Shown piece after piece: positions 1 to 64,000 of a stretch of 64,000 bases of DNA (positions within the stretch are counted from its first letter, which is position 1; each line of letters opens with the position of its first letter). The notes under the pieces were generated by a model. It saw only the letters and a list, made by a program, of their open reading frames with translations, ran no database searches and was not told where the DNA came from. Both the position numbers and the translations under genes were made by a program. This DNA is from Candidatus Bathyarchaeota archaeon (GTDB taxonomy: Archaea > Thermoproteota > Bathyarchaeia > TCS64), in assembly GCA_963771885.1 (NCBI GenBank), contig CAVYVF010000023.1, forward strand, positions 640,001-704,000, written 5' to 3'.

Positions 1-3000
1 CGACACGATCAACGACATACTAAAGGTTGCGAAGAAGTACAAGCGCGGCAAGGAGTGCCCACACTGCGGTATGCCGCAGACGAACGTCACGCTTCGCCAA
101 GCCCACAACCTTCTTCGAGTCAGAGTCAGCTGAAGAGGAGGAAGAAGTCGTGGTCGGTGTTGAGGGCGCAGGCGCCATCGCCGTCGAGGGCGAGGAGGCC
201 GCCAGTAGGCTCACCGCCAACATGATCAGGGAGTGGTTCGAAAGGATACCCGACGATGACCTACGCCTCGTGGACTTCGAGCCAGAGGTCGCACGCCCGG
301 AGTGGATGGTGCTACAGGTTCTCCCCGTCCCACCAGTGGACGTTAGGCCTAGCATCATCCTTGAATCCGGCATCAGGGCAGAGGACGATCTCACCCATAA
401 GCTCGTAGACATCATCAGGATCAACCAGCGTCTCCGCGAGAACATCGACGCAGGCGCACCGACCCTCATCATCGAGGACCTATCGGAGCTCCTCCAGTAC
501 CACGTCACAACCTACTTCAACAACGAGGTTTCCGGCATCCCACCCGCCCGCCACAGAAGCGGCAGGACCCTCAAGAGCCTCGCCCAACGCCTCAAGGGCA
601 AAGAGGGCAGGTTCAGGGGTAACCTATCCGGTAAGCGTGTAGACTACAGCGCACGCACGGTCATCAGCCCAGACCCGAACCTCGACATCAACGAGGTCGG
701 TGTACCCGTCGCGATCGCAGTCAGGCTCACTGTCCCCGACGTAGTCACGCCGAGGAACCTCGACGAGATGAAGAGGCTCGTACTGAACGGACCATACAAG
801 CACCCAGGCGCCCTCTACGTTGTGCGCCCGGACCAGAAGAGGATCAGGCTCGAGTTCGTGCAAGATAGGCACGGCATAGCCGACACCCTCGAGTCAGGCT
901 TCGTCATCGAGCGCCACCTCAAGGACGGCGACATCGCCCTCTTCAACAGGCAGCCCTCGCTGCATAGGATGAGCATCATGGCCCACAGGGTCAGGGTACT
1001 CCCCTTCAAGACCTTCCGCATGCACCTCGCGGTCTGCCCGCCCTACAACGCGGACTTCGACGGGGACGAGATGAACCTACACATCCCCCAGAGCAAGGAG
1101 GCGCAGACTGAGGCACGCATGCTCATGCAGGTACAGGACCAGATCCTCAGCCCACGCTACGGCGCACCAATCATCGGTGCAACCAAGGACTTCATCAGCG
1201 GAGCCTACCTGCTCACCCGTAAGGAGACACTCCTCACGGCGAAGGAGGTCGGCAAGCTCCTCGCACATGCCAACTACGTTGGCGAGATACCCACGCCAAT
1301 AATCGAGAAGCCCGTGAAGCAGTGGAGCGGGAAGCAGGTCTTCAGCCTCTTCCTCCCCAAGGACTTCAGCTTCGTCAGCCGCGCCAACGTCTGCCGCCAC
1401 TGCCCGACGTGCGACAAGGAGGCGTGCCAATACGACTCATACGTCCTCATCCAGGGCGGAGAGCTTCTCAACGGCGTCATCGATAAGAACAGCATCGGAG
1501 CAGAGCGCGCCGAAACCATCTTCCACCGCATCATCAAGGACTACGGCACCGACATCGGACACGACTTCCTAAACAACATCACGCGCCTCATCAACGGCTT
1601 CCTCACAATACGCGGCTTCAGCTACAGCTACGACGAGCTAAACATCGCCGAGAAGGAGCGCAACACCATCAACTCCGTCATGAGAAGAATGGAGAAGAGT
1701 GTTGAAAACCTCATAGACCAGGCTGAGACAGGCCAACTCGAGCGTCTCCCCGGGCAGACGATGACCGAGACCTTCGAGATCAAGGTCATGAATGAACTCG
1801 CCCAAGCCCGTGATAAGGCGGGTGAAACAGTCGAGCAGGGGCTGGGAATGGGCAACTCGGGCATCATCATGACCCGTAGCGGAGCCCGCGGCTCAAGCCT
1901 CAACATCGGCCAGATGATGGGCAGCGTAGGACAGCAGTCTATTCGTGGCAAGCGCATCATGAGGGGTTACGAGAACCGCACGCTGCCTCACTTTAAGGAT
2001 GGGGACCCGACGCCCCAGGCAAGAGGATTCGTCTACAACTGCTACCGCGACGGCCTCACGCCTCTGGAGTACTTCTTCCACAGCATGGGCGGCCGCGAGG
2101 GGCTGGTCGACACGGCTGTACGCACTCAGCAGAGCGGGTACATGCAGCGCCGCCTCATCAACGCCCTCGAGCACCTTCGCGTCGAATACGACGGCACTGT
2201 CCGCAACAGCATAGGCGACATCATCCAATTCCAATACGGAGAGGACGGTATCGACCCGAGCAAGAGCGACCACGGCAAGGCCGTAAACGTCGTCCAGCTC
2301 ATCGACCGCGCCAAACTAACCGAGAAGAAGGGCACAGCCGCCTCCGACGACTACGTGGAGAAGAAAATCGACCAACTAACCATACTGCCGCAGAGCCTCA
2401 TAATCGAGTTGAAGGCGCAGCTCAAAGCATCCGGACTCACGAAGGCGGGCGTCGACCGCCTCATAGACTCGGCGATGAAGAACTACGACTACAGCCTCGT
2501 CGAACCGGGCGAGGCCGTCGGCATACTCGCCGCCCAGAGCATAGGCGAGCCCGGCACGCAGATGACGCTCCGTACATTCCACTACGCAGGTGTCGCTGAG
2601 CAGAACGTAACACTCGGCCTCCCACGTCTCATCGAGATCGTCGACGCAAGGAGGACCCCATCGACGCCAGTCATGGAGATCTGCCTCGACGCAAAGCACA
2701 GGAAGAGCGAGAAGCTCGCACGCGAGGTCGCTCAGAAGCTAACCTACACTACACTCGACGACGTCGTCAGCGGGGTCAACGTCGACTTCAACGCCAATGT
2801 CGTGCGCATCGAGATCAACGCGGCGCAGCTCGAGGCCCTCAGCGTCTCTGAGAAGGAAATCGAGGACGCATTCCCGACGAAGTTCGAGAAGGAAGGCGAC
2901 CTCATCTACACCGTCAGCCTCGACGAGGAGAAGAGCGGCAACCCCGAGGTCCTAACTCATACCATCGGATCCGCGAAGATCAGGGGCATCCTCGAGATCA

Positions 3001-3485
3001 AGCGTGTCCTCACCCTCCAGGAGGGCGGCGAGTGGATAATCAGGACTGATGGCAGCAACCTCGAGGAGGTCATTAAGATAGACGGCGTCGACGCCATGAG
3101 GACCACTACGAACAACATACACGAGATAGCGGAGATATTCGGCATCGAGGCGGCGCGCAACGCCCTCATCAAGGAGGCCCACAACGTACTCGAGGAGCAG
3201 GGCCTAGACGTCGACATAAGGCACGTCATGCTCGTCTCCGACATCATGACCAAGATGGGCGAGGTGCAGCAGATTGGTCGCCACGGCATCAGCGGCGAGA
3301 AGAGCAGTGTCCTAGCGAGGGCGGCCTTCGAGCTCACGATACAGCACCTCGTATCCGCGGCAATCCGCGGAGAAATCGATCCGCTTAAAGGCGTGATCGA
3401 GAACATCATCGTCGGACAGTCGATGCCGCTCGGAACGGGCAGCGTCGAGCTGTTCATGACAATGGGTGGTAAACGCGATGAGTAG
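1..3485 (+). CDS. rpo1: DNA-directed RNA polymerase largest subunit Rpo1, fused A'+A''; 5' end outside window; +1 frame break near 90
   Basis: Catalytic NADFDGDEMN, GKRVDYSAR and GGREGLVDTAVRT continue in frame into A'' motifs AQSIGEPGTQMTLRTFH and ENIIVGQ. The upstream CPHC Zn motif is in frame 2 and switches to frame 3 near 90. Confidence 0.97.
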
Positions 3486-3790
3486 CATAGACCAAGAGCT
3501 GAGACTCGCACTCTCCACCGGCAAGGTCCAAGTAGGATCAAAGGTTGCCGTCAGGGAGCTGCGCAGAGGAAGAGCAAAGCTGGCGATAGTCAGCAGCAAC
3601 TGTCCCCGCGAGGCGAGGGAGACAATCGTAAATTATGGGAAGCTCGGGGAGGTTCCCCTCATGGAGCATCCCAAGGACAGCGTAGACCTAGGAACGCTCT
3701 GTGGAAAGCCGTTTCCGGTCAGCGCCATGGTCATCCTTGAGCCGGGAGACTGCCAAGATCCTCGAATTGGTGAAGAAGAAAGATGCTTAG
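3478..3790 (+). CDS. rpl30e: 50S ribosomal protein L30e (+1 frame break near 3752)
   Basis: LSTGKVQVGSK...LGTLCGKPF. The conserved end PGDSKILELV is restored by removing one base near 3752, with stop at 3788-3790. Lies between rpo1 and nusA. Confidence 0.93.
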
Positions 3791-4214
3791 CAACGTCAAG
3801 ATAACGGAGAACGAGATGAAGTTCATCCAGTTGCTCCAGAACATGACGGGGGCGACTGTGGTGGACTGCATTATCGAGGAGGAGAGCCTCATCTTCACCG
3901 TTAAGAAGGGTGAGGTTGGCTTGGCTGTCGGCAAGGGCGGGGAGAAGATCAAGCGGTTCCGCGCCATGACTAACAAGCAGGTTGAGATCTTCGAGTACAT
4001 GGAGGACCCTGACAAGTTCTTGAGGAATGCCCTGAAGCCGGCGCAGGTGAAGGACATACGCCTTATCGACAGGATGGACGGCCACAAGATCGCTATGGTG
4101 ACTGTCGACCCCCACGACAAGGGGATAGCCATCGGTAAGAACGGCGAGAACATAAAGAAGATACGCTTCCTAGCGAAGCGCTACTTCAGCCTCGAGAACG
4201 TCGTAGTCAACTAA
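3783..4214 (+). CDS. nusA: archaeal NusA-like KH-domain transcription factor
   Basis: Two KH GxxG loops (AVGKGGEKI, AIGKNGENI); canonical position after rpl30e. Confidence 0.95.
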   Translation: MLSNVKITENEMKFIQLLQNMTGATVVDCIIEEESLIFTVKKGEVGLAVGKGGEKIKRFRAMTNKQVEIFEYMEDPDKFLRNALKPAQVKDIRLIDRMDGHKIAMVTVDPHDKGIAIGKNGENIKKIRFLAKRYFSLENVVVN

Positions 4215-5249
4215 GGCTCGTATATTTCTTCTCTTGTCATGATGGGGAAATCCTTCTTTTCAGCCATTTGCGTTAGTTGTTCAATGGTGTATCTGCCGGG
4301 TTTCTCGCCATTCTTGGCCATGTTCTCGGCGACGTGCCACAGCGTCTCGTTGTAGGGGCACGGGATGCCGAGGGCTCGACCCATCTTGACGACATCGCCA
4401 TTTATTGCCTCAGCCTCGGTGTTGCCGGTGCCCCTGACCATGCTCTGCCAGGTTGAGCTGCGTTTCACATCGGCGCCCTGGTAGTCCTTTGGCATCTTGT
4501 TGGTGCCACGTATAGCCTTGACTCGTGCCTCGAATTCGTGAAGGTCCTCCCACTCTACTCCCGCTTGCCTCCAGACGGTCTCGGCTTCGGTCCTGACTGC
4601 GCGGTTGTATGCGTTAGCGTCTCCCCGCGCGTCTGTTATCGCCTCGAGTGCGTTGTTCAGGTTTATGAGTGTCTTGGCGGCCTTGGCACGCATGACGTTG
4701 TGTGTTGGATTTTGAAGCGAAGCCCGCTTCGAGGAGGGCTGAGACTATTCTAGTTACTAGTTCGTCTGTGCCGCTGGGGTAGCGCCCGACCTCTATGAAG
4801 CCGCCGTTGCCGGTGATTGGGTGGATTACCTCGCCGGGTGTGAGGAATATGGCTGGCATGTTAATCATGGCGCCGTATACTTTGTCGAAGACCCGGGTCG
4901 TGTAGGGCTCGTTAATTATGGAGTTCTGGGCGCAGACTATGGGGAGGCTTCTCGGGGCGCCAGCGTTCTTGAGCTGGCCGATGCACGTGGCGGTGTGCTG
5001 GCTCTTAGAGGTGAGTAAGACGACGTCGTCTCCGCGGAACGGCGCTAGCTCTGACGCCTCCTTGAACGCCGGAATCTTGAGGATGTAGGTCTCGTCGGGG
5101 GTCAGTAGCCTGAGACCCGACTCCCTGATCTTCTCGACGTGTCTAGGACTACCGACTAGGACCGCGTCGTGCCCTGTTCTGAATAGATGCCCGGCGATGG
5201 AGCTGCCGATGCCTCCAGCTGCATAGACGATGAAGCGCATGCTTGTCAT
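4211..5249 (-). CDS. 2-dehydropantoate 2-reductase (ApbA/PanE) family protein, split by +1 frame break near 4700
   Basis: N-terminal Rossmann (VYAAGGIG), LTSKSQ and CAQNS. The C-terminal ORF has KTLINLNN, SSTWQS and TEAEAINGDVV. Confidence 0.8.
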
Positions 5250-6270
5250 TGTATGAGTTATAATGTGACGTATAAACGGGGATGAGCGCGAGATTCTAAT
5301 AGTCACAATTTAGCCCTGATATCCCTTGCGCGCACGCTCATCTACCTTTTCCCAAATTTCACCTCCAGTTACTACATCCATGGATCACGCGCTAGGGAAT
5401 GCTAGGTGCGCTCAAACACTCCGGTAAATGCCGTTCGAAGTAGTCGATATAGAAAAGCATCAGTCCCCGGTGATCTGTTTTGTTTTCGGTCTTCCGGGCT
5501 TCGGCTTGATCAGCCGATCCAGACACCTCACTACTATCGTGGCTTGCTCAAGCTGCTCCCGTTTCTCGTTGAGCTGCTTCAGGCGAAGAATAAGGCCGTG
5601 GGCGACTGGGATCTCCTCCTCGGTGAGGCGGGTCTGCGTATCTTCAATGGTACCAATTTCTCCACGTGTTTGGTTGCGCCGCTAGTGCTAAGAATTGTGG
5701 ATAGGTTAGGTAGTGCACGCGAAAGTATCACTTCCGGGGACTCAGCATGTTTGGTATCAGGAAGGTATATGAGGAGTATCATTTTGGTATCTATGACGTA
5801 TCTGTAAGGTATCAGTTGGTCCAAAATATGGGCTGAAAGAGCATGCTAGCTACTGTAGGGAGGTATGGCCATATTGAGTACTTTTGCAGGAATCGTCCAT
5901 GGTTAATAGAGGGTGAAGATACCGAAGGTACACTGCAGATGCCTTTTGAGCATGAGTTGATCCCTGAGTATTCGATTCTGATACCTTGTTTTGACGAGGC
6001 TTAAACACTTTAAGCGTATAGCGTCGCATCTTTGATCGTCCATGATACTCCCTCTAATCAAGGAGCTGGGAGAGCTCTCGAGGGCGCCCAAGATTGCTGA
6101 GGCGCAGAGGGAAAAGGCAAGGCTTGATTCGAAACTGCGGGGATACGGGTTTACGATTCACGATTGCTTCGTGTTGTTCCGAGGCAGGTGTCCGAGATTT
6201 CAATCAAGAGGAACACTGTGTGTGTGGGGGTAAAGACTTTACCCCCTCGATATATATAGAAGGCATTGGC

Positions 6271-7428
6271 ATGACCACTATCAAACCGACCGGTGGACAA
6301 GGGCGCGACCGCTTAGAACACCGGCTCTGGCTCGAGCAACAGATGCGAGGCTGGAGAAAATATACTAACATGACGATGCATGAGTCGGACGTCCAGCCGA
6401 TGAAGATGAGTGAGGTCCTAGCCCTCGCCGATGAAGAGCTTCGGAGTGATTGGGAGAACCTCACACTCAAGTACACTGAGACGAACGGCGGCACAAAGCT
6501 GCGCACGGAGATAGCCAAGCTCTACAAAGACGTCGATCCAAACCAGGTAATAGTCTTCGCTGGCGCCGACGAGGCGATCTGGGTCTTCTTCACCGCCATG
6601 CTCAAGCCAAGCGACCACGTCGTCGTACTATGGCCCGCTTACGAGGCACTCTACCAACTAGCAAGACTTGCCGGAGCTGAGGTCACGCTTGTACCCCTTG
6701 AGCCAGACAGTTGGCGTGTCGACGTGGACGCAGTTGCCAAAGCAATGCGACCAAACACCAAATTCCTAGTCACCAACTTCCCCCACAACCCAACTGGCTC
6801 GACCGTCGACCAAGCCACCTACAAGGCGCTTATCAACCTCTGCCACGAGAAAGGCGTAACCTTCGTCGGGGACGAAGTCTACCACCTCCTCGAGCACAAG
6901 CCCGAGTACCGTCTCCCACCCGCCGTGGACGCCGACGAGACCGCCGTGAGCTTCGGAGTCATGTCAAAAGCCTACGCACTCTCAGGACTCAGAATAGGCT
7001 GGATTACAATCAAGGAACCGACCCTGCTTAAGAAGCTCGACGAGATGAACGGCCTCGCCACCCCATGTAAGCCAGCGCCCAGCGAACTACTCGCCACCAT
7101 GGCGCTCCGCTCCAGAGACAAGGTCCTCGCCCGCAGCCACAAGATAATCGAGGACAACATGCCCCTCATGGAGGAGTTCTTCGAGGACTACGGCGACCAC
7201 TTCAGATGGGTACACCCTAAAGGTTCCACTGTAGGCTTCCCCGAGCTCATCGGGATGAACGTCGAAAAGTTCACGGAAGAATACGCGAAGCAGGAGCACG
7301 TAATGGTCTGGCCAGGGATGATCTTCAACTACCCGGGGAACAACTTCCGCATAAGCTACGGGCGGACATGGGTCCCCGAGGGGCTACGCCGCCTCAGGCA
7401 CTTCGCCGACAAGAACCTCAAGCCCTAG
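6271..7428 (+). CDS. class I/II PLP-dependent aminotransferase
   Basis: NFPHNPTG, DEVY and the PLP lysine motif MSKAYALSGLRIGW. ATG 6271 follows TATATATA at 6251-6258. Confidence 0.92.
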   Translation: MTTIKPTGGQGRDRLEHRLWLEQQMRGWRKYTNMTMHESDVQPMKMSEVLALADEELRSDWENLTLKYTETNGGTKLRTEIAKLYKDVDPNQVIVFAGADEAIWVFFTAMLKPSDHVVVLWPAYEALYQLARLAGAEVTLVPLEPDSWRVDVDAVAKAMRPNTKFLVTNFPHNPTGSTVDQATYKALINLCHEKGVTFVGDEVYHLLEHKPEYRLPPAVDADETAVSFGVMSKAYALSGLRIGWITIKEPTLLKKLDEMNGLATPCKPAPSELLATMALRSRDKVLARSHKIIEDNMPLMEEFFEDYGDHFRWVHPKGSTVGFPELIGMNVEKFTEEYAKQEHVMVWPGMIFNYPGNNFRISYGRTWVPEGLRRLRHFADKNLKP

Positions 7429-7810
7429 GCTTGTAGGCGACAGCCTCTATCTCTACTAGAATCTCATCCATGACTAGCTTCGTAACGATGGTCGACCTCG
7501 CCGGCGTCGGTCCCTCAAAGAAGGTCATATAGACTTCGTTCATCTTCTCATAGTAGTCAATGTCGGCGATGAAGACCGTCGCCTTCACAATATCATCCAT
7601 GGTGGCGCCGGCTGCAGCCAGCGTTTTTCGGAGATCGGCGAGCGTCGCCCTCGTCTGGTCCTCGATAGTGGTCAGCTCCCGCCCCTGCTCGTCCTCGAGC
7701 CCAATATGACCACATGTATAGATGAAGTCGCCAGCACGGACCGCCGGGTTATAGTGCGCGTCCGCTGGATAATCGAGCCTTATCGTCTCTTTACGATTCA
7801 TGACCCGCAT
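7418..7810 (-). CDS. RidA/YjgF enamine-imine deaminase
   Basis: YNPAVRAGDFIY, MNEVY, PARS (catalytic Arg), LVEIEAVAY. Confidence 0.92.
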   Translation of the reverse strand: MRVMNRKETIRLDYPADAHYNPAVRAGDFIYTCGHIGLEDEQGRELTTIEDQTRATLADLRKTLAAAGATMDDIVKATVFIADIDYYEKMNEVYMTFFEGPTPARSTIVTKLVMDEILVEIEAVAYKPRA

Positions 7811-7883
7811 CTACCCATGTATCTATAATAAACCCTGTGGGGGAAGCCTTTTCACAGCCGAAACACAGTGGAGGCTGATAGGT

Positions 7884-8960
7884 ATGCTGGAGAGGGAGGC
7901 GGCGAAGTACCCGTTCCTCACTGAGGCGGCGAAGCTAGTCGACGCCCTCAACCTCCAGCTCGACGACCTCGCTAATCCTCTCTACGATAAGGTGCTCGAC
8001 CGCGCCGCCGAGCGCGTAATCCAAGCAATCGAGGACGGCGCAGTAGACGACAAGCTCGACGACTACATGACGGAGCTGCTCAGCTTCCCAGTCGCCGTCA
8101 TGTTCGTCTCGGTCGCGGGTGAGCAGTTCCTAAGCAGACGCTACGCCCTCTCTGAGGCGGTGCGCGTCTACTTCCTCCTGCAGGATGAGGATCGGGAGAA
8201 GCTCGCCCAGATAGCCCGGGAAGACTTCAGCTGGGACCTCAAGGACTCAGGAGAGCGTTATGACGGTGTGCTCCACGACTTCCGCCTCCACTTCCACGAC
8301 TACCTCCGTAGCTCCAGTAGCTTCCACGAGGACAAGTGGAAGCTCGTCAACCGCATAGTCAAGAATGGTTACGTTCTCCTCACCCAGCGCGAGGTGGCTC
8401 GCCTAATACAGGGGGAGGTGGAGACGCTCATCAAAGAGCGGTTGAAACCTGTTAAGATCAATCTTCCTGAGCCTCTGCAGAGGCGCCTCGACCGAGTCTC
8501 CAAGGTCTTCGAGGAGAACCGGCGCCGCCTAGGCGGCGAGGACCTACCAAGCGAGGTGCTCAACGAGGCTTTCCCACCCTGCATCCGCTTCTGCATGGAG
8601 GGGCTCCTCGCAGGGCGCCGCGCCAGCCACATGGAGCGCTTCGCCCTCACCAGCTTCCTAGTCACCATCGGGATGCCCCTCGACAGCCTCATAGACCTCT
8701 ACACGAGCGTCAGCGACTTCGACCCCGCCATGACAAAGTACCAGGTCGAGCACATCGCAGGCGTCAAGGGGAACAGGACGAAGTACACTCCGCCCCTCTG
8801 CGACACGCTCCGCACACACGGTATATGCCGGAATAAGGACGACATCTGCGAGCGAGTAAAGCACCCCCTCAGCTACTACCGCGCCAAAGCGCGCCGCCTA
8901 GCCTACCAGAGACCCTCACCCCAACCTCAAGCCTCAAATACGACTCCCCCCAGCCCATAG
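7884..8960 (+). CDS. priL: DNA primase large subunit
   Basis: AKYPFL start, FPPCI, YQVEHIAG and KYTPPLCDTLRTHGIC...C...HPLSYY (Fe-S domain). Confidence 0.95.
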   Translation: MLEREAAKYPFLTEAAKLVDALNLQLDDLANPLYDKVLDRAAERVIQAIEDGAVDDKLDDYMTELLSFPVAVMFVSVAGEQFLSRRYALSEAVRVYFLLQDEDREKLAQIAREDFSWDLKDSGERYDGVLHDFRLHFHDYLRSSSSFHEDKWKLVNRIVKNGYVLLTQREVARLIQGEVETLIKERLKPVKINLPEPLQRRLDRVSKVFEENRRRLGGEDLPSEVLNEAFPPCIRFCMEGLLAGRRASHMERFALTSFLVTIGMPLDSLIDLYTSVSDFDPAMTKYQVEHIAGVKGNRTKYTPPLCDTLRTHGICRNKDDICERVKHPLSYYRAKARRLAYQRPSPQPQASNTTPPSP

Positions 8961-8969
8961 ATCACCACA

Positions 8970-9092
8970 TTGGCGGACGTAAACGAGTCCATTAAGAACA
9001 CGGGGCTACACTTCTGCACCCAGTATAACAACCTCGTCAGGTTCAACCCCAAGTTCTGCGGCAAGTGCCCACACAACGGCCTGAAGAAGTAG
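8970..9092 (+). CDS. putative 40-aa Cys/His microprotein (not in ORF track)
   Basis: TTG...TAG encoding MADVNESIKNTGLHFCTQYNNLVRFNPKFCGKCPHNGLKK; starts just after the priL stop; host-like C/G-ending codons. Confidence 0.55.
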   Translation: MADVNESIKNTGLHFCTQYNNLVRFNPKFCGKCPHNGLKK

Positions 9093-9148
9093 CCCGCGTC
9101 GAAGCAAACCAGTTTTTAAAACGGGGAGATCACATCTACCTGATACCT

Positions 9149-10402
9149 ATGGAGTCGGACTGGGGTAGCCCAAAATTCGTAGCGGAACAGTTCCATAGGT
9201 GGTACCAGTCAAACGCGAGGACGATTCCCGCCCCAACAGAGATCAGGCAGAGGGAGTTCGCCTTCCTCCAGTTCGGGGGGAAGACGATGTTCCGCCACAT
9301 AGGCTTCCCAGACGAGGGCTCGTTCCGCCGCTACCTAGCAGAAAACAGCCCCGCCCACAGCTACCACAGCAGCAGCTACTATCAGCGCCCCGAGGCAGAC
9401 ATGGCGGGGAAGGGCTGGACAGGCGCAGACCTCGTCTTCGACATAGACGCCGACCACTTCGATCTCCCATGCCAGCACGAACACGACAAGTGGAAGTGCA
9501 AAAACTGCGGCGAATCAGGAACCGGGAAGCACCCCGAGATATGCAAGTGCGGCAAGGCCGCATTCGAGGAGGAGACCTGGCTCTGCGAACGCTGTCTACA
9601 GGCGGCGAAACATGAGACCCAGAAACTCCTCGACATGCTCATACAGGACCTTGGATTCAGCCCCGCGGGAGACTTAGTCGTCAACTTCTCAGGCAACAGG
9701 GGCTACCACGTTCACGTCAGGAGCACCAAGATAAGGAAGCTCGACCAGTACGGGCGCCGAGAGGTCGTCGACTACATCCTAGGCACCGGGCTCAAGCCGG
9801 AGTACCTCGGCTTCAACCCCCGCGCCAAGGGCGGGCGATCCACGCTCGCCGACGAGGGCTGGAGAGGCAGGGCGGGGAGAGCACTCTACGACTTCATCGC
9901 CTCGACTCCACCAGAGGAGATCAAGGCTCTAAAGATGGGACGCAAGATCACGAGCCTCCTAGTCAACGAGCGAGACAAAGCACTCACAATATTGGAGGAG
10001 AGCCACCCAAGCGTCCTCCTCAAGACCGTCGACGTAAGTGACGAGGACAAGCTAATGACCGACCTCTCCAAGCTGATGGAGATCGCCGTCAAAGAGCAAG
10101 CTGCGGACATAGATACCGTTGTCACCACTGACATCCACCGCCTAATTCGCCTACCCAACACCCTCCACGGGAAGACGGGCTGGCAGGTCCAGACGATCGA
10201 CCTCGACGGTCTCCCCGACTACGACCCGATGACGAGCGCCATAGCGTTCCGCACGGGGGAGGCGAAGGTATATGTCAGACACGCGCCGAAGGTACATATC
10301 GCCGACGCCGAGTGGGGGCCCTACACGCAGGAGTCCGTCACCGTGCCCACCGCTGTGGCGCTGTTCCTCCTCTGCAAGAAGGGGGCGAGGATAGACCAAT
10401 GA
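9149..10402 (+). CDS. priS: DNA primase small (catalytic) subunit
   Basis: REFAF, LVFDIDAD, FSGNRGYHVH, IDTVVTTDIHRLIRLPNTLHGKTG. Confidence 0.96.
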   Translation: MESDWGSPKFVAEQFHRWYQSNARTIPAPTEIRQREFAFLQFGGKTMFRHIGFPDEGSFRRYLAENSPAHSYHSSSYYQRPEADMAGKGWTGADLVFDIDADHFDLPCQHEHDKWKCKNCGESGTGKHPEICKCGKAAFEEETWLCERCLQAAKHETQKLLDMLIQDLGFSPAGDLVVNFSGNRGYHVHVRSTKIRKLDQYGRREVVDYILGTGLKPEYLGFNPRAKGGRSTLADEGWRGRAGRALYDFIASTPPEEIKALKMGRKITSLLVNERDKALTILEESHPSVLLKTVDVSDEDKLMTDLSKLMEIAVKEQAADIDTVVTTDIHRLIRLPNTLHGKTGWQVQTIDLDGLPDYDPMTSAIAFRTGEAKVYVRHAPKVHIADAEWGPYTQESVTVPTAVALFLLCKKGARIDQ

Positions 10403-11019
10403 CAGACGAATACAGGATACTTTACGAGTCATGGAGGCGGGAAAAACAGCGCCCCGACATACAACCCCTTCCCGAGGGCTTCTACGCCGCCATAACAGCC
10501 TACGCCACGCAGCTAAAGGAGCAGACGAGGAGCACCGACAAGTCCACGGTCAAGGGCAAACTCGTCGAGAAGGAGCGCGACCACGCCGACAAGTTGGTAG
10601 CCGACCTCAACAAGCTACGCCTAGGCAAGCTCGTATCGGCTGAGCTGAACGGCGTACCAGTCGAACCGCTCAACCTCACAGCGGAGGAGAAGCGGCTACA
10701 GGTCGAGCTGCGACGCCTCATCGCAGCCCACACTCAGGGGCTGAAGCAGAGCCTTCAGGGGAGGGAGCCGAGGCCCGAGATTCAGGCGGCCGCCCCGCCT
10801 GATGTAACCCCCCGCCCCGCGCCACCTATACACGTCGTCGAAACAGGTGAACACGCTCTCAAAGTGGTTCGATTCACCCAGCCACTATCCGCTATAATGG
10901 GTGTAGACATGAAAACATATGGCCCATTCAAGGCCGAGGACGTCGCGAGCCTCCCAACCCAGAACGCGGATAACCTAATAAGGAAGGGCATAGCGAAGGT
11001 AGTGGAGACAGAGCCATGA
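10399..11019 (+). CDS. GINS complex subunit (Gins51/Gins15 type)
   Basis: Helical A-domain plus B-domain IMGVDMKTYGPFKAEDVASLP..NA..LIRKG; ATGA overlap with priS; conserved synteny. Confidence 0.9.
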   Translation: MTDEYRILYESWRREKQRPDIQPLPEGFYAAITAYATQLKEQTRSTDKSTVKGKLVEKERDHADKLVADLNKLRLGKLVSAELNGVPVEPLNLTAEEKRLQVELRRLIAAHTQGLKQSLQGREPRPEIQAAAPPDVTPRPAPPIHVVETGEHALKVVRFTQPLSAIMGVDMKTYGPFKAEDVASLPTQNADNLIRKGIAKVVETEP

Positions 11020-11291
11020 AAGTTCCAAAGATACTCAGGACCTTCTGCCCAAAGTGCAAGACGCACACTGAGTTCACTGTCACCATACACAAGGCAGGCA
11101 AGCGCCGCGGCGCCCGCAAAGGCGAGCGCGACCAAGCCATACGCAAGCAGGGCTACGGTGGCCAAAAGTTCCCGATGCAGCACAACCAGGCAAAGGTCAC
11201 AAAGAAGACCACGCTGCAACTTCAGTGCAAGGAGTGCAAGCACAGTCTGATGCGCGAGGGACTACGGCTCAAGAAGGCGGAGTTGGAGTAA
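11016..11291 (+). CDS. rpl44e: 50S ribosomal protein L44e
   Basis: MKVPK..RTFCPKC..HT, GYGGQKFP, AKVTKK, CKEC. Confidence 0.97.
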   Translation: MKVPKILRTFCPKCKTHTEFTVTIHKAGKRRGARKGERDQAIRKQGYGGQKFPMQHNQAKVTKKTTLQLQCKECKHSLMREGLRLKKAELE

Positions 11292-11292
11292 A

Positions 11293-11490
11293 ATGGCGGA
11301 ATGGGATAACTTGATTCCGAGGCCCACATCGCGTTTCCTACGCGTCAAGTGCCTCAGCTGCGAATCCGAGCAGATAGTTTTCAGCAACGCGACCCACGAG
11401 GTAAAGTGCCGCACGTGCGGAGAGGTACTCGCGAGGCCAACAGGTGGTAAAGCCGAGATAAACGGCTCCATCATGGCAGTTCTAGGGTGA
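11293..11490 (+). CDS. rps27e: 30S ribosomal protein S27e
   Basis: SRFLRVKC..C...QIVF...C..CG..L..PTGGKA. Confidence 0.97.
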   Translation: MAEWDNLIPRPTSRFLRVKCLSCESEQIVFSNATHEVKCRTCGEVLARPTGGKAEINGSIMAVLG

Positions 11491-11498
11491 CCAACCCG

Positions 11499-12290
11499 AT
11501 GAGTCTAGGGCGCGCCGAGTGGCCTGAAACTGGCGAGATGGTCGTCGCTACCGTCAGCCGCCTCGAGTCCTACGGCGCATATGTAACCCTGGACGAGTAC
11601 GAGAACAAGGAAGCACTACTGCACATCTCAGAGATCAGCTCTCGCTGGGTCAGAAACATACGCAACCACGTGCGCGAGAACCAGAAGGTCGTGCTACAGG
11701 TTCTCAGGGTTGACCCGTCCAAGAACCAGGTCGATCTCAGTCTGCGCAGGGTCAACAAGGATGACCGCAGGAAGAAGATCGAGGACTGGAAGAAGACCCG
11801 TAAGGGTGAGACTCTCCTCAAGCTAGCCGCCACAGAGCTTAAGATGACTCCCGGCGACCTGTTCGCGGAGATAAGCCCCAAGCTCAACGAGGCAAACATC
11901 AACCTCTACGACGCCCTCGAACAGGCGGCGAAGAAGGGCGTCAAGATATTCACGGACCTCGGCATTAAGGAGAAGATCGCGGACACCCTAGCGAACGTGG
12001 CGAAGGACAAGATAGTCGTCAAGGGCGTAACCGTCCAGGGAGTATTCGAGGTCACCGCCATGGGCAGCAGGGGAATCGAGGAGATCAAAGAGTACTTCCA
12101 GGGCGTCAAAGAGCTCGGCGAGGAATCCGAGTCGACAGTAAACCTATACACCCTCGGCTCACCAAAGTACCGCGTCGAAGTAACCGCCGAGGATTACAAG
12201 AAGGCCGAGTTCGCGCTAGACAAGGTCGTAAAGCACGCCGAGAAGGAGTGGGCCAAACACGAGGGTACCTTCTCCTTCAAGAGGGAGTAA
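11499..12290 (+). CDS. eif2a: translation initiation factor 2 alpha subunit
   Basis: S1 domain with LHISEISSRWVRNIR and VDLSLRRV; C-terminal GSPKYR. Confidence 0.96.
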   Translation: MSLGRAEWPETGEMVVATVSRLESYGAYVTLDEYENKEALLHISEISSRWVRNIRNHVRENQKVVLQVLRVDPSKNQVDLSLRRVNKDDRRKKIEDWKKTRKGETLLKLAATELKMTPGDLFAEISPKLNEANINLYDALEQAAKKGVKIFTDLGIKEKIADTLANVAKDKIVVKGVTVQGVFEVTAMGSRGIEEIKEYFQGVKELGEESESTVNLYTLGSPKYRVEVTAEDYKKAEFALDKVVKHAEKEWAKHEGTFSFKRE

Positions 12291-12296
12291 TCGACT

Positions 12297-12480
12297 TTGG
12301 TATGGCTACTCCGCAAATGCGAAAAGTGCGGCACCTACACGCTTCACGAGGACGCCTGCCCCAAATGCGGAGGGCACGTAATAGCCACCCCACCCAGCCA
12401 AGTTCTCTATGGATGACAAGTACCGCAGGTACCGCCTCATAATGAAGCGGATGTCAAACCACGAAGAAACCGCAAGTTAG
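12297..12480 (+). CDS. nop10: H/ACA RNP protein Nop10 (+1 frame break near 12388)
   Basis: TTG start WLLRKCEKCGTYTL...CPKCGG; PHPAKFSMDDKYRRYR is in the next frame; follows eif2a. Confidence 0.92.
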
Positions 12481-12551
12481 CGCCTTTAGGCTAATTTTTC
12501 CTAAAAAAGATTTTATATTATCCTTCCGTCATGGATTCTTAGGCGACTACA

Positions 12552-12923
12552 TTGGCGAAAACATATGTACGCATCTACGGTCCACCCGTAATGAAAGCTC
12601 TCCAGGCACTCGAGGGCGTAGCGGTCGAGATGTCCCGAGAGAAGGAAGTCAAGTTCAGCCACAAGTGCATACCCTACCCGACAAGGATGCAGGCCGACAA
12701 CCGCGACTGGCAGAACTACCTAGCTAACCTCAAGAGCACATACGTCGACTGCTACGAACCCGCGAAGATCATCAGCGACGCGAAGCAGCTCCTAGGCGAG
12801 TACGACTTCATGTTCGAGTGGGTCGACAAGAAGCCCACGATGAAGCAACTCGAAACGCTCATCGAGAAGATCGACAAGGCACTCACGGGCATGGGTGTAC
12901 ACTACACCCTGACCACCGAGTAA
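12552..12923 (+). CDS. hypothetical protein (123 aa)
   Basis: Clean ORF with strong host codon bias and its own upstream TTTTATAT box; no family recognised. Confidence 0.8.
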   Translation: MAKTYVRIYGPPVMKALQALEGVAVEMSREKEVKFSHKCIPYPTRMQADNRDWQNYLANLKSTYVDCYEPAKIISDAKQLLGEYDFMFEWVDKKPTMKQLETLIEKIDKALTGMGVHYTLTTE

Positions 12924-13008
12924 GCCCAAGACCCCCTTTTACAACTGCAGAGCCCACTCTGGGCTGGCGTTTTATTACATAAAAAAGACTAGTTGAAAGT
13001 GGGTTCGT

Positions 13009-13203
13009 TTAGGCTGTTGCCTGCTCTTCGGTTGCCTTCTCGGCTTCCCTGAGCGCCTTTCGTTCGTTGAGCTCCTCGTAGACGATGAAGGCCGGCATGA
13101 TGACCCACAATGCGATCATGAGCCAGAACAGCATATTATCATACGTGTCCGCAGCCTCACCGACTAGCCTGAGCAGGCTTGCCATCACTAGTAGTCCGTT
13201 CAT
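13009..13203 (-). CDS. small membrane protein at the end of the ABC permease operon
   Basis: Hydrophobic segment [18 protein letters not shown] with a charged tail; TGATG coupling to livM. Confidence 0.7.
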
Positions 13204-14366
13204 CACTTCTTCGCCTCCTTCTTACCCGCCTTTGGCGCTGCGCGCCAGTCTACCTTCACATCCTCATGAATCATCTTGGTGTAGTTGACTCCAGGGATGT
13301 AGAGGAGCTTCTCGGGGATCAGCCCGTTGGGTCTGAAGATCATGACGCCGACCAGCAGACCGCCGAGGATGATGTCCTCGAGGTATGAGATGGGGAAGAA
13401 GAACACGGTCTGTAGCTGGAACTTGAACACTATGATGACACGCCTGAGGGCGATGATCAAAGCCGCACCGAGGAAGGTTCCGGCGTTGTTGCCGGGGCCG
13501 CCCAAGATGAGCATCAGCCATGGCCAGTACGTCCAGTAGGCGCGCTGGTAGCCGTTCTCGTTCGAGAACTGTAGGTAGTAAACATTGAGGACGCCTGCGA
13601 TCGCGGTGACGCCCGACGCGAACATGAGGATGTTGCGGCGGATACCTACGACGTTCTTACCGATGCTGCCCAGGGTGACCTCGTTCTCCCTCATGGCGCG
13701 CATCAACCTGCCGTAGGGCGAGTTGAGCATCGTCCTGAAGATGAAGAAACTGATCAGCCCAAGCAGCAATGTGACGACGGCCAAGATGACACCGATGTCA
13801 CCCGGATACCAGGCAAAGACGTTGGGGATCCAGACTCCGAGCGTACCGCCGGAGATGAATGTAACGTTCCTGCCTATGATCTGGGAGGCGTCCGAGATGG
13901 TGATGAGGACGATCATAAGGTAAGTTGCCCTGAGGCGGATGGCCGGTAGGGCGAGCAGGTAACCGATAACCGCCCCCAGTATGACCGCCAGCCCGAGACT
14001 TAGTAGGAAGAAGCCGATAGCCGTTGGCGCGTTGACCTCTAGCAACTTGTTGGCGAGTCCGACGTTCTTCGGGTTGCTGTAGATCCACTTGAAGGGATCG
14101 TTCCAATCGTCAAGTGGGACCCCCGCCGATGAGATGACCGTGAACATGATCCTCATGACGATTGCGCTGACCGTGAAGGCTCCAATGATGACCTGTACTG
14201 CGCACCCCATGTTAGGGATGCCGGCGTTACCGTATTGGAAGTTAAGTGCCATAGCTACAATGACGAGCATGCCGAAGAACATGGCGATGTCTACGACGAG
14301 TCTGTTCGTGCCCTCGATAGCCATAGGCATCGAGCTTAGTATCCCAAGAGCTATGTTAGCGTACAT
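13203..14366 (-). CDS. livM: branched-chain amino acid ABC transporter permease (LivM type)
   Basis: [41 protein letters not shown]. Confidence 0.9.
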
Positions 14367-15334
14367 TACTTCTTCTCCTCCGTTATCTCGGCCTGCTTCT
14401 CAGGCTCCTTCGGGATCGGCTTTGCCCTCGACCTCTGCCAACTCTCATAGAATCCCTGTATTCCCCTCGGCTCGATGAGAAGCACTATGATGAGGAAGAC
14501 CATTGGGATGAGCGGCCTGTACTCGCCGAACCATGTGCCAATCAGCAGCTGCCCGGCGTATGTCAACATAATCTCCGCTATACCGATCGTGAAGCCACCA
14601 ATGACTGCACCGTAGACGCTGTCGAAGCCTCCGAGAAGGCTTCCCGCCATGATGCTCGTAATGATGCCTGAGCCAGTACCCGGGTTGCTCTGCAGCCACA
14701 TCGGGATCATAGCGCCGGCGAGACACGCGAGTCCGCCGGTCAGGAACCACGAGAAGAGCTGAACATTGTTGATGTTGATGCCGAGGACCGACGCAAGTTC
14801 GGGGTCCTCAGCGGTCGCCCTCATGGCGATGCCCGTCTTTGTCTTTGTAAGCAGATAGTGGAGCATGATGACTGTGGCGATGCTGATGCCGATCGAGACG
14901 AAGAATATACCCGAGATGTCTCCAACCTTGAAGTCCCACTCCTTGAGTAGGAAGCCCGACGCATATTGGTGGTAGAACGTGATGAAGATGTAGGAATAGA
15001 TGAAGAGCAGGGCTCCCAAGAAGATCTGGATAGCGAGGGTCGCGATCGTCAAGACGATCGAGCCGCTACCCATCTTCGTCAGGGTACTGATGACCAGCTT
15101 GTAAACGATTACACTGATCACGCCGCCTATGATAAAGGCGAAGGGCAGCCCATAGTACGGGTTGATGCCCCAGAACTTGGCGAACGTGTAACTCACGTAA
15201 ATGCCAATGCCTGCGTAAGTTCCGTGGGCGAAGTTTGGAATCTTGGCGGTGAGGTAAGTTAGTGTGAAACCGACACTTAGGAGAGTCAGCTCACTAGCGA
15301 AAGTGATTGCCATAATCCATAATGTAAGATCCAT
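14366..15334 (-). CDS. livH: branched-chain amino acid ABC transporter permease (LivH type)
   Basis: NFAHG, TKTGIAMRATAEDPELASVLGIN, LLGGFDSVYGA, PRGI. Confidence 0.92.
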   Translation of the reverse strand: MDLTLWIMAITFASELTLLSVGFTLTYLTAKIPNFAHGTYAGIGIYVSYTFAKFWGINPYYGLPFAFIIGGVISVIVYKLVISTLTKMGSGSIVLTIATLAIQIFLGALLFIYSYIFITFYHQYASGFLLKEWDFKVGDISGIFFVSIGISIATVIMLHYLLTKTKTGIAMRATAEDPELASVLGININNVQLFSWFLTGGLACLAGAMIPMWLQSNPGTGSGIITSIMAGSLLGGFDSVYGAVIGGFTIGIAEIMLTYAGQLLIGTWFGEYRPLIPMVFLIIVLLIEPRGIQGFYESWQRSRAKPIPKEPEKQAEITEEKK

Positions 15335-15582
15335 TTTTTCTCCGCAGACCTCAACAACCTGTTTTATTTATAATAGTTTTCATCGAAAAACCCTTGAGTA
15401 CAGGAATGGTATAAAAAGAGTCGATAATATATATCATTTTTAACAGGTCTATGTGATTCTCTCTAGAGTTATTGTGTTAAACTTTGAGATAAGCCATAGA
15501 TCTGGCACTTTACGGCACATTATGTCAAGTCTTAAATATAATGGTAGGAAGTCTACTAACTGCGACAACAAAGGTGTAAAAA

Positions 15583-16929
15583 ATGGCAGATAAAGGAATG
15601 ACATTAGCAATAGTGCTACTAGTCGCGGGATTGATCGTAGGCGGAGGCATCGGCTACTTCGCCGCCCCACAGGGTGGCGACGGCCAGACGGTGACAGTCA
15701 CTGTCCCCGGTTCAGTAGTCAAAGAAGCACCGCTCAAGGGCGCGACTGTGAAGTTTGGATACATCGCAGCCTCGACGACAAGTCTCGAAACTGGTAAGCC
15801 ATATCACGAGCAGATTATCGCCCCAGGACTCAACGACTACGCGGAGCTTATGGGCTATGACGTATCGTTCGAGTACCTCATTGACGACGCCACAGGACAG
15901 GCCCAGGTCCACCTCGAAAAGGTCCAGGGCTTCAAGTCCACCGGCGTCACCATCTTCGAGGGTGGCGGCTGGTCAAGCCAGGCGCAGTCTGCTCTCAGCT
16001 ACTGCAACGCAAACGAGGTCCTCATGTGGAGCAGCTCCTCCACATCCCCGACGCTCGCAATCGCCGATGACTATCTCTTCCGTATGTGTACCGCTGACAC
16101 GGCTCTCGCCCCAGCGCTCGCTAACGTTATGTGGGCAGCGGGTGTCAAGTCGATCGTCATCTTCCAGCGCGGCGACTCGTGGGGAGACGGCATCGTCAAC
16201 CTCCTTGTTCCCATCTGGGAGCAGAAGGGCGGTAACGTAGCTGGCGACATCGTCAGGTACGCGGCTGAGTCAACGGAGTTCTCCAACTACCTAACCCTAG
16301 CCGACGCGACGGTGGCCGCTGCGGTCACCGCGAACGGCGGCGAGAAGCAGAGGGTTGGCGTGATCATACTCTCGTTCGACGAGATCCCCGTGATACTCAA
16401 GCAGGCAAGCAGTTACGACAACATCTACAACGTCCACTGGTGGGGCAGCGACGGTACTGCGAAGAGCCAGCGCGCTATGGATGATGCGCCTGAGGAGGCT
16501 AACCACATTGGAATCTACAGCTTCCTCTCTCGTGAGACCATTACGTCGAGGTACCTAGATCTTCAGGCAAGGTACACGGCTCTGACTGCTCAGCAGTTCA
16601 GCACATACTCCGCGTACTCCTACGACATCGGTTCTGTCCTAGCAACCTCGGTGCTGCAGGCTCAGAGCCAAGCTGGTAAGGACATCCTCGACCTACAGGA
16701 TCCGATATGCCTTAACACGTTCGGTGTTGCAGGCTGGTCTCGTCTCGACGAGTTCGGCGACAGGTTCGCTCCTCCATACGATGTCTGGGGCTTCTTCCCT
16801 GGTACCAACGTTGGTAGTCCGAACACCGAGAAGGCTTCAGTCAGCATCATAATGGCGCAGTACGACCCTGACACACTGGTCACGGTCTTCAGACCGGATG
16901 TCCTGGGCTACACACCCATCGGACCATAA
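15583..16929 (+). CDS. ABC transporter substrate-binding protein (LivJ/LivK-like, membrane anchored)
   Basis: N-terminal TM anchor, TVTVT linker, SSSSTSPTLAIADDYLFRM and YSAYSYD; flanked by liv genes. Confidence 0.9.
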   Translation: MADKGMTLAIVLLVAGLIVGGGIGYFAAPQGGDGQTVTVTVPGSVVKEAPLKGATVKFGYIAASTTSLETGKPYHEQIIAPGLNDYAELMGYDVSFEYLIDDATGQAQVHLEKVQGFKSTGVTIFEGGGWSSQAQSALSYCNANEVLMWSSSSTSPTLAIADDYLFRMCTADTALAPALANVMWAAGVKSIVIFQRGDSWGDGIVNLLVPIWEQKGGNVAGDIVRYAAESTEFSNYLTLADATVAAAVTANGGEKQRVGVIILSFDEIPVILKQASSYDNIYNVHWWGSDGTAKSQRAMDDAPEEANHIGIYSFLSRETITSRYLDLQARYTALTAQQFSTYSAYSYDIGSVLATSVLQAQSQAGKDILDLQDPICLNTFGVAGWSRLDEFGDRFAPPYDVWGFFPGTNVGSPNTEKASVSIIMAQYDPDTLVTVFRPDVLGYTPIGP

Positions 16930-16952
16930 GCCTCTAGACAAACCATACATCC

Positions 16953-16970
16953 TTTTCTTTTTTCTTCATT
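16953..16970 (+). terminator. oligo-T intrinsic terminator candidate
   Basis: TTTTCTTTTTTCTT tract just after the substrate-binding protein stop. Confidence 0.45.
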
Positions 16971-17301
16971 TATTTCTGACTCCTAGATGCCTGACTGCGT
17001 TTTTTTTTCAAAATTACCGCTTAGCCATATCTGTGCTTCACCAAATATTCGTAAATATACCCGAGCTACTAAGAATGGTCAGTGAACTTTTATTGTAACA
17101 TCGAAGCTAAATCTAAGACACTATTACTGCTACTCGGCCGGTGAACAGGGGCGATTCAAGGCGTAGATGAAGCTTCAACGGGGTGGAAACCTCGTTTTTT
17201 CTTTACTTCTAAAATTTTTGAATAAATATTTGCCTTTAAAAGGCACTCTGCAAAACTATTTAAACTCTATACTGGGTACAGATACGGTAGTTGATGCTGG
17301 T

Positions 17302-18060
17302 ATGTCGGAGATTCTCAGAATCGAAAACGTAAGTAAGTATTTCGGTCGATTCGCCGCCGTTGATGGCATCAGCATCGGCCTCAAGGAAGGCGGAATATAC
17401 CTCCTTGTCGGCCCTAACGGCTGCGGAAAATCGACCCTCACAAACTGCATTTCAGGTCTATTCCACCCAGAAGAGGGACACATCTACTACAGGGACGTAG
17501 ACATTACGAAAGAGGAGATGTACAAGATCTCTAGGATGGGCCTCGTCAGGACCTTCCAGATCGCATCCCCTTTCCTCAGGCTCACGACCCTCGAGAATAT
17601 GCTCGTCGCCCTCCCCGATAACGCGGGTGAGAACCTCTTCAAGTCACTTGCAAAGCCAACGTGGGTCGACAGCGAGATCAGTGCCGTCAGAAGGGCTTCT
17701 GAGCTCCTCAAGGTCCTCGGGCTCAAGCATGTCTGGAACAAGCCCGCTAACACGCTGAGCGGAGGTGAGCTCAAGCTCCTCGAGATCGGCAGGACGCTGA
17801 TGTCGGGGGCCGAGACAATACTTCTTGACGAGCCCGTGGGCAGCATCGACCCCAAGCTCTGCCACCAGATCTTCAACCACGTCCTCCGACTCCGTGACGA
17901 GCTAGGCATCACCTTCCTTGTCATCGAGCACAGGCTCGAGGTCGCGGCGCAGTACGCGGATCACGTCTTTGCAATGGACCGCGGTAAGCTGGTTGTCGAA
18001 GGCACTGCAGAAGAGGTGTTCGAGGACCCACGCGTCATCGAAGCCTATCTAGGTGAGTAA
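17302..18060 (+). CDS. livG: ABC transporter ATP-binding protein (LivG type)
   Basis: GPNGCGKST, RTFQ, LSGGE, LLDEP, IEH, VIEAYLG. Confidence 0.93.
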   Translation: MSEILRIENVSKYFGRFAAVDGISIGLKEGGIYLLVGPNGCGKSTLTNCISGLFHPEEGHIYYRDVDITKEEMYKISRMGLVRTFQIASPFLRLTTLENMLVALPDNAGENLFKSLAKPTWVDSEISAVRRASELLKVLGLKHVWNKPANTLSGGELKLLEIGRTLMSGAETILLDEPVGSIDPKLCHQIFNHVLRLRDELGITFLVIEHRLEVAAQYADHVFAMDRGKLVVEGTAEEVFEDPRVIEAYLGE

Positions 18061-18805
18061 TATGGGTAATATACTAGAGACAAAGGGACTTAACGTCGGC
18101 TACGGCCCCATCCACGTTATCTACGACCTAGACTTCGAGGTCCCAGACGGGGAGGTTACGGTCATCGTCGGCCCCAACGGCGTCGGCAAGACGACCCTCC
18201 TTAAGGCCATCATGGGCCTCGCTACGGTCTACTCCGGGCAGGTCTTCTTCCAGGGTAAGGACATCACGAACATGCCTCCCTATGAGAGGACGAAACTCGG
18301 CATCGGCTACATGCCACAGACGGGTAACATCTTCAGCAAGCTAACGGTCGAGGACAACCTAAAGATGGCCGCCTACACCGTCAACAGCGCGACGGTCTAC
18401 AAGGACAAGCTCGAGTTCGTCTGGAACCTCTTCCCAAGGCTCAAGGAGTACATGCCCCGCGCAGCGGGTACGCTGAGTGGCGGTGAACGCCAGATGCTCG
18501 CCGAGGGTATGGTCCTGATGAGGGAGCCAAAGCTCATGATGGTGGACGAGCCCACAGCCGGTCTTATGCCCAAGTTGGTCAACGATGTCATGAAGCAGCT
18601 CGAGCAGATGGCTGAGACGACTGGTCTCCCAATCGTGTTGGTTGAACAGCGTGCCAAGCGCGCTCTGCAGGTCGGTGACAAGGCATACATGATGCGCGGC
18701 GGTAAGTTCACGTTCTCCGGATCCGCGGAGGCGCTTGCGAACCACCCACAGCTCAACGAGATGTATCTGGGTGCTGTCGACACCGTCCAGTCCGTCAAGG
18801 AGTAA
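18053..18805 (+). CDS. livF: ABC transporter ATP-binding protein (LivF type)
   Basis: GPNGVGKTT, LFPRL, AGTLSGGERQML, DEPTAGL, LVEQ. Confidence 0.93.
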   Translation: MSNMGNILETKGLNVGYGPIHVIYDLDFEVPDGEVTVIVGPNGVGKTTLLKAIMGLATVYSGQVFFQGKDITNMPPYERTKLGIGYMPQTGNIFSKLTVEDNLKMAAYTVNSATVYKDKLEFVWNLFPRLKEYMPRAAGTLSGGERQMLAEGMVLMREPKLMMVDEPTAGLMPKLVNDVMKQLEQMAETTGLPIVLVEQRAKRALQVGDKAYMMRGGKFTFSGSAEALANHPQLNEMYLGAVDTVQSVKE

Positions 18806-18892
18806 AACTCCTACCCTTTTTTACTCAAATTCTCCGGCATCGCGTCTTTTTTCCACGCTCAATTTAAATCGGGGCGTTACCCGGCTCAATGT

Positions 18893-19054
18893 ATGGACAA
18901 GTACGAGTGCAGTGTCTGCGGTTACATTTACGACCCCGCGGAGGGTGATCCCGCCTCGGGCGTCGCCCCCGGTACCCCCTTCGAGGCTCTACCAGCTAAC
19001 TGGGTCTGCCCGATATGCGGGGCAGCGAAGAGCGCCTTCGTTAAAAAGGCCTAG
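18893..19054 (+). CDS. rubredoxin (53 aa, not in ORF track)
   Basis: [19 protein letters not shown]...[24 protein letters not shown]. Confidence 0.97.
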
Positions 19055-19704
19055 AGGCTGTAATCTACCCAGTAGAAGCAGTGGCCGTGGTAGACGTTAT
19101 CCTTACCGAAACTTGACGCGTGTGCGCCGAATATTTTCACAAGCTCCTCGACCGAATAGTAATTCTTCATGACCGTGTGTTGGCTGCCGTCCTTGAGTGT
19201 GCGGAGCTTGTAAGTGTTCTCATCTCTCTCCTTGGTGACGATGGGTCCACCGATGCCGGGGATATTCGTGTTCTCGGCTACGAAGACATGTGAACCCGGC
19301 TTGAGAATGGAGTGGAGTGTGTCGATCCACTCGTGCAGCCTCGCCTTGGGTATGTGGCTGAGCCAGAACGTGGCGAGGGCGCCGTCGAAGGTGGGTCCGT
19401 TGAAGGGCGGCTTGTAAGCGTCGCCGATCAGGAACTTCGTGGGGCATCTGTACTCCTTTGACCGCGCAACCTCTAGGACGTCCTCGTTGATATCGAGACC
19501 TGTGATGCTCTTCGCCGTATCTGAGAGTAAGCGGTCCCACCAGCCGGTGCCGCAGGCGAAGTCGACGACGTCCCGCCCCGAGAGGGAGGCCTTGATAGCG
19601 TCCGCCATCACGCGCTGTTCCTCCTGTCTGTATGTGTCGGTCCAGTAGTATACGTCCTCGTACTCTCTGGCGCGTTTGCGGTAGTAATCCACAAGTTCGC
19701 TCAT
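19051..19704 (-). CDS. class I SAM-dependent methyltransferase
   Basis: Motif [31 protein letters not shown]. Confidence 0.92.
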
Positions 19705-19742
19705 GGGGCTTATGCTTGTGCGCCACGCTGAAAAGGCTCTCT

Positions 19743-20096
19743 CTAGTAGACGCCGGGGATGAGGCGCTTCGGGACTCTCTCCTGGTAGTCCCTGTACTTC
19801 TTACCGTACTTCTTGATGAGTTCCTCCTCCTCGTTCTTGATCTGGCTAATAATGACTGTCCACGAGATGAAGGCAAGTCCAGCCGTCTCGATCTGGGGAA
19901 CGAGGACGACGAGCCCCGTGGCGAGTGAGAGGAAGCCGAAGTAGTAGGGGTGACGCACTATCATATACGGGCCACCCGTGACGAGACCCCCCTTATAGTT
20001 GGTCTTCCAGTAGCTCCACCAGAAGACTATGTAGTAAAGGCCAAGAAGGATGAGCGCGGCGCCGAGTATCGTTGTGGGGGCGAGGAGGTCTATCAT
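19743..20096 (-). CDS. isoprenylcysteine carboxylmethyltransferase/PEMT family membrane protein
   Basis: LVTGGPYMIVRHPYY, EEEELIKKYGKKY..Y...VP. Confidence 0.9.
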   Translation of the reverse strand: MIDLLAPTTILGAALILLGLYYIVFWWSYWKTNYKGGLVTGGPYMIVRHPYYFGFLSLATGLVVLVPQIETAGLAFISWTVIISQIKNEEEELIKKYGKKYRDYQERVPKRLIPGVY

Positions 20097-20098
20097 CT

Positions 20099-21208
20099 TT
20101 AGTCCTTCACGGGGTATGCGACGAGGTCCCTTTTGAACTTGGTGAGGCTCTCGCAGCCAGTCTGTGTGCAGGTGACTGTGTCCTCGACCCTAATACCTAC
20201 CTCGCCGACTATGTAGATGCCGGGCTCATCGCTGAAGACCATCCCTGGCTCCAGCCTCATCGAGTTGTTCCGGACCAAGTAGGGGTATTCGTGTATCTGC
20301 AGCCCGATGCCGTGGCCGAGGCGGTGTATAAACTGCTTCCCGTACCCCGCGTCTTCGATAACTCTCCTCGCTGCGACGTCTATGGATTCGCATGTTGCAC
20401 CCGGCTTGACGGCGGTGAAGGCTGCCCTGTTCGCCTTGAGGACGATGTCGTACAGCTCCCTCTGCCTCTCACTTGGCTCCCCGTAGAAGACGGTCCTCGT
20501 GATGTCGCTCCAGTAGCCGTGGAAGGTACATCCCATGTCGACGAGCACGCCGTCGCCTGGTTTCAGTCGTCGGTCCCCCGGGTTTCCATGGGGCAGCGCC
20601 GCGCGTTCCCCGAATAGCACCCCCGGGAATGATTGGCCCCCACCGAGGTGGCGCATCTCCGATGTCAGTACGTCGGCGAGCTCCGCCTCGGTCATGCCTG
20701 TGTGGAGTCTGCTGAAGCCAGTTTCTAGGGCGCGGTCGGCGATGTGGCACGCCATCCTGATCCAGTCGAGCTCCTGCGGCGTCTTGATCATGCGCGTGTG
20801 GCCGATCTGCTCTGAGGCATCGACGAGTCGGGTCTCCGGCAGGGCTGCTTGTAGCCTGTTGACCCAGCCCCAGGGCGCCTCCTCGGGTATCCCGATCTTG
20901 GAGGCGCCAAGCCCCCTCTCCCTTATCGTCTTCGCGAGGATCTGGATAGGGTCGTCATGCTCCAACCATATCGCCTTCTCGCTGAACCAGGGGCTCTGCC
21001 CCCTGAGCTCCTCCTCCAGCTGGTTCACGATGAAGACGGGGTCGCCGTTTACTGGGATGAGGGCGGCGGCGGGACGCTCACTCAGCCCAATGCTGAATCC
21101 AGTGTAGTAGCTGATGTTTGGACCAGGGAAGAGCAGGAGTGCATCGAAGCCATCCCTCCTGAGATGTTCGATAAGCTCACTTGCCCTCTGTCGATTGAAC
21201 TCACTCAT
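20099..21208 (-). CDS. Xaa-Pro peptidase (M24 family)
   Basis: Creatinase N-domain, PHG, DMGC...GYWSDITRT, HRLGHGIGLQIHE, EPGIY, GIRVED. Confidence 0.95.
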   Translation of the reverse strand: MSEFNRQRASELIEHLRRDGFDALLLFPGPNISYYTGFSIGLSERPAAALIPVNGDPVFIVNQLEEELRGQSPWFSEKAIWLEHDDPIQILAKTIRERGLGASKIGIPEEAPWGWVNRLQAALPETRLVDASEQIGHTRMIKTPQELDWIRMACHIADRALETGFSRLHTGMTEAELADVLTSEMRHLGGGQSFPGVLFGERAALPHGNPGDRRLKPGDGVLVDMGCTFHGYWSDITRTVFYGEPSERQRELYDIVLKANRAAFTAVKPGATCESIDVAARRVIEDAGYGKQFIHRLGHGIGLQIHEYPYLVRNNSMRLEPGMVFSDEPGIYIVGEVGIRVEDTVTCTQTGCESLTKFKRDLVAYPVKD

Positions 21209-21289
21209 GAGAGTAATACTGTGCCCTCGACCGTTAATGGTTTTACGGACAAAGATGGGACTCAAAAGATGATTGGGGTGGTGGGGGGC

Positions 21290-21568
21290 CTATAACTTGG
21301 CTAGGAACTCGCCCATCATCTTGTTGACGTCGGTTCCATCCTCGTACTTTACCGATGCCTTCGTCCTACCGAAGGTGTCGATACTGTGACCCTCGTATGC
21401 GACTTTTCTCTTCAGAACCAACTCGCCTAACTTTGCCATCGCCTTCTTCTCCTGCTCACTGCCCTTGGCTGGAGAGGTGAGGCCTTCGAGAATGACGATC
21501 TGGTCGGTCCTTAGACGGAAGCTGACTCCGTCGACTATCTCGACCGGTGTTGCGACTTTTACTACCAT
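21290..21568 (-). CDS. minimal thermonuclease (SNase) OB-fold protein with degenerate active site
   Basis: IVDG.., L.GL..P, D.FGRT.A.V and DGTDVNKMM pattern; own TTTAAA promoter box. Confidence 0.75.
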   Translation of the reverse strand: MVVKVATPVEIVDGVSFRLRTDQIVILEGLTSPAKGSEQEKKAMAKLGELVLKRKVAYEGHSIDTFGRTKASVKYEDGTDVNKMMGEFLAKL

Positions 21569-21746
21569 GTCGTTCTGATAGGCAACTCATCCATCTATTT
21601 TAAACTTATCTCCTCTTTTTCCTCTGAGTATAAAAGGGTGTGGCGATTGTTCGGCTGCTGCATGTCCCCCTGTTATAATTTCCCTTTGATTGTTTGGCGC
21701 GGGTCGGAGTATTCAGCGAGGGAGCGATGAACGTCGCCATACGGCG

Positions 21747-21760
21747 AAAAGGATTTTATT
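21747..21760 (+). promoter_or_regulatory. BRE/TATA promoter of tRNA-Val
   Basis: AAAAGGATTTTATT about 26-40 nt upstream of the mature tRNA 5' end. Confidence 0.5.
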
Positions 21761-21785
21761 GCCTCTGGCTCCCTAGTGGGTGCGT

Positions 21786-21862
21786 GGGCCGGTAGTCTAG
21801 CTTGGTGGAACGCCGCGTTCACACCGCGGAGGTCGCCGGTTCAAGTCCGGCCCGGCCCACCA
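21786..21862 (+). tRNA. tRNA-Val(CAC), intronless, CCA encoded
   Basis: Acceptor GGGCCGG/CCGGCCC-A-CCA; anticodon arm CCGCG-TTCACAC-CGCGG; T arm GCCGG-TTCAAGT-CCGGC. Confidence 0.96.
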
Positions 21863-21863
21863 T

Positions 21864-23096
21864 TCACGATTCTATTCTGCGGTCTTTCTCGCGTACGAGC
21901 GCCATGAAGACGAGCGCCGCAGCCGCGCAAGCAGTCAAGAACCACCACGCGGGGGAGTAGGAACCGGTAGTATCGATGATATATCCAAAGATAGGTGGCC
22001 CTACTATGTTGCCGATCATGAGGATCATAAGCGAGTAGCCCATGGCGAGTCCCATAGACTCCCTGCGGCTAAACTCGGAGACGAGTATGAGATTTAGGCC
22101 GCCCCAGCCTATCGCGGCGAAGCCGAAGACGCCGAACACGAGGGCGAGCACCCAGAGCGAGGCCCCCGGTGTGATGAATTGCATCACAATCGTCATGGCG
22201 AGCATGATGCTGCAAGCGATGAGCAGGGGCTTGCGCCTGCTCCCACCTAGAACCCTGTCGCTCAAGGCGCCGAAGGTGAGCTTACCAATAACGCCACCCA
22301 CGTTGGCTATGGCGAGGTAGACACCCGCCGTCGTAACTGTCAACCCCACAGCGTCCTTCAGAAAGATAATGAGGTATGTGGTGAAGGAGTAGTCGACAGC
22401 CATGAAGCCTATGCAGGAGACGCTCACGAGGAGCACGTTACGGTCTAGGACGACCTCCCGTATAGCCACCCAGTTTCGAGAAGCACCTGCTACACTCGGC
22501 TTCTCGGCGACAGTCGGAGGATCCCTGTAGACTATCGAGGCTATTACGGCCGCCACCATCGAGACGACACCCACAGCAACGAAGCCATACCTCCAGCCGA
22601 GGCCTACGGCGATGACAGGCAAAGTTATTGCAGTCATTATGCCCGCGACGGTGATCGACGTCTGGTGAAGGCCGATGGCAGTGCCTCTCTCTTTTACGGG
22701 GAACCACTGTAATATCGCCTTAGTAGCTACAGCGGGGAAGCAGCCGCACCCTATTCCTCCAAGGAAGAGGACGGCGGAGGCACCGGGGAGCGTCTCAGTA
22801 AAATACATTGTAACTATAAGCGCCCCGGCTATGAAGGTGCCTGCGAAGAGCATCCTGCGAATACCCACTTTGTCTATCAGCCAGCCAGCGGGGACCTGGA
22901 ATATCGAGTAGCCGAGGGCCGCTGCAGATACGAGAAGACCTATCTCCGTGTTTGAGAGGTGGAGCTCGTCGACTATGAAGGGGGAGAGTGGGGGGACCGT
23001 CACTCTGACCGCGTAGACTGCGAAATATGTCACCCAGGAGATGCCGAGGACTACCCAGCGGAAACCCTCCGCCTTTTCGGCTCCCTTCTTCTCCAT
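21864..23096 (-). CDS. MFS transporter
   Basis: About 12 TM segments, motif A GWLIDKVGIRR, WFPVKERGTA, GALSDRV. Confidence 0.93.
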   Translation of the reverse strand: MEKKGAEKAEGFRWVVLGISWVTYFAVYAVRVTVPPLSPFIVDELHLSNTEIGLLVSAAALGYSIFQVPAGWLIDKVGIRRMLFAGTFIAGALIVTMYFTETLPGASAVLFLGGIGCGCFPAVATKAILQWFPVKERGTAIGLHQTSITVAGIMTAITLPVIAVGLGWRYGFVAVGVVSMVAAVIASIVYRDPPTVAEKPSVAGASRNWVAIREVVLDRNVLLVSVSCIGFMAVDYSFTTYLIIFLKDAVGLTVTTAGVYLAIANVGGVIGKLTFGALSDRVLGGSRRKPLLIACSIMLAMTIVMQFITPGASLWVLALVFGVFGFAAIGWGGLNLILVSEFSRRESMGLAMGYSLMILMIGNIVGPPIFGYIIDTTGSYSPAWWFLTACAAAALVFMALVREKDRRIES

Positions 23097-23318
23097 CAAT
23101 TCCTCCCAACAATTCTCCTACACTGTTAAACCTGTTGGGGCGCAGGGTCGGGTATTCTAAAGCTACAAATTTTCTCTGGTGTTCTCGCTCACCCTATCTA
23201 AAGAACTACCCTTCGCTACTCGGCGAAATTCAGTTTGACATGCTTTGACACAAATAATCACCAAGGCAGGCTTCCTCGGTAAACCCTTATCACGGATACA
23301 CGGCGAACACCATATGGC

Positions 23319-24191
23319 ATGGAGCATCAAAGGATCGGTTCACGGGGTCATCTCTTCACCTGGATGGAGCCCTACCACACGAATGTCTACGCGATAATCT
23401 CCCCCAAGCGCGTCTTCATCGTCGACACCTTCCTCGGCCCCGAGCCAATGGAGGAGGTGAAATCCCAGCTAACCAAGGAGGGCGTCACTGGGAGGCCCTT
23501 CGTCATCTTCAACACACACGCAGATTACGACCACTACTGGGGCAACCAATCCTTCGAGGGCTCAATAATCATCGCCCATGACCAGTCGTTCAAGCGAATA
23601 CACACACAGGGGGAGGAGGGGCTCCACCAGTACGCCGCTCAGGCGATGGGCTCAGTCAAGCTAACACCCCCGAACCTCGTCTTCAGGAAAAAGATAGCCT
23701 TCATGGAGGAGGGGGTCGAGTTCTTCTACACCCCCGGCCACACAGGCGATAGCTCAAGCTGCTATGACTCCGTAGACCATGTACTGCTCCCCGGCGATAA
23801 CCTCGAGGCACCCTACCCCTACGTCAACCTGCTCAATCTCAAGGAATACACACAGAGCCTCGAGGAGTACAAACGCCTCGAGGCGAAGGTGATAATCCCG
23901 GGGCACGACCCGCCACAGCATGATGGTGCGCTCCTCAACGAGAACCTCGCTTACATCCGCGATGTCGCATCAGGGCACATCGACCTCGACACTATAGACC
24001 AGCGAAGGCTACGCGCCCACTACCCCAACACCATTCGCCTCGCTGAGCTATACCTCGAAAAGGCAGACACCAAGAAGGCAAGAAGCTACTACGAGGAGGC
24101 GCTCAAGGTACTCTCCCTCCTTGAGTCAAGCCCCGAGAACAACGAGCGTAGCAAGAAGATCACAGCCCGCCTAACCGAGTTATCTACATAA
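23319..24191 (+). CDS. MBL-fold metallo-hydrolase with C-terminal TPR-like helices
   Basis: VDT, NTHADYDHYWGN, TPGHTGD, LPGD, IPGH; tail LAELY...ARSYYEEALK. Confidence 0.88.
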   Translation: MEHQRIGSRGHLFTWMEPYHTNVYAIISPKRVFIVDTFLGPEPMEEVKSQLTKEGVTGRPFVIFNTHADYDHYWGNQSFEGSIIIAHDQSFKRIHTQGEEGLHQYAAQAMGSVKLTPPNLVFRKKIAFMEEGVEFFYTPGHTGDSSSCYDSVDHVLLPGDNLEAPYPYVNLLNLKEYTQSLEEYKRLEAKVIIPGHDPPQHDGALLNENLAYIRDVASGHIDLDTIDQRRLRAHYPNTIRLAELYLEKADTKKARSYYEEALKVLSLLESSPENNERSKKITARLTELST

Positions 24192-24314
24192 CACCACGCT
24201 CAAGGGAGGCGGGATAGATCCAACTGGATTAACCGCGCGCAAGCAAGAAAACAGCTCCATTGGCAATCTTAAATGATCAAAAACAAATACGTAGTAACCC
24301 GCAAGTGCACTAAA

Positions 24315-24361
24315 TGACGCTGAAATGGCTCATTTTCAGTCACGAAAAACGCTTAAAGCGT
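24315..24361. terminator. two imperfect hairpins between convergent genes
   Basis: TGACGCTGAAATG-GCT-CATTTTCAGTCA and ACGCT-TAA-AGCGT. Confidence 0.35.
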
Positions 24362-24402
24362 CCCGAAAAGAGCCAAAAAGAAGCTCAAACCAAGTCTCTC
24401 TT

Positions 24403-25056
24403 TTACCTCGATAGAGCCCTTAGCGCGTCGAAGGAGCGCCCAGCGTCGTCCTCCCTGAGTACGAGGCTGATCTCTCCATCCGCCTCGTGGGCCTCTATCG
24501 CATGGACGCCGTTCTGCGAGAGGACGTCAACGATCATAGTGAGCGCCCCCGCGAGCCCCTCCATAGCGGCGGGGAGGCGGAGATGGAGTTCCGCGAATCC
24601 TTCTTGTATCTCGACCTTGTGATCCCTCAACCCCTCCTTGATCCTCTCCGCGTCGGACTGGTTTGTGTAGATCCTTATCCCCAACTGAGTCTGGTGGAGG
24701 CTGAGCATGTAACTGTCGAAGGCGCCGAGCTTGAGCACGTCGGCGACTATCATTCTATGACTCACTGGGGGCGCCATGATTAGGACCTCCGAGATGCCGG
24801 TAACAAGGTTGAGCCTGCTACCCGCCAGGGGGCTCTTCGGCACCTGCGGCTCCTCAAGCTGGTTGCTCAGGCGCATTATGGCGGTGACTATGGTGTTAGG
24901 GTCCACCTCGTCGCCGAAGGTACTCTGCACCTCCCCCTGAATATAGCGGGCGAGGGCGCTGTAGTTGACCACTCTCATCCGCAGCCCCCTGTACAGGTAG
25001 GGGTTTCGAGTGACTATGATTCTGACGACGTCCTGTACGCTTGAGCGCCCAGACAT
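24403..25056 (-). CDS. archaeal ACT-domain regulatory protein
   Basis: N-terminal VVNYSALARYI...IVTAIMR helical domain plus ACT-like G.L..IVD.LSQNGV. Confidence 0.8.
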   Translation of the reverse strand: MSGRSSVQDVVRIIVTRNPYLYRGLRMRVVNYSALARYIQGEVQSTFGDEVDPNTIVTAIMRLSNQLEEPQVPKSPLAGSRLNLVTGISEVLIMAPPVSHRMIVADVLKLGAFDSYMLSLHQTQLGIRIYTNQSDAERIKEGLRDHKVEIQEGFAELHLRLPAAMEGLAGALTMIVDVLSQNGVHAIEAHEADGEISLVLREDDAGRSFDALRALSR

Positions 25057-25118
25057 ATGTTTCTCACCAGCCCTCGAGGCGGATTTAACCCTTCTGACAC
25101 CGTTTTAAAAACATTACT

Positions 25119-25158
25119 ATATGTCAAATACATGACATATTGACATAATATTTATAAG
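25119..25158 (+). promoter_or_regulatory. inverted-repeat operator and TATA box of hsp20-cdc48
   Basis: ATATGTCA-N6-TGACATAT, a further TGACATA copy, then TTTATAAG. Confidence 0.7.
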
Positions 25159-25190
25159 AGAGCCACACCCAACCCAGAACAGTGAAAGAC

Positions 25191-25706
25191 ATGACATGGA
25201 ACAACAGGCGGAGACCTTTCAGGGGAATCTTCGAGGAGATGTTTGGCGACCTCTGGGGATTCGAAACCGACATGGGAAAGATGCTCGACGAGATGCAGAG
25301 CAGTCCCAACGCCCAGACGTGGTACTACGGTTACCAGGTCAACATCGGCCCCGACGGTAAGCCCCACGTCAAGGAGTTCGGGAACGTCCGCCCACACGGA
25401 GGCAAGATGCAGCTGGGAGTACGCGAGCCTCTCGTAGACGTATCAGTCGACGAGAAGCAGGGTAACGTCAAGGTAGTCGTCGAGATGCCCGGCGCCGACA
25501 AGGACAGTATAAAGATCAACGCAACCGAGGAGCACATCATAATAACTGCGAACAACTCGGGCAAGCCCTACAACGCCGAGGTACCACTCAGCGTGAAGGT
25601 GGACCCGAACACCGCCGACGCGAGCTACACGAACGGGATACTCCAGGTCATCTTCAAGACCAAGGGACCTGAGCCGCCGAAGGGCGTCAATGTCAGGATA
25701 AAGTAG
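25191..25706 (+). CDS. hsp20: archaeal small heat shock protein Hsp20
   Basis: YYGYQVNIGPDGKPHVKEFGN, REPLVDV, EMPG, ASYTNGILQV. Confidence 0.96.
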   Translation: MTWNNRRRPFRGIFEEMFGDLWGFETDMGKMLDEMQSSPNAQTWYYGYQVNIGPDGKPHVKEFGNVRPHGGKMQLGVREPLVDVSVDEKQGNVKVVVEMPGADKDSIKINATEEHIIITANNSGKPYNAEVPLSVKVDPNTADASYTNGILQVIFKTKGPEPPKGVNVRIK

Positions 25707-25737
25707 ACTAGTTTTCTGGGAAAAACATGGAGGATAG

Positions 25738-27924
<2,187 letters not shown>

Positions 27925-27994
27925 ACGCCGCCATTTTCTACCATAGGGATAGGTTAATACGGGGAGCCGCCGGCGGTTTAGACGGGTACCCATT

Positions 27995-29773
27995 ATGCCC
28001 ATCCGCCAACCAATCGTCTGCATGCTCGGACACGTAGACACCGGGAAGACAAGCCTCCTCGACAAGATCAGGGGTACCGCTGTCCAGCTACGCGAGGCGG
28101 GGGGCTTGACCCAGCAGATAGGCGCTAGCTATTTCCCCCTGGAAACGCTCGTCGCCATCACCCAGAAGCTCGTCAAAGGCTTCAAGGTCAACATCCAGAT
28201 TCCCGGCCTCCTAGTCGTCGACACCCCCGGACACGAGGCCTTTGCAAATCTCCGCCGCCGCGGTGGAAGTGTAGCCGACATAGCCATACTCGTCGTCGAT
28301 GTCATGCACGGCTTCGAGAACCAGACCTACGAGAGCCTACGAATACTCAAGAGCCGAAAAACCCCTTTCATCATCGCCGCCAATAAAATTGACCGCATCG
28401 AAGGGTGGCGCCCAAAAGAAGGCATAGCTTTCCTCCAAACCTACGCCGAGCAGCAGCAACTCGTACAAGAGGATCTCGACAATAGACTCTACAGCATGAT
28501 GGGCGTCCTAAGCAGGGAGGCCATAAGCTCCGAGCGCTTCGACAGGGTCCGAGACTTCACGAGAAACGTCGCCATCGTACCGGTCAGCGCCAAGACCGGC
28601 GAGGGGGTGGGAGAGCTACTCGCCGTACTCATCGGCCTCACACAGCAGTATATGCAGGACAAGCTCAAGGTGACCGAGGGTAGGGCACAGGGCACCGTCT
28701 TAGAGGTCCGCGAGGAGGTCGGGCTCGGACACACCCTTAACGCGATAATCTACGATGGCGTTCTCAAGGCTGAGGACACAATAGTCATCGGCGGTAAAAA
28801 CGGGCCGCTCGCCACGAAGATACGCGCCCTTCTCATGCCGCAGCCCCTTGACGAGATCAGGGACCCGAAGAAAAAGTTCACAACTATAATGGAGGTCCCA
28901 GCCGCGGCGGGTATCAAGATAGCGGCGCCCGACATCGAGGAGGCACTCCCTGGCTCACCCCTCATCGTCCTTGGTGAGGGCATGACGCAGGAGCAGGCTT
29001 TCGCCGACATCCGGCGTGAGATGGAGAGCGTCAAGGTCCAGACCGATAAAACCGGCATCATAGTTAAGACAGACACACTCGGCAGCCTCGAGGTTCTCGT
29101 GGAGAGTCTCCGAGCCCGAGACATCCCCATCCGCCTCGCCGACATCGGCGACATCAGCCGCCGAGACGTCATGGAGGCATCCTCCGTCCGTTTCGAGGAA
29201 CCCCTCTACGGCGCGGTGCTTGCCTTCAACGTCAAGATACTCCCAGACGCCGAGACCGAGGCAGAGGAGCAGCGCGTGAAGATCTTCAGGAATGACATCA
29301 TCTACAACCTCATGGAGGAGTACGTCAAGTGGATGGAGGGTGAGCGTGAGGCGAAGGCTCGGAAGGAGTTCGAGACGCTCGTCCACCCGGTGAAGATCCA
29401 GATCATGGACGGCTTCATCTTCCGCCGCGCAAAGCCAGCCATCTTTGGTGTACGCGTTGAGGCTGGCGTCCTCATACCCAACTCCCTCATGGTCAACAGG
29501 GAAAACGAGGGCCTGGGGCGCCTGACGCAGATTCAGGACCAGGGAGCCGCCGTCAGCAAAGCGGAGGAGGGTAAGGAGGTCGCCGTCTCGATGCCCGCAC
29601 CGATCGTCGGTAGACATATAAAAGAGCGAGATGTTCTCTACGTGGACGTTCCGGAGAAAGACGCCAGAGTGCTGCGAAACAAATTCGCAACCCGCCTGAC
29701 GGAAAACGCCAACAAGGCACTCCAGGAACTAATAGAAGTAAAGAGAAAGAAGGACCCACTCTGGGCTATATAG
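27995..29773 (+). CDS. infB: translation initiation factor IF-2 (aIF5B)
   Basis: RQPIV..LGHVDTGKT, DTPGHEAF, NKID, DTLGSLE. Confidence 0.97.
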   Translation: MPIRQPIVCMLGHVDTGKTSLLDKIRGTAVQLREAGGLTQQIGASYFPLETLVAITQKLVKGFKVNIQIPGLLVVDTPGHEAFANLRRRGGSVADIAILVVDVMHGFENQTYESLRILKSRKTPFIIAANKIDRIEGWRPKEGIAFLQTYAEQQQLVQEDLDNRLYSMMGVLSREAISSERFDRVRDFTRNVAIVPVSAKTGEGVGELLAVLIGLTQQYMQDKLKVTEGRAQGTVLEVREEVGLGHTLNAIIYDGVLKAEDTIVIGGKNGPLATKIRALLMPQPLDEIRDPKKKFTTIMEVPAAAGIKIAAPDIEEALPGSPLIVLGEGMTQEQAFADIRREMESVKVQTDKTGIIVKTDTLGSLEVLVESLRARDIPIRLADIGDISRRDVMEASSVRFEEPLYGAVLAFNVKILPDAETEAEEQRVKIFRNDIIYNLMEEYVKWMEGEREAKARKEFETLVHPVKIQIMDGFIFRRAKPAIFGVRVEAGVLIPNSLMVNRENEGLGRLTQIQDQGAAVSKAEEGKEVAVSMPAPIVGRHIKERDVLYVDVPEKDARVLRNKFATRLTENANKALQELIEVKRKKDPLWAI

Positions 29774-29786
29774 GAGAATAGAAACA

Positions 29787-30194
29787 ATGCCACTGCTAAT
29801 CGTCTCCGACCCCTCAACCGGAAAGAGCCAGAAGGTAGAGCTCGAGGACGCTAGGATGACCCCCCTCATTGGAAAAAAGATCGGTGACGTAGTCGACGGC
29901 GCCGTCGCCAACATGGCCGGTTACAAGCTTAAGATAACGGGCGGGACCGACAAGGACGGCATACCCATGCGCCCAGACATACACGGCTCCGCCAAGAGTC
30001 ATATCATCCTCAGTGGAGGCGTCGGCTTTCACCCAAAGTCGGAGGGTGAAAGGAGGCGCAAGGTCATCCGTGGGAACACTATTAGCTCCGAGTCGAAGTT
30101 CCTCAACCTCTCCATCGTGGGTCAGCCAAAGGGTAAGAAGCCAGTGGAGAAGAAGGTAGCCGACGAGAAGCCCGCGGAAGAGAAGACCGAGTAA
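29787..30194 (+). CDS. rps6e: 30S ribosomal protein S6e
   Basis: LKITGGTDKDGIPMR, GERRRKVIRGN. Confidence 0.97.
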   Translation: MPLLIVSDPSTGKSQKVELEDARMTPLIGKKIGDVVDGAVANMAGYKLKITGGTDKDGIPMRPDIHGSAKSHIILSGGVGFHPKSEGERRRKVIRGNTISSESKFLNLSIVGQPKGKKPVEKKVADEKPAEEKTE

Positions 30195-30474
30195 ACCTCG
30201 TCTCACATTTATGAACACCGGGAAAACCCCGGTTATCTTTTCTTAATCATATTAAGCCCAAGTTACTATATTATCATTAGTAGAATGAGGTTATTATCAG
30301 ACGAAACTTCAAGCGACAGGCGTTATTGGCTTCGACGAGAAATTTAGCGGAGGCATACTGGAGGGCAAGGTGATCTTCGTATGCAGCGCGCATGAGCGAT
30401 CTATTCATGATACTGGAACCTATGTTGAACGCTCATGACCGTGACTCTGGAAACCCCGTTCATCAATTCCGCGC

Positions 30475-30639
30475 TTACATCAAGCGATAATCGACTCTGT
30501 ATAGCTTCAGATAGTCCTGTGGACCATCCGCGCCTCTCATAACTGTACCGTCGACGTAGGACAAATTCACTCTGTTAAGGATACCGAGGAACTCCTCTTC
30601 GGATATCCTTGTGCGCGCGCCAATTGTAAGCCCTCGCAC
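30475..30639 (-). CDS. putative 54-aa protein divergent from aIF2gamma (not in ORF track)
   Basis: GTG...TAA encoding MRGLTIGARTRISEEEFLGILNRVNLSYVDGTVMRGADGPQDYLKLYRVDYRLM; AT-rich box at 30661-30674 usable on both strands. Confidence 0.4.
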   Translation of the reverse strand: MRGLTIGARTRISEEEFLGILNRVNLSYVDGTVMRGADGPQDYLKLYRVDYRLM

Positions 30640-30691
30640 CTCTCGTGGAAGGCGCTTCGATAAATGTATTTAAGAGGGGGCGGGTCAATGT

Positions 30692-31954
30692 TTGAGTCCA
30701 GCGCAGGGGATAATCATACCTAAGTTAGTAAAGCAGCCCGAGGTAAACATCGGCACGATCGGTCACGTAGACCACGGAAAGACGACGCTCGTACAGGCGA
30801 TCACGGGCCAGTGGGCATCAAAGCACAGCGAGGAGCTGAAGAGGGGCATCACCATCAAACTCGGATACGCCGACTTCGCCATCTACAAATGCCCCGACTG
30901 CGAGGAGCCCAAGTGCTTCTGTTCGTCCCCCGAATGCGCCGGCTGCGGCAAGAAGGCCGAGTTCCAGCGCGCCATCAGCTTCGTAGACGCCCCCGGTCAC
31001 GAGATACTGATGGCGACGATGCTCTCAGGTGCAGCTGTCATGGATGGAGCCATACTGGTCATCGCGGCCAACGAGAAGTGCCCACAGCCTCAGACGCGCG
31101 AGCACCTCGCCGCCATCGACACGCTAGGCCTTAAGAACCTGATAATCGTCCAGAACAAGATTGACCTCGTTAAACGCGAGGACGCGGTAAAAAGCTACAA
31201 CGATATAGTGAAATTCGTAGATGGCACAGTGGCGGAGGAAGCCCCTATAATCCCCGTCTCTGCGCAGCACCAGCTCAACATAGACATGCTCCTACAGGCG
31301 ATACAGGAGTACTTGCCCACGCCGAAGCGGGACCCCAAAAAACCCGGGCGTATGCACATCGTAAGGAGCTTCGACGTCAACAACCCCGGCACATTCATCG
31401 AGGACCTCAGCGGAGGCGTCCTCGGCGGCAGCATCTACCAGGGTAGCTTCAAGGTAGGCGACGAGGTCGAGATAAAACCCGGTCTCCCAACACGCGACAA
31501 AAACAAGCTCAAAATGAAGGAACTCGTGACCGAGATCACCAGCCTGCACATCGGGGGAACGACCCTTGAAGAAGCAATACCTGGTGGACTAGTCGGCATC
31601 GGAACCCTACTCGACCCGAGCATCAGTAAGAGCGACGGCCTCGTAGGTAGCCTCCTCGGAAAACCAGGTACGCTCCCCGAGGTGAGGGACGAGCTATCCA
31701 TGAAGGTCAAGCTGTTCGGAAGCGTCATCGGGAGCAAGGATCAGGAGAAGGTGGCGGGCATCGCCAAAGGTGAAAAACTTCTCCTCAACGTCGGCACAGC
31801 CAAGACCATGGCGGACGTCACCGCTGTAAAGAAAGACTACCTCGAGGCAAAGCTCACGATCCCCATCTGCGGCGAAGAGACCGACAGAGTGGCACTGAGC
31901 AGAAGAGTAGATGGACGCTGGCGCCTAATCGGAGCCGGAGTCCTGACCAACTGA
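30692..31954 (+). CDS. eif2g: translation initiation factor 2 gamma subunit (start uncertain: TTG 30692 or ATA 30716)
   Basis: QPEVNIGTIGHVDHGKTT, HSEELKRGITIKLGYA, Zn knuckle, DAPGHE, RWRLIG. Confidence 0.97.
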   Translation: MSPAQGIIIPKLVKQPEVNIGTIGHVDHGKTTLVQAITGQWASKHSEELKRGITIKLGYADFAIYKCPDCEEPKCFCSSPECAGCGKKAEFQRAISFVDAPGHEILMATMLSGAAVMDGAILVIAANEKCPQPQTREHLAAIDTLGLKNLIIVQNKIDLVKREDAVKSYNDIVKFVDGTVAEEAPIIPVSAQHQLNIDMLLQAIQEYLPTPKRDPKKPGRMHIVRSFDVNNPGTFIEDLSGGVLGGSIYQGSFKVGDEVEIKPGLPTRDKNKLKMKELVTEITSLHIGGTTLEEAIPGGLVGIGTLLDPSISKSDGLVGSLLGKPGTLPEVRDELSMKVKLFGSVIGSKDQEKVAGIAKGEKLLLNVGTAKTMADVTAVKKDYLEAKLTIPICGEETDRVALSRRVDGRWRLIGAGVLTN

Positions 31955-32364
31955 TGACGCCCCGGAAACCTATCCGGGTCTTATTGGACACTAACTTCCT
32001 CATGCTACCGATAAGATTCGGCGTGGATCTCCGCCCCGAGCTCGGGCGTGTACTCGAGGCATCGTTTTCACTCGCAACAACCCCCGCCGTCCTCGACGAG
32101 TTACGGCGGCTCAAAACGAACGTGAAGACGCGCGAGCTGAAGAACATCGAGTACGCGCTGACTATAGCGGAGGGAGTGGAGAAGATCGACGACGTCCTCT
32201 GCCCCGGGGAGGATGTCGATGATCAACTAGTACGCCTCGCAGATATGGAGGGTGTAATAGTCGCGACGACGGACTCAGAGCTCCGCCGGAGAATCAGGCA
32301 GAAGTACCGGCCGGTCGTGTTCATGAGGCAGAGGCGCTACCTCTCAATCGACGGCATAATCTAG
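31954..32364 (+). CDS. PIN-domain protein (Fcf1/Utp24-like)
   Basis: VLLDTNFLM, V.DEL, VDD, VATTDSELR; conserved position after eif2g. Confidence 0.9.
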   Translation: MTPRKPIRVLLDTNFLMLPIRFGVDLRPELGRVLEASFSLATTPAVLDELRRLKTNVKTRELKNIEYALTIAEGVEKIDDVLCPGEDVDDQLVRLADMEGVIVATTDSELRRRIRQKYRPVVFMRQRRYLSIDGII

Positions 32365-32454
32365 TATTTCTGTTCTATGTAGACCATCTGGGTTTTTATA
32401 CAAAAAGCTGGTTATTCCTTGCGGTCTCAAGAGACCGAAATAGGAGGCTGAAGG

Positions 32455-34512
32455 TTGGCTTTCGAGAATGTTTGGTTGATAGCGCCCGCGGTGGCGATTT
32501 TGTCAATATTCACAGGCATCTACATACTCCGGTGGGTAAAGTCTCAGGACCCCGGGAGTGAGAGGACCCGATTCATAGGTGGCGCCATCAAGCAAGGCAG
32601 CCAGGCCTTCCTGAATCGTATGTATCGCACACTCGCTGTCTTCGTCGGCATCATGGCGGCCGTGCTATTTGTCTTCCTCCCCCACCCCATCTGGCTCACG
32701 AGCACGCCGATGAGCAACGTATTGCTCGCGGCTGCATACATCTTCGGTTCAATTTGTTCTGGAGTTGCTGGCTTCATCGGGATGGACGTGGCCACTGACA
32801 GCAACATGAGGAGCGCTACGGCGGCTCAGACGGGCATCTCCAAGGCGTTCCAGATCAGCTACCGCGGCGGAGCAGTCATGGGCCTCGCCGTCGTCGGCCT
32901 CGCCCTCGCAGGCGTTAGCGTCGTCTACTTCATCACGAAGGATCCCACATTCATAGTTGGGTTCAGCTTCGGCGCGAGCGCTATGGCGCTCTTCGCCAAG
33001 GCGGGTGGAGGCATCTTCACTAAGACCGCCGACATCGCAGCAGACCTCGTCGGCAAGGTCGAGATGAACCTCGAGGAGGACGACCCCCGCAACCCCGCCG
33101 TCATAGCCGACAACGTCGGAGACAACGTCGGAGACTGCGCCGGCATGGGCGCCGACTTATTCGATAGCTACGTTGCCAGCCTCATGGCGGTCATGCTCCT
33201 CGGAGTCATACTTGGAGGCTACTACGTCGAGCTGCCCCTCGTCTTTGCCGGTATAGGTGTCCTCACATCAATCATCGGGGTCTTCCTCGTTAACGTAAAG
33301 GAGGGCCAGGAACCGGGACCAATACTCAACAACGGAACCTACACAGCGACAGCGATCTATCTCGCCCTGAGCGGCATCGCCACCTACCTGCTCGGATATG
33401 AGTGGAGGATCTGGGGAGCAGCCGCATGCGGCCTAATCGTAGGCGTAGTGATCGGGCTCACCACTGACTTCTTCACGAGCGGTGACAAGGGTCCAACGCA
33501 GAAGACCGCCGAGGCGAGCGCAACCGGTCCCGCCGTGACGATAATCACCGGGTTCAGCTATGGCCTCCTCAGCGTTTTGCCTCCGCTCGTAGGTATAGGC
33601 GTCGGCTCATGGCTCGCCTACTCCCTCTGTGAAGGCATAGGCCCCGGGTACGGTGTCTACGGCGTCGGAATCGCCGCTTTCGGTATGCTCAGCATCGTCG
33701 GCATGGTCATTGCGAGCGACAGCTTCGGCCCCATCGGCGACAACGCAAAAGGCATCGCCGAGATGAGCGGCATGAAAAGCGAGACCGTCGACATCCTCGA
33801 CAAGCTCGACGCAGCCGGTAACACGAGCAAAGCGATCACAAAGGGCTTCGCCATCGGCGCAGCCGGCTTGACCGTCATCAGCATACTCGCCGCCTACAAG
33901 GAAGTGGCAGACGCGCAGCTACACGGTAACCTTACGTTTGACCTGATGAACCCCGTCGTCATGGCGGGCGCATTCATAGGAGTCGCCATGCCTCCGGTCT
34001 TCAGCGCCCTTCTCATGCTCGGCGTCGGAAGGAACGCGCAGAGGATGATCGAGGAGGTCCGCCGCCAGTTCCGTGAGATACCCGGTCTACGCGAAGCCAA
34101 GCCCGGCGTCAACCCGGACTATGCCAAGTGTGTCGACATCGCCACGATCGGCGCGCTAAAGGAGCTCATGCCTGCGACGGTCCTCATTATCGTAGCCACG
34201 CTCGCTGTGGGCTTCGTATTTGGTATACAAGGCCTCGGTGGCTATCTCGCGGGCACCATCTTCAGCGGCCTCGTCTTCGCGCTACTAATGAGCAACGCGG
34301 GTGGCCTCTGGGACAACGCCAAGAAGTACATCGAGGCGGGCAACATGGGTGGCAAGCACAGCGAAGCCCATAAGGCAGCGGTTATAGGCGACACAGTTGG
34401 TGACCCCTTCAAGGACACCGCCGGCCCGAGCCTGAACACGATGGTGACCGTCATAGGGCTCGTAGCCAACATCTTCCTGCCTCTATTCCTCCTCTACGCC
34501 CTCATCCACTGA
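32455..34512 (+). CDS. hppA: membrane-bound pyrophosphatase, predicted K+-independent H+-PPase
   Basis: [56 protein letters not shown]. Confidence 0.95.
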
Positions 34513-34585
34513 GGCTAGAGGCGGATCCCATTACATTTATTAGACCGTACCCGCTTTCTACGTCTTCGCATAGGAGAATCCGTCA

Positions 34586-35038
34586 ATGTACCGGCACCTC
34601 GAAGAGGCTTGGAAACGTCCGGCGAAGAGCTACGTGCAGGATCTCATGCGCCAGCGCGTCATCGCTTGGAGGCGGCAGCCCGCCGTCAACCGGGTCGAGA
34701 AGCCGACGCGTCTAGACCGCGCCCACAGGCTTGGCTACAAGGCCAAGAAGGGCATAGTGGTGGTTCGCGTACGCGTCCGCCGCGGTGGCGCCCACAAGCT
34801 CAGAGCCATACTCGGCCGCAGGCCGAAGAAGATGGGTGTGACAAAGTACACCCCCGCGAAGAGCATACAACTCATAGCAGAGCAGCGAGCTTCGAAAAAG
34901 TTCATCAACCTTGAGGTCCTGAACAGCTACTGGGTCTGGCAGGATGGTGTGAATAAGTGGTACGAGGTCATTATGGTTGACCCTGCGAGCCCCCACATCA
35001 AGGCCGACAAGAACCTGAACTGGGTCTGCAGAAAGTAG
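34586..35038 (+). CDS. rpl15e: 50S ribosomal protein L15e (short form)
   Basis: [35 protein letters not shown]. Confidence 0.96.
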
Positions 35039-35047
35039 GCCAATTCT

Positions 35048-35065
35048 GGGGTTTTTTATAACCCC
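35048..35065. terminator. hairpin with T-tract after rpl15e
   Basis: GGGGTT-TTTTAT-AACCCC about 10 nt after the stop. Confidence 0.4.
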
Positions 35066-35372
35066 TAAATTAATAGATACAAGCTTGAAACAGGTTGTTT
35101 TGAGTCTATCACATAATCATTAAGGATGTATAATTTAGCTAAATTCAGTAATTCCTACGAATAGGGGATTAATATATTTCTACCAAAAGGAACTGTTTCG
35201 AGTATTTCTTGTATAAACTACATATTATTCTATAAAAATAACTAATTTCAATGATGATCCTTAGAGTTGAATGATTTAGCGGGACTCATCATGGACGACT
35301 CCTAAGATTGGTGTTTTCGATTTACAACTAAAAAATATACTTTCTGCAATTTTATCTGAATTCACACGCACT

Positions 35373-36101
35373 TCAGTTGTAATCCTGCTTGGCGTAGTTA
35401 CCTTTAATGGGCTTCTTACCGAGGAGCATGACGTTGAAGTCATTCTTCATTATCATCCACGTATACCTAGCGATACCGAGCTTCTGGATGCGACGGATGC
35501 TGTAGTCGACCTGGATGCGGTCGTCCATGGCCATTCTGCCATGTGCGCTGAGCCTCTTGGCTATCTCGACATCGTCGCTGTAGGCGAGGTCGCTGTAGCC
35601 CTTTACCTGTAGGAAGGCTTCGCGGCGGAACGCTGTGTTGGCGCCGCAGAGGTGGTGGTAGCCCATTTTGGATCCCGTCCAGCGGAGCCCGTTCGCCACC
35701 CAGAAGGCGCCCTTGTATGCCCCCGCCTCGAGGGCGTGCATCTCCTTCGGTATCATGGGGTCTAGGTAGCCGGTGACGGCGACAACGCGATCGTCGCTGA
35801 AATCCTCGCGTATGACCTCAAGCCAATTCTCGTCAGGTAGGCAATCAGCGTCAGTTGTGGCTATGATCTCGCCCCGGGCAGCCATCGCGCCGTCGTTACG
35901 TGCGCCTCCAACACCGTGGCTCACCTGCTGGATTACCATATCGGCGTACTTCGCCGCTATTTCGGTGGTCTTATCCTTACTGTTGCCATCGACGACGATG
36001 ATCTCATAGGTGTTCCGGGGGATGCTCTGCTTAGTGAGCGCTTCTAGGCAGAGCTCTATGTTCTTTTCCTCATTGTACGTTGGGACTACTACCGAGATCA
36101 T
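35373..36101 (-). CDS. GT2 family glycosyltransferase
   Basis: ISVVVPTYNEE, VVDGNSKD, ARN, TDAD, GAN.AFRR; ATGA coupling to the upstream gene. Confidence 0.93.
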   Translation of the reverse strand: MISVVVPTYNEEKNIELCLEALTKQSIPRNTYEIIVVDGNSKDKTTEIAAKYADMVIQQVSHGVGGARNDGAMAARGEIIATTDADCLPDENWLEVIREDFSDDRVVAVTGYLDPMIPKEMHALEAGAYKGAFWVANGLRWTGSKMGYHHLCGANTAFRREAFLQVKGYSDLAYSDDVEIAKRLSAHGRMAMDDRIQVDYSIRRIQKLGIARYTWMIMKNDFNVMLLGKKPIKGNYAKQDYN

Positions 36102-37378
36102 TTCTTCGCCAGCTCCTCCGCGGCCTTCTTCCCGGAGAGTATAGACTTGTCCATGTTGAGGTACTCCCACTCGCCGAAGCGCCCTATGGGTGTTACCCTG
36201 AGGGCTTTAAGGTACGCTTGGATGAGATTAACGTTACGACGGTGGTTTAAGTCGTAGATTACGTAGGCGTACTTGAAGTCGAGGTCGTCAAAGACCTCAA
36301 ACTTGTCCTTCTCGTGGAGGATGTCTGCGTCGACGAGGCCTTCCCTGACCCTCTCCTTGGTCTCCTTCACCTCTGGCTTGCTGCCCCTGTAGGTAACCTC
36401 TACGACGATGCTACTTTTACCCCTCGGCACGGTCTCGGGGGAGAGGTTCATCGGGAAGCTGATCCTGTTGAATGGATATTTCTGCTCGGGGAAGTAGAGC
36501 CAGTGTTTGTCGCTGATTGCCTCCCTGTCGACGCCGATGTTGAAGCAGGCGAGGCTGTTATAGATGAGCGCCTCGGATGCCTTGATGACGTCCTCGGGGG
36601 CTGTCTTGATCATCTTGACAAGCTCTGGGAGAGGTACTGATGAGAACACCCTGTCGACCTCCTGCCGTTTCAACTCCCCCTTTTGGGTGTAGGTCACTTC
36701 GAGTCGTTTACCTTTCTGGCTTATCTCGGATACGTTTGATTCGAGTGTAATGTTACCGACCCTCTTGGCAAGGGCGTTTGGTATTGCACCAATGCCCCCG
36801 ACTCGGGGGTAGAGGAAGTAGGCATTTGGGCCGTATTCCCTCTCTACCTTGCCCTGGGCCCCCTTAACCATCTCCTCGATGCTCGGGGCGGGAACTCTAC
36901 CGGCGACCCACTCTGGGCTCATCTTCTCAAGCGGGTACTTCCATATCTTCTCGTTGTAGGGCACCATGTAGTGCTTAGCGACGCCCTCGCCCATCGTTGT
37001 GCGTATCCAGTCCAGGAAGTTGATAGGCTCCAGCTCAGGCCTGTGACGTGCGCCCTCTATACACTCGTCTATAACGTCTTGTGGGAGCCCATGGAGGTTG
37101 ACCTCGAAAGGGTACTCGACGTATATGCCTCTAATATAGATGTAGGCTCGTCGTCTCTGTCTGATCAGATCGCCGCTGAGAAGCCCATCTACGAGGCTGT
37201 TGACGTACTGGCTTCCAGAGAAGAAGATATGTGGTGCGAGGTCGAACGTGTAGCCCTTCGCCTTGATGCTTCTGCTGAGGCCGCCGACCTCGCCGTCGCG
37301 TTCGAGGACAATGTAGTCTTTACCGAGGTGGTAGGCTGCGCTCAGACCGGAGAGGCCAGCTCCGATTATTATATTCAT
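36098..37378 (-). CDS. FAD-dependent oxidoreductase, UDP-galactopyranose mutase-like
   Basis: GAGLSGL, GGLSRS, FDLAPHIFF, PYNEKIW, YGPNAYFLYPRVGG, GRFGEWEYLNMD. Confidence 0.8.
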   Translation of the reverse strand: MNIIIGAGLSGLSAAYHLGKDYIVLERDGEVGGLSRSIKAKGYTFDLAPHIFFSGSQYVNSLVDGLLSGDLIRQRRRAYIYIRGIYVEYPFEVNLHGLPQDVIDECIEGARHRPELEPINFLDWIRTTMGEGVAKHYMVPYNEKIWKYPLEKMSPEWVAGRVPAPSIEEMVKGAQGKVEREYGPNAYFLYPRVGGIGAIPNALAKRVGNITLESNVSEISQKGKRLEVTYTQKGELKRQEVDRVFSSVPLPELVKMIKTAPEDVIKASEALIYNSLACFNIGVDREAISDKHWLYFPEQKYPFNRISFPMNLSPETVPRGKSSIVVEVTYRGSKPEVKETKERVREGLVDADILHEKDKFEVFDDLDFKYAYVIYDLNHRRNVNLIQAYLKALRVTPIGRFGEWEYLNMDKSILSGKKAAEELAKK

Positions 37379-37442
37379 TAAATTCAACTCGCTTGGAGTT
37401 GCTTAGTGGTTGTGTGAGCGCCCTTTAAACCCTGCGTGGAGG

Positions 37443-38369
37443 TCAGCCGAGAGCCTTGATGAGCTTCTCTGCGACGATCGTGCTATTGCCCAACTGCGCC
37501 TCTTTGGACTCGGCACCTATGTGGGGGGTGCAGATGACGTTCTCCATCTTGACGAGGTCCATGTTCTTCGTGGGCTCCTCTTCGTAGACATCGAGGGCGG
37601 CGCCAGCGAGGTGGCCCGTCTTCAGAGCGTCGACAAGCGCCTTCTCCTCTATGATTCCTCCGCGGGCGGCGTTGATAATATATGAGCCCTTTTTCATCTT
37701 CTCGATGGTAGGGGCGTTGAACATATGCTTCGTCTGTGGGAGTAGTGGGACATGGATTGTGACAAAGTCTGACTCAGCGAGCAGCTTGTCGAGCGGCACA
37801 GACTCGGCCCCAACCTCGTTTACGAAGTTCATCATCTTATCGATCATGACGTCGAAGCAGAGGACGCGCATGCCGAGGGCCTTCGTCTTCTTGCCGACGA
37901 GGTAGCCGATACGGCCGAAACCGACGATTCCCATCGTCTTGCCACTGAGTTCAAAGCCTGTGAGCTTGTTCTTAGCCCACTCGCCTCTCTTCATTGAGGC
38001 GTCACCTCTGGCGATATTGCGGCTAAGGCTGAGCATGTAGCCGAGGACCAGCTCGGCGACGGCGTTGCTCGGCGCCTCAGCGCTGTTTACTACCTGTATG
38101 CCGAGCACCTTGGCTGTCTCGGTGTCGACATTATCGAGGCCAACGCCGCTGCGTGCTACTATCTTGAGCTTGGGCTTACCCGCCTGGAGAACCTCCTTGG
38201 TGACTTTGGTGCGGCTCCTTACGACGAGTGCATCGTAGGCTCCTGCGACCTTAACAAGGTCGGGGGCGGTTATCTCGGTCTTGAGGTCGACCTGATAGTC
38301 GGCTTCCTTGAGCAACTTGACCCCCACATCGTCGATGGGGTCGCAGACCAGAACTTTAACGTCCTTCAT
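37443..38369 (-). CDS. D-2-hydroxyacid dehydrogenase (SerA-like, no ACT domain)
   Basis: RSGVGLDNVD, AVAEL, GFGRIG, INAARGG, ALDVYEEEP, TPHIGA. Confidence 0.9.
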   Translation of the reverse strand: MKDVKVLVCDPIDDVGVKLLKEADYQVDLKTEITAPDLVKVAGAYDALVVRSRTKVTKEVLQAGKPKLKIVARSGVGLDNVDTETAKVLGIQVVNSAEAPSNAVAELVLGYMLSLSRNIARGDASMKRGEWAKNKLTGFELSGKTMGIVGFGRIGYLVGKKTKALGMRVLCFDVMIDKMMNFVNEVGAESVPLDKLLAESDFVTIHVPLLPQTKHMFNAPTIEKMKKGSYIINAARGGIIEEKALVDALKTGHLAGAALDVYEEEPTKNMDLVKMENVICTPHIGAESKEAQLGNSTIVAEKLIKALG

Positions 38370-38374
38370 GGCAT

Positions 38375-39583
38375 TCACCCTTTCTTCGCGGCTACGATCT
38401 GTATAACGTCTCTGTCCTTGAGTACTTGAGCTTCTCCAAGGCGGCGCTTTGTGCGTGCATCAACGGCGAATAGGAAACTCTTGGCGAGGTCGGTGTGGAC
38501 GACGCCCGCGAACTGGCGCGCCGTTGTGCCCCGTGGGACGAGGAAGCAGTCCGGGAGAACCCTACCCTTACCATCCATGAGCTTCTCGGCGTCCTCGACT
38601 GGGTAGACCACAATCATGTCGAGGAGCCCGAAGAAGGCTTCGTTTATCGCCTCCTGGAGCCCAGTGCCGCCCCACGCCTTGAAGACCTTCTCCCTGATAC
38701 TCTCCAGCCCCTTGATCTGGCTGGGGTTGAGCTTCTCGGGGTGGAGTATCGTGAAGTCCTTGTCGCCAGGCGTGTATTTAATGAGCCCTGCCTCGGAGGC
38801 CCGGCGGAGCGCCAGCTCGGCCTCGGCGCAGGTTGGGACGACCTTATAGCCCGCTGCCCGTATGCGCTCGATGTTCGCCTTGGCTGGCTCCTTATCCGCC
38901 TTGTTAGCGGCGACGATGAGGGGCTTTGACGCCTTGCGGAGCTCGGTGGAGAACCTCGACCTGTCCTCCCGTGTCCATTGGGCCCCCTTGAATGGGTTGA
39001 GCTTCGCCTTCTCGCAGGCAGCCTGTATATGATTGCGTGTAATACCTAGCCCGCTGAGCTTCTCGTCTATGTGCTTCCATATCTCCTCATGCTTCATCTC
39101 GGCGGTGCGGGCTGGGCGCTCCCAGTCCTTACTGACTATGGCGTTGATCCAGGCGTCGAACTCCTCCTCGAAGAGGCGTATATCGTCGATAGGGTCATGT
39201 GTGCCCGGGGGGCAGCTCTGCCCGCCCTCGTCTGTGCAGCCGGCGGCGTCGCAGACCACAATGAGGGCGTCGGCCCTTCGGACCTCGTCTAGGAACTGGT
39301 TTCCCAGACCCTTTCCCTCGTGGGCGCCTCGGATTAAGCCAGGGGTGTCGATGAGGTCAATCGGGACGAGGCGGGTTCCGTCGACGCAAGCGCTGTTGTT
39401 CGGCTGGTCCTGTACGTTGAACTCGGCGTGGACACAGGGTGTGCGGAGGTAACCAACTCCCCTGTTCGCCTTGATCGTTGTGAATGGGAAGTTGGCTATC
39501 TCGACGGGTTTGAGTGTAGCGGCGGCGAAGAACGTGCTCTTGCCGACGTTTGCCTTGCCTACGAGTCCTACGAGGGGCGGCAT
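38375..39583 (-). CDS. ychF: YchF/Obg-family ATPase with TGS domain
   Basis: GKANVGKSTFF, FPFTTI, DTPGL..GA..G.GLGNQFL, NKAD, VHTDL. Confidence 0.94.
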   Translation of the reverse strand: MPPLVGLVGKANVGKSTFFAAATLKPVEIANFPFTTIKANRGVGYLRTPCVHAEFNVQDQPNNSACVDGTRLVPIDLIDTPGLIRGAHEGKGLGNQFLDEVRRADALIVVCDAAGCTDEGGQSCPPGTHDPIDDIRLFEEEFDAWINAIVSKDWERPARTAEMKHEEIWKHIDEKLSGLGITRNHIQAACEKAKLNPFKGAQWTREDRSRFSTELRKASKPLIVAANKADKEPAKANIERIRAAGYKVVPTCAEAELALRRASEAGLIKYTPGDKDFTILHPEKLNPSQIKGLESIREKVFKAWGGTGLQEAINEAFFGLLDMIVVYPVEDAEKLMDGKGRVLPDCFLVPRGTTARQFAGVVHTDLAKSFLFAVDARTKRRLGEAQVLKDRDVIQIVAAKKG

Positions 39584-39715
39584 ATGTACCGGGCTATCCT
39601 TCGTGTGTGGCTCTAAAACCCTTTTCGGCTCAACTTATGCTATAATGCTTATCATAACTGAGTTTTTTTCTCAGGAGCTATTAGCTGCATCCTTGGGTTG
39701 GGTGCCCTGTGCGCT

Positions 39716-40024
39716 CTAATCGATCTTCAGGATGCCTTTCTGCTTTAGCTCCTCGACCTGCCCCTGAGTGTAGCGCCAGAATATCTCTCCACGCTCCTCG
39801 CTCTGAAAGTCCCATGGGCTGACGAGGACTATGTCTCCCTCGCGTATCCACGTGCGGCGCTTCATCTTGCCCCTGATGCGGCAGACGCGCACGAATCCGT
39901 CTTGGCACTTGACGCTCACCCTGTCGAAGCCGAGCATCTTCTGGGCGATACCTAGGACGTCGTTCTTCGAGGGGTAGACCATCGTGTGCAGGCTCTTCTC
40001 GCTGAGCACCTTCTTTTTACCCAA
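39716..40024 (-). CDS. eif1a: translation initiation factor aIF-1A
   Basis: MLG..RV.V.C.DG..R.CRIRGKMKRR.WIREGD.VLVSPWDFQ. Confidence 0.96.
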   Translation of the reverse strand: MGKKKVLSEKSLHTMVYPSKNDVLGIAQKMLGFDRVSVKCQDGFVRVCRIRGKMKRRTWIREGDIVLVSPWDFQSEERGEIFWRYTQGQVEELKQKGILKID

Positions 40025-40121
40025 ATACCTACCTTCTGTCTCTTTCCACGCGGCGCCGCTTAAAAAGTGGACTGTTAAAAGGAGGGTACAACAATGATTT
40101 TCCCCCCTCTAAGCGAGGGCG

Positions 40122-40454
40122 TCAAAACCTAATAGTGGCGGTGAGATCCCTCTTCAGCTTCACTTTTTCGTTCTGTAGGCTGTCTATCATGTCGACGTTG
40201 CATTTCATTTTCGCCTTGTACTTGTTAATGCAGTCGTCAACGTCGGAGCTGTTCTTTCTCATCTCGATAGTGCGAGTAAGGTCGTCGGGAGAATTCACGA
40301 CGATTATGCCACCGCCTCCGCCGGCGCGGGCGGTCTCCAGAGCCTTGAGTCCCCTCTTCATTGTCAGGTACTCCTGGCTGTGCTCTATGTCCTTAATGTC
40401 CTCCTCAATCTTGAGGAGCCTGAGGAGGGTTGCCTGCCGATCGGAGAAGGACAT
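40122..40454 (-). CDS. hypothetical coiled-coil protein
   Basis: Clean 110-aa ORF with an upstream TTTAAA box; two amphipathic helices flanking a short beta-like segment. Confidence 0.7.
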   Translation of the reverse strand: MSFSDRQATLLRLLKIEEDIKDIEHSQEYLTMKRGLKALETARAGGGGGIIVVNSPDDLTRTIEMRKNSSDVDDCINKYKAKMKCNVDMIDSLQNEKVKLKRDLTATIRF

Positions 40455-40508
40455 CGGGGTATAATGGGTATCCGGCGCTTATATTTCTTTTAAACCCGGC
40501 TAGGTGCC

Positions 40509-40841
40509 TTATTTCTCGTAGAATCCGGGTCCCTTGTGGGGTCCAAAGCTCCTGAGCCCGTTCTGCTTGAGCTGCCCCCGAAGCGCGTTCGCCTCGGCCT
40601 TAGTGATGTCGCCCTTCTTCTCGAGAAAGTTTATAATTTCCTCGGCCTCCTTTGGCTTCCTACATCTCCTTATGAAGTCGACGGCACCGGGGGTGAATCC
40701 CGTGTACTTGCGGTCCTCGGCGTAGCCGGGTTCGGTGGAGGGCGGCAGCTCGGTCGCCGCTTCTAGGTCGACCTTTGAGGTTCCCGTCTCCATCTCCTCG
40801 GCTATGTGTGGGAAGAGCCTCTTGAAGTCCTTCTTCTCCAT
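40509..40841 (-). CDS. DUF2095-like protein
   Basis: FKRLFPHIAEE, P.AVDFIRRC....EAEEII.FLEKKG.I, GLRSFG..K.PGFY. Confidence 0.82.
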   Translation of the reverse strand: MEKKDFKRLFPHIAEEMETGTSKVDLEAATELPPSTEPGYAEDRKYTGFTPGAVDFIRRCRKPKEAEEIINFLEKKGDITKAEANALRGQLKQNGLRSFGPHKGPGFYEK

Positions 40842-40869
40842 CGGTGGAAGACGCTGTGGAGCCTGAATA

Positions 40870-42139
40870 TTAACCTGACTTCTGCTTCTTCTGAGCGCCG
40901 GATTGGGTTAGGAGGACGCCCTCGGGGACGTCCTTATCGACGGTAACCCCCGGAGCTATCCATGCTCCGGCGCCTACCTTGACGCCGGGGTAGAGGCTGA
41001 CGTTAACACCAGTTTGGCAGTCGTCGCCGAAGACAGCGCCGAGCTTCCTGTGTCCTGTGTCGACGCGTTTGTCCTTAACAGTCATCTTAACGTTCTTGTG
41101 GTCGAAGCGGAGGTTGGCGGTTATTGTGCCGGCGCCGAGGTTGCAGCGCTCGCCGATGATGGAGTCACCGATGTAGCTGAGGTGGGGGACGGCCGCCTTC
41201 TCCATGAATATGGTGTTCTTTACCTCGCAGCTCGCGCCGACGCGGTTGCTGCCTACGAGTGTCGTGCCGGCCCGAATGTAGTTGTTGGGGCCGACGTCGC
41301 AGTCGGGACCGATGTATACGGGTCCCTCTATGTAGACGCCACTGCGAATGCGGGCGCTGGGCGCCACGTAAACTGGTCCAGTTAGGTGTGCGCCGTCTTC
41401 GACTGTGCCCTCGATGCGGGGTTCCATTCGTGCGAGGGCGCGTGTGTTAGCCTCGAGAATGTGCCATGGGTGGCCGATATCAAGCCAATCCTCCTCTCCG
41501 AGCATGTGGACGCGTGCCGTAACCCCCGATGATATGAGACGGTTCACCGAGTCGGTTACCTCGATCTCACCCCGCGGGCTGAGATTCGTCGCCTTGATGG
41601 CGTCGAATACGCTGGGAGGGAAGACGTAGATGCCGGCATTTGTGACGTTACTCGGCGCCGTGCCTGGCGCAGGCTTCTCAACTATGCCCTGCACCCTGTC
41701 TCCCTGCAGCCTAAGGGCGCCATAGAGGTAGGGGTCACGCTCCAGCCCCGTAACGGTGAGCTCTCCTTTCCCATGTGCCTTGACGACCTCCTTTAGTATG
41801 CCGGGGCTGAGGTATAGGTCGCCATTCATGCCGAGAAAGTCCTCCTTCCCGGCGAACTTCTCGGCGTACCTGAAGGCGTCGCCTGTGCCCCTCATCTCCT
41901 CCTGCCGAGTATAGTGCAGCTTGACGCCGAGTTCTTCGCCGTCGCCGAATCTGGACTTGATCTGTCTCTTCCATATAGTTGGTGATTAGGAGTACATCCT
42001 TGATGCCTGAATCGACTACCCCCCTGAGGAGCCATTCCAGCTGGGGCTTACCCCCTATGGGTATGAGTTGCTTCGGTTTCGTGGATGTTAGTGGCCTGAG
42101 CCTCTCGGCCTTGCCCGCGGCTATGATAACTGCCTTCAC
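40870..42139 (-). CDS. glmU: bifunctional sugar-1-phosphate nucleotidylyltransferase/acetyltransferase (archaeal GlmU), +1 frame break near 41965
   Basis: AAGKAERLRPLT..KPK, GTGDA, NGD, SPRGEIEVTD, hexapeptide repeats, HLSYIGDS, ANLRFD; downstream of glmM. Confidence 0.9.
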
Positions 42140-43476
42140 TTAGTTGCCTCCTTTACGAGTCTCTGACCACGCTCCAGCAGGAAGGTGGTCGCCTTCTCGT
42201 CTCGTCCCTCTGCTGTGAGCCTTATGAGGGGCTCGGTGCCTGAGGCACGTATGAGTATCCAACCTTCTGGGAGCTGGAGCCTGAGGCCGTCGACGCGGTT
42301 GACCTCAGCGCCACCGAATGCTCCCCTGTAGCCCTGCTCCACTCCCTTCATCGTCTTAGCCCTATCCTTAACCTCTATCTTAGCACTTCGTGTTGGGTAT
42401 TCGGGTGCCTCGGATACGAACTGTGATAGTGTCTGGTCGCGTTCTTCGAGTGCCCGGAGCAGTTTCAGGGCGCCGAGGATACCGTCGGGACACATATGGA
42501 CCTCTGGGAAGATCCATGCGCCAATGGGCTCGCCGCCGAAGACCGCCTTTCTCCGCTCCATCTCTTCTGTGATGTAGGCATCGCCTACGCGGACGCGAAC
42601 TACCTTACCATTAGAGGCTTCGACGACGTCCTCGATGCACATCGAGGCACCGACGTGTGTGACCACGGTTCCGCCGCCGTTTTGCTCAACGGCGTACCCA
42701 GCATACGCTGCTAGGAGCCTGTCTCCGCTGACCGACGCGCCTTTCTCGTCAACCGCCATGAACCTGTCTCCGTCCCCGTCGAAGCCAAAACCCGCTTCGG
42801 CTCCCGTCGCCGTCATATAGGCGCCGAGTCTGCCAAGGTTCTCAGTAGTAGGCTCCGGGTCGCCGGCGGGAAAGTGGCCATCGGGGTGGCCGTTTATGAT
42901 CGATGCGTGAAGTCCAACCGTCTCGAACGCCTGGGAAGCGATAATGCTAGTGGCGCCGCAGTAGCAATCACAGGCGATCTTCCACTCCTTGCTCAATTCT
43001 AGACTTTCTTGTAATACGTCGAGGTACATCCACGTGGCGTCAACCTCCTCTGCCGAACCTACGCCGTCCCAAGGGGCGAAGTCGATTTCGTCGCCCTGGA
43101 GAAGGGACTCGACAGGCCCCTGCTCCTTCTCGGTGAGGCTCATGCCCCGGGAATTGAAGACCTTTAGCCCGTTGTACTGAGGCGGGTTATGGCTCGCGGA
43201 TATTGCTACGCCTGCGTTTGCCTCGAGTTCTCGGGTTAGCCACGCAATGACTGGCGTCGGCAAGAGACCGATGAGCTTGGCGTCGCCCCCACAGGAAGTG
43301 ATGCCTGATGACAGTGCTGATTCTAGCATTGGTCCAGTGACGCGTGCGTCCATGCCGACGACGAACTCTCCGCCCTCGTGTATCGTGGCGAGAGCCGAGC
43401 CGAGCCTCTGGGCGAGTAGGGGCGTGATCTCGACGTTCGCCAGTCCGCGTATGCCTGATGAGCCGAATAGTTTCAC
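42136..43476 (-). CDS. glmM: phosphoglucosamine mutase / alpha-D-phosphohexomutase
   Basis: LFGSSGIRG, SASHNP, FDGDGDR, GGE, RASGTEP. Confidence 0.93.
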   Translation of the reverse strand: MKLFGSSGIRGLANVEITPLLAQRLGSALATIHEGGEFVVGMDARVTGPMLESALSSGITSCGGDAKLIGLLPTPVIAWLTRELEANAGVAISASHNPPQYNGLKVFNSRGMSLTEKEQGPVESLLQGDEIDFAPWDGVGSAEEVDATWMYLDVLQESLELSKEWKIACDCYCGATSIIASQAFETVGLHASIINGHPDGHFPAGDPEPTTENLGRLGAYMTATGAEAGFGFDGDGDRFMAVDEKGASVSGDRLLAAYAGYAVEQNGGGTVVTHVGASMCIEDVVEASNGKVVRVRVGDAYITEEMERRKAVFGGEPIGAWIFPEVHMCPDGILGALKLLRALEERDQTLSQFVSEAPEYPTRSAKIEVKDRAKTMKGVEQGYRGAFGGAEVNRVDGLRLQLPEGWILIRASGTEPLIRLTAEGRDEKATTFLLERGQRLVKEATK

Positions 43477-44066
43477 CTAGAATGCCTCCTGGGGACGAAT
43501 CTGCGTATAGGGTCAACCCTCAAAAACCTTTCCAACTCGTGTATGGTGACACCCCGCTTGACGTCGCCGAAGATGTCACATCGCTCCTCCACGTACTCGG
43601 CAGGGCTCCTGACGACGACCTCGACCTCATCCGGCGGCACGTCAATCTTGAAGTGGTAGGCGTGGACGCCGCCCTTGAATGTGACGTCCCCCTTCTCCTT
43701 GATGACGTATCCTCCGAGAGCTGCCTCGACGTCCTTAGAGCTACGAGCTAGGGCGATGAGGTCGATGTCGCTCCCCCTCCTCGCGGTACCCCTCCACACG
43801 CTCCCGATGAGCCTGGGGCTGAAGCTTGAGAGACTACTCATGACGCGCAGGGCTGTCCGCCTCATTTCGACTAGACGCCTTCGCCTCTCGCCTCCCTCCT
43901 CCTCGTCCGCTATCCGGTCAAGCTCGATGGCAACTTCGTAGTTGCTCGGCATCGCTCTCAATCCGAGGCTGGCGGCCGCCATCTCCTTCGCCTGAATGTA
44001 CTCCTCGGCGGCGCCTGAATAGAGAAGCCTCGCCGCCTCAGCGGCCACAGATGATCTGTCACCCAA
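43473..44066 (-). CDS. Pol-beta superfamily nucleotidyltransferase domain protein
   Basis: LIGSVWRG....GSDIDL motif; overlaps the glmM start. Confidence 0.85.
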   Translation of the reverse strand: MGDRSSVAAEAARLLYSGAAEEYIQAKEMAAASLGLRAMPSNYEVAIELDRIADEEEGGERRRRLVEMRRTALRVMSSLSSFSPRLIGSVWRGTARRGSDIDLIALARSSKDVEAALGGYVIKEKGDVTFKGGVHAYHFKIDVPPDEVEVVVRSPAEYVEERCDIFGDVKRGVTIHELERFLRVDPIRRFVPRRHSR

Positions 44067-44117
44067 CTTGCAGTAGAATTGAACTGAGGGGATTAAACCC
44101 CACCGGGAGTAAAACGG

Positions 44118-44675
44118 TCACTTGTTGTCCTGTAGGACCTTCTTGGTCACTGTTAGGAGGCTGTTCGGGCTGACGGGCTTCATCAGGATCTCCCTTACGT
44201 CCACAGGCTCCTCCTTGAGGCCCTCGGCGAGTTTCTCGTAACCTGTTATCATGACGATCTTTGTTTTCTTGCCCTGCTTCTTCATGATACGAGCTACCTC
44301 GTCACCGTTGATGTCTGGGAGTTTTATGTCGAGGATGATTAGGTCGTAGTTCTTGTCCCTCGTCTTGTGGATCGCCTGCATGCCAGAAGCGGCGATATCG
44401 ACGTGGTAGCCGACGGTCTCGAGTATTACCTTGAAGGTCTCAGTGAGGAACTCATCGTCGTCGACGATGAGGATACTCGACTTACTAGAGACCACCTCTT
44501 CCGCCTCCCTCTTTGCCTCCTCAATTAGCTTCTTATCCTCTGGTTTGATGTCCCCCGACTCGAGCTTCTCAGAGAGCTTCTCCAACCTCTGTGTGATATC
44601 ATATAGGCTCTCCTCATGCTCCTTGAGTATGCTAATTAGGAAGTCCAGGACGTCTATTTTCTCCTTAAGCGACAT
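44118..44675 (-). CDS. response regulator receiver with N-terminal coiled coil
   Basis: ILIVDDD, LDIKLPDING, MITG and LMKP intact; helical N-terminus KIDVLDFLISILKEHE. Confidence 0.9.
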   Translation of the reverse strand: MSLKEKIDVLDFLISILKEHEESLYDITQRLEKLSEKLESGDIKPEDKKLIEEAKREAEEVVSSKSSILIVDDDEFLTETFKVILETVGYHVDIAASGMQAIHKTRDKNYDLIILDIKLPDINGDEVARIMKKQGKKTKIVMITGYEKLAEGLKEEPVDVREILMKPVSPNSLLTVTKKVLQDNK

Positions 44676-45144
44676 TATACGAGACCTGTAGTCTCCTCTG
44701 CGCCCGTGATAAAAGCGGTTGTGGATTTCTGATCCATATATTTTATAGGATTTTATGAGGTTTCCCACATTTTTTTTCCGGTATGGGTTAGTGGAAGGTG
44801 AGGAGAGGTCCGACTGAATAGTCATAGTTCTTGGTCGCGCATTTGGATGTCTTGGGTTGCAGGTTTTTTTTGGCTTTCTTGGGCGGCGGCTAGAACAACT
44901 GCGGGTGATCCTAAGGTGTTGTATGGGGTTCCATTTACTATCGTAGCGCTGGGCTAATGCATCCGCGCCGGCTGGTTGACTTGGCTGGTCTATCTCTTAA
45001 CCCTGTCTGCTACTCTACCTGGCCCACCCGCTCCGTTTTTTAAAGGATTGAGCAGGCGTACAGATGCCTAGGTGAAGTCTCAAACTCATATCAGTAAATA
45101 GCTTGGAAAACCTTATGTTTGCGCCCCCCAAGTGTGTGCTTAAT

Positions 45145-45414
45145 ATGCCTAGGAGAGGAAAGGTCGAGATCTATATTGAGGTCCTCGAAATTGTAATGAA
45201 GGGTGAGGCAAAGCCCACGAGGATCATGTATAGCGCCAACCTCTCCTGGAAGGTTTTCCAGAATGTCCTCACCAACCTGATTACTCAGGGGCTGATTAAC
45301 GAGAATGAGGAACCGGCAGGCAAGGACAGGGATGTGAAGAGATACGAGATCACCGAGTCTGGGATGAACGTGCTAAAGTACTTCCGGAAGGCGACGACTG
45401 CTCTCCCGAAGTAG
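45145..45414 (+). CDS. winged helix-turn-helix transcriptional regulator
   Basis: RRGKVEIYIEVL, KPTRIMYSANLSW, YEITESG..VL. Confidence 0.9.
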   Translation: MPRRGKVEIYIEVLEIVMKGEAKPTRIMYSANLSWKVFQNVLTNLITQGLINENEEPAGKDRDVKRYEITESGMNVLKYFRKATTALPK

Positions 45415-45452
45415 GACTTCGTTTATATCGAGTGGGCATTCACTGCCTGTCA

Positions 45453-46013
45453 ATGGACTACTCGGGGCCTCTCGACGCCGGTTCGCTCTTCAGCGAGATT
45501 AATGCTGTTTTTAAGAAGTATGGCGTCGGGAAGGGCGTCGGCTTCGTGCCGGATCGGCTTGAGGTCGTAATGGACCGTGCCACCTCAGGGGCATGTACAC
45601 TCATTTATAGGGAGTTCTTCACCTACCTGCCCCCTGACGTGATGGAGCTGGCGATGGGGAACGCCGTCGAGTTCCTCGGGGGCCTCGGCGTTCCGAGGGA
45701 GAGGATTAAGAAGCTAGATAGAGGCGTCGAGGTCACCCTTGAGGGCGACGCCCGGATCGCCTACTTCCCTATGCTGGAGATGCTCATACAGGATCGGGGT
45801 GTTGCGGGGAATGTAGACGCCGCCCTCGACTCCCTAAAGGGATCGATACGATCACTGATGGAGCTCTTCAACTTTACATGGGGCTGGGACAGAGAGTCTG
45901 AGACGATATGGAGGAGCAACGTAGCGAGACTCAACGAAGTCATCGAGGCCAACCCTGGTATGCAGGGGGAGATAGAAGAAATAGTCAAGAGACATTCACA
46001 GAGTCGGGCTTAG
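45453..46013 (+). CDS. hypothetical protein
   Basis: 186-aa ORF with host codon usage; no family recognised. Confidence 0.7.
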   Translation: MDYSGPLDAGSLFSEINAVFKKYGVGKGVGFVPDRLEVVMDRATSGACTLIYREFFTYLPPDVMELAMGNAVEFLGGLGVPRERIKKLDRGVEVTLEGDARIAYFPMLEMLIQDRGVAGNVDAALDSLKGSIRSLMELFNFTWGWDRESETIWRSNVARLNEVIEANPGMQGEIEEIVKRHSQSRA

Positions 46014-46270
46014 TTTTTCCCTTTGGGAAAATGTGGCTCTCCAATTGTTGAATAGCCGCTTGATGTGGATATTCCGCTAAATGGTATGGCGTAATATCCC
46101 CATCTGAGTCGCTGTTGCTTGAGCGCTGGTTTGGGATTTTCTTCATCGTTGACGTCCCCGAGACGGCATCGTGAACTCGAATATTTTACAGGGAACGGTT
46201 TTTTTCCGCGTCGGTGGCTGACACCAGGGATGAAGTTGAGGGGATGAATGAAGAGGCACTCGACGCAGGC

Positions 46271-46746
46271 TTAGAATGTAATCTCTTTGCTTTTCTTCCC
46301 CGTCATTCCGGTTATTGTTATTCTACCAACCATGGCTCGAGTCAGGTTCGCGTCTAGCACCCTCTTCAGTCCCTCGGAGGGGGCGCCGAGCCCCTCGTTT
46401 GTGGCGATGAAGGCGTGCAGCTTCTCCACGGGATCGTCTATGAAGGTGAATGTGCCTTCAAACATCACAGAGGAAAAGTTCTGCCTACAGTCGTCTGCCC
46501 CGCCGTAGAAGCCATGATCTATTACGGCCTGCCCCCAGACGTTTGGGTTCTCTCTGAGTATGTTGAGCTTCTTTCCTTCTGGCGCGGAATGGACGTAGAT
46601 GCAGTTCCTCTCTTCGTCGTAGGCGTGCGTTTAAGGAGACGAGATAAGGCTTTTCGCCGGCACATAGCGAGGGTTATGTACTTGGCCTGCCGGAGGACGC
46701 GGCGGAGTTGGGCTGGGTCACTGAACTGTTTGTCACCTCTCCTCAT
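46271..46746 (-). pseudogene. pyridoxamine 5'-phosphate oxidase-like (NimA-like) flavin-binding protein, two frame breaks (~46660, ~46627); may be intact in vivo
   Basis: Reconstructed MRRGDK...LAMC/GEKPYLVSLN/HAYD...IYVHSAPEGKKLNILRENPNV...SVMFEG...MTGK. Confidence 0.8.
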
Positions 46747-46850
46747 ATGGAAGTCATGGTATCATAAGCGTCCCTCTGTGGATTAATACCGGCGGTCGAT
46801 CGCCCCCACCTCGATAATGGTATATAGGCGTGGACCCCCGAGCATGGGAA

Positions 46851-48074
46851 ATGGAAGGCGGTTCCTCGGGGCCGGGTGGGTTCAAGTGGGCGGTCCTCGG
46901 CATAAGCTGGATGGCTTACATGAGTGCCTATCTCGTCAGAACTTCGGTGGCGCCGCTGTCTCCCTTCATAATCGAGGGTCTGAGCCTGAGCAAGTTCCAG
47001 GTCGGGCTCTTAGTTTCAGCCTCCGCCCTTGGCTACATGGCGTTCCAACTACCGGCGGGATGGCTCGTTGACCGAGTGGGTGTCCGGAAGATGCTCTTCG
47101 TGGGGCCCCTCGTGGCGGGGATATTCGCCCTCGGGATGTACTTCGCGGCGGGCTTCCCTATGGCGCTCGCTGTGATGGTGTTGGCGGGCTTCGGTTGTGG
47201 CTGCTTCCCCACCGTGGCGACGAAGGCTGTGCTCCAATGGTTCCCGCTGCGTGAGCGGGCAACCGCGATAGGAATCAACCAGACATCTCTGAACATGGCG
47301 GGCGTTATCACAGCATCAATACTGCCAACACTGGCACTCGCATACGGCTGGCGCGCCGCCTTCATCCCCGTCGGGCTGATACCCATCGCGGCCTCGATTG
47401 CCGCCTACACGCTCTACCGCGAGCCCGCTGGTTCGGAGCAGAAGGTGAACGCAGGGGGCGGTGCCTCGTGGGAGTCGATACGCGGCGTCTTCTTTGACAG
47501 GAACATCGTGCTTGTCGCCCTCGCGTGCATGGGGCTCTGCGTCTGCGAGTTCGCATTCATCGGCTACCTTGTAATCTACCTGAAGGAGGTCGTTGGAGTC
47601 TCCGTCGCCGTAGCTGGCGGATACTTAGCACTCGCAAACATGGGTGGGGCAGTGGGCAAACCCTTCTTCGGCGCCTTAAGCGACAGAGTCTTTGCCGGGA
47701 GCAGGAGAAAGCCCCTCATAATCGTGGGCGTCCTCATCCTTGTGCTGACGGTCGCCATGCAGGTGGTCAGTGCCTCGACACCGGGTTGGCTACTGTTCGG
47801 CGTTATCGTACTCTTCGGATTCACCGCCATCGGGTGGGGCGGGATGAACCTCGTCCTCGCCTCCGAGTTCGCGGGGAGGGAGAACGCTGGCCTCGCTGTC
47901 GGATACGCCGCGACCATATCCCTCATCGGCAATCTCGCTGGGCCACCGCTCTTCGGTTGGCTAGCTGACGCCTCCGGCTCATACACGCTAAGCTGGTGGC
48001 TACTCACGGCCTCCGCAATAGTTGCTGTGATTCTGCTCCTCCTCGTACAGGAGAGCAAGCGTAAGGCCGGCTGA
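46851..48074 (+). CDS. MFS transporter, paralog of 21864-23096
   Basis: GWLVDRVGVRK, GCGCFP.VATKA.LQWFP..ER, GALSDRV, IGWGG.NL. Confidence 0.93.
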   Translation: MEGGSSGPGGFKWAVLGISWMAYMSAYLVRTSVAPLSPFIIEGLSLSKFQVGLLVSASALGYMAFQLPAGWLVDRVGVRKMLFVGPLVAGIFALGMYFAAGFPMALAVMVLAGFGCGCFPTVATKAVLQWFPLRERATAIGINQTSLNMAGVITASILPTLALAYGWRAAFIPVGLIPIAASIAAYTLYREPAGSEQKVNAGGGASWESIRGVFFDRNIVLVALACMGLCVCEFAFIGYLVIYLKEVVGVSVAVAGGYLALANMGGAVGKPFFGALSDRVFAGSRRKPLIIVGVLILVLTVAMQVVSASTPGWLLFGVIVLFGFTAIGWGGMNLVLASEFAGRENAGLAVGYAATISLIGNLAGPPLFGWLADASGSYTLSWWLLTASAIVAVILLLLVQESKRKAG

Positions 48075-48131
48075 GACCCGTCGTAAAGGTTTTTATCGGT
48101 TCTCCTCACGATGCTGTTGAAGGATGCGGGG

Positions 48132-49125
48132 ATGGATCCACAAATCTGCCTAGGCATAGAGTCCACTGCTGACAACCTAGGTGTGGGTATTGCCTCAAGC
48201 GACGGTAAGATCCTCGCAAACGAGGTGAAGGTGCACGTCCCCGACCTCGGTGGGATACACCCACGGGAGGCGGCACGCCACCACTCCGAGAATATAGGTG
48301 CCGTTATCACCGCCGCGTTGAACAAGGCACAGATCACGGCGAAGGACATCAACTTCGTCTCATTTGCTCAGGGCCCCGGTCTGGGTCCTTGCCTGCGCAC
48401 CGGAGCAACGGGGGCACGTGCACTCGCCAGTTACCTAAAGGTTCCCCTCGTCGGCGTCAACCACTGCATAAGCCACATCGAGGTGGGACGACTTGCCACC
48501 GGCGCCAAGGACCCACTCACGCTCTATGTCTCGGGTGGCAATACTATCGTCTCGGGTTTCGAATCGGGGCGCTACCGCGTCTTCGGGGAGACCCTCGACA
48601 TCGCCATCGGCAACTGCCTCGACACCTTCGCCCGCCTGGTTGGGCTGGAGTATCCCGGCGGACCCGCAATCGAGAAATTCGCCGCTGAGGGCAAGAAGCT
48701 CATCCCCCTCCCATACGCCGTCAAGGGCATGGACATGAGCTTCAGTGGCCTCCTCACTGCCGTGAGCAACGAATTCCGCTCCGGCGAGCATAGCATATCC
48801 GACCTCTGCTACAGCCTCCAGGAGACGGGTTACGCGATGCTTGGGTGAGGTCACTGAGAGGGCTCTCGCCCACACTCGCAAGCCCGAGCTACTGCTCACA
48901 GGCGGCGTAGGAGCCAACAAGAGGCTCCGCGGAGTCATAAAAGAGATAGCAGAGGAGCAGGGCGCCCAACCATACTATGTGCCCATCAGCCTCGCAACCG
49001 ATAACGGCGCCATGATCGCGTGGACTGGCATACTCGCTTACCAGAACGGCGTCAGGACCCCCATAGAGACGAGCTACGTCGACCCTAAGTGGAGGCTTGA
49101 CGAGGTGGATATACCATGGCGCTGA
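48132..49125 (+). CDS. kae1: KEOPS t6A synthase Kae1, +1 frame break near 48843
   Basis: LGIESTA, GGIHPREAARHH, GPGLGPCL, VNHCISHIE, YVSGGNT; second frame EVTERALAH, GGVGAN, DNGAMIA. Confidence 0.95.
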
Positions 49126-49754
49126 AAACCATCGCGAAGGGTGCGGAGGCAGACCTCATTCTCGACACCGACTGGAACGGGAGGAAGGCGCTCTTAAAGC
49201 GCCGAGGCGTGAAGAAGTATCGGCATCCACAGATCGACAGGGACATACGCCGTTACCGGACTCTCCATGAGGCGGACCTCATTCACCGAGCGAAGGAGGC
49301 TGGCGTGCCTACACCCCTCATCTACCAACTCGATCCTGAGGGCGCCACCATAGTCATGGAGTATATCGAGGGAATAAAGGTCAGAGACGCCGTTCCAATG
49401 CTGAGCCTTGAGGAGAACCGTTCCCTCTTCCGCCTCATCGGTGAGGAGTCTGGCAGACTCCACAAGGCGTCCCTCATCCACGGCGACCTCACAACCAGCA
49501 ACCTGATCAAGGACGGCGACCGCGTTGTCTTCATCGACTTTGGACTCGGCGAGGTCAGCAAGGAGGTCGAGAAGCGTGGCGTCGACTTCAACCTCATGGT
49601 GCGCATGCTTGCGAGCACCCACTACACCATCATGGAGCCCCTCCTCGAGTCATTCATGGAGGGCTACCGAAAATCTATGGGCGCGGAGGCGGAGGGGGTA
49701 TTCCAGCGCGCCGACGAGATCAGGCGCAGGGGACGCTACATTGATAAAGACTAG
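49116..49754 (+). CDS. bud32: KEOPS kinase/ATPase Bud32
   Basis: KGAEA, YRHP, EA, IHGDLTTSN, IDFGL, RGRY. Confidence 0.95.
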   Translation: MALKTIAKGAEADLILDTDWNGRKALLKRRGVKKYRHPQIDRDIRRYRTLHEADLIHRAKEAGVPTPLIYQLDPEGATIVMEYIEGIKVRDAVPMLSLEENRSLFRLIGEESGRLHKASLIHGDLTTSNLIKDGDRVVFIDFGLGEVSKEVEKRGVDFNLMVRMLASTHYTIMEPLLESFMEGYRKSMGAEAEGVFQRADEIRRRGRYIDKD

Positions 49755-50298
49755 CATCTGGTTCGCCACGGGAAACAGGCACAAGGTCCAGGAGGCGGCG
49801 GAGGTCCTCGCCTCATATGGCATAAGGCTCGAACACTACCCCCTCGAGCGCGTCGAGATACAGGCAGACGACCCGGCAGAGATAGCCGCCTACAGCCTCG
49901 CGCAGGTAGACGACCCTCGCCCCATGTGTGTCGAGGACGCAGGTGTCGCCGTGGACCGATGGGGAGGATTCCCCGGCCCCTACAGCAGCTACGTCCTCGA
50001 GCGCCTCGGAAACCCGGGGATACTCAGGCTCATGGAGGGCGAGGCGAACCGGAAGGCGCACTACGTCTCCGCCGTCGCCTACCGCGACGAGTCCGGTGAA
50101 ATCCACACATTCTACGGCTACGTCCATGGCGAGATAGCCCACAGCATCCGTGGCACCAACGGCTTCGGCTACGACCCCATATTCATCCCCGCCGAGGGCG
50201 ACGGCAGCACCTTCGGGGAGATGCCGCCGGAGGCCAAGAACGCGATCAGCCACCGGGCGCGCGCCTTCAGGGCCCTCGCCGAGTGGTTAAATACCTAG
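49741..50298 (+). CDS. XTP/dITP diphosphatase (HAM1/RdgB family)
   Basis: TTG start FATGNRHK, EIQ, EDAG, GFPGPYS, GFGYDPIF, KNAISHR. Confidence 0.95.
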   Translation: MIKTSIWFATGNRHKVQEAAEVLASYGIRLEHYPLERVEIQADDPAEIAAYSLAQVDDPRPMCVEDAGVAVDRWGGFPGPYSSYVLERLGNPGILRLMEGEANRKAHYVSAVAYRDESGEIHTFYGYVHGEIAHSIRGTNGFGYDPIFIPAEGDGSTFGEMPPEAKNAISHRARAFRALAEWLNT

Positions 50299-50404
50299 TC
50301 CGTTTCGACCATGAAGTAAGCCATCTGCGGCTCGCTGAAAATTAGTAAAGTTTTTTAAACCACTCGGAGCCTTACACTGACGCATTCCAGCAAAGGCGAA
50401 CGCA

Positions 50405-50851
50405 ATGGTCGGCAAACTAACTAGCATGCGGGGGCGCTCCCTCAGCCAGAGGCCCGTCTCCAAGAGGCCACCCACCTGGGTGGTCTACCAGCCAGACGAG
50501 GTCAAGGCGCTCATAATCAACCTAGCGAGGGAAGGGCGCAAGCAGAGTGAGATCGGCAATGTCCTCCGCGACGAGCACGGCATCCCGCTCGTGAAGCCGA
50601 TAGTCGGCTACGGCATCCGCAAGGTGCTCACAGAGGCCGGCCTCGCCACAACTATCCCCGAGGACCTGTACAACCTCATGGTTCGCGCCACGAAGATGAA
50701 GCGCCACATGGAGCGTAACAAGAAGGACTACGGCAACAAGCGTGGCCTCCAGCTCACGGAGTCGATGATCTACAGGCTCACGAAGTATTACAAGAGCAAG
50801 AACATCCTGCCGAAGGACTGGAACTACAGGGACGAGATCGTCACCATCTAG
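50405..50851 (+). CDS. rps15: 30S ribosomal protein S15 (S13e)
   Basis: S.RP....PP.WV, IG..LRD.HGIP, IPEDL, ES.I.RL.KYYK. Confidence 0.96.
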   Translation: MVGKLTSMRGRSLSQRPVSKRPPTWVVYQPDEVKALIINLAREGRKQSEIGNVLRDEHGIPLVKPIVGYGIRKVLTEAGLATTIPEDLYNLMVRATKMKRHMERNKKDYGNKRGLQLTESMIYRLTKYYKSKNILPKDWNYRDEIVTI

Positions 50852-50862
50852 TCTGAGCAGGT

Positions 50863-52290
50863 ATGGAGCCTCCAAGGGAGTTTTTATCCTCCTTTAAGCC
50901 CGCCGCCGATCTTTTCAGGGCACACGTGGAGAAGGGCTCCATCATCCGTATCCTCACACATAACGACGCGGACGGCGTCGCCAGCGGGGGCATACTGAGC
51001 AGGGCTACAAAGAGAGCGGGCGTCCCCTTCAAGATCACGATAGAGAAGCGCCTCGACGAGCAGATACTTAGGGGGGTCGCCGAGGAGAAGCCGTCACTCG
51101 TCGTCCTCACCGATTTCGGCTCCGGGTACCTTGAGCTCGTGGGCAAGGCGCTGCAGGGCGTCGATGCTATCATCCTTGACCACCATATGCCGATGGGGGA
51201 CGCCCCCCCGCGTGTCGTTCAGGTCAACCCCCTACTTCACGGCATCGACGGCAGCCGGGATCTCGCCGCCAGCGGTGTAAGCTACTTCTTCGCCAGGACG
51301 CTCGACGCTAAGAATGTCGACCTCTCGCCACTTGGCCTCGTTGGGGCGCTCGGCGACCAGCAGGACAAGGGGGAGAAGAAGAGTCTCAAGGGCGTAAACA
51401 CCTTCATCGAGGAGGAAGCGACAGCTGCGGGGCTCCTATCGAAGAGTGTCGACCTCATCTTCTACGGCCATGAGACACGCCCCGTCGCGCGCGCAATCGC
51501 GAACACGACCACACCCTTCATCCCCGGCCTAAGCGGGAGGGAAGATAGCACAGTTGCTTTCCTAGACCATATAGGAATCCCACTCAAGACGGGCGACCGT
51601 ATGAGGAGCCTAAGCGACCTCGACGAGGAGGAGAAGAGGAAGCTCTTCAGCTCCCTGAGTAGCCACATGGTGGCGCAGGGTTGTGACGCCAAAACCGTCC
51701 ACAACCTCATCGGCACAGTCTACACGTTCACGAAAGAGGAGGCGACCACCCCCATGCGGGATGGGCGCGAGTACTCGAGTCTCCTCAACGCGTGTGCACG
51801 CATGAGACGCCCCAGCCTTGGTATTGGTATTTGTCTCGGCGACCGCGGGGAGGCCATGCGGGACGCGGAGAAGACCGTCGACGAGTACCGCCGAAAGATC
51901 GGCGGCTACCTCGACTGGGTGAGGGCCGGCGATAGGATCAGGGAGATGAAGGCGATCTACGTCCTGAGCGCGGGTGGGGACATAGACGAGAACATAGTCG
52001 GCGTCGTCTCTAGTATACTACTCGGGCAGGGGATACTCAAGAGCACGAAGCCCATCGTCTCCGCAGCTAACAGCGACGACGGCACCGTAAAGATCAGCTC
52101 TCGCATCGCCGAGGGGACCGCCTACATGGGCATTCACCTCGGCAAGGTGATGCAGGAGGCGGCGGGAGGCGTCGGCGGGGCCGGTGGGGGGCATGACAAC
52201 GCCGCCGGAGCATTCATACCTCAGGGCAGGGAGGAGGATTTCATGAGGAGGGTCGACGATCTTGTCGCCGAGAAGTGGAGCGGAAGCTGA
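50863..52290 (+). CDS. DHH phosphoesterase, RecJ/GAN-like
   Basis: HNDADG, TDFGSG, LDHH, VGALGD, GGGHDNAAG; conserved position after rps15. Confidence 0.93.
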   Translation: MEPPREFLSSFKPAADLFRAHVEKGSIIRILTHNDADGVASGGILSRATKRAGVPFKITIEKRLDEQILRGVAEEKPSLVVLTDFGSGYLELVGKALQGVDAIILDHHMPMGDAPPRVVQVNPLLHGIDGSRDLAASGVSYFFARTLDAKNVDLSPLGLVGALGDQQDKGEKKSLKGVNTFIEEEATAAGLLSKSVDLIFYGHETRPVARAIANTTTPFIPGLSGREDSTVAFLDHIGIPLKTGDRMRSLSDLDEEEKRKLFSSLSSHMVAQGCDAKTVHNLIGTVYTFTKEEATTPMRDGREYSSLLNACARMRRPSLGIGICLGDRGEAMRDAEKTVDEYRRKIGGYLDWVRAGDRIREMKAIYVLSAGGDIDENIVGVVSSILLGQGILKSTKPIVSAANSDDGTVKISSRIAEGTAYMGIHLGKVMQEAAGGVGGAGGGHDNAAGAFIPQGREEDFMRRVDDLVAEKWSGS

Positions 52291-52519
52291 GCTTACCCTG
52301 CGTTATCCGGACGAGGAGATGGCGAGGGCGGTCGCCGAGGCTGTCAGCCCCGACAACTATCAGGCTCCTCAAGGTATGGAGGTTACTATAAAGAGGATGG
52401 ACTCGCAAGTCGATGTCAGTATTAGATGCCCCAAGGGGGTTGGCAGTCTCATCTCGACTCTCGACGATCTGCTCAGCTGCTTCGCCGCGGCGGAGAAGGC
52501 CCTCGGTTGTATGGCCTGA
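52262..52519 (+). CDS. pcc1: KEOPS subunit Pcc1
   Basis: A.AV..AVSPDN...SL.STLDDLL; synteny with rps15-RecJ-rps3ae. Confidence 0.88.
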   Translation: MSPRSGAEAELTLRYPDEEMARAVAEAVSPDNYQAPQGMEVTIKRMDSQVDVSIRCPKGVGSLISTLDDLLSCFAAAEKALGCMA

Positions 52520-52670
52520 GGCGTAGGGTTTTCCACCCGCGACGATTTCTACCGGGCAAGGTTAATAAAAATGATGGTCACTTAGTCGTGACCTTATTCG
52601 CCGCCGTTTTCCATCGGAGCGTATTTCGGGTTTTTTTTCGTGATCAGGGTAACGGATCGGATTATTCAAT

Positions 52671-52780
52671 GTATTTTTTTTTCGTTAATAATCTATTATT
52701 ACCTAATTTTTTCTATTTTTTTAATTTTAGTTTATTCGTATTTTTACGTATTATTTTCTCTTTTTCATATTTTTTTTCTC
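52671..52780. other. strongly T-skewed AT-rich tract
   Basis: About 17 G/C in 110 nt by hand count, with several T6-T9 runs on the + strand. Confidence 0.85.
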
Positions 52781-52873
52781 GCTTACCTTAAGGTTAGCTT
52801 TGATTGATTTCGACTTGTCCTTGCTGAGTGCTCACGGTTCCCACCGCCGCTTGAGCGGCACCTCTCCCCTAGA

Positions 52874-52886
52874 GAAAGGTATAAAT
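52874..52886 (+). promoter_or_regulatory. BRE/TATA promoter of rps3ae
   Basis: GAAAGG-TATAAAT about 50 nt before the TTG start. Confidence 0.6.
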
Positions 52887-52934
52887 GAGCGCCGAGCAGT
52901 TGCATGGTGCTGAAAATAGGAGAGATTCGATAGA

Positions 52935-53564
52935 TTGTCTAAGGCCGTCAAGGACAAATGGCGTAGGAAGGAGTGGTACGACATCATCCTCCCACGCTAC
53001 TTCGGCGAGACCAAGGTTGGTGAGACACCCGCCGAGGAGGATAAACTCCTCAACGGCCGCGTCTTCGAGACTACGCTCGCCCAGATCACGGGAGACTTCA
53101 GCCAGGAGTACATCAAGATGTACTTCCAGATCACCGGCGCTGAGGACCACAAGGCTACCACCGTATTCAAGGGACACGAGTACTTACGCGACTACCTCCG
53201 CAGCCTCGTCCGCCGCAGGAGCACGAAGGTCGACGGGATATACAGGATCACGACGACTGACGGCTACAAGGTTAAGGTCATAGTCACCGCCCTTACACAG
53301 ATCAGGATCAAGTCGAGCCAGGAGCACGAGATACGCGCCCTCATGACAGGCATAATCGAGGAGAAGGCGAAGACCCTCACCTTCGACCAGCTCGCGCACG
53401 AGATGGTGCTAGGTAAGCTCGCCAGCGATATCTACAGCCAGGTGAAGAACGTGACGGCGCTCCGCCACGTAGGCGTCAGGAAGAGTGAACTCCTCTCTGA
53501 GCCAGTCGGTGGCCCAGTCACGGCGACCGTAGAGGTCGTCGCGGAACCAACCGAGACGGCTTAA
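52935..53564 (+). CDS. rps3ae: 30S ribosomal protein S3Ae
   Basis: KDKWRRKEWY, GRVFETTL..ITGD, DYLRSLVRR, VRKSE. Confidence 0.97.
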   Translation: MSKAVKDKWRRKEWYDIILPRYFGETKVGETPAEEDKLLNGRVFETTLAQITGDFSQEYIKMYFQITGAEDHKATTVFKGHEYLRDYLRSLVRRRSTKVDGIYRITTTDGYKVKVIVTALTQIRIKSSQEHEIRALMTGIIEEKAKTLTFDQLAHEMVLGKLASDIYSQVKNVTALRHVGVRKSELLSEPVGGPVTATVEVVAEPTETA

Positions 53565-53745
53565 ACTCATAATTGGGGCACATAGTCCCCCTATCATTTC
53601 TAGTAACTTACAAGGGGCTGAGTGCCTTTATTTCGTCATTTTTTGGGCTTCGTTCGCCGAAATAGCCTCTAGAACCCGCTGAATCGGTATCAAAAATGAA
53701 TATAAAGTGATAAAAAAGCACTGAAATGTACGTAAAAGAGAGGTT

Positions 53746-56661
53746 TTAGGCGACGTAGATCGCTGGGCGGTAGGGCTTGGCGCGGCTCGCCCTCTTCGCG
53801 GGGTCATCGATCCAGGGGTCGCTCTCGCCAGAGACTGTGACGTCGCAGCCGAACTCGGCGCGCAGGAACCTCTCGGCGTCCTGTAATAGGGTGGTCTCAT
53901 TTACATGTCCCATTCCACGGCGGATATTCAAGGTCTCCTCCGGGAGCTTCTTGACCTCGTCGAGGAGCGTCCTAGCGTAGGTGGGGACCTCCTTCTGTTT
54001 GGTCTTCATCTCCTCGTCCTTGAAGGCCTCGCGGATCATGGTGCCTATGTCTACGGCGCCCTTCGTCTGCGCCTCCATCGCTTTCTCGAGCATCTTCCAC
54101 TTCCAGTTGTCCGCGGTGTAGAAGTGGATTATCGTGGGCTTGATACCGGTGACTTTGGTGATGTTGGCGACGTCCTCGGCGCAGGTCTTAATGATGGTCT
54201 CTAGCTGCTCGGCGTCCTCCCTAATGAGTGCGCTGTCGACCTCGGGCCAGGGGGCGAAGGCGACGAAACCCTCGTTGCCCATCTGCTCCCATAACTCCTC
54301 GCAGAGGTGGGGCGTGAATGGTGCCAGCATCCTGACCTGGGCGTCCAGCACCGTCCACTCGACGTGGCTTATCGCCCTGCGCCGCTCCTCGTGGTCCCTG
54401 TCGAAGGCGACGCGTTTGAGGTACCAGTTCATGTCACCCTCTATGTCATATGTGGCGGCATGGATGGTCTTCCTGACCTTCAGCTCGGTCATCGCCTCGT
54501 TCGCGTCCGCGATGTGGCTCTGCAGCCTGCTCAGCATCCAGAGGTCTATCTCATGCAGCTCGTATGCGCCTTCCTGCTTCTCGCCTATTATCCTCTGGGC
54601 GCGGGAGTTGAGCCCCTCCAGTAGCCCGCTCATGCTCTTTGCTAAGTCAGGGCTGAAGTCGGCGTCCTTCAGCGGCTCGGCGGTGATCATTAGGCTGAGT
54701 CTCAATGGGTCGGCGCCGAAGCGGTCGATGGCGTTTACGAGGGGGATGATGTTGTTCATGCTCTTACTCATTTTCGCCCCCTCCATGAGTACGGAGCCGT
54801 TGACGAAGATGCCCTGTGGCCAGTTCTCCCTCCCCCAGATGGCGTCGTGGATGAAGATCATGAAGGTGAGGTGGTTGGGGATCAGGTCCCTGCCGCTGTG
54901 ACGGGCGTCTAGTGGGTAGAAGTAGCTGAACTCGTTGTGCAGTTCCTCTATCTTCTCCATTGGGATGCCTGTGGATGCCTCGACCTTGACTGGGGTGCCG
55001 ATTCCCAGGAAGACGTAGTCCCAGAAGGCTTCGCTCAGCTGCTCGGGCTTTGGCTTGATCTGATTTAGTCCCTTGATGATCGTGTAGTATGCCATGTAGA
55101 TGGTGGAGTCGCTCAGGGATTCGATGATCCAGTCAGGTGCCCATGGTAGGCGGGTTCCCATTCCGGCCTTGCGTGCGCATGCCTTCGCCTTGAGCCAGTC
55201 GACGACGTTGATGAACTCCTGCTTGAGCTCGCGGGGAACTATCTCCGCTTCATCGATGTTCTCCTTGGCGAGCTTCTTCCAGGCCTCGTCTCCGTAGTTG
55301 ATGAACCACTGGTTTTCGAATATCTTGACGACGACCTCGGTTCCGCATCTGCACTTGACTGGCTCGATCATCTCGTACATGGTGGCAGCGTTGTTGTTAG
55401 CGACCAGATCGTTCTTGACTGCCTCCTTCGCCGCCTGCACCGACAATCCGACGTATTGTTTTCCCATGCCTCTCATTTTGCCGGCGTGGAACTCGGCGCT
55501 GTAGATTTCCTTGGTGGCTTTTTCGAGGTCGGGGCTGTTCTGGTCGGTGATGTGCATCTTCTTTGCGATGTCGACGGCTGGTGACTCGCCGTAGCCGGGG
55601 AGCTCGATGACGCTGATGGGCTCGAGGCCGGCGACGTCGCCGTGCTTGATTGTGTAGGCGTCTGGGTTTGCCTTTACTTCGCGTTTTAGCTGTTCTAGTG
55701 CTACGTAGTCGAATGGGGCGTGTGCGGGGACGCTCATGACGACGCCTGTGGCGTTCTTCGGGTCGACGAAGGGGGCGGGGAGGATCATGATCTCCTTGCC
55801 AGTTCCGGGGTTGGTGAGTGTTTGCCCTATTAGCCGGGCACCCTGAAACTCGGTGACGACTTGTACCTTGTGCCCCAGCATCTCAAGCTTCTTCGCTGCC
55901 TCGGCGCTGACGATCCACGTCTCACCGTCGACGTCGGCCTCGACGTATAGGGCGTCGGGGTTTAGCCACATATTGGTGACGCCGTAGACGGTCTCGGGGC
56001 GGAGGGTGGCGGCTGGGAAGACGGTGTCGCCATTCCTGAACTTGATGAGTGTAAACTCCTCTATCTCGGGCTCCTTGTCACCGATGGTGTCGTGTTGGCC
56101 GACGGGGTTGCCGCAGTGTGGGCACCAGCCGACTGGGTGGCTTCCCTGTGTGATGTAGCCCTTCTGGCGGAGCTTGGCGAACTGCCACTCGATGAACTTG
56201 CTATAGTATGGGTCGACTGTGGTGAATGTTCTGCGCCAGTCGATGCTGTAGCCGATCTTCTTCATGCCTGTCTGGATCTCGTTTGCGAAGTAGTCGGCCA
56301 TGGCGGTGGGGGTTTCGAGCTGCTTGAGTTTGCGCTTGGGGATATTGTATAGCTTGGTGAATGTCTCGATTAGGGCTGGGTCCTGCTCTTTGAGGCGCTC
56401 GACCATGGCGAATAGGGGTGTGCCTGTGTAGTGCCAGGCCATTGGGTATAGGACATTGTATCCCCTCATGCGCATGTGGCGGGCGTGTACGTCAGTTAGG
56501 GTGTAGGTGCGTCCGTGCCCTATGTGTTGAGGGCTGTTGGGGTATGGGTAGGCGACGGTGAGGTAGTACTTTGGCTTGTCTGGGTCTGGGTCCGTCTCGA
56601 ATGCTGAGGCTTCCGCCCAGCGTGTCTGCCACTTGTTCTCGATTTGTTTCCAGTCGACCAT
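53746..56661 (-). CDS. leuS: leucyl-tRNA synthetase (archaeal type)
   Basis: AYPYPN..HIGH, CP1 TLRPET and GVVMSVPAHAPFDY, KMSKS, C-terminal PYRPAIY. Confidence 0.97.
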   Translation of the reverse strand: MVDWKQIENKWQTRWAEASAFETDPDPDKPKYYLTVAYPYPNSPQHIGHGRTYTLTDVHARHMRMRGYNVLYPMAWHYTGTPLFAMVERLKEQDPALIETFTKLYNIPKRKLKQLETPTAMADYFANEIQTGMKKIGYSIDWRRTFTTVDPYYSKFIEWQFAKLRQKGYITQGSHPVGWCPHCGNPVGQHDTIGDKEPEIEEFTLIKFRNGDTVFPAATLRPETVYGVTNMWLNPDALYVEADVDGETWIVSAEAAKKLEMLGHKVQVVTEFQGARLIGQTLTNPGTGKEIMILPAPFVDPKNATGVVMSVPAHAPFDYVALEQLKREVKANPDAYTIKHGDVAGLEPISVIELPGYGESPAVDIAKKMHITDQNSPDLEKATKEIYSAEFHAGKMRGMGKQYVGLSVQAAKEAVKNDLVANNNAATMYEMIEPVKCRCGTEVVVKIFENQWFINYGDEAWKKLAKENIDEAEIVPRELKQEFINVVDWLKAKACARKAGMGTRLPWAPDWIIESLSDSTIYMAYYTIIKGLNQIKPKPEQLSEAFWDYVFLGIGTPVKVEASTGIPMEKIEELHNEFSYFYPLDARHSGRDLIPNHLTFMIFIHDAIWGRENWPQGIFVNGSVLMEGAKMSKSMNNIIPLVNAIDRFGADPLRLSLMITAEPLKDADFSPDLAKSMSGLLEGLNSRAQRIIGEKQEGAYELHEIDLWMLSRLQSHIADANEAMTELKVRKTIHAATYDIEGDMNWYLKRVAFDRDHEERRRAISHVEWTVLDAQVRMLAPFTPHLCEELWEQMGNEGFVAFAPWPEVDSALIREDAEQLETIIKTCAEDVANITKVTGIKPTIIHFYTADNWKWKMLEKAMEAQTKGAVDIGTMIREAFKDEEMKTKQKEVPTYARTLLDEVKKLPEETLNIRRGMGHVNETTLLQDAERFLRAEFGCDVTVSGESDPWIDDPAKRASRAKPYRPAIYVA

Positions 56662-56740
56662 TCGGTGTAGCCTCTGTCCTTATGTTCTCCTTGGCGGCTT
56701 TGTGGTTAAAGGTTATGAGCAAAAAAACTTGCGGAAAGTG

Positions 56741-57008
56741 TTAAACTATTTTTCTCCGTTGATCGCCAACGTCCTCATCATCTACTTCGGGCATCCTGTT
56801 CACGAATATCGCGTCGCGGTCGCCGAGACCACGTTTAAGTTCGTGGCCAGAACTTGCACGAGGCGAAGGAGATCCCGGAGAAGTCGATCACTATCCTTTC
56901 ACTGCACTTTTTGGGCACTTTTTCCAGTGTTGTCCTCGCTGTACTTCTATGACGGAGGGTATACGTTTGGAAAACCTCGTACAGCTTGATCTCTATAACC
57001 CTCGCTAT
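56741..57008 (-). pseudogene. STAS-like (DUF4325-like) small protein, frame-broken, no ATG/GTG/TTG start
   Basis: IARVIEIKLYEVF..TLRHRSTAR...IVIDFSGISFAS..F, then HELKRGL...IFVNRMPEV in the next frame. Confidence 0.6.
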
Positions 57009-57066
57009 ACTATCCCCGTGTTTCGTATTTTAGAACGCTTCAAGATGAAGCATTAAAACGATTCTG

Positions 57067-58962
57067 TTACTCGACAACGGCTCTAATCCTTCGGATTCCG
57101 GCGGCGACCGCCTCTTCCTTTGTTATCTCAATCCTGCCGATCTTGCCTGTGCGGTCGATGTGTGGGCCTCCGCAGAACTCCTTGCTAATAGCTTCCTTGA
57201 TGTTTAAGCCCACATAGTAAACCTTGACGACGTCACCATACTTAGCCTTGAAGAAGGATAAGGCGCCGCTCTTCTCCGCCTCAATCCGAGGCATCTCCTC
57301 GCACTCCACTTTTAGGTCCTGCCTAACGATGTCATTGGCGATCTCTTCGACCCTCCTGATCTCCTCGTCGGTGAGCTTGCGGGGATAGGAGAAGTCGAAG
57401 CGGAGCCTCTCGGTGGTTATATCCGAGCCGGACTGCTTGACCTCGTCTCCGAGGACCTGGCGCAGAGCCGCGTGAAGGATATGAGTCGCTGTGTGCAGGC
57501 GTATCACCCTGTCCATCTCGGCCTGATCCTTTGCTTTCAGCTCCCCCGTGTCGAGAATGAGCCCGTGACCCCCGAACTTCTTCTCAGCTCCGGCGCGACT
57601 CGCTTGCCTGTGAGCCTCCAGCTTCTGCTCGAATGCCTCCCGTGTGAGGGACGCTGTCTTGGCGCCACCGAACTCCTTTATCACCTCGTAGGGAAGCCCG
57701 AAGCTCTCGTAGAGGGTGAAGGCGGTGTCCGTGTCGATGGCCTCGAGGCGCTCGAGGCGGCGCATGCCGTTCACGAAGGTCTTGTTGAACTTGTCTGACT
57801 CAGCGCGGAAGACCGTCAGTATACGTTCCCTGTTCAGTACGTAGGTACCGTCGTACTCGTCGCAGACGACGCCGAAGAGCTTCTCGAGCGTGTCACAGTA
57901 CACGGTGCCGAGGTCGCATGTCGGGTCGACACCCCTCGCCAGCATCCCGGCGTGGACGATGGACCTTCTCAGAACTTTTCGGAGCATGTAGCCCCTGTCT
58001 TTGTTCGAGGGCTCGACGCCGTCGGTGATGAGGAACGCCGCGGCGCGGAGATGATCTGCAATTATCCTCTTCGAGCGCATATCTGAGCCGGGTAGCCCGT
58101 CGATGAGCGCCTTCAGTGTATCGATCTGGAACATATCAGCGTTCCCCGTGACCGCCGCGCTTATCCTCTCAAGCCCACCGCCGAAGTCGACGTTCCTCTG
58201 AGGTAGCTTCTCGAAGCGCCCATCCTCAGTCTTTGTGTACTCCATGAAGACGGAGTTGCCTATCTCCATGAAGCGCCCGCAATCGCAGTTCGGGTGGCAG
58301 TGTGGCCCATACTTGGGGTCGTGGGGGGTACCGAAGTCGTAGAATATCTCCGAGTCGGGGCCACCCGGCTCCCTCGCCGGCATCTTCTCCGGGGGACCCG
58401 CCCTGCTCCACCAGTTCTTCTTCGAGCTGTAGGCGAATATCCTGCCGCCCTGCATACCGACCTCGTTTCCCCTATTCGGGTCGCCGATGAGGACCGCCTT
58501 CGAGTCGACGCCAGCCTTCGAAAAGATGGATTTCCATATTTGGACGGACTCTTCGTCCTTCGGAATGCCGTACTTCTCCTCCCCCGCGAAGACCGAGACG
58601 TAGAGCCGTGACGGGTTAACCCCCAGCTCCTTCACGAGGAACTCGAAGACCCAGGGCAGCTGCTCCGCCTTGAAGTAGTCGCCCAGCGACCAGTTCCCCA
58701 GCATCTCGAAGAAGGTCGTATGTCTGTTGTCCCCCACCTCGTCGATATCCTCCGACCTGAAGCACTTCTGCGAGTCCACGATACGCGTCCCACTTGGATG
58801 TGGCTCCCCGAGCAGGTACTTGATGAGAGGCTGCATACCAGAGCCGGTGAAGAGTGTCGTTACATCCCCCTCGGGCAGGAGGGAGGCTGACGGGACCACC
58901 GCGTGCCCTCGCTGTCTGTAGTATTCGAGGAACTTGCTGCGAATCTCGTCGGAGGTGAGCAT
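57067..58962 (-). CDS. alaS: alanyl-tRNA synthetase, short bacterial-type (631 aa, no C-Ala domain)
   Basis: TSDEIRSKFL..Y...GH, LFTGSGMQP, QKCFR, HTTFFEMLGNWS, DFGGGLER, IADH; editing motifs HTATH and CGGPH; ends GIRRIRAV. Confidence 0.95.
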   Translation of the reverse strand: MLTSDEIRSKFLEYYRQRGHAVVPSASLLPEGDVTTLFTGSGMQPLIKYLLGEPHPSGTRIVDSQKCFRSEDIDEVGDNRHTTFFEMLGNWSLGDYFKAEQLPWVFEFLVKELGVNPSRLYVSVFAGEEKYGIPKDEESVQIWKSIFSKAGVDSKAVLIGDPNRGNEVGMQGGRIFAYSSKKNWWSRAGPPEKMPAREPGGPDSEIFYDFGTPHDPKYGPHCHPNCDCGRFMEIGNSVFMEYTKTEDGRFEKLPQRNVDFGGGLERISAAVTGNADMFQIDTLKALIDGLPGSDMRSKRIIADHLRAAAFLITDGVEPSNKDRGYMLRKVLRRSIVHAGMLARGVDPTCDLGTVYCDTLEKLFGVVCDEYDGTYVLNRERILTVFRAESDKFNKTFVNGMRRLERLEAIDTDTAFTLYESFGLPYEVIKEFGGAKTASLTREAFEQKLEAHRQASRAGAEKKFGGHGLILDTGELKAKDQAEMDRVIRLHTATHILHAALRQVLGDEVKQSGSDITTERLRFDFSYPRKLTDEEIRRVEEIANDIVRQDLKVECEEMPRIEAEKSGALSFFKAKYGDVVKVYYVGLNIKEAISKEFCGGPHIDRTGKIGRIEITKEEAVAAGIRRIRAVVE

Positions 58963-59097
58963 TACATGTGAATGGACTGGGCTCACCTCAAAAACCTTTT
59001 TTGAAATTAACAACGGTCACCGCCAGATGCGGCTAGGCTGGCTGCGCGTAGAATAACGAAACTAGAAACTGAATATGGAATGAATAAGGTTGTGAGG

Positions 59098-59400
59098 TTA
59101 ACCGAAGAGGGCGCCCAGACCTTGGAGGTCCTCTTCCTTCTTTTCCTCAACCTTCGGCTTAGCGGCTGCCTTCTTCTCTTCCTTCGCTTCAGCTGGCGCG
59201 GCGGCTGGGGCTGCGGCGGCGGCGAAGACCGGCGCCTTCAACGCCTCGTCGATGTTGACCTCCGCGAGGGCTGCGACGAGTGCCTTGACGCGTACACCGT
59301 CGGCGGCTACACCGGCGGCTGCGAGTATGGCGGTGACCGCCTCCTCTGTGATGGGCTTCTTAGCGCTGTGGAGAAGCATAGCGGCGTACATGTACTCCAT
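59098..59400 (-). CDS. rpl12: 50S ribosomal stalk protein P1 (L12p)
   Basis: [11 protein letters not shown], Ala-rich hinge, acidic tail ending GLGALFG. Confidence 0.97.
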
Positions 59401-59518
59401 TTTAATACACCTATTCCTTGAACTGCTATGAAAGGAACAATATATCCTGCATTTAATCTTTCCTATCTCCGCTGTGGCAACCGTTAAAGCGGGACAGGTG
59501 CCAGTAGAACCGATTGTA

Positions 59519-60448
59519 ATGGTCACTAGGATACCAAAGGTGCCCTTCGATAGGCTTACCCCCTCGGGCACGTCGACCCTCAGCCCCTTCAACAAGTCCA
59601 TCGCAAGGGTCAAGCCCGGCGACGAGGTCGAGATAGAGACCTGGGACGCCTTTGGCGGCTGCATAACCGAGACGCAAACCCGCCAGCAGGCGTTGGAGAA
59701 GGGCGTCAAGGTCCCCGTCAACCCCATAACCGGCCCTGTCTACGTCGAGGGCGCCGAGCCCGGCGACACACTCACAGTCGAGATACTAGGCATAGAGCTC
59801 CCCGACAGCGGCACCACAACAATCAGCCCCGGCTTCGGCAGCCTCGAGGGCTGGCTAAACCTAATGGCGCCACGTACCAAGATCAGCAAGATCAAAGCCG
59901 GTAAGGTCCTCTACAAGACCGACTCGGGAAAGGTCGTCGAGGTGCCCGCCGACCCGTTCATCGGCACCATCGGCAACTCACCCGTTTACGAGGCGATAAA
60001 CACACTCACTCCTGGCCCCCACGGCGGCAACATGGACTGCCCAGACATACGCCCCGGCAACACACTCCACCTCCCAGTCAACCAGCCCGGAGCCCTCTTC
60101 GGCCTCGGAGACGTCCACGCAGTACAAGGAGACGGCGAGGTCGGAGGCTCAGCAATAGAGGTCCCTGCCGTCGTAAAGCTCCGCTTCGGCATCAAGAAAG
60201 GTTACGCCATCGCTTGGCCCCGCGTAGAGTCAAGCGATGAGATAATGACCGTCTGCAGCGCCAAGCCCCTTGAGGACGCCGCCCGCCTCGCCTACCGCGA
60301 ACTCGTAAACTGGATGGTTAGAGACTACGGCTGGAACCGCGACGACGCCTACATGTTCCTCAGCATCGCCGCCAAGTCGAGGATAGCACAAATAGTCGAC
60401 CCACTATACACAGTCGTAGCGAAGCTACCGAAGAAGTACCTCAGGTGA
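59519..60448 (+). CDS. acetamidase/formamidase family protein
   Basis: [44 protein letters not shown]. Confidence 0.93.
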
Positions 60449-60453
60449 CCACC

Positions 60454-60750
60454 ATGGACGAGAAGTGCCCCAAGTGCGGCGGAGAGATGAAGCCCGGCGA
60501 AATTCGATTTGACAGCGACACCGTCATGCCAAGCCAGATGAACTCATACATGACGGGCATCCCCAGCAGCCCCCTCCCGAACGTCTACCAGAGCAGCACG
60601 AGCCGCCCCTACTGGGAGGAGAAGACGGGGAGAAAGACCGGTTTCATAATCAAGAGCGACGAGAAGCTCCGTCTTAAGGTGAGCGGCCTCCGCTGCGCCT
60701 TATGCGGCTACGTAGAGCTATACGCGACCGAGAAGCGCGACGAGGACTAG
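60454..60750 (+). CDS. small zinc-ribbon protein (CPKCG...CALCGYVELYA)
   Basis: Terminal CxxC pairs separated by a low-complexity linker. Confidence 0.8.
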   Translation: MDEKCPKCGGEMKPGEIRFDSDTVMPSQMNSYMTGIPSSPLPNVYQSSTSRPYWEEKTGRKTGFIIKSDEKLRLKVSGLRCALCGYVELYATEKRDED

Positions 60751-61043
60751 CCCCGCCCCGAGGACGCGACGCGAAGCTCCTCCCAGTCCTCCGAATTCTC
60801 GAGCCCCGATCCAACGCTCGTGATCAACTCGGGGTACATGTAGAGGTTGTCCTCCGGCCCGATCAGCGCTAGCTTCTGCCCCCAATCCTGAGCGAGGCAG
60901 CCGATGTTGATTTCCCCGACCTTCAGCTTGTCGGTCGCCCCCTCCATCAAGTCGAACATCGAATAGAACAACTCCACGAGCTTCCTCATGATAGACTTGT
61001 GCAGCCTCTACCCCTAGGGGAAGGTTTTGACCTTCTTCGACAT
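60747..61043 (-). pseudogene. hypothetical protein, probably decayed (two in-frame TAG codons upstream of ATG 60989)
   Basis: MSKKVKTFP*G*RLHKSIMRKLVELFYSMF...; host-like codons on both sides of the stops. Confidence 0.45.
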
Positions 61044-61224
61044 GAGCCCCAACTCTACGAGGAGCAGGTGGACTCATCCACCGACCCCCACGATGCAACG
61101 CGTCGCCTCGGCTAAACCTTTAAATTTGGAGGGCGTGGTTAACAGTTGCTAAAAAGCGGGAAAGGCACACACATATATGCCCGACCCGCACCGATAGAGT
61201 AGCATCTGGGAAAAGGGAAAAGCG

Positions 61225-61684
61225 ATGACCACCGCCTACGACGTGCCGGCAGACGTGCTCATAGGAAAACTGAGCGCCTACATCAAGGAGAATATTAAAG
61301 AAATCACCCCGCCGGAGTGGGTAGCCCACGTGAAGACGGGGGCACACGTCGAGAGGGTGCCGCAGGTGCCCGACTTCTGGTACGTCAGGACCGCAAGCCT
61401 CCTCCGAAAACTCTACATGAATGGCGAAGCCATAGGCGTGCAGAGGCTCAGGAAGGAGTACGGCGGACGCAAGAGGGTCGGCGACCACCCAGCACACCAC
61501 GCCAAAGCGGGCGGTTCGATCATACGCGCCAGCCTACAGCAGCTGGAGAAGGCGGGCCTCGTCGATAAGGTCGATAAAAGCGGCCGAGTCGTCAGCAAGA
61601 AGGGGCGCAGCCTTATCGATGCCATGAGCACCCAGATAAAGAAGGACCTGGACAGAGTGAATCCAGAATCTAAAGGCATACTAG
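61225..61684 (+). CDS. rps19e: 30S ribosomal protein S19e (+1 frame break near 61669)
   Basis: PPEWV.HVKTG...ER.P, WYVR.AS.LRK, YGG, LQQLEKAG; removing one base gives VNPELKAY* ending at 61684. Confidence 0.96.
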
Positions 61685-61696
61685 GCGGAGACCGCC

Positions 61697-62041
61697 ATGT
61701 CGAGGGACGAGGAGCTCGAAAGGCTCAAGGCTCAGCGGATGGCCGAACTTCAGGCACGCCAGCAGCAAGGCGCTGATCAGCAGCGCGCAGCCGCGGCGGC
61801 CGATGCGGAGGCTCAGAAGCAGGCCCTGATGCGCAGGCTTCTCACGCCCGAGGCGCGGCAGAGGCTCGCCAATATCAAGATGGTCCGGCCGGAGTTCGGG
61901 CAGCAACTCGAGCTCGAACTGGTCCAGCTCGCCCAGGCGGGCAGGGTGCCCCTCCCCATAACGGATGAGCAGCTGAAGAAGCTCCTCATCCAGATAGAGG
62001 GGCAGCAGAAGAAGAGGGACATAAGCATAAGGAGAGTATAA
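61697..62041 (+). CDS. PDCD5-like DNA-binding protein
   Basis: [33 protein letters not shown]. Confidence 0.95.
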
Positions 62042-62043
62042 CG

Positions 62044-62202
62044 ATGGCAAGAAACAAGCCGCTCGCGTACAAGCTCCGCCTCATAAAGGCGGGCAAGTCC
62101 AACAGGTCGGTTCCCGCGTGGATAATAGCTAAGACCAACGGCACAGTACGCTGGAGCCCAAAGAGCGTGCGCGCATGGCGCACCAGGAAACTCAAGGACT
62201 GA
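62044..62202 (+). CDS. rpl39e: 50S ribosomal protein L39e (not in ORF track)
   Basis: [13 protein letters not shown]...[12 protein letters not shown]...R.WR.RKLK. Confidence 0.95.
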
Positions 62203-62208
62203 TGAACG

Positions 62209-62616
62209 ATGTCTGAGACTGAGCGCATATACACGGTCCCTCTCAAGGAGGCCTGGAATGCCCAGCGCTACAGGCGAAGCGAGAAGGCCATGATGGTCCT
62301 CAAGGCGTTCGCCGTCCGCCACATGAAGGCGGGCACCGTAAAGGTCGACGCAGCCGTAAACGCCGCCGTCTGGGCCAGGGGCATAAAGAGTCCACCTCAC
62401 AAGATCAGGGTCAAGATGACGAAGGACGATGAAGGCCTCGTCACTATCACCATGGCCGACATCGACCCTAAGGCCGAGGCCAGAAAAGCCCGCGCCGAGG
62501 CGAAGGCCGCGAAGAAGGAGAAGAAGCCGAAGGAGGCACCAGCGGCGGAGGCAAAGCCAACGGTGGCGGAGCCCAAGGCCGAGGAGCCTGCGGTTGAGGA
62601 GGAGAAGAAGGAATGA
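62209..62616 (+). CDS. rpl31e: 50S ribosomal protein L31e with Ala/Lys/Glu-rich tail
   Basis: ERIYTVPL, F..RHMK, VN..VWARGI.SPP.KIRV. Confidence 0.96.
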   Translation: MSETERIYTVPLKEAWNAQRYRRSEKAMMVLKAFAVRHMKAGTVKVDAAVNAAVWARGIKSPPHKIRVKMTKDDEGLVTITMADIDPKAEARKARAEAKAAKKEKKPKEAPAAEAKPTVAEPKAEEPAVEEEKKE

Positions 62617-62819
62617 GTATCAAGGTCTTCCGCGTAACCGGCGAGATAAACAAGCAGAAGTTCTTCATCCCCATGAGCTTCAACCAGGAGATCAGGGCGG
62701 ATAAGATGGAGCACGCCGTCGAGCGCGTCTACACCGAGATGGGGAGCCGCCACCGCGCCAAGCGGAACCAGATAACCATCTTCAGCGTCGAGGAAGTCCA
62801 GCCGGAGCAGGCGGGTTAA
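62613..62819 (+). CDS. rpl18a: 50S ribosomal protein L18a (LX)
   Basis: KVFRVTG, A.E.VY..MGSRH.AKR.QI.I..VEE. Confidence 0.94.
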   Translation: MSIKVFRVTGEINKQKFFIPMSFNQEIRADKMEHAVERVYTEMGSRHRAKRNQITIFSVEEVQPEQAG

Positions 62820-62824
62820 CCGCC

Positions 62825-63271
62825 ATGGCAGCTCCCCGACGTGAGGATCAGCTGCGCAGGATTCTATACGAGCTGCAGCTAATGGAGGGCACAGCCAACG
62901 TCCTCCAGCAGAGGATGCAAATACTCACACAGGCCCAGGCAGAGCTGCGCGTCAGCCAGCAGAGCCTCGGCGACCTCAAGGAGGTCCAGCCCGATACACC
63001 CATACTGATCCCGGTCGGCGGAGCCGCTTTCATACACGCGAAGACGGCGCCACTAGACAAGGTCATAGTCGGCGTCGGGGCAGACGTCTCCGTTGAGATG
63101 GACTACCAGAAGGCGGTCGACGACGTAAAAACACGTCTCGAGGAGGTTGAGAAGACCCTCACCTCCGTCGATGAGCAGCTTGGGCAGGTGCTCGCGCAGA
63201 TGCAGAGCCACCAGGACGCAGGGAACAGGCTCTCAGCCGAGCTTCAGGGTGAGGGCAAGGTTGTTCGATAG
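62825..63271 (+). CDS. pfdA: prefoldin alpha subunit
   Basis: Coiled coils around ILIPVGGAAFI and KVIVGVGADVSVE. Confidence 0.94.
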   Translation: MAAPRREDQLRRILYELQLMEGTANVLQQRMQILTQAQAELRVSQQSLGDLKEVQPDTPILIPVGGAAFIHAKTAPLDKVIVGVGADVSVEMDYQKAVDDVKTRLEEVEKTLTSVDEQLGQVLAQMQSHQDAGNRLSAELQGEGKVVR

Positions 63272-64000
63272 GCTCAAGCAGGGCCTCAAAGGCATAGTTG
63301 ACAAGATTTCTAAGACGGGGCTAACTGAGAAGGACCTCGAGCCCCTCGTCTGGGATCTCCAGATGCAGCTCATCGGCAATGATGTCTCCGTTCAGGTCGC
63401 TGAGAAGGTCTGCGAGGAGCTGAAGAAGCGCCTCGTGGGGCAGGAGGCGAGTCGATTCGGGGACAAGTCGGACGTCGTAAAGAAGGCGCTCAAGGAATCT
63501 ATAGAATCGGTCATGCAGGCGGGTAAGGGTGTTGACCTCGTCGCCGCCGCTAGGGAGGTGAAGAAGCAGGGGCGCCCATTCCTCGTCATGTTCGTCGGTA
63601 TAAACGGCACGGGCAAGACGACGACGATCGCAAAGGTCACCCACCTACTGCAGAAGAGTGGGCTCAGCGTCGTCCTCGCCTCAGGGGACACGTACCGCGC
63701 TGGGGCGATCGAGCAGCTGGAGGAGCACGCGCGGCGCCTCGACGTGAAGATCATAAAGCACCAATACGGGAGCGACGCCGCGGCGGTAGGCTACGATGCC
63801 GTGCAGCACGCGAAGGCGAAGGGGGTCGACGTCGTCCTCATAGACACCGCGGGGAGGATGCAGACCAACCGCAACCTCATGGACGAGCTCACAAAGATCA
63901 AGCGCATCGTCCAGCCCGACCTCACAATCATGATCCTCGACTCCCTCATCGGCAACGACGCGACAGAGCAGGCCCTCACCTTCAACAAGGCGGTCGGCTT
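63261..64000 (+). CDS. ftsY: SRP receptor FtsY (runs off the window end)
   Basis: TTG start MFDRLK; FVGINGTGKTTTIAK, DTYRAGAIEQL, DTAGRMQ. Confidence 0.96.
   Translation, partial: MFDRLKQGLKGIVDKISKTGLTEKDLEPLVWDLQMQLIGNDVSVQVAEKVCEELKKRLVGQEASRFGDKSDVVKKALKESIESVMQAGKGVDLVAAAREVKKQGRPFLVMFVGINGTGKTTTIAKVTHLLQKSGLSVVLASGDTYRAGAIEQLEEHARRLDVKIIKHQYGSDAAAVGYDAVQHAKAKGVDVVLIDTAGRMQTNRNLMDELTKIKRIVQPDLTIMILDSLIGNDATEQALTFNKAVG

Follow-up and report, generated by a model that had tools for sequence, protein, structure and literature searches.

The gene at positions 57067–58962 (minus strand) of the window, a 64,000-nt stretch of a Candidatus Bathyarchaeota archaeon contig, encodes a small alanyl-tRNA synthetase (small-AlaRS), the same protein class as NCBIfam NF002436/PRK01584. 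We consider it likely that this gene was captured from a Parcubacteria (Paceibacterota-like) source and replaced the archaeal alaS in place, and that it belongs to a homeoallele series with at least three independent entries and later spread. The small-AlaRS class, its transfer to some archaea and the in-place swapping of aminoacyl-tRNA synthetase (aaRS) homeoalleles were already known; what is new is the host group, the independent arrival of three or more foreign alleles at a single slot, and the preserved intermediates.

Architecture of the small AlaRS

The 631-aa reading frame runs uninterrupted from MLTSDEIRS to GIRRIRAVVE. It stays open for 17 codons upstream of the ATG, to a TTG at 59013; we place the start at the ATG at 58962, since the 17-codon extension is missing in the related genomes G009, G011 and G012 and M1 is invariant across the sister group of this allele (allele A). 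Pfam finds only tRNA-synt_2c (PF01411, residues 6–463) and tRNA_SAD (PF07973, residues 579–626). The protein passes the small-AlaRS model NF002436 with 570.9 bits (cut-off 529) and fails the archaeal AlaRS model TIGR03683 with 205.5 bits (cut-off 744.7).

For domain comparison, we used the archaeal AlaRS of the congener G002, of about 905 aa. Residue 3 of allele A pairs with G002 residue 60, placing the Cys/Zn N-terminal extension outside the protein; residues 435 and 486 pair with 454 and 589, so that a barrel region of about 130 residues is missing; and residue 630 pairs with 730, which leaves out the C-terminal 175 residues, the C-Ala domain. An AlphaFold2 model has a mean pLDDT of 92.4 and a single low-confidence linker, residues 460–475 (57538–57585, minus strand; pLDDT below 50), predicted to be flexible and located at the canonical barrel position, in a gap relative to the archaeal AlaRS. 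Foldseek matches this model to catalytic fragments of AlaRS and to editing proteins of the AlaX type. A DHHA1 profile search of the source genome (G000) gave zero matches within the gene; a free-standing C-Ala elsewhere in the genome was rejected, as all three matches were read as DHH-family proteins. The gene encodes catalytic, tRNA-recognition and editing parts only, and the initial annotation, which had described a 631-aa AlaRS lacking the Zn extension and C-Ala, with the aminoacylation region joined almost directly to the editing core, is borne out by the alignment, Pfam and the model.

Catalytic and editing residues are invariant in an alignment of 129 sequences, including the editing motifs HxxxH (H490 and H494; 57481–57495, minus strand) and CxxxH (C597 and H601; 57160–57174, minus strand). 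The motifs first quoted as typical of CPR proteins are indeed present and equal the consensus of the 129 aligned relatives, an agreement that is partly circular because the relatives were gathered by similarity. The Asn that reads G3:U70 (E. coli N303) corresponds to N320 and is kept in 127 of the 129. The G3-reading Asp (E. coli D400, PMC10036535) is replaced by E419, with Asp at this position in 10 of 129 sequences; the details of recognition must therefore be unlike those in E. coli.

Codon usage is host-like, as originally noted, with a GC3s of 0.79 against 0.71 ± 0.10 for 506 long host ORFs, among which the codon fit of alaS lies at the 58th percentile; one sister-group gene has a GC3s of 0.44. 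Among carriers of the allele, four-fold sites differ by up to 0.62, compared with 0.12 for codon position 2. The gene appears to be under purifying selection and would encode a working enzyme that charges tRNA-Ala.

The rpl12–alaS–leuS locus

Upstream of alaS lies rpl12 (archaeal P1/L12; 59098–59400, minus strand; TIGR03685, 107.9 bits, cut-off 100), and downstream lies an archaeal-type leuS (53746–56661, minus strand; TIGR00395, 1023.6 bits; 180.6 bits against the bacterial TIGR00396, under its cut-off). With both neighbours passing archaeal models, the archaeal rpl12–alaS–leuS position given in the initial annotation stands. Divergent from rpl12 is an acetamidase/formamidase-family gene (59474–60448, plus strand; PF03069), a context that synteny shows to be conserved in family f1.

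The rpl12–alaS spacer (58963–59097, minus strand) resembles host spacers in its first part, and its segment beside the alaS ATG is common to the allele-A carriers G003, G005, G006 and G017. An archaeal alaS start was not seen in this spacer, which scored 27 against archaeal coding sequences (shuffled maximum 38.5). Behind alaS, positions 56761–57066 (minus strand) hold decayed cargo, a broken small STAS-like (DUF4325) gene that agrees at 221 of 305 nt with its counterpart in G017, which is intact and also lies behind alaS; the G017 protein matches PF14213 with E 4e-4, below the gathering cut-off. This segment was ruled out as a remnant of an archaeal alaS, as it resembles the G017 gene and scores within shuffles. 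A conserved non-coding element precedes leuS (56674–56733, minus strand), with 30–60-nt blastn matches of about 79–97% at most family loci; it is probably a promoter and possibly a recombination anchor. A sigma-70 promoter scan of 56500–59600 returned zero matches, and no tRNA genes were found in the seven alaS loci searched for them. Mobile carriers were rejected, with plasmid matches of at most 41% identity (121 records) and a best match of 48% among nine viral loci.

Replacement rather than addition or artefact

The genomes compared here are MAGs; the source genome is 92% complete, with an estimated contamination of 6.66%. No canonical alaS was found in it, and the small-AlaRS is the sole AlaRS detected, in keeping with the in-situ replacement originally proposed. 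A second alaS or an AlaX had been suggested as something to look for; the former did not turn up, and AlaX genes are present, one AlaX-S (C2:73608) and one AlaX-M-like (C23:224516).

The contamination estimate could be taken to mean that the gene came in through a chimeric assembly or a misbinned CPR contig. We regard this as exceedingly improbable: alaS sits inside a 1.0-Mb contig among archaeal neighbours, and contigs from independent runs cross both of its junctions, as the initial annotation had asked of read continuity. A contig from run X1, 3,280 nt long, covers leuS, the spacer and alaS with 46 differences, and one 622-nt contig of run X2 covers alaS, the spacer and rpl12 with 2 differences, the two junctions being covered by separate runs and the whole of leuS–alaS–rpl12 by no single run contig. 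Furthermore, comparison of the locus across Bathyarchaeia, also proposed at the outset, shows allele A beside rpl12 and/or leuS in nine congeners, as diverged copies (79–98%) with host-like codon use. RNA run X15 left alaS uncovered apart from one short conserved stretch that came from different organisms, and raw-read run X23 yielded short conserved pieces only. In a narrow test for further CPR genes in the source genome with 918 CPR-locus ORFs, the best non-alaS match was 48% over 176 aa.

Four alleles at one slot

The slot between rpl12 and leuS is occupied by one of four alternatives: the archaeal gene, allele A (Parcubacteria-type, 631 aa), allele C (Microgenomates-type, inverted, 621 aa) or a third small allele, B (590 aa). 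Among the 18 genomes of the source genus, ten carry A, three B, one C and three the archaeal gene, with no match in one. In family f1, the small form occurs in 40 of 71 genomes, the archaeal form in 20 and neither in 11; none of the 60 typed genomes has both. The two sets are likewise disjoint in a class sample of 401 genomes (54 small, 310 archaeal), where the small form reaches only 14 of 330 genomes outside family f1, against 40 of 71 inside; it is found in 6 of 301 genomes of a phylum sample. Of 39 family small-form loci examined, with G064 left out, 38 have rpl12 and/or leuS adjoining alaS and 31 have both. In another family, G245 carries B in the slot, which in its congener G350 is occupied by the archaeal gene. 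Three genomes, G152, G172 and G531, have B-type genes at other positions and yielded no archaeal alaS, so the slot is not the sole route of entry.

Origins of the small alleles

AlaRS trees were built from 234 rows (FastTree) and 80 rows (IQ-TREE, LG+G4), as single-gene trees under models without mixtures. Both nest allele A among Parcubacteria rows (Paceibacterota, Sungbacteria and Liptonbacteria), and in the 80-row tree the SH-aLRT support is 99 for the clades enclosing A and 100 for A itself. This placement inside Patescibacteria, far from archaeal AlaRS, upholds the CPR-like origin first suggested from the motifs. Outside Bathyarchaeia, the named entries among the best 120 proteins belong to Parcubacteria, Paceibacterota, Sungbacteria, Liptonbacteria and Colwellbacteria and show 56–60% identity; the source names of proteins 80–85% identical place the host itself in Bathyarchaeia. 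When only named genomes are considered, most of the top 80 loci bear the title Patescibacteria, with 42–66% in the best segment; interspersed are some titled Gammaproteobacteria or Actinobacteria. Closer than the named Parcubacteria proteins is the sister group of A, at 65–69%, which we take to be bacterial because one member, L228 (represented in the tree by the identical P0048), sits behind dnaG and a sigma-70 gene.

Allele C is nested in Microgenomates and shares 90% identity with one protein named as Bathyarchaeota. Allele B forms a separate clade, found among the labelled rows only in the archaeal phylum of Bathyarchaeia, and the representatives compared with it reach 49–56%. For its donor, Atlas clusters of Spirochaetota and Bacillota offer a loose lead only, from a search of sampled rows that hold no DPANN by name. 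Identity between A and B or C is 39–45%, and between A and archaeal AlaRS 25–35% in local blocks.

Approximately unbiased (AU) tests, for which 37 of the 80 rows were dropped and 43 kept, with groups named after a first tree, reject a common origin of A and C (p = 1e-31), of A and B (p = 3.5e-6) and of B and C (p = 3.9e-5). Instead of the single replacement event first envisaged, the slot has thus taken in foreign alleles independently at least three times. Any patchy distribution can be recast as a series of losses, and one ancient acquisition, or a coexistence of both forms, followed by differential loss would be such a scenario. It is very improbable: besides the rejection of a shared origin, there are zero genomes with both forms, all forms occupy one slot, and the archaeal remnants described below are too well preserved for an ancient event.

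Remnants of the displaced gene

Several relatives retain broken pieces of an archaeal alaS around the newcomer. G009 and G011 match G002 at 96% over 183 nt that start at the end of rpl12 and take in the first 10 archaeal codons, with the new ATG one base after these codons. Behind allele A, G005 keeps archaeal codons 457–544 (75% to G002) and 780–907 (72%), and 3' pieces also occur in G009, G011, G012, G046 and G066. G061 has 36 codons of the 5' end, 89% identical to G075 of its own genus and at most 72% to others, plus a 3' piece; in G041, 59 archaeal 5' codons match g4 at 78% and g5 at 76%, so that its own genus is not clearly matched. Because such pieces flank it, the newcomer came to lie within the resident alaS, or on top of it, in these genomes. 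Landing inside the old gene is shown for relatives only, since no archaeal remnants were seen in the source genome, in G007 (allele C) or in G245 (allele B).

Exchange between lineages

The allele distribution conflicts with the host phylogeny in RpoB and LeuS trees, each built on a single marker, and in AU tests. On RpoB, the archaeal-type G002 groups with the A carriers G008, G012 and G013 (100/99), the archaeal-type G016 falls among A carriers, and three genera contain sister pairs of an archaeal-type genome and a B carrier; rpoB and alaS lie on different contigs in G002 and G016, and G015 has two rpoB copies. The fmdA tree nests G002 among A carriers as RpoB does. The LeuS protein tree, which leaves the inner g1 node open, unites archaeal-type G004 with B carrier G015 (100/100) and archaeal-type G069 with B carrier G084 (100/99). 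Across its 28 rows with open nodes, at least 11 changes of allele state are required.

Within A, the alaS tree joins G005 to G000 and G003, against RpoB, and both RpoB-like constraints are rejected (p = 1e-4). G005 and G000 are 86% identical in alaS, 74% in leuS and 81% in rpoB. Between G061 and G041, which belong to different genera, alaS is 87% identical, fmdA 64% and rpl12 70%, and the alaS GC3s of 0.39–0.40 compares with 0.63–0.76 for neighbouring genes. The transfer was called old in the initial annotation; this is right as regards the original arrival of allele A, which has since moved between lineages.

The position of G002 among A carriers on RpoB and fmdA would also be expected if archaeal-type genomes nested among A or B carriers had regained the archaeal allele from relatives. 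We think such reversion unlikely. Archaeal alleles cluster genus by genus, as they should under vertical descent, and the remnants in A carriers are 72–79% identical to G002, compared with 74% for the intact archaeal alaS of G016 as a control. This closeness is in keeping with a recent break in the gene that each host already had. Reversion would, in any case, still imply swapping.

Proposed mechanism

In-place capture followed by spread could have proceeded in two steps. In the first, for which the remnants in relatives speak, foreign DNA would have joined inside or over the resident alaS, placing the newcomer behind rpl12 and making it indispensable straight away. A copy inserted at another place would in most cases be superfluous and disappear; survivors would cluster at this slot because a gene joined into the resident alaS is essential from the start. 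We found no homology that explains the first cross-domain junctions. A, B and C entered the slot independently, and B is also present in the same slot of another family.

In the second step, suggested by the tree conflict, an allele would spread among Bathyarchaeia lineages by recombination in conserved flanks, with the rpl12 end, the pre-leuS element or remnants as anchors. The opposite junction would often be illegitimate, leaving pieces of the recipient's own archaeal gene. Joining with one homologous anchor and one illegitimate junction is the concept of homology-facilitated illegitimate recombination. G005 matches this pattern, with an upstream spacer like that of G000 and its own archaeal 3' remains.

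AlaRS reads the acceptor-stem pair G3:U70 and not the anticodon (PMC10036535). This pair is kept in all tRNA-Ala found, and tRNA-Ala(UGC) is identical in G002 and G016 (archaeal-type) and G012 (allele A), so any AlaRS would be a drop-in part. Co-adaptation of the tRNA was rejected, with none seen in five genomes; the tRNA-Ala(UGC) of the source genome differs by one T-loop base. Allele A would charge the host tRNA-Ala through G3:U70 without C-Ala, and its own editing core together with the host AlaX proteins would clear Ser and Gly.

Selection or ratchet

Why this gene was exchanged so often may be a matter of neutral history. If the alaS–leuS junction is an insertion hotspot, alaS pieces would be kept since they destroy the resident gene, and an advantage would be unneeded. 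We rate this as plausible, if somewhat short of an even chance. Unrelated cargo does lie behind alaS (the STAS-like relic in G000 and G003, its intact counterpart in G017, and 3.4 kb with an amino-acid permease in G013), and tRNA-Ala requires no change. Such a ratchet poorly explains, however, why foreign alaS from three donors rather than random cargo was retained, or the spread across genera.

Compatible with the same swap history is an adaptive escape, in which small forms are favoured because the archaeal AlaRS costs more or is the target of an inhibitor, a toxin or a viral factor. That one gene was captured independently three or more times and spread across genera, and that small forms are enriched in family f1, would accord with it, as would the cost contrast of 907 aa for the archaeal protein against 590–630 aa for small ones; differential antibiotic sensitivity has been proposed for homeoalleles (PMC3191353). 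AlaRS also looks singled out among the five aaRS tested, because bacterial models of AspRS, LysRS, ProRS and TyrRS all stay below cut-off in the source genome and its LeuRS is archaeal. We nevertheless find the idea possible but doubtful, as no candidate selective agent or inhibitor has been identified and the archaeal allele persists in the close relatives G002, G004, G016 and G069. Zinc economy was rejected as a driver; a saving of zinc is improbable, given that A and B themselves contain Cys-rich motifs.

It is tempting, and probably wrong, to combine recurrent selection against the archaeal-type AlaRS at this slot with donors that were Patescibacteria attached to these archaea. If true, the slot would record an anti-archaeal agent and a host–parasite pairing, both undescribed, and would do so twice, with Parcubacteria and Microgenomates donors. 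Whatever the cause, the slot shows that DNA has moved from two groups of Patescibacteria, tiny parasitic bacteria, into Bathyarchaeia. Since a cultured Patescibacterium parasitises a methanogen (PMC12281837), physical contact between Patescibacteria and Bathyarchaeia is a reasonable lead.

Relation to known systems

Core translation genes seldom cross the divide between bacteria and archaea, and the route into the exact place of a displaced gene is usually unobservable. At the alaS slot, mechanism and cause are directly testable, because at least three events fall at one locus, intermediates survive and close relatives differ: flank recombination stands against one-sided illegitimate joining as mechanism, and selection against ratchet as cause. 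Omelchenko et al. reportedly described in 2003 xenologous gene displacement in situ, with a foreign orthologue at the position of the lost resident gene; unlike that case, displacement here is recurrent and still polymorphic among congeners.

Homeoalleles are divergent isofunctional aaRS forms, usually one per genome and patchy within a taxon, described for TyrRS, ThrRS and SerRS (PMC3191353) and for LeuRS in Halobacteriales (PMC3436685). The alaS slot resembles them, with forms too distant to recombine, one per genome and several in the taxon; A, B, C and the archaeal form are presumably identical in function. TyrRS homeoalleles were swapped in the same syntenic context by recombination in flanking genes, and antibiotic selection was proposed (PMC3191353). 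Those systems involve two ancient forms exchanged within a domain, and haloarchaeal LeuRS-B is non-syntenic (PMC3191353, PMC3436685). The alaS slot, in contrast, holds at least three foreign alleles, two of them traced to different Patescibacteria groups, with fragments of the displaced gene left on one side of the newcomer or on both. These pieces imply more than flank-to-flank recombination alone, which would not leave them.

Small-AlaRS proteins are known from CPR, Thermoplasmatota, DPANN and Asgard, with a transfer from bacteria to some archaea (bioRxiv 10.1101/2023.05.29.542759). Like allele A, they combine catalytic, tRNA-recognition and editing parts and lack the cradle-loop barrel and C-Ala. 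The main text of that preprint has no occurrence of 'Bathy', its supplementary figures S1–S3 may include Bathyarchaeia rows, and its relevant section is silent on gene position, remnants and repeated independent donors. In the literature searched, with most subscription papers outside it, we found no Bathyarchaeia case of repeated cross-domain alaS swaps; PMC8204110 and PMC9437257 contain nothing relevant to it.

Given this swapping, alaS is unsafe as a phylogenetic or binning marker in family f1. The mini-AlaRS of Tupanvirus, also without C-Ala, charges tRNA-Ala through the acceptor stem and replaces the yeast AlaRS (PMC10036535); it is eukaryote-derived and lacks the editing domain as well, whereas allele A keeps an intact editing core. 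Allele A offers a natural test of an AlaRS working without C-Ala and without the G3-reading Asp.

Start regions of the small alaS genes

At most loci carrying allele B, the 590-aa small alaS of other origin that occupies the slot between rpl12 and leuS in relatives, a leader ORF of approximately 25–60 codons lies upstream of the gene (L013, L124, L127, L130–L135, L138 and L162); four loci in this survey could not be parsed, and some have no leader. The 5′ end of the leader frequently resembles the start codons of archaeal alaS, the displaced resident gene, and its stop overlaps the TTG start of allele B. This arrangement suggests that allele B is translationally coupled via the old start site. 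In the source genome, G000, the alaS ATG is overlapped by a start-stop mini-frame (window positions 58959–58968, minus strand), an arrangement also found in the relatives G003, G005, G006 and G017.

Inserts between alaS and leuS

A second copy of the final 123 nt of alaS, 76% identical, lies 1.4 kb downstream in G017 (contig C73; locus L222, 1617–1772), and the duplicate brackets the STAS-like gene together with a convergent 282-aa gene. The arrangement looks like an integration scar at the 3′ end of alaS. In G013, the alaS-leuS gap holds 3.4 kb of cargo that includes an amino-acid permease (L159, 4807–8313), and several further genomes of the family have inserts of 0.8–1.7 kb at this position. 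In G077, of genus g8, a small alaS is represented at a contig end, approximately 2 kb before leuS, by its 3′ tip (L328, 2873–2953), which matches the 631-aa window protein at 63% over 27 aa and is too short for allele typing.

Related AlaRS in bacterial records

AlaRS-like genes of Actinobacteria (Humibacillus, Rhodococcus, Brachybacterium and Subtercola; L087, L091, L094, L107 and L116) match only residues 1–466 of the window protein and nest among Saccharibacteria sequences in the tree, and transfer of an editing-less AlaRS from Saccharibacteria to an actinobacterial host is possible. Small AlaRS in records titled Gammaproteobacteria or Pseudomonadales (L053, L058, L060, L061, L071, L074, L090, L103, L114 and L119) branch among Patescibacteria, and these titles may be wrong.

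Disrupted and duplicated genes in the assemblies

Just beyond the window, the assembled rpoB of G000 is disrupted by a frameshift or stop (C23, 637801–639592; L218 and L221), probably an assembly error; rpoB of G002 contains one stop too. Elsewhere in G000, a DHH-family phosphoesterase-like gene is divided over two frames (C2, 76354–77332). G015 has two rpoB genes, on contigs C201 and C155, one of which groups with genus g8; bin contamination is likely.
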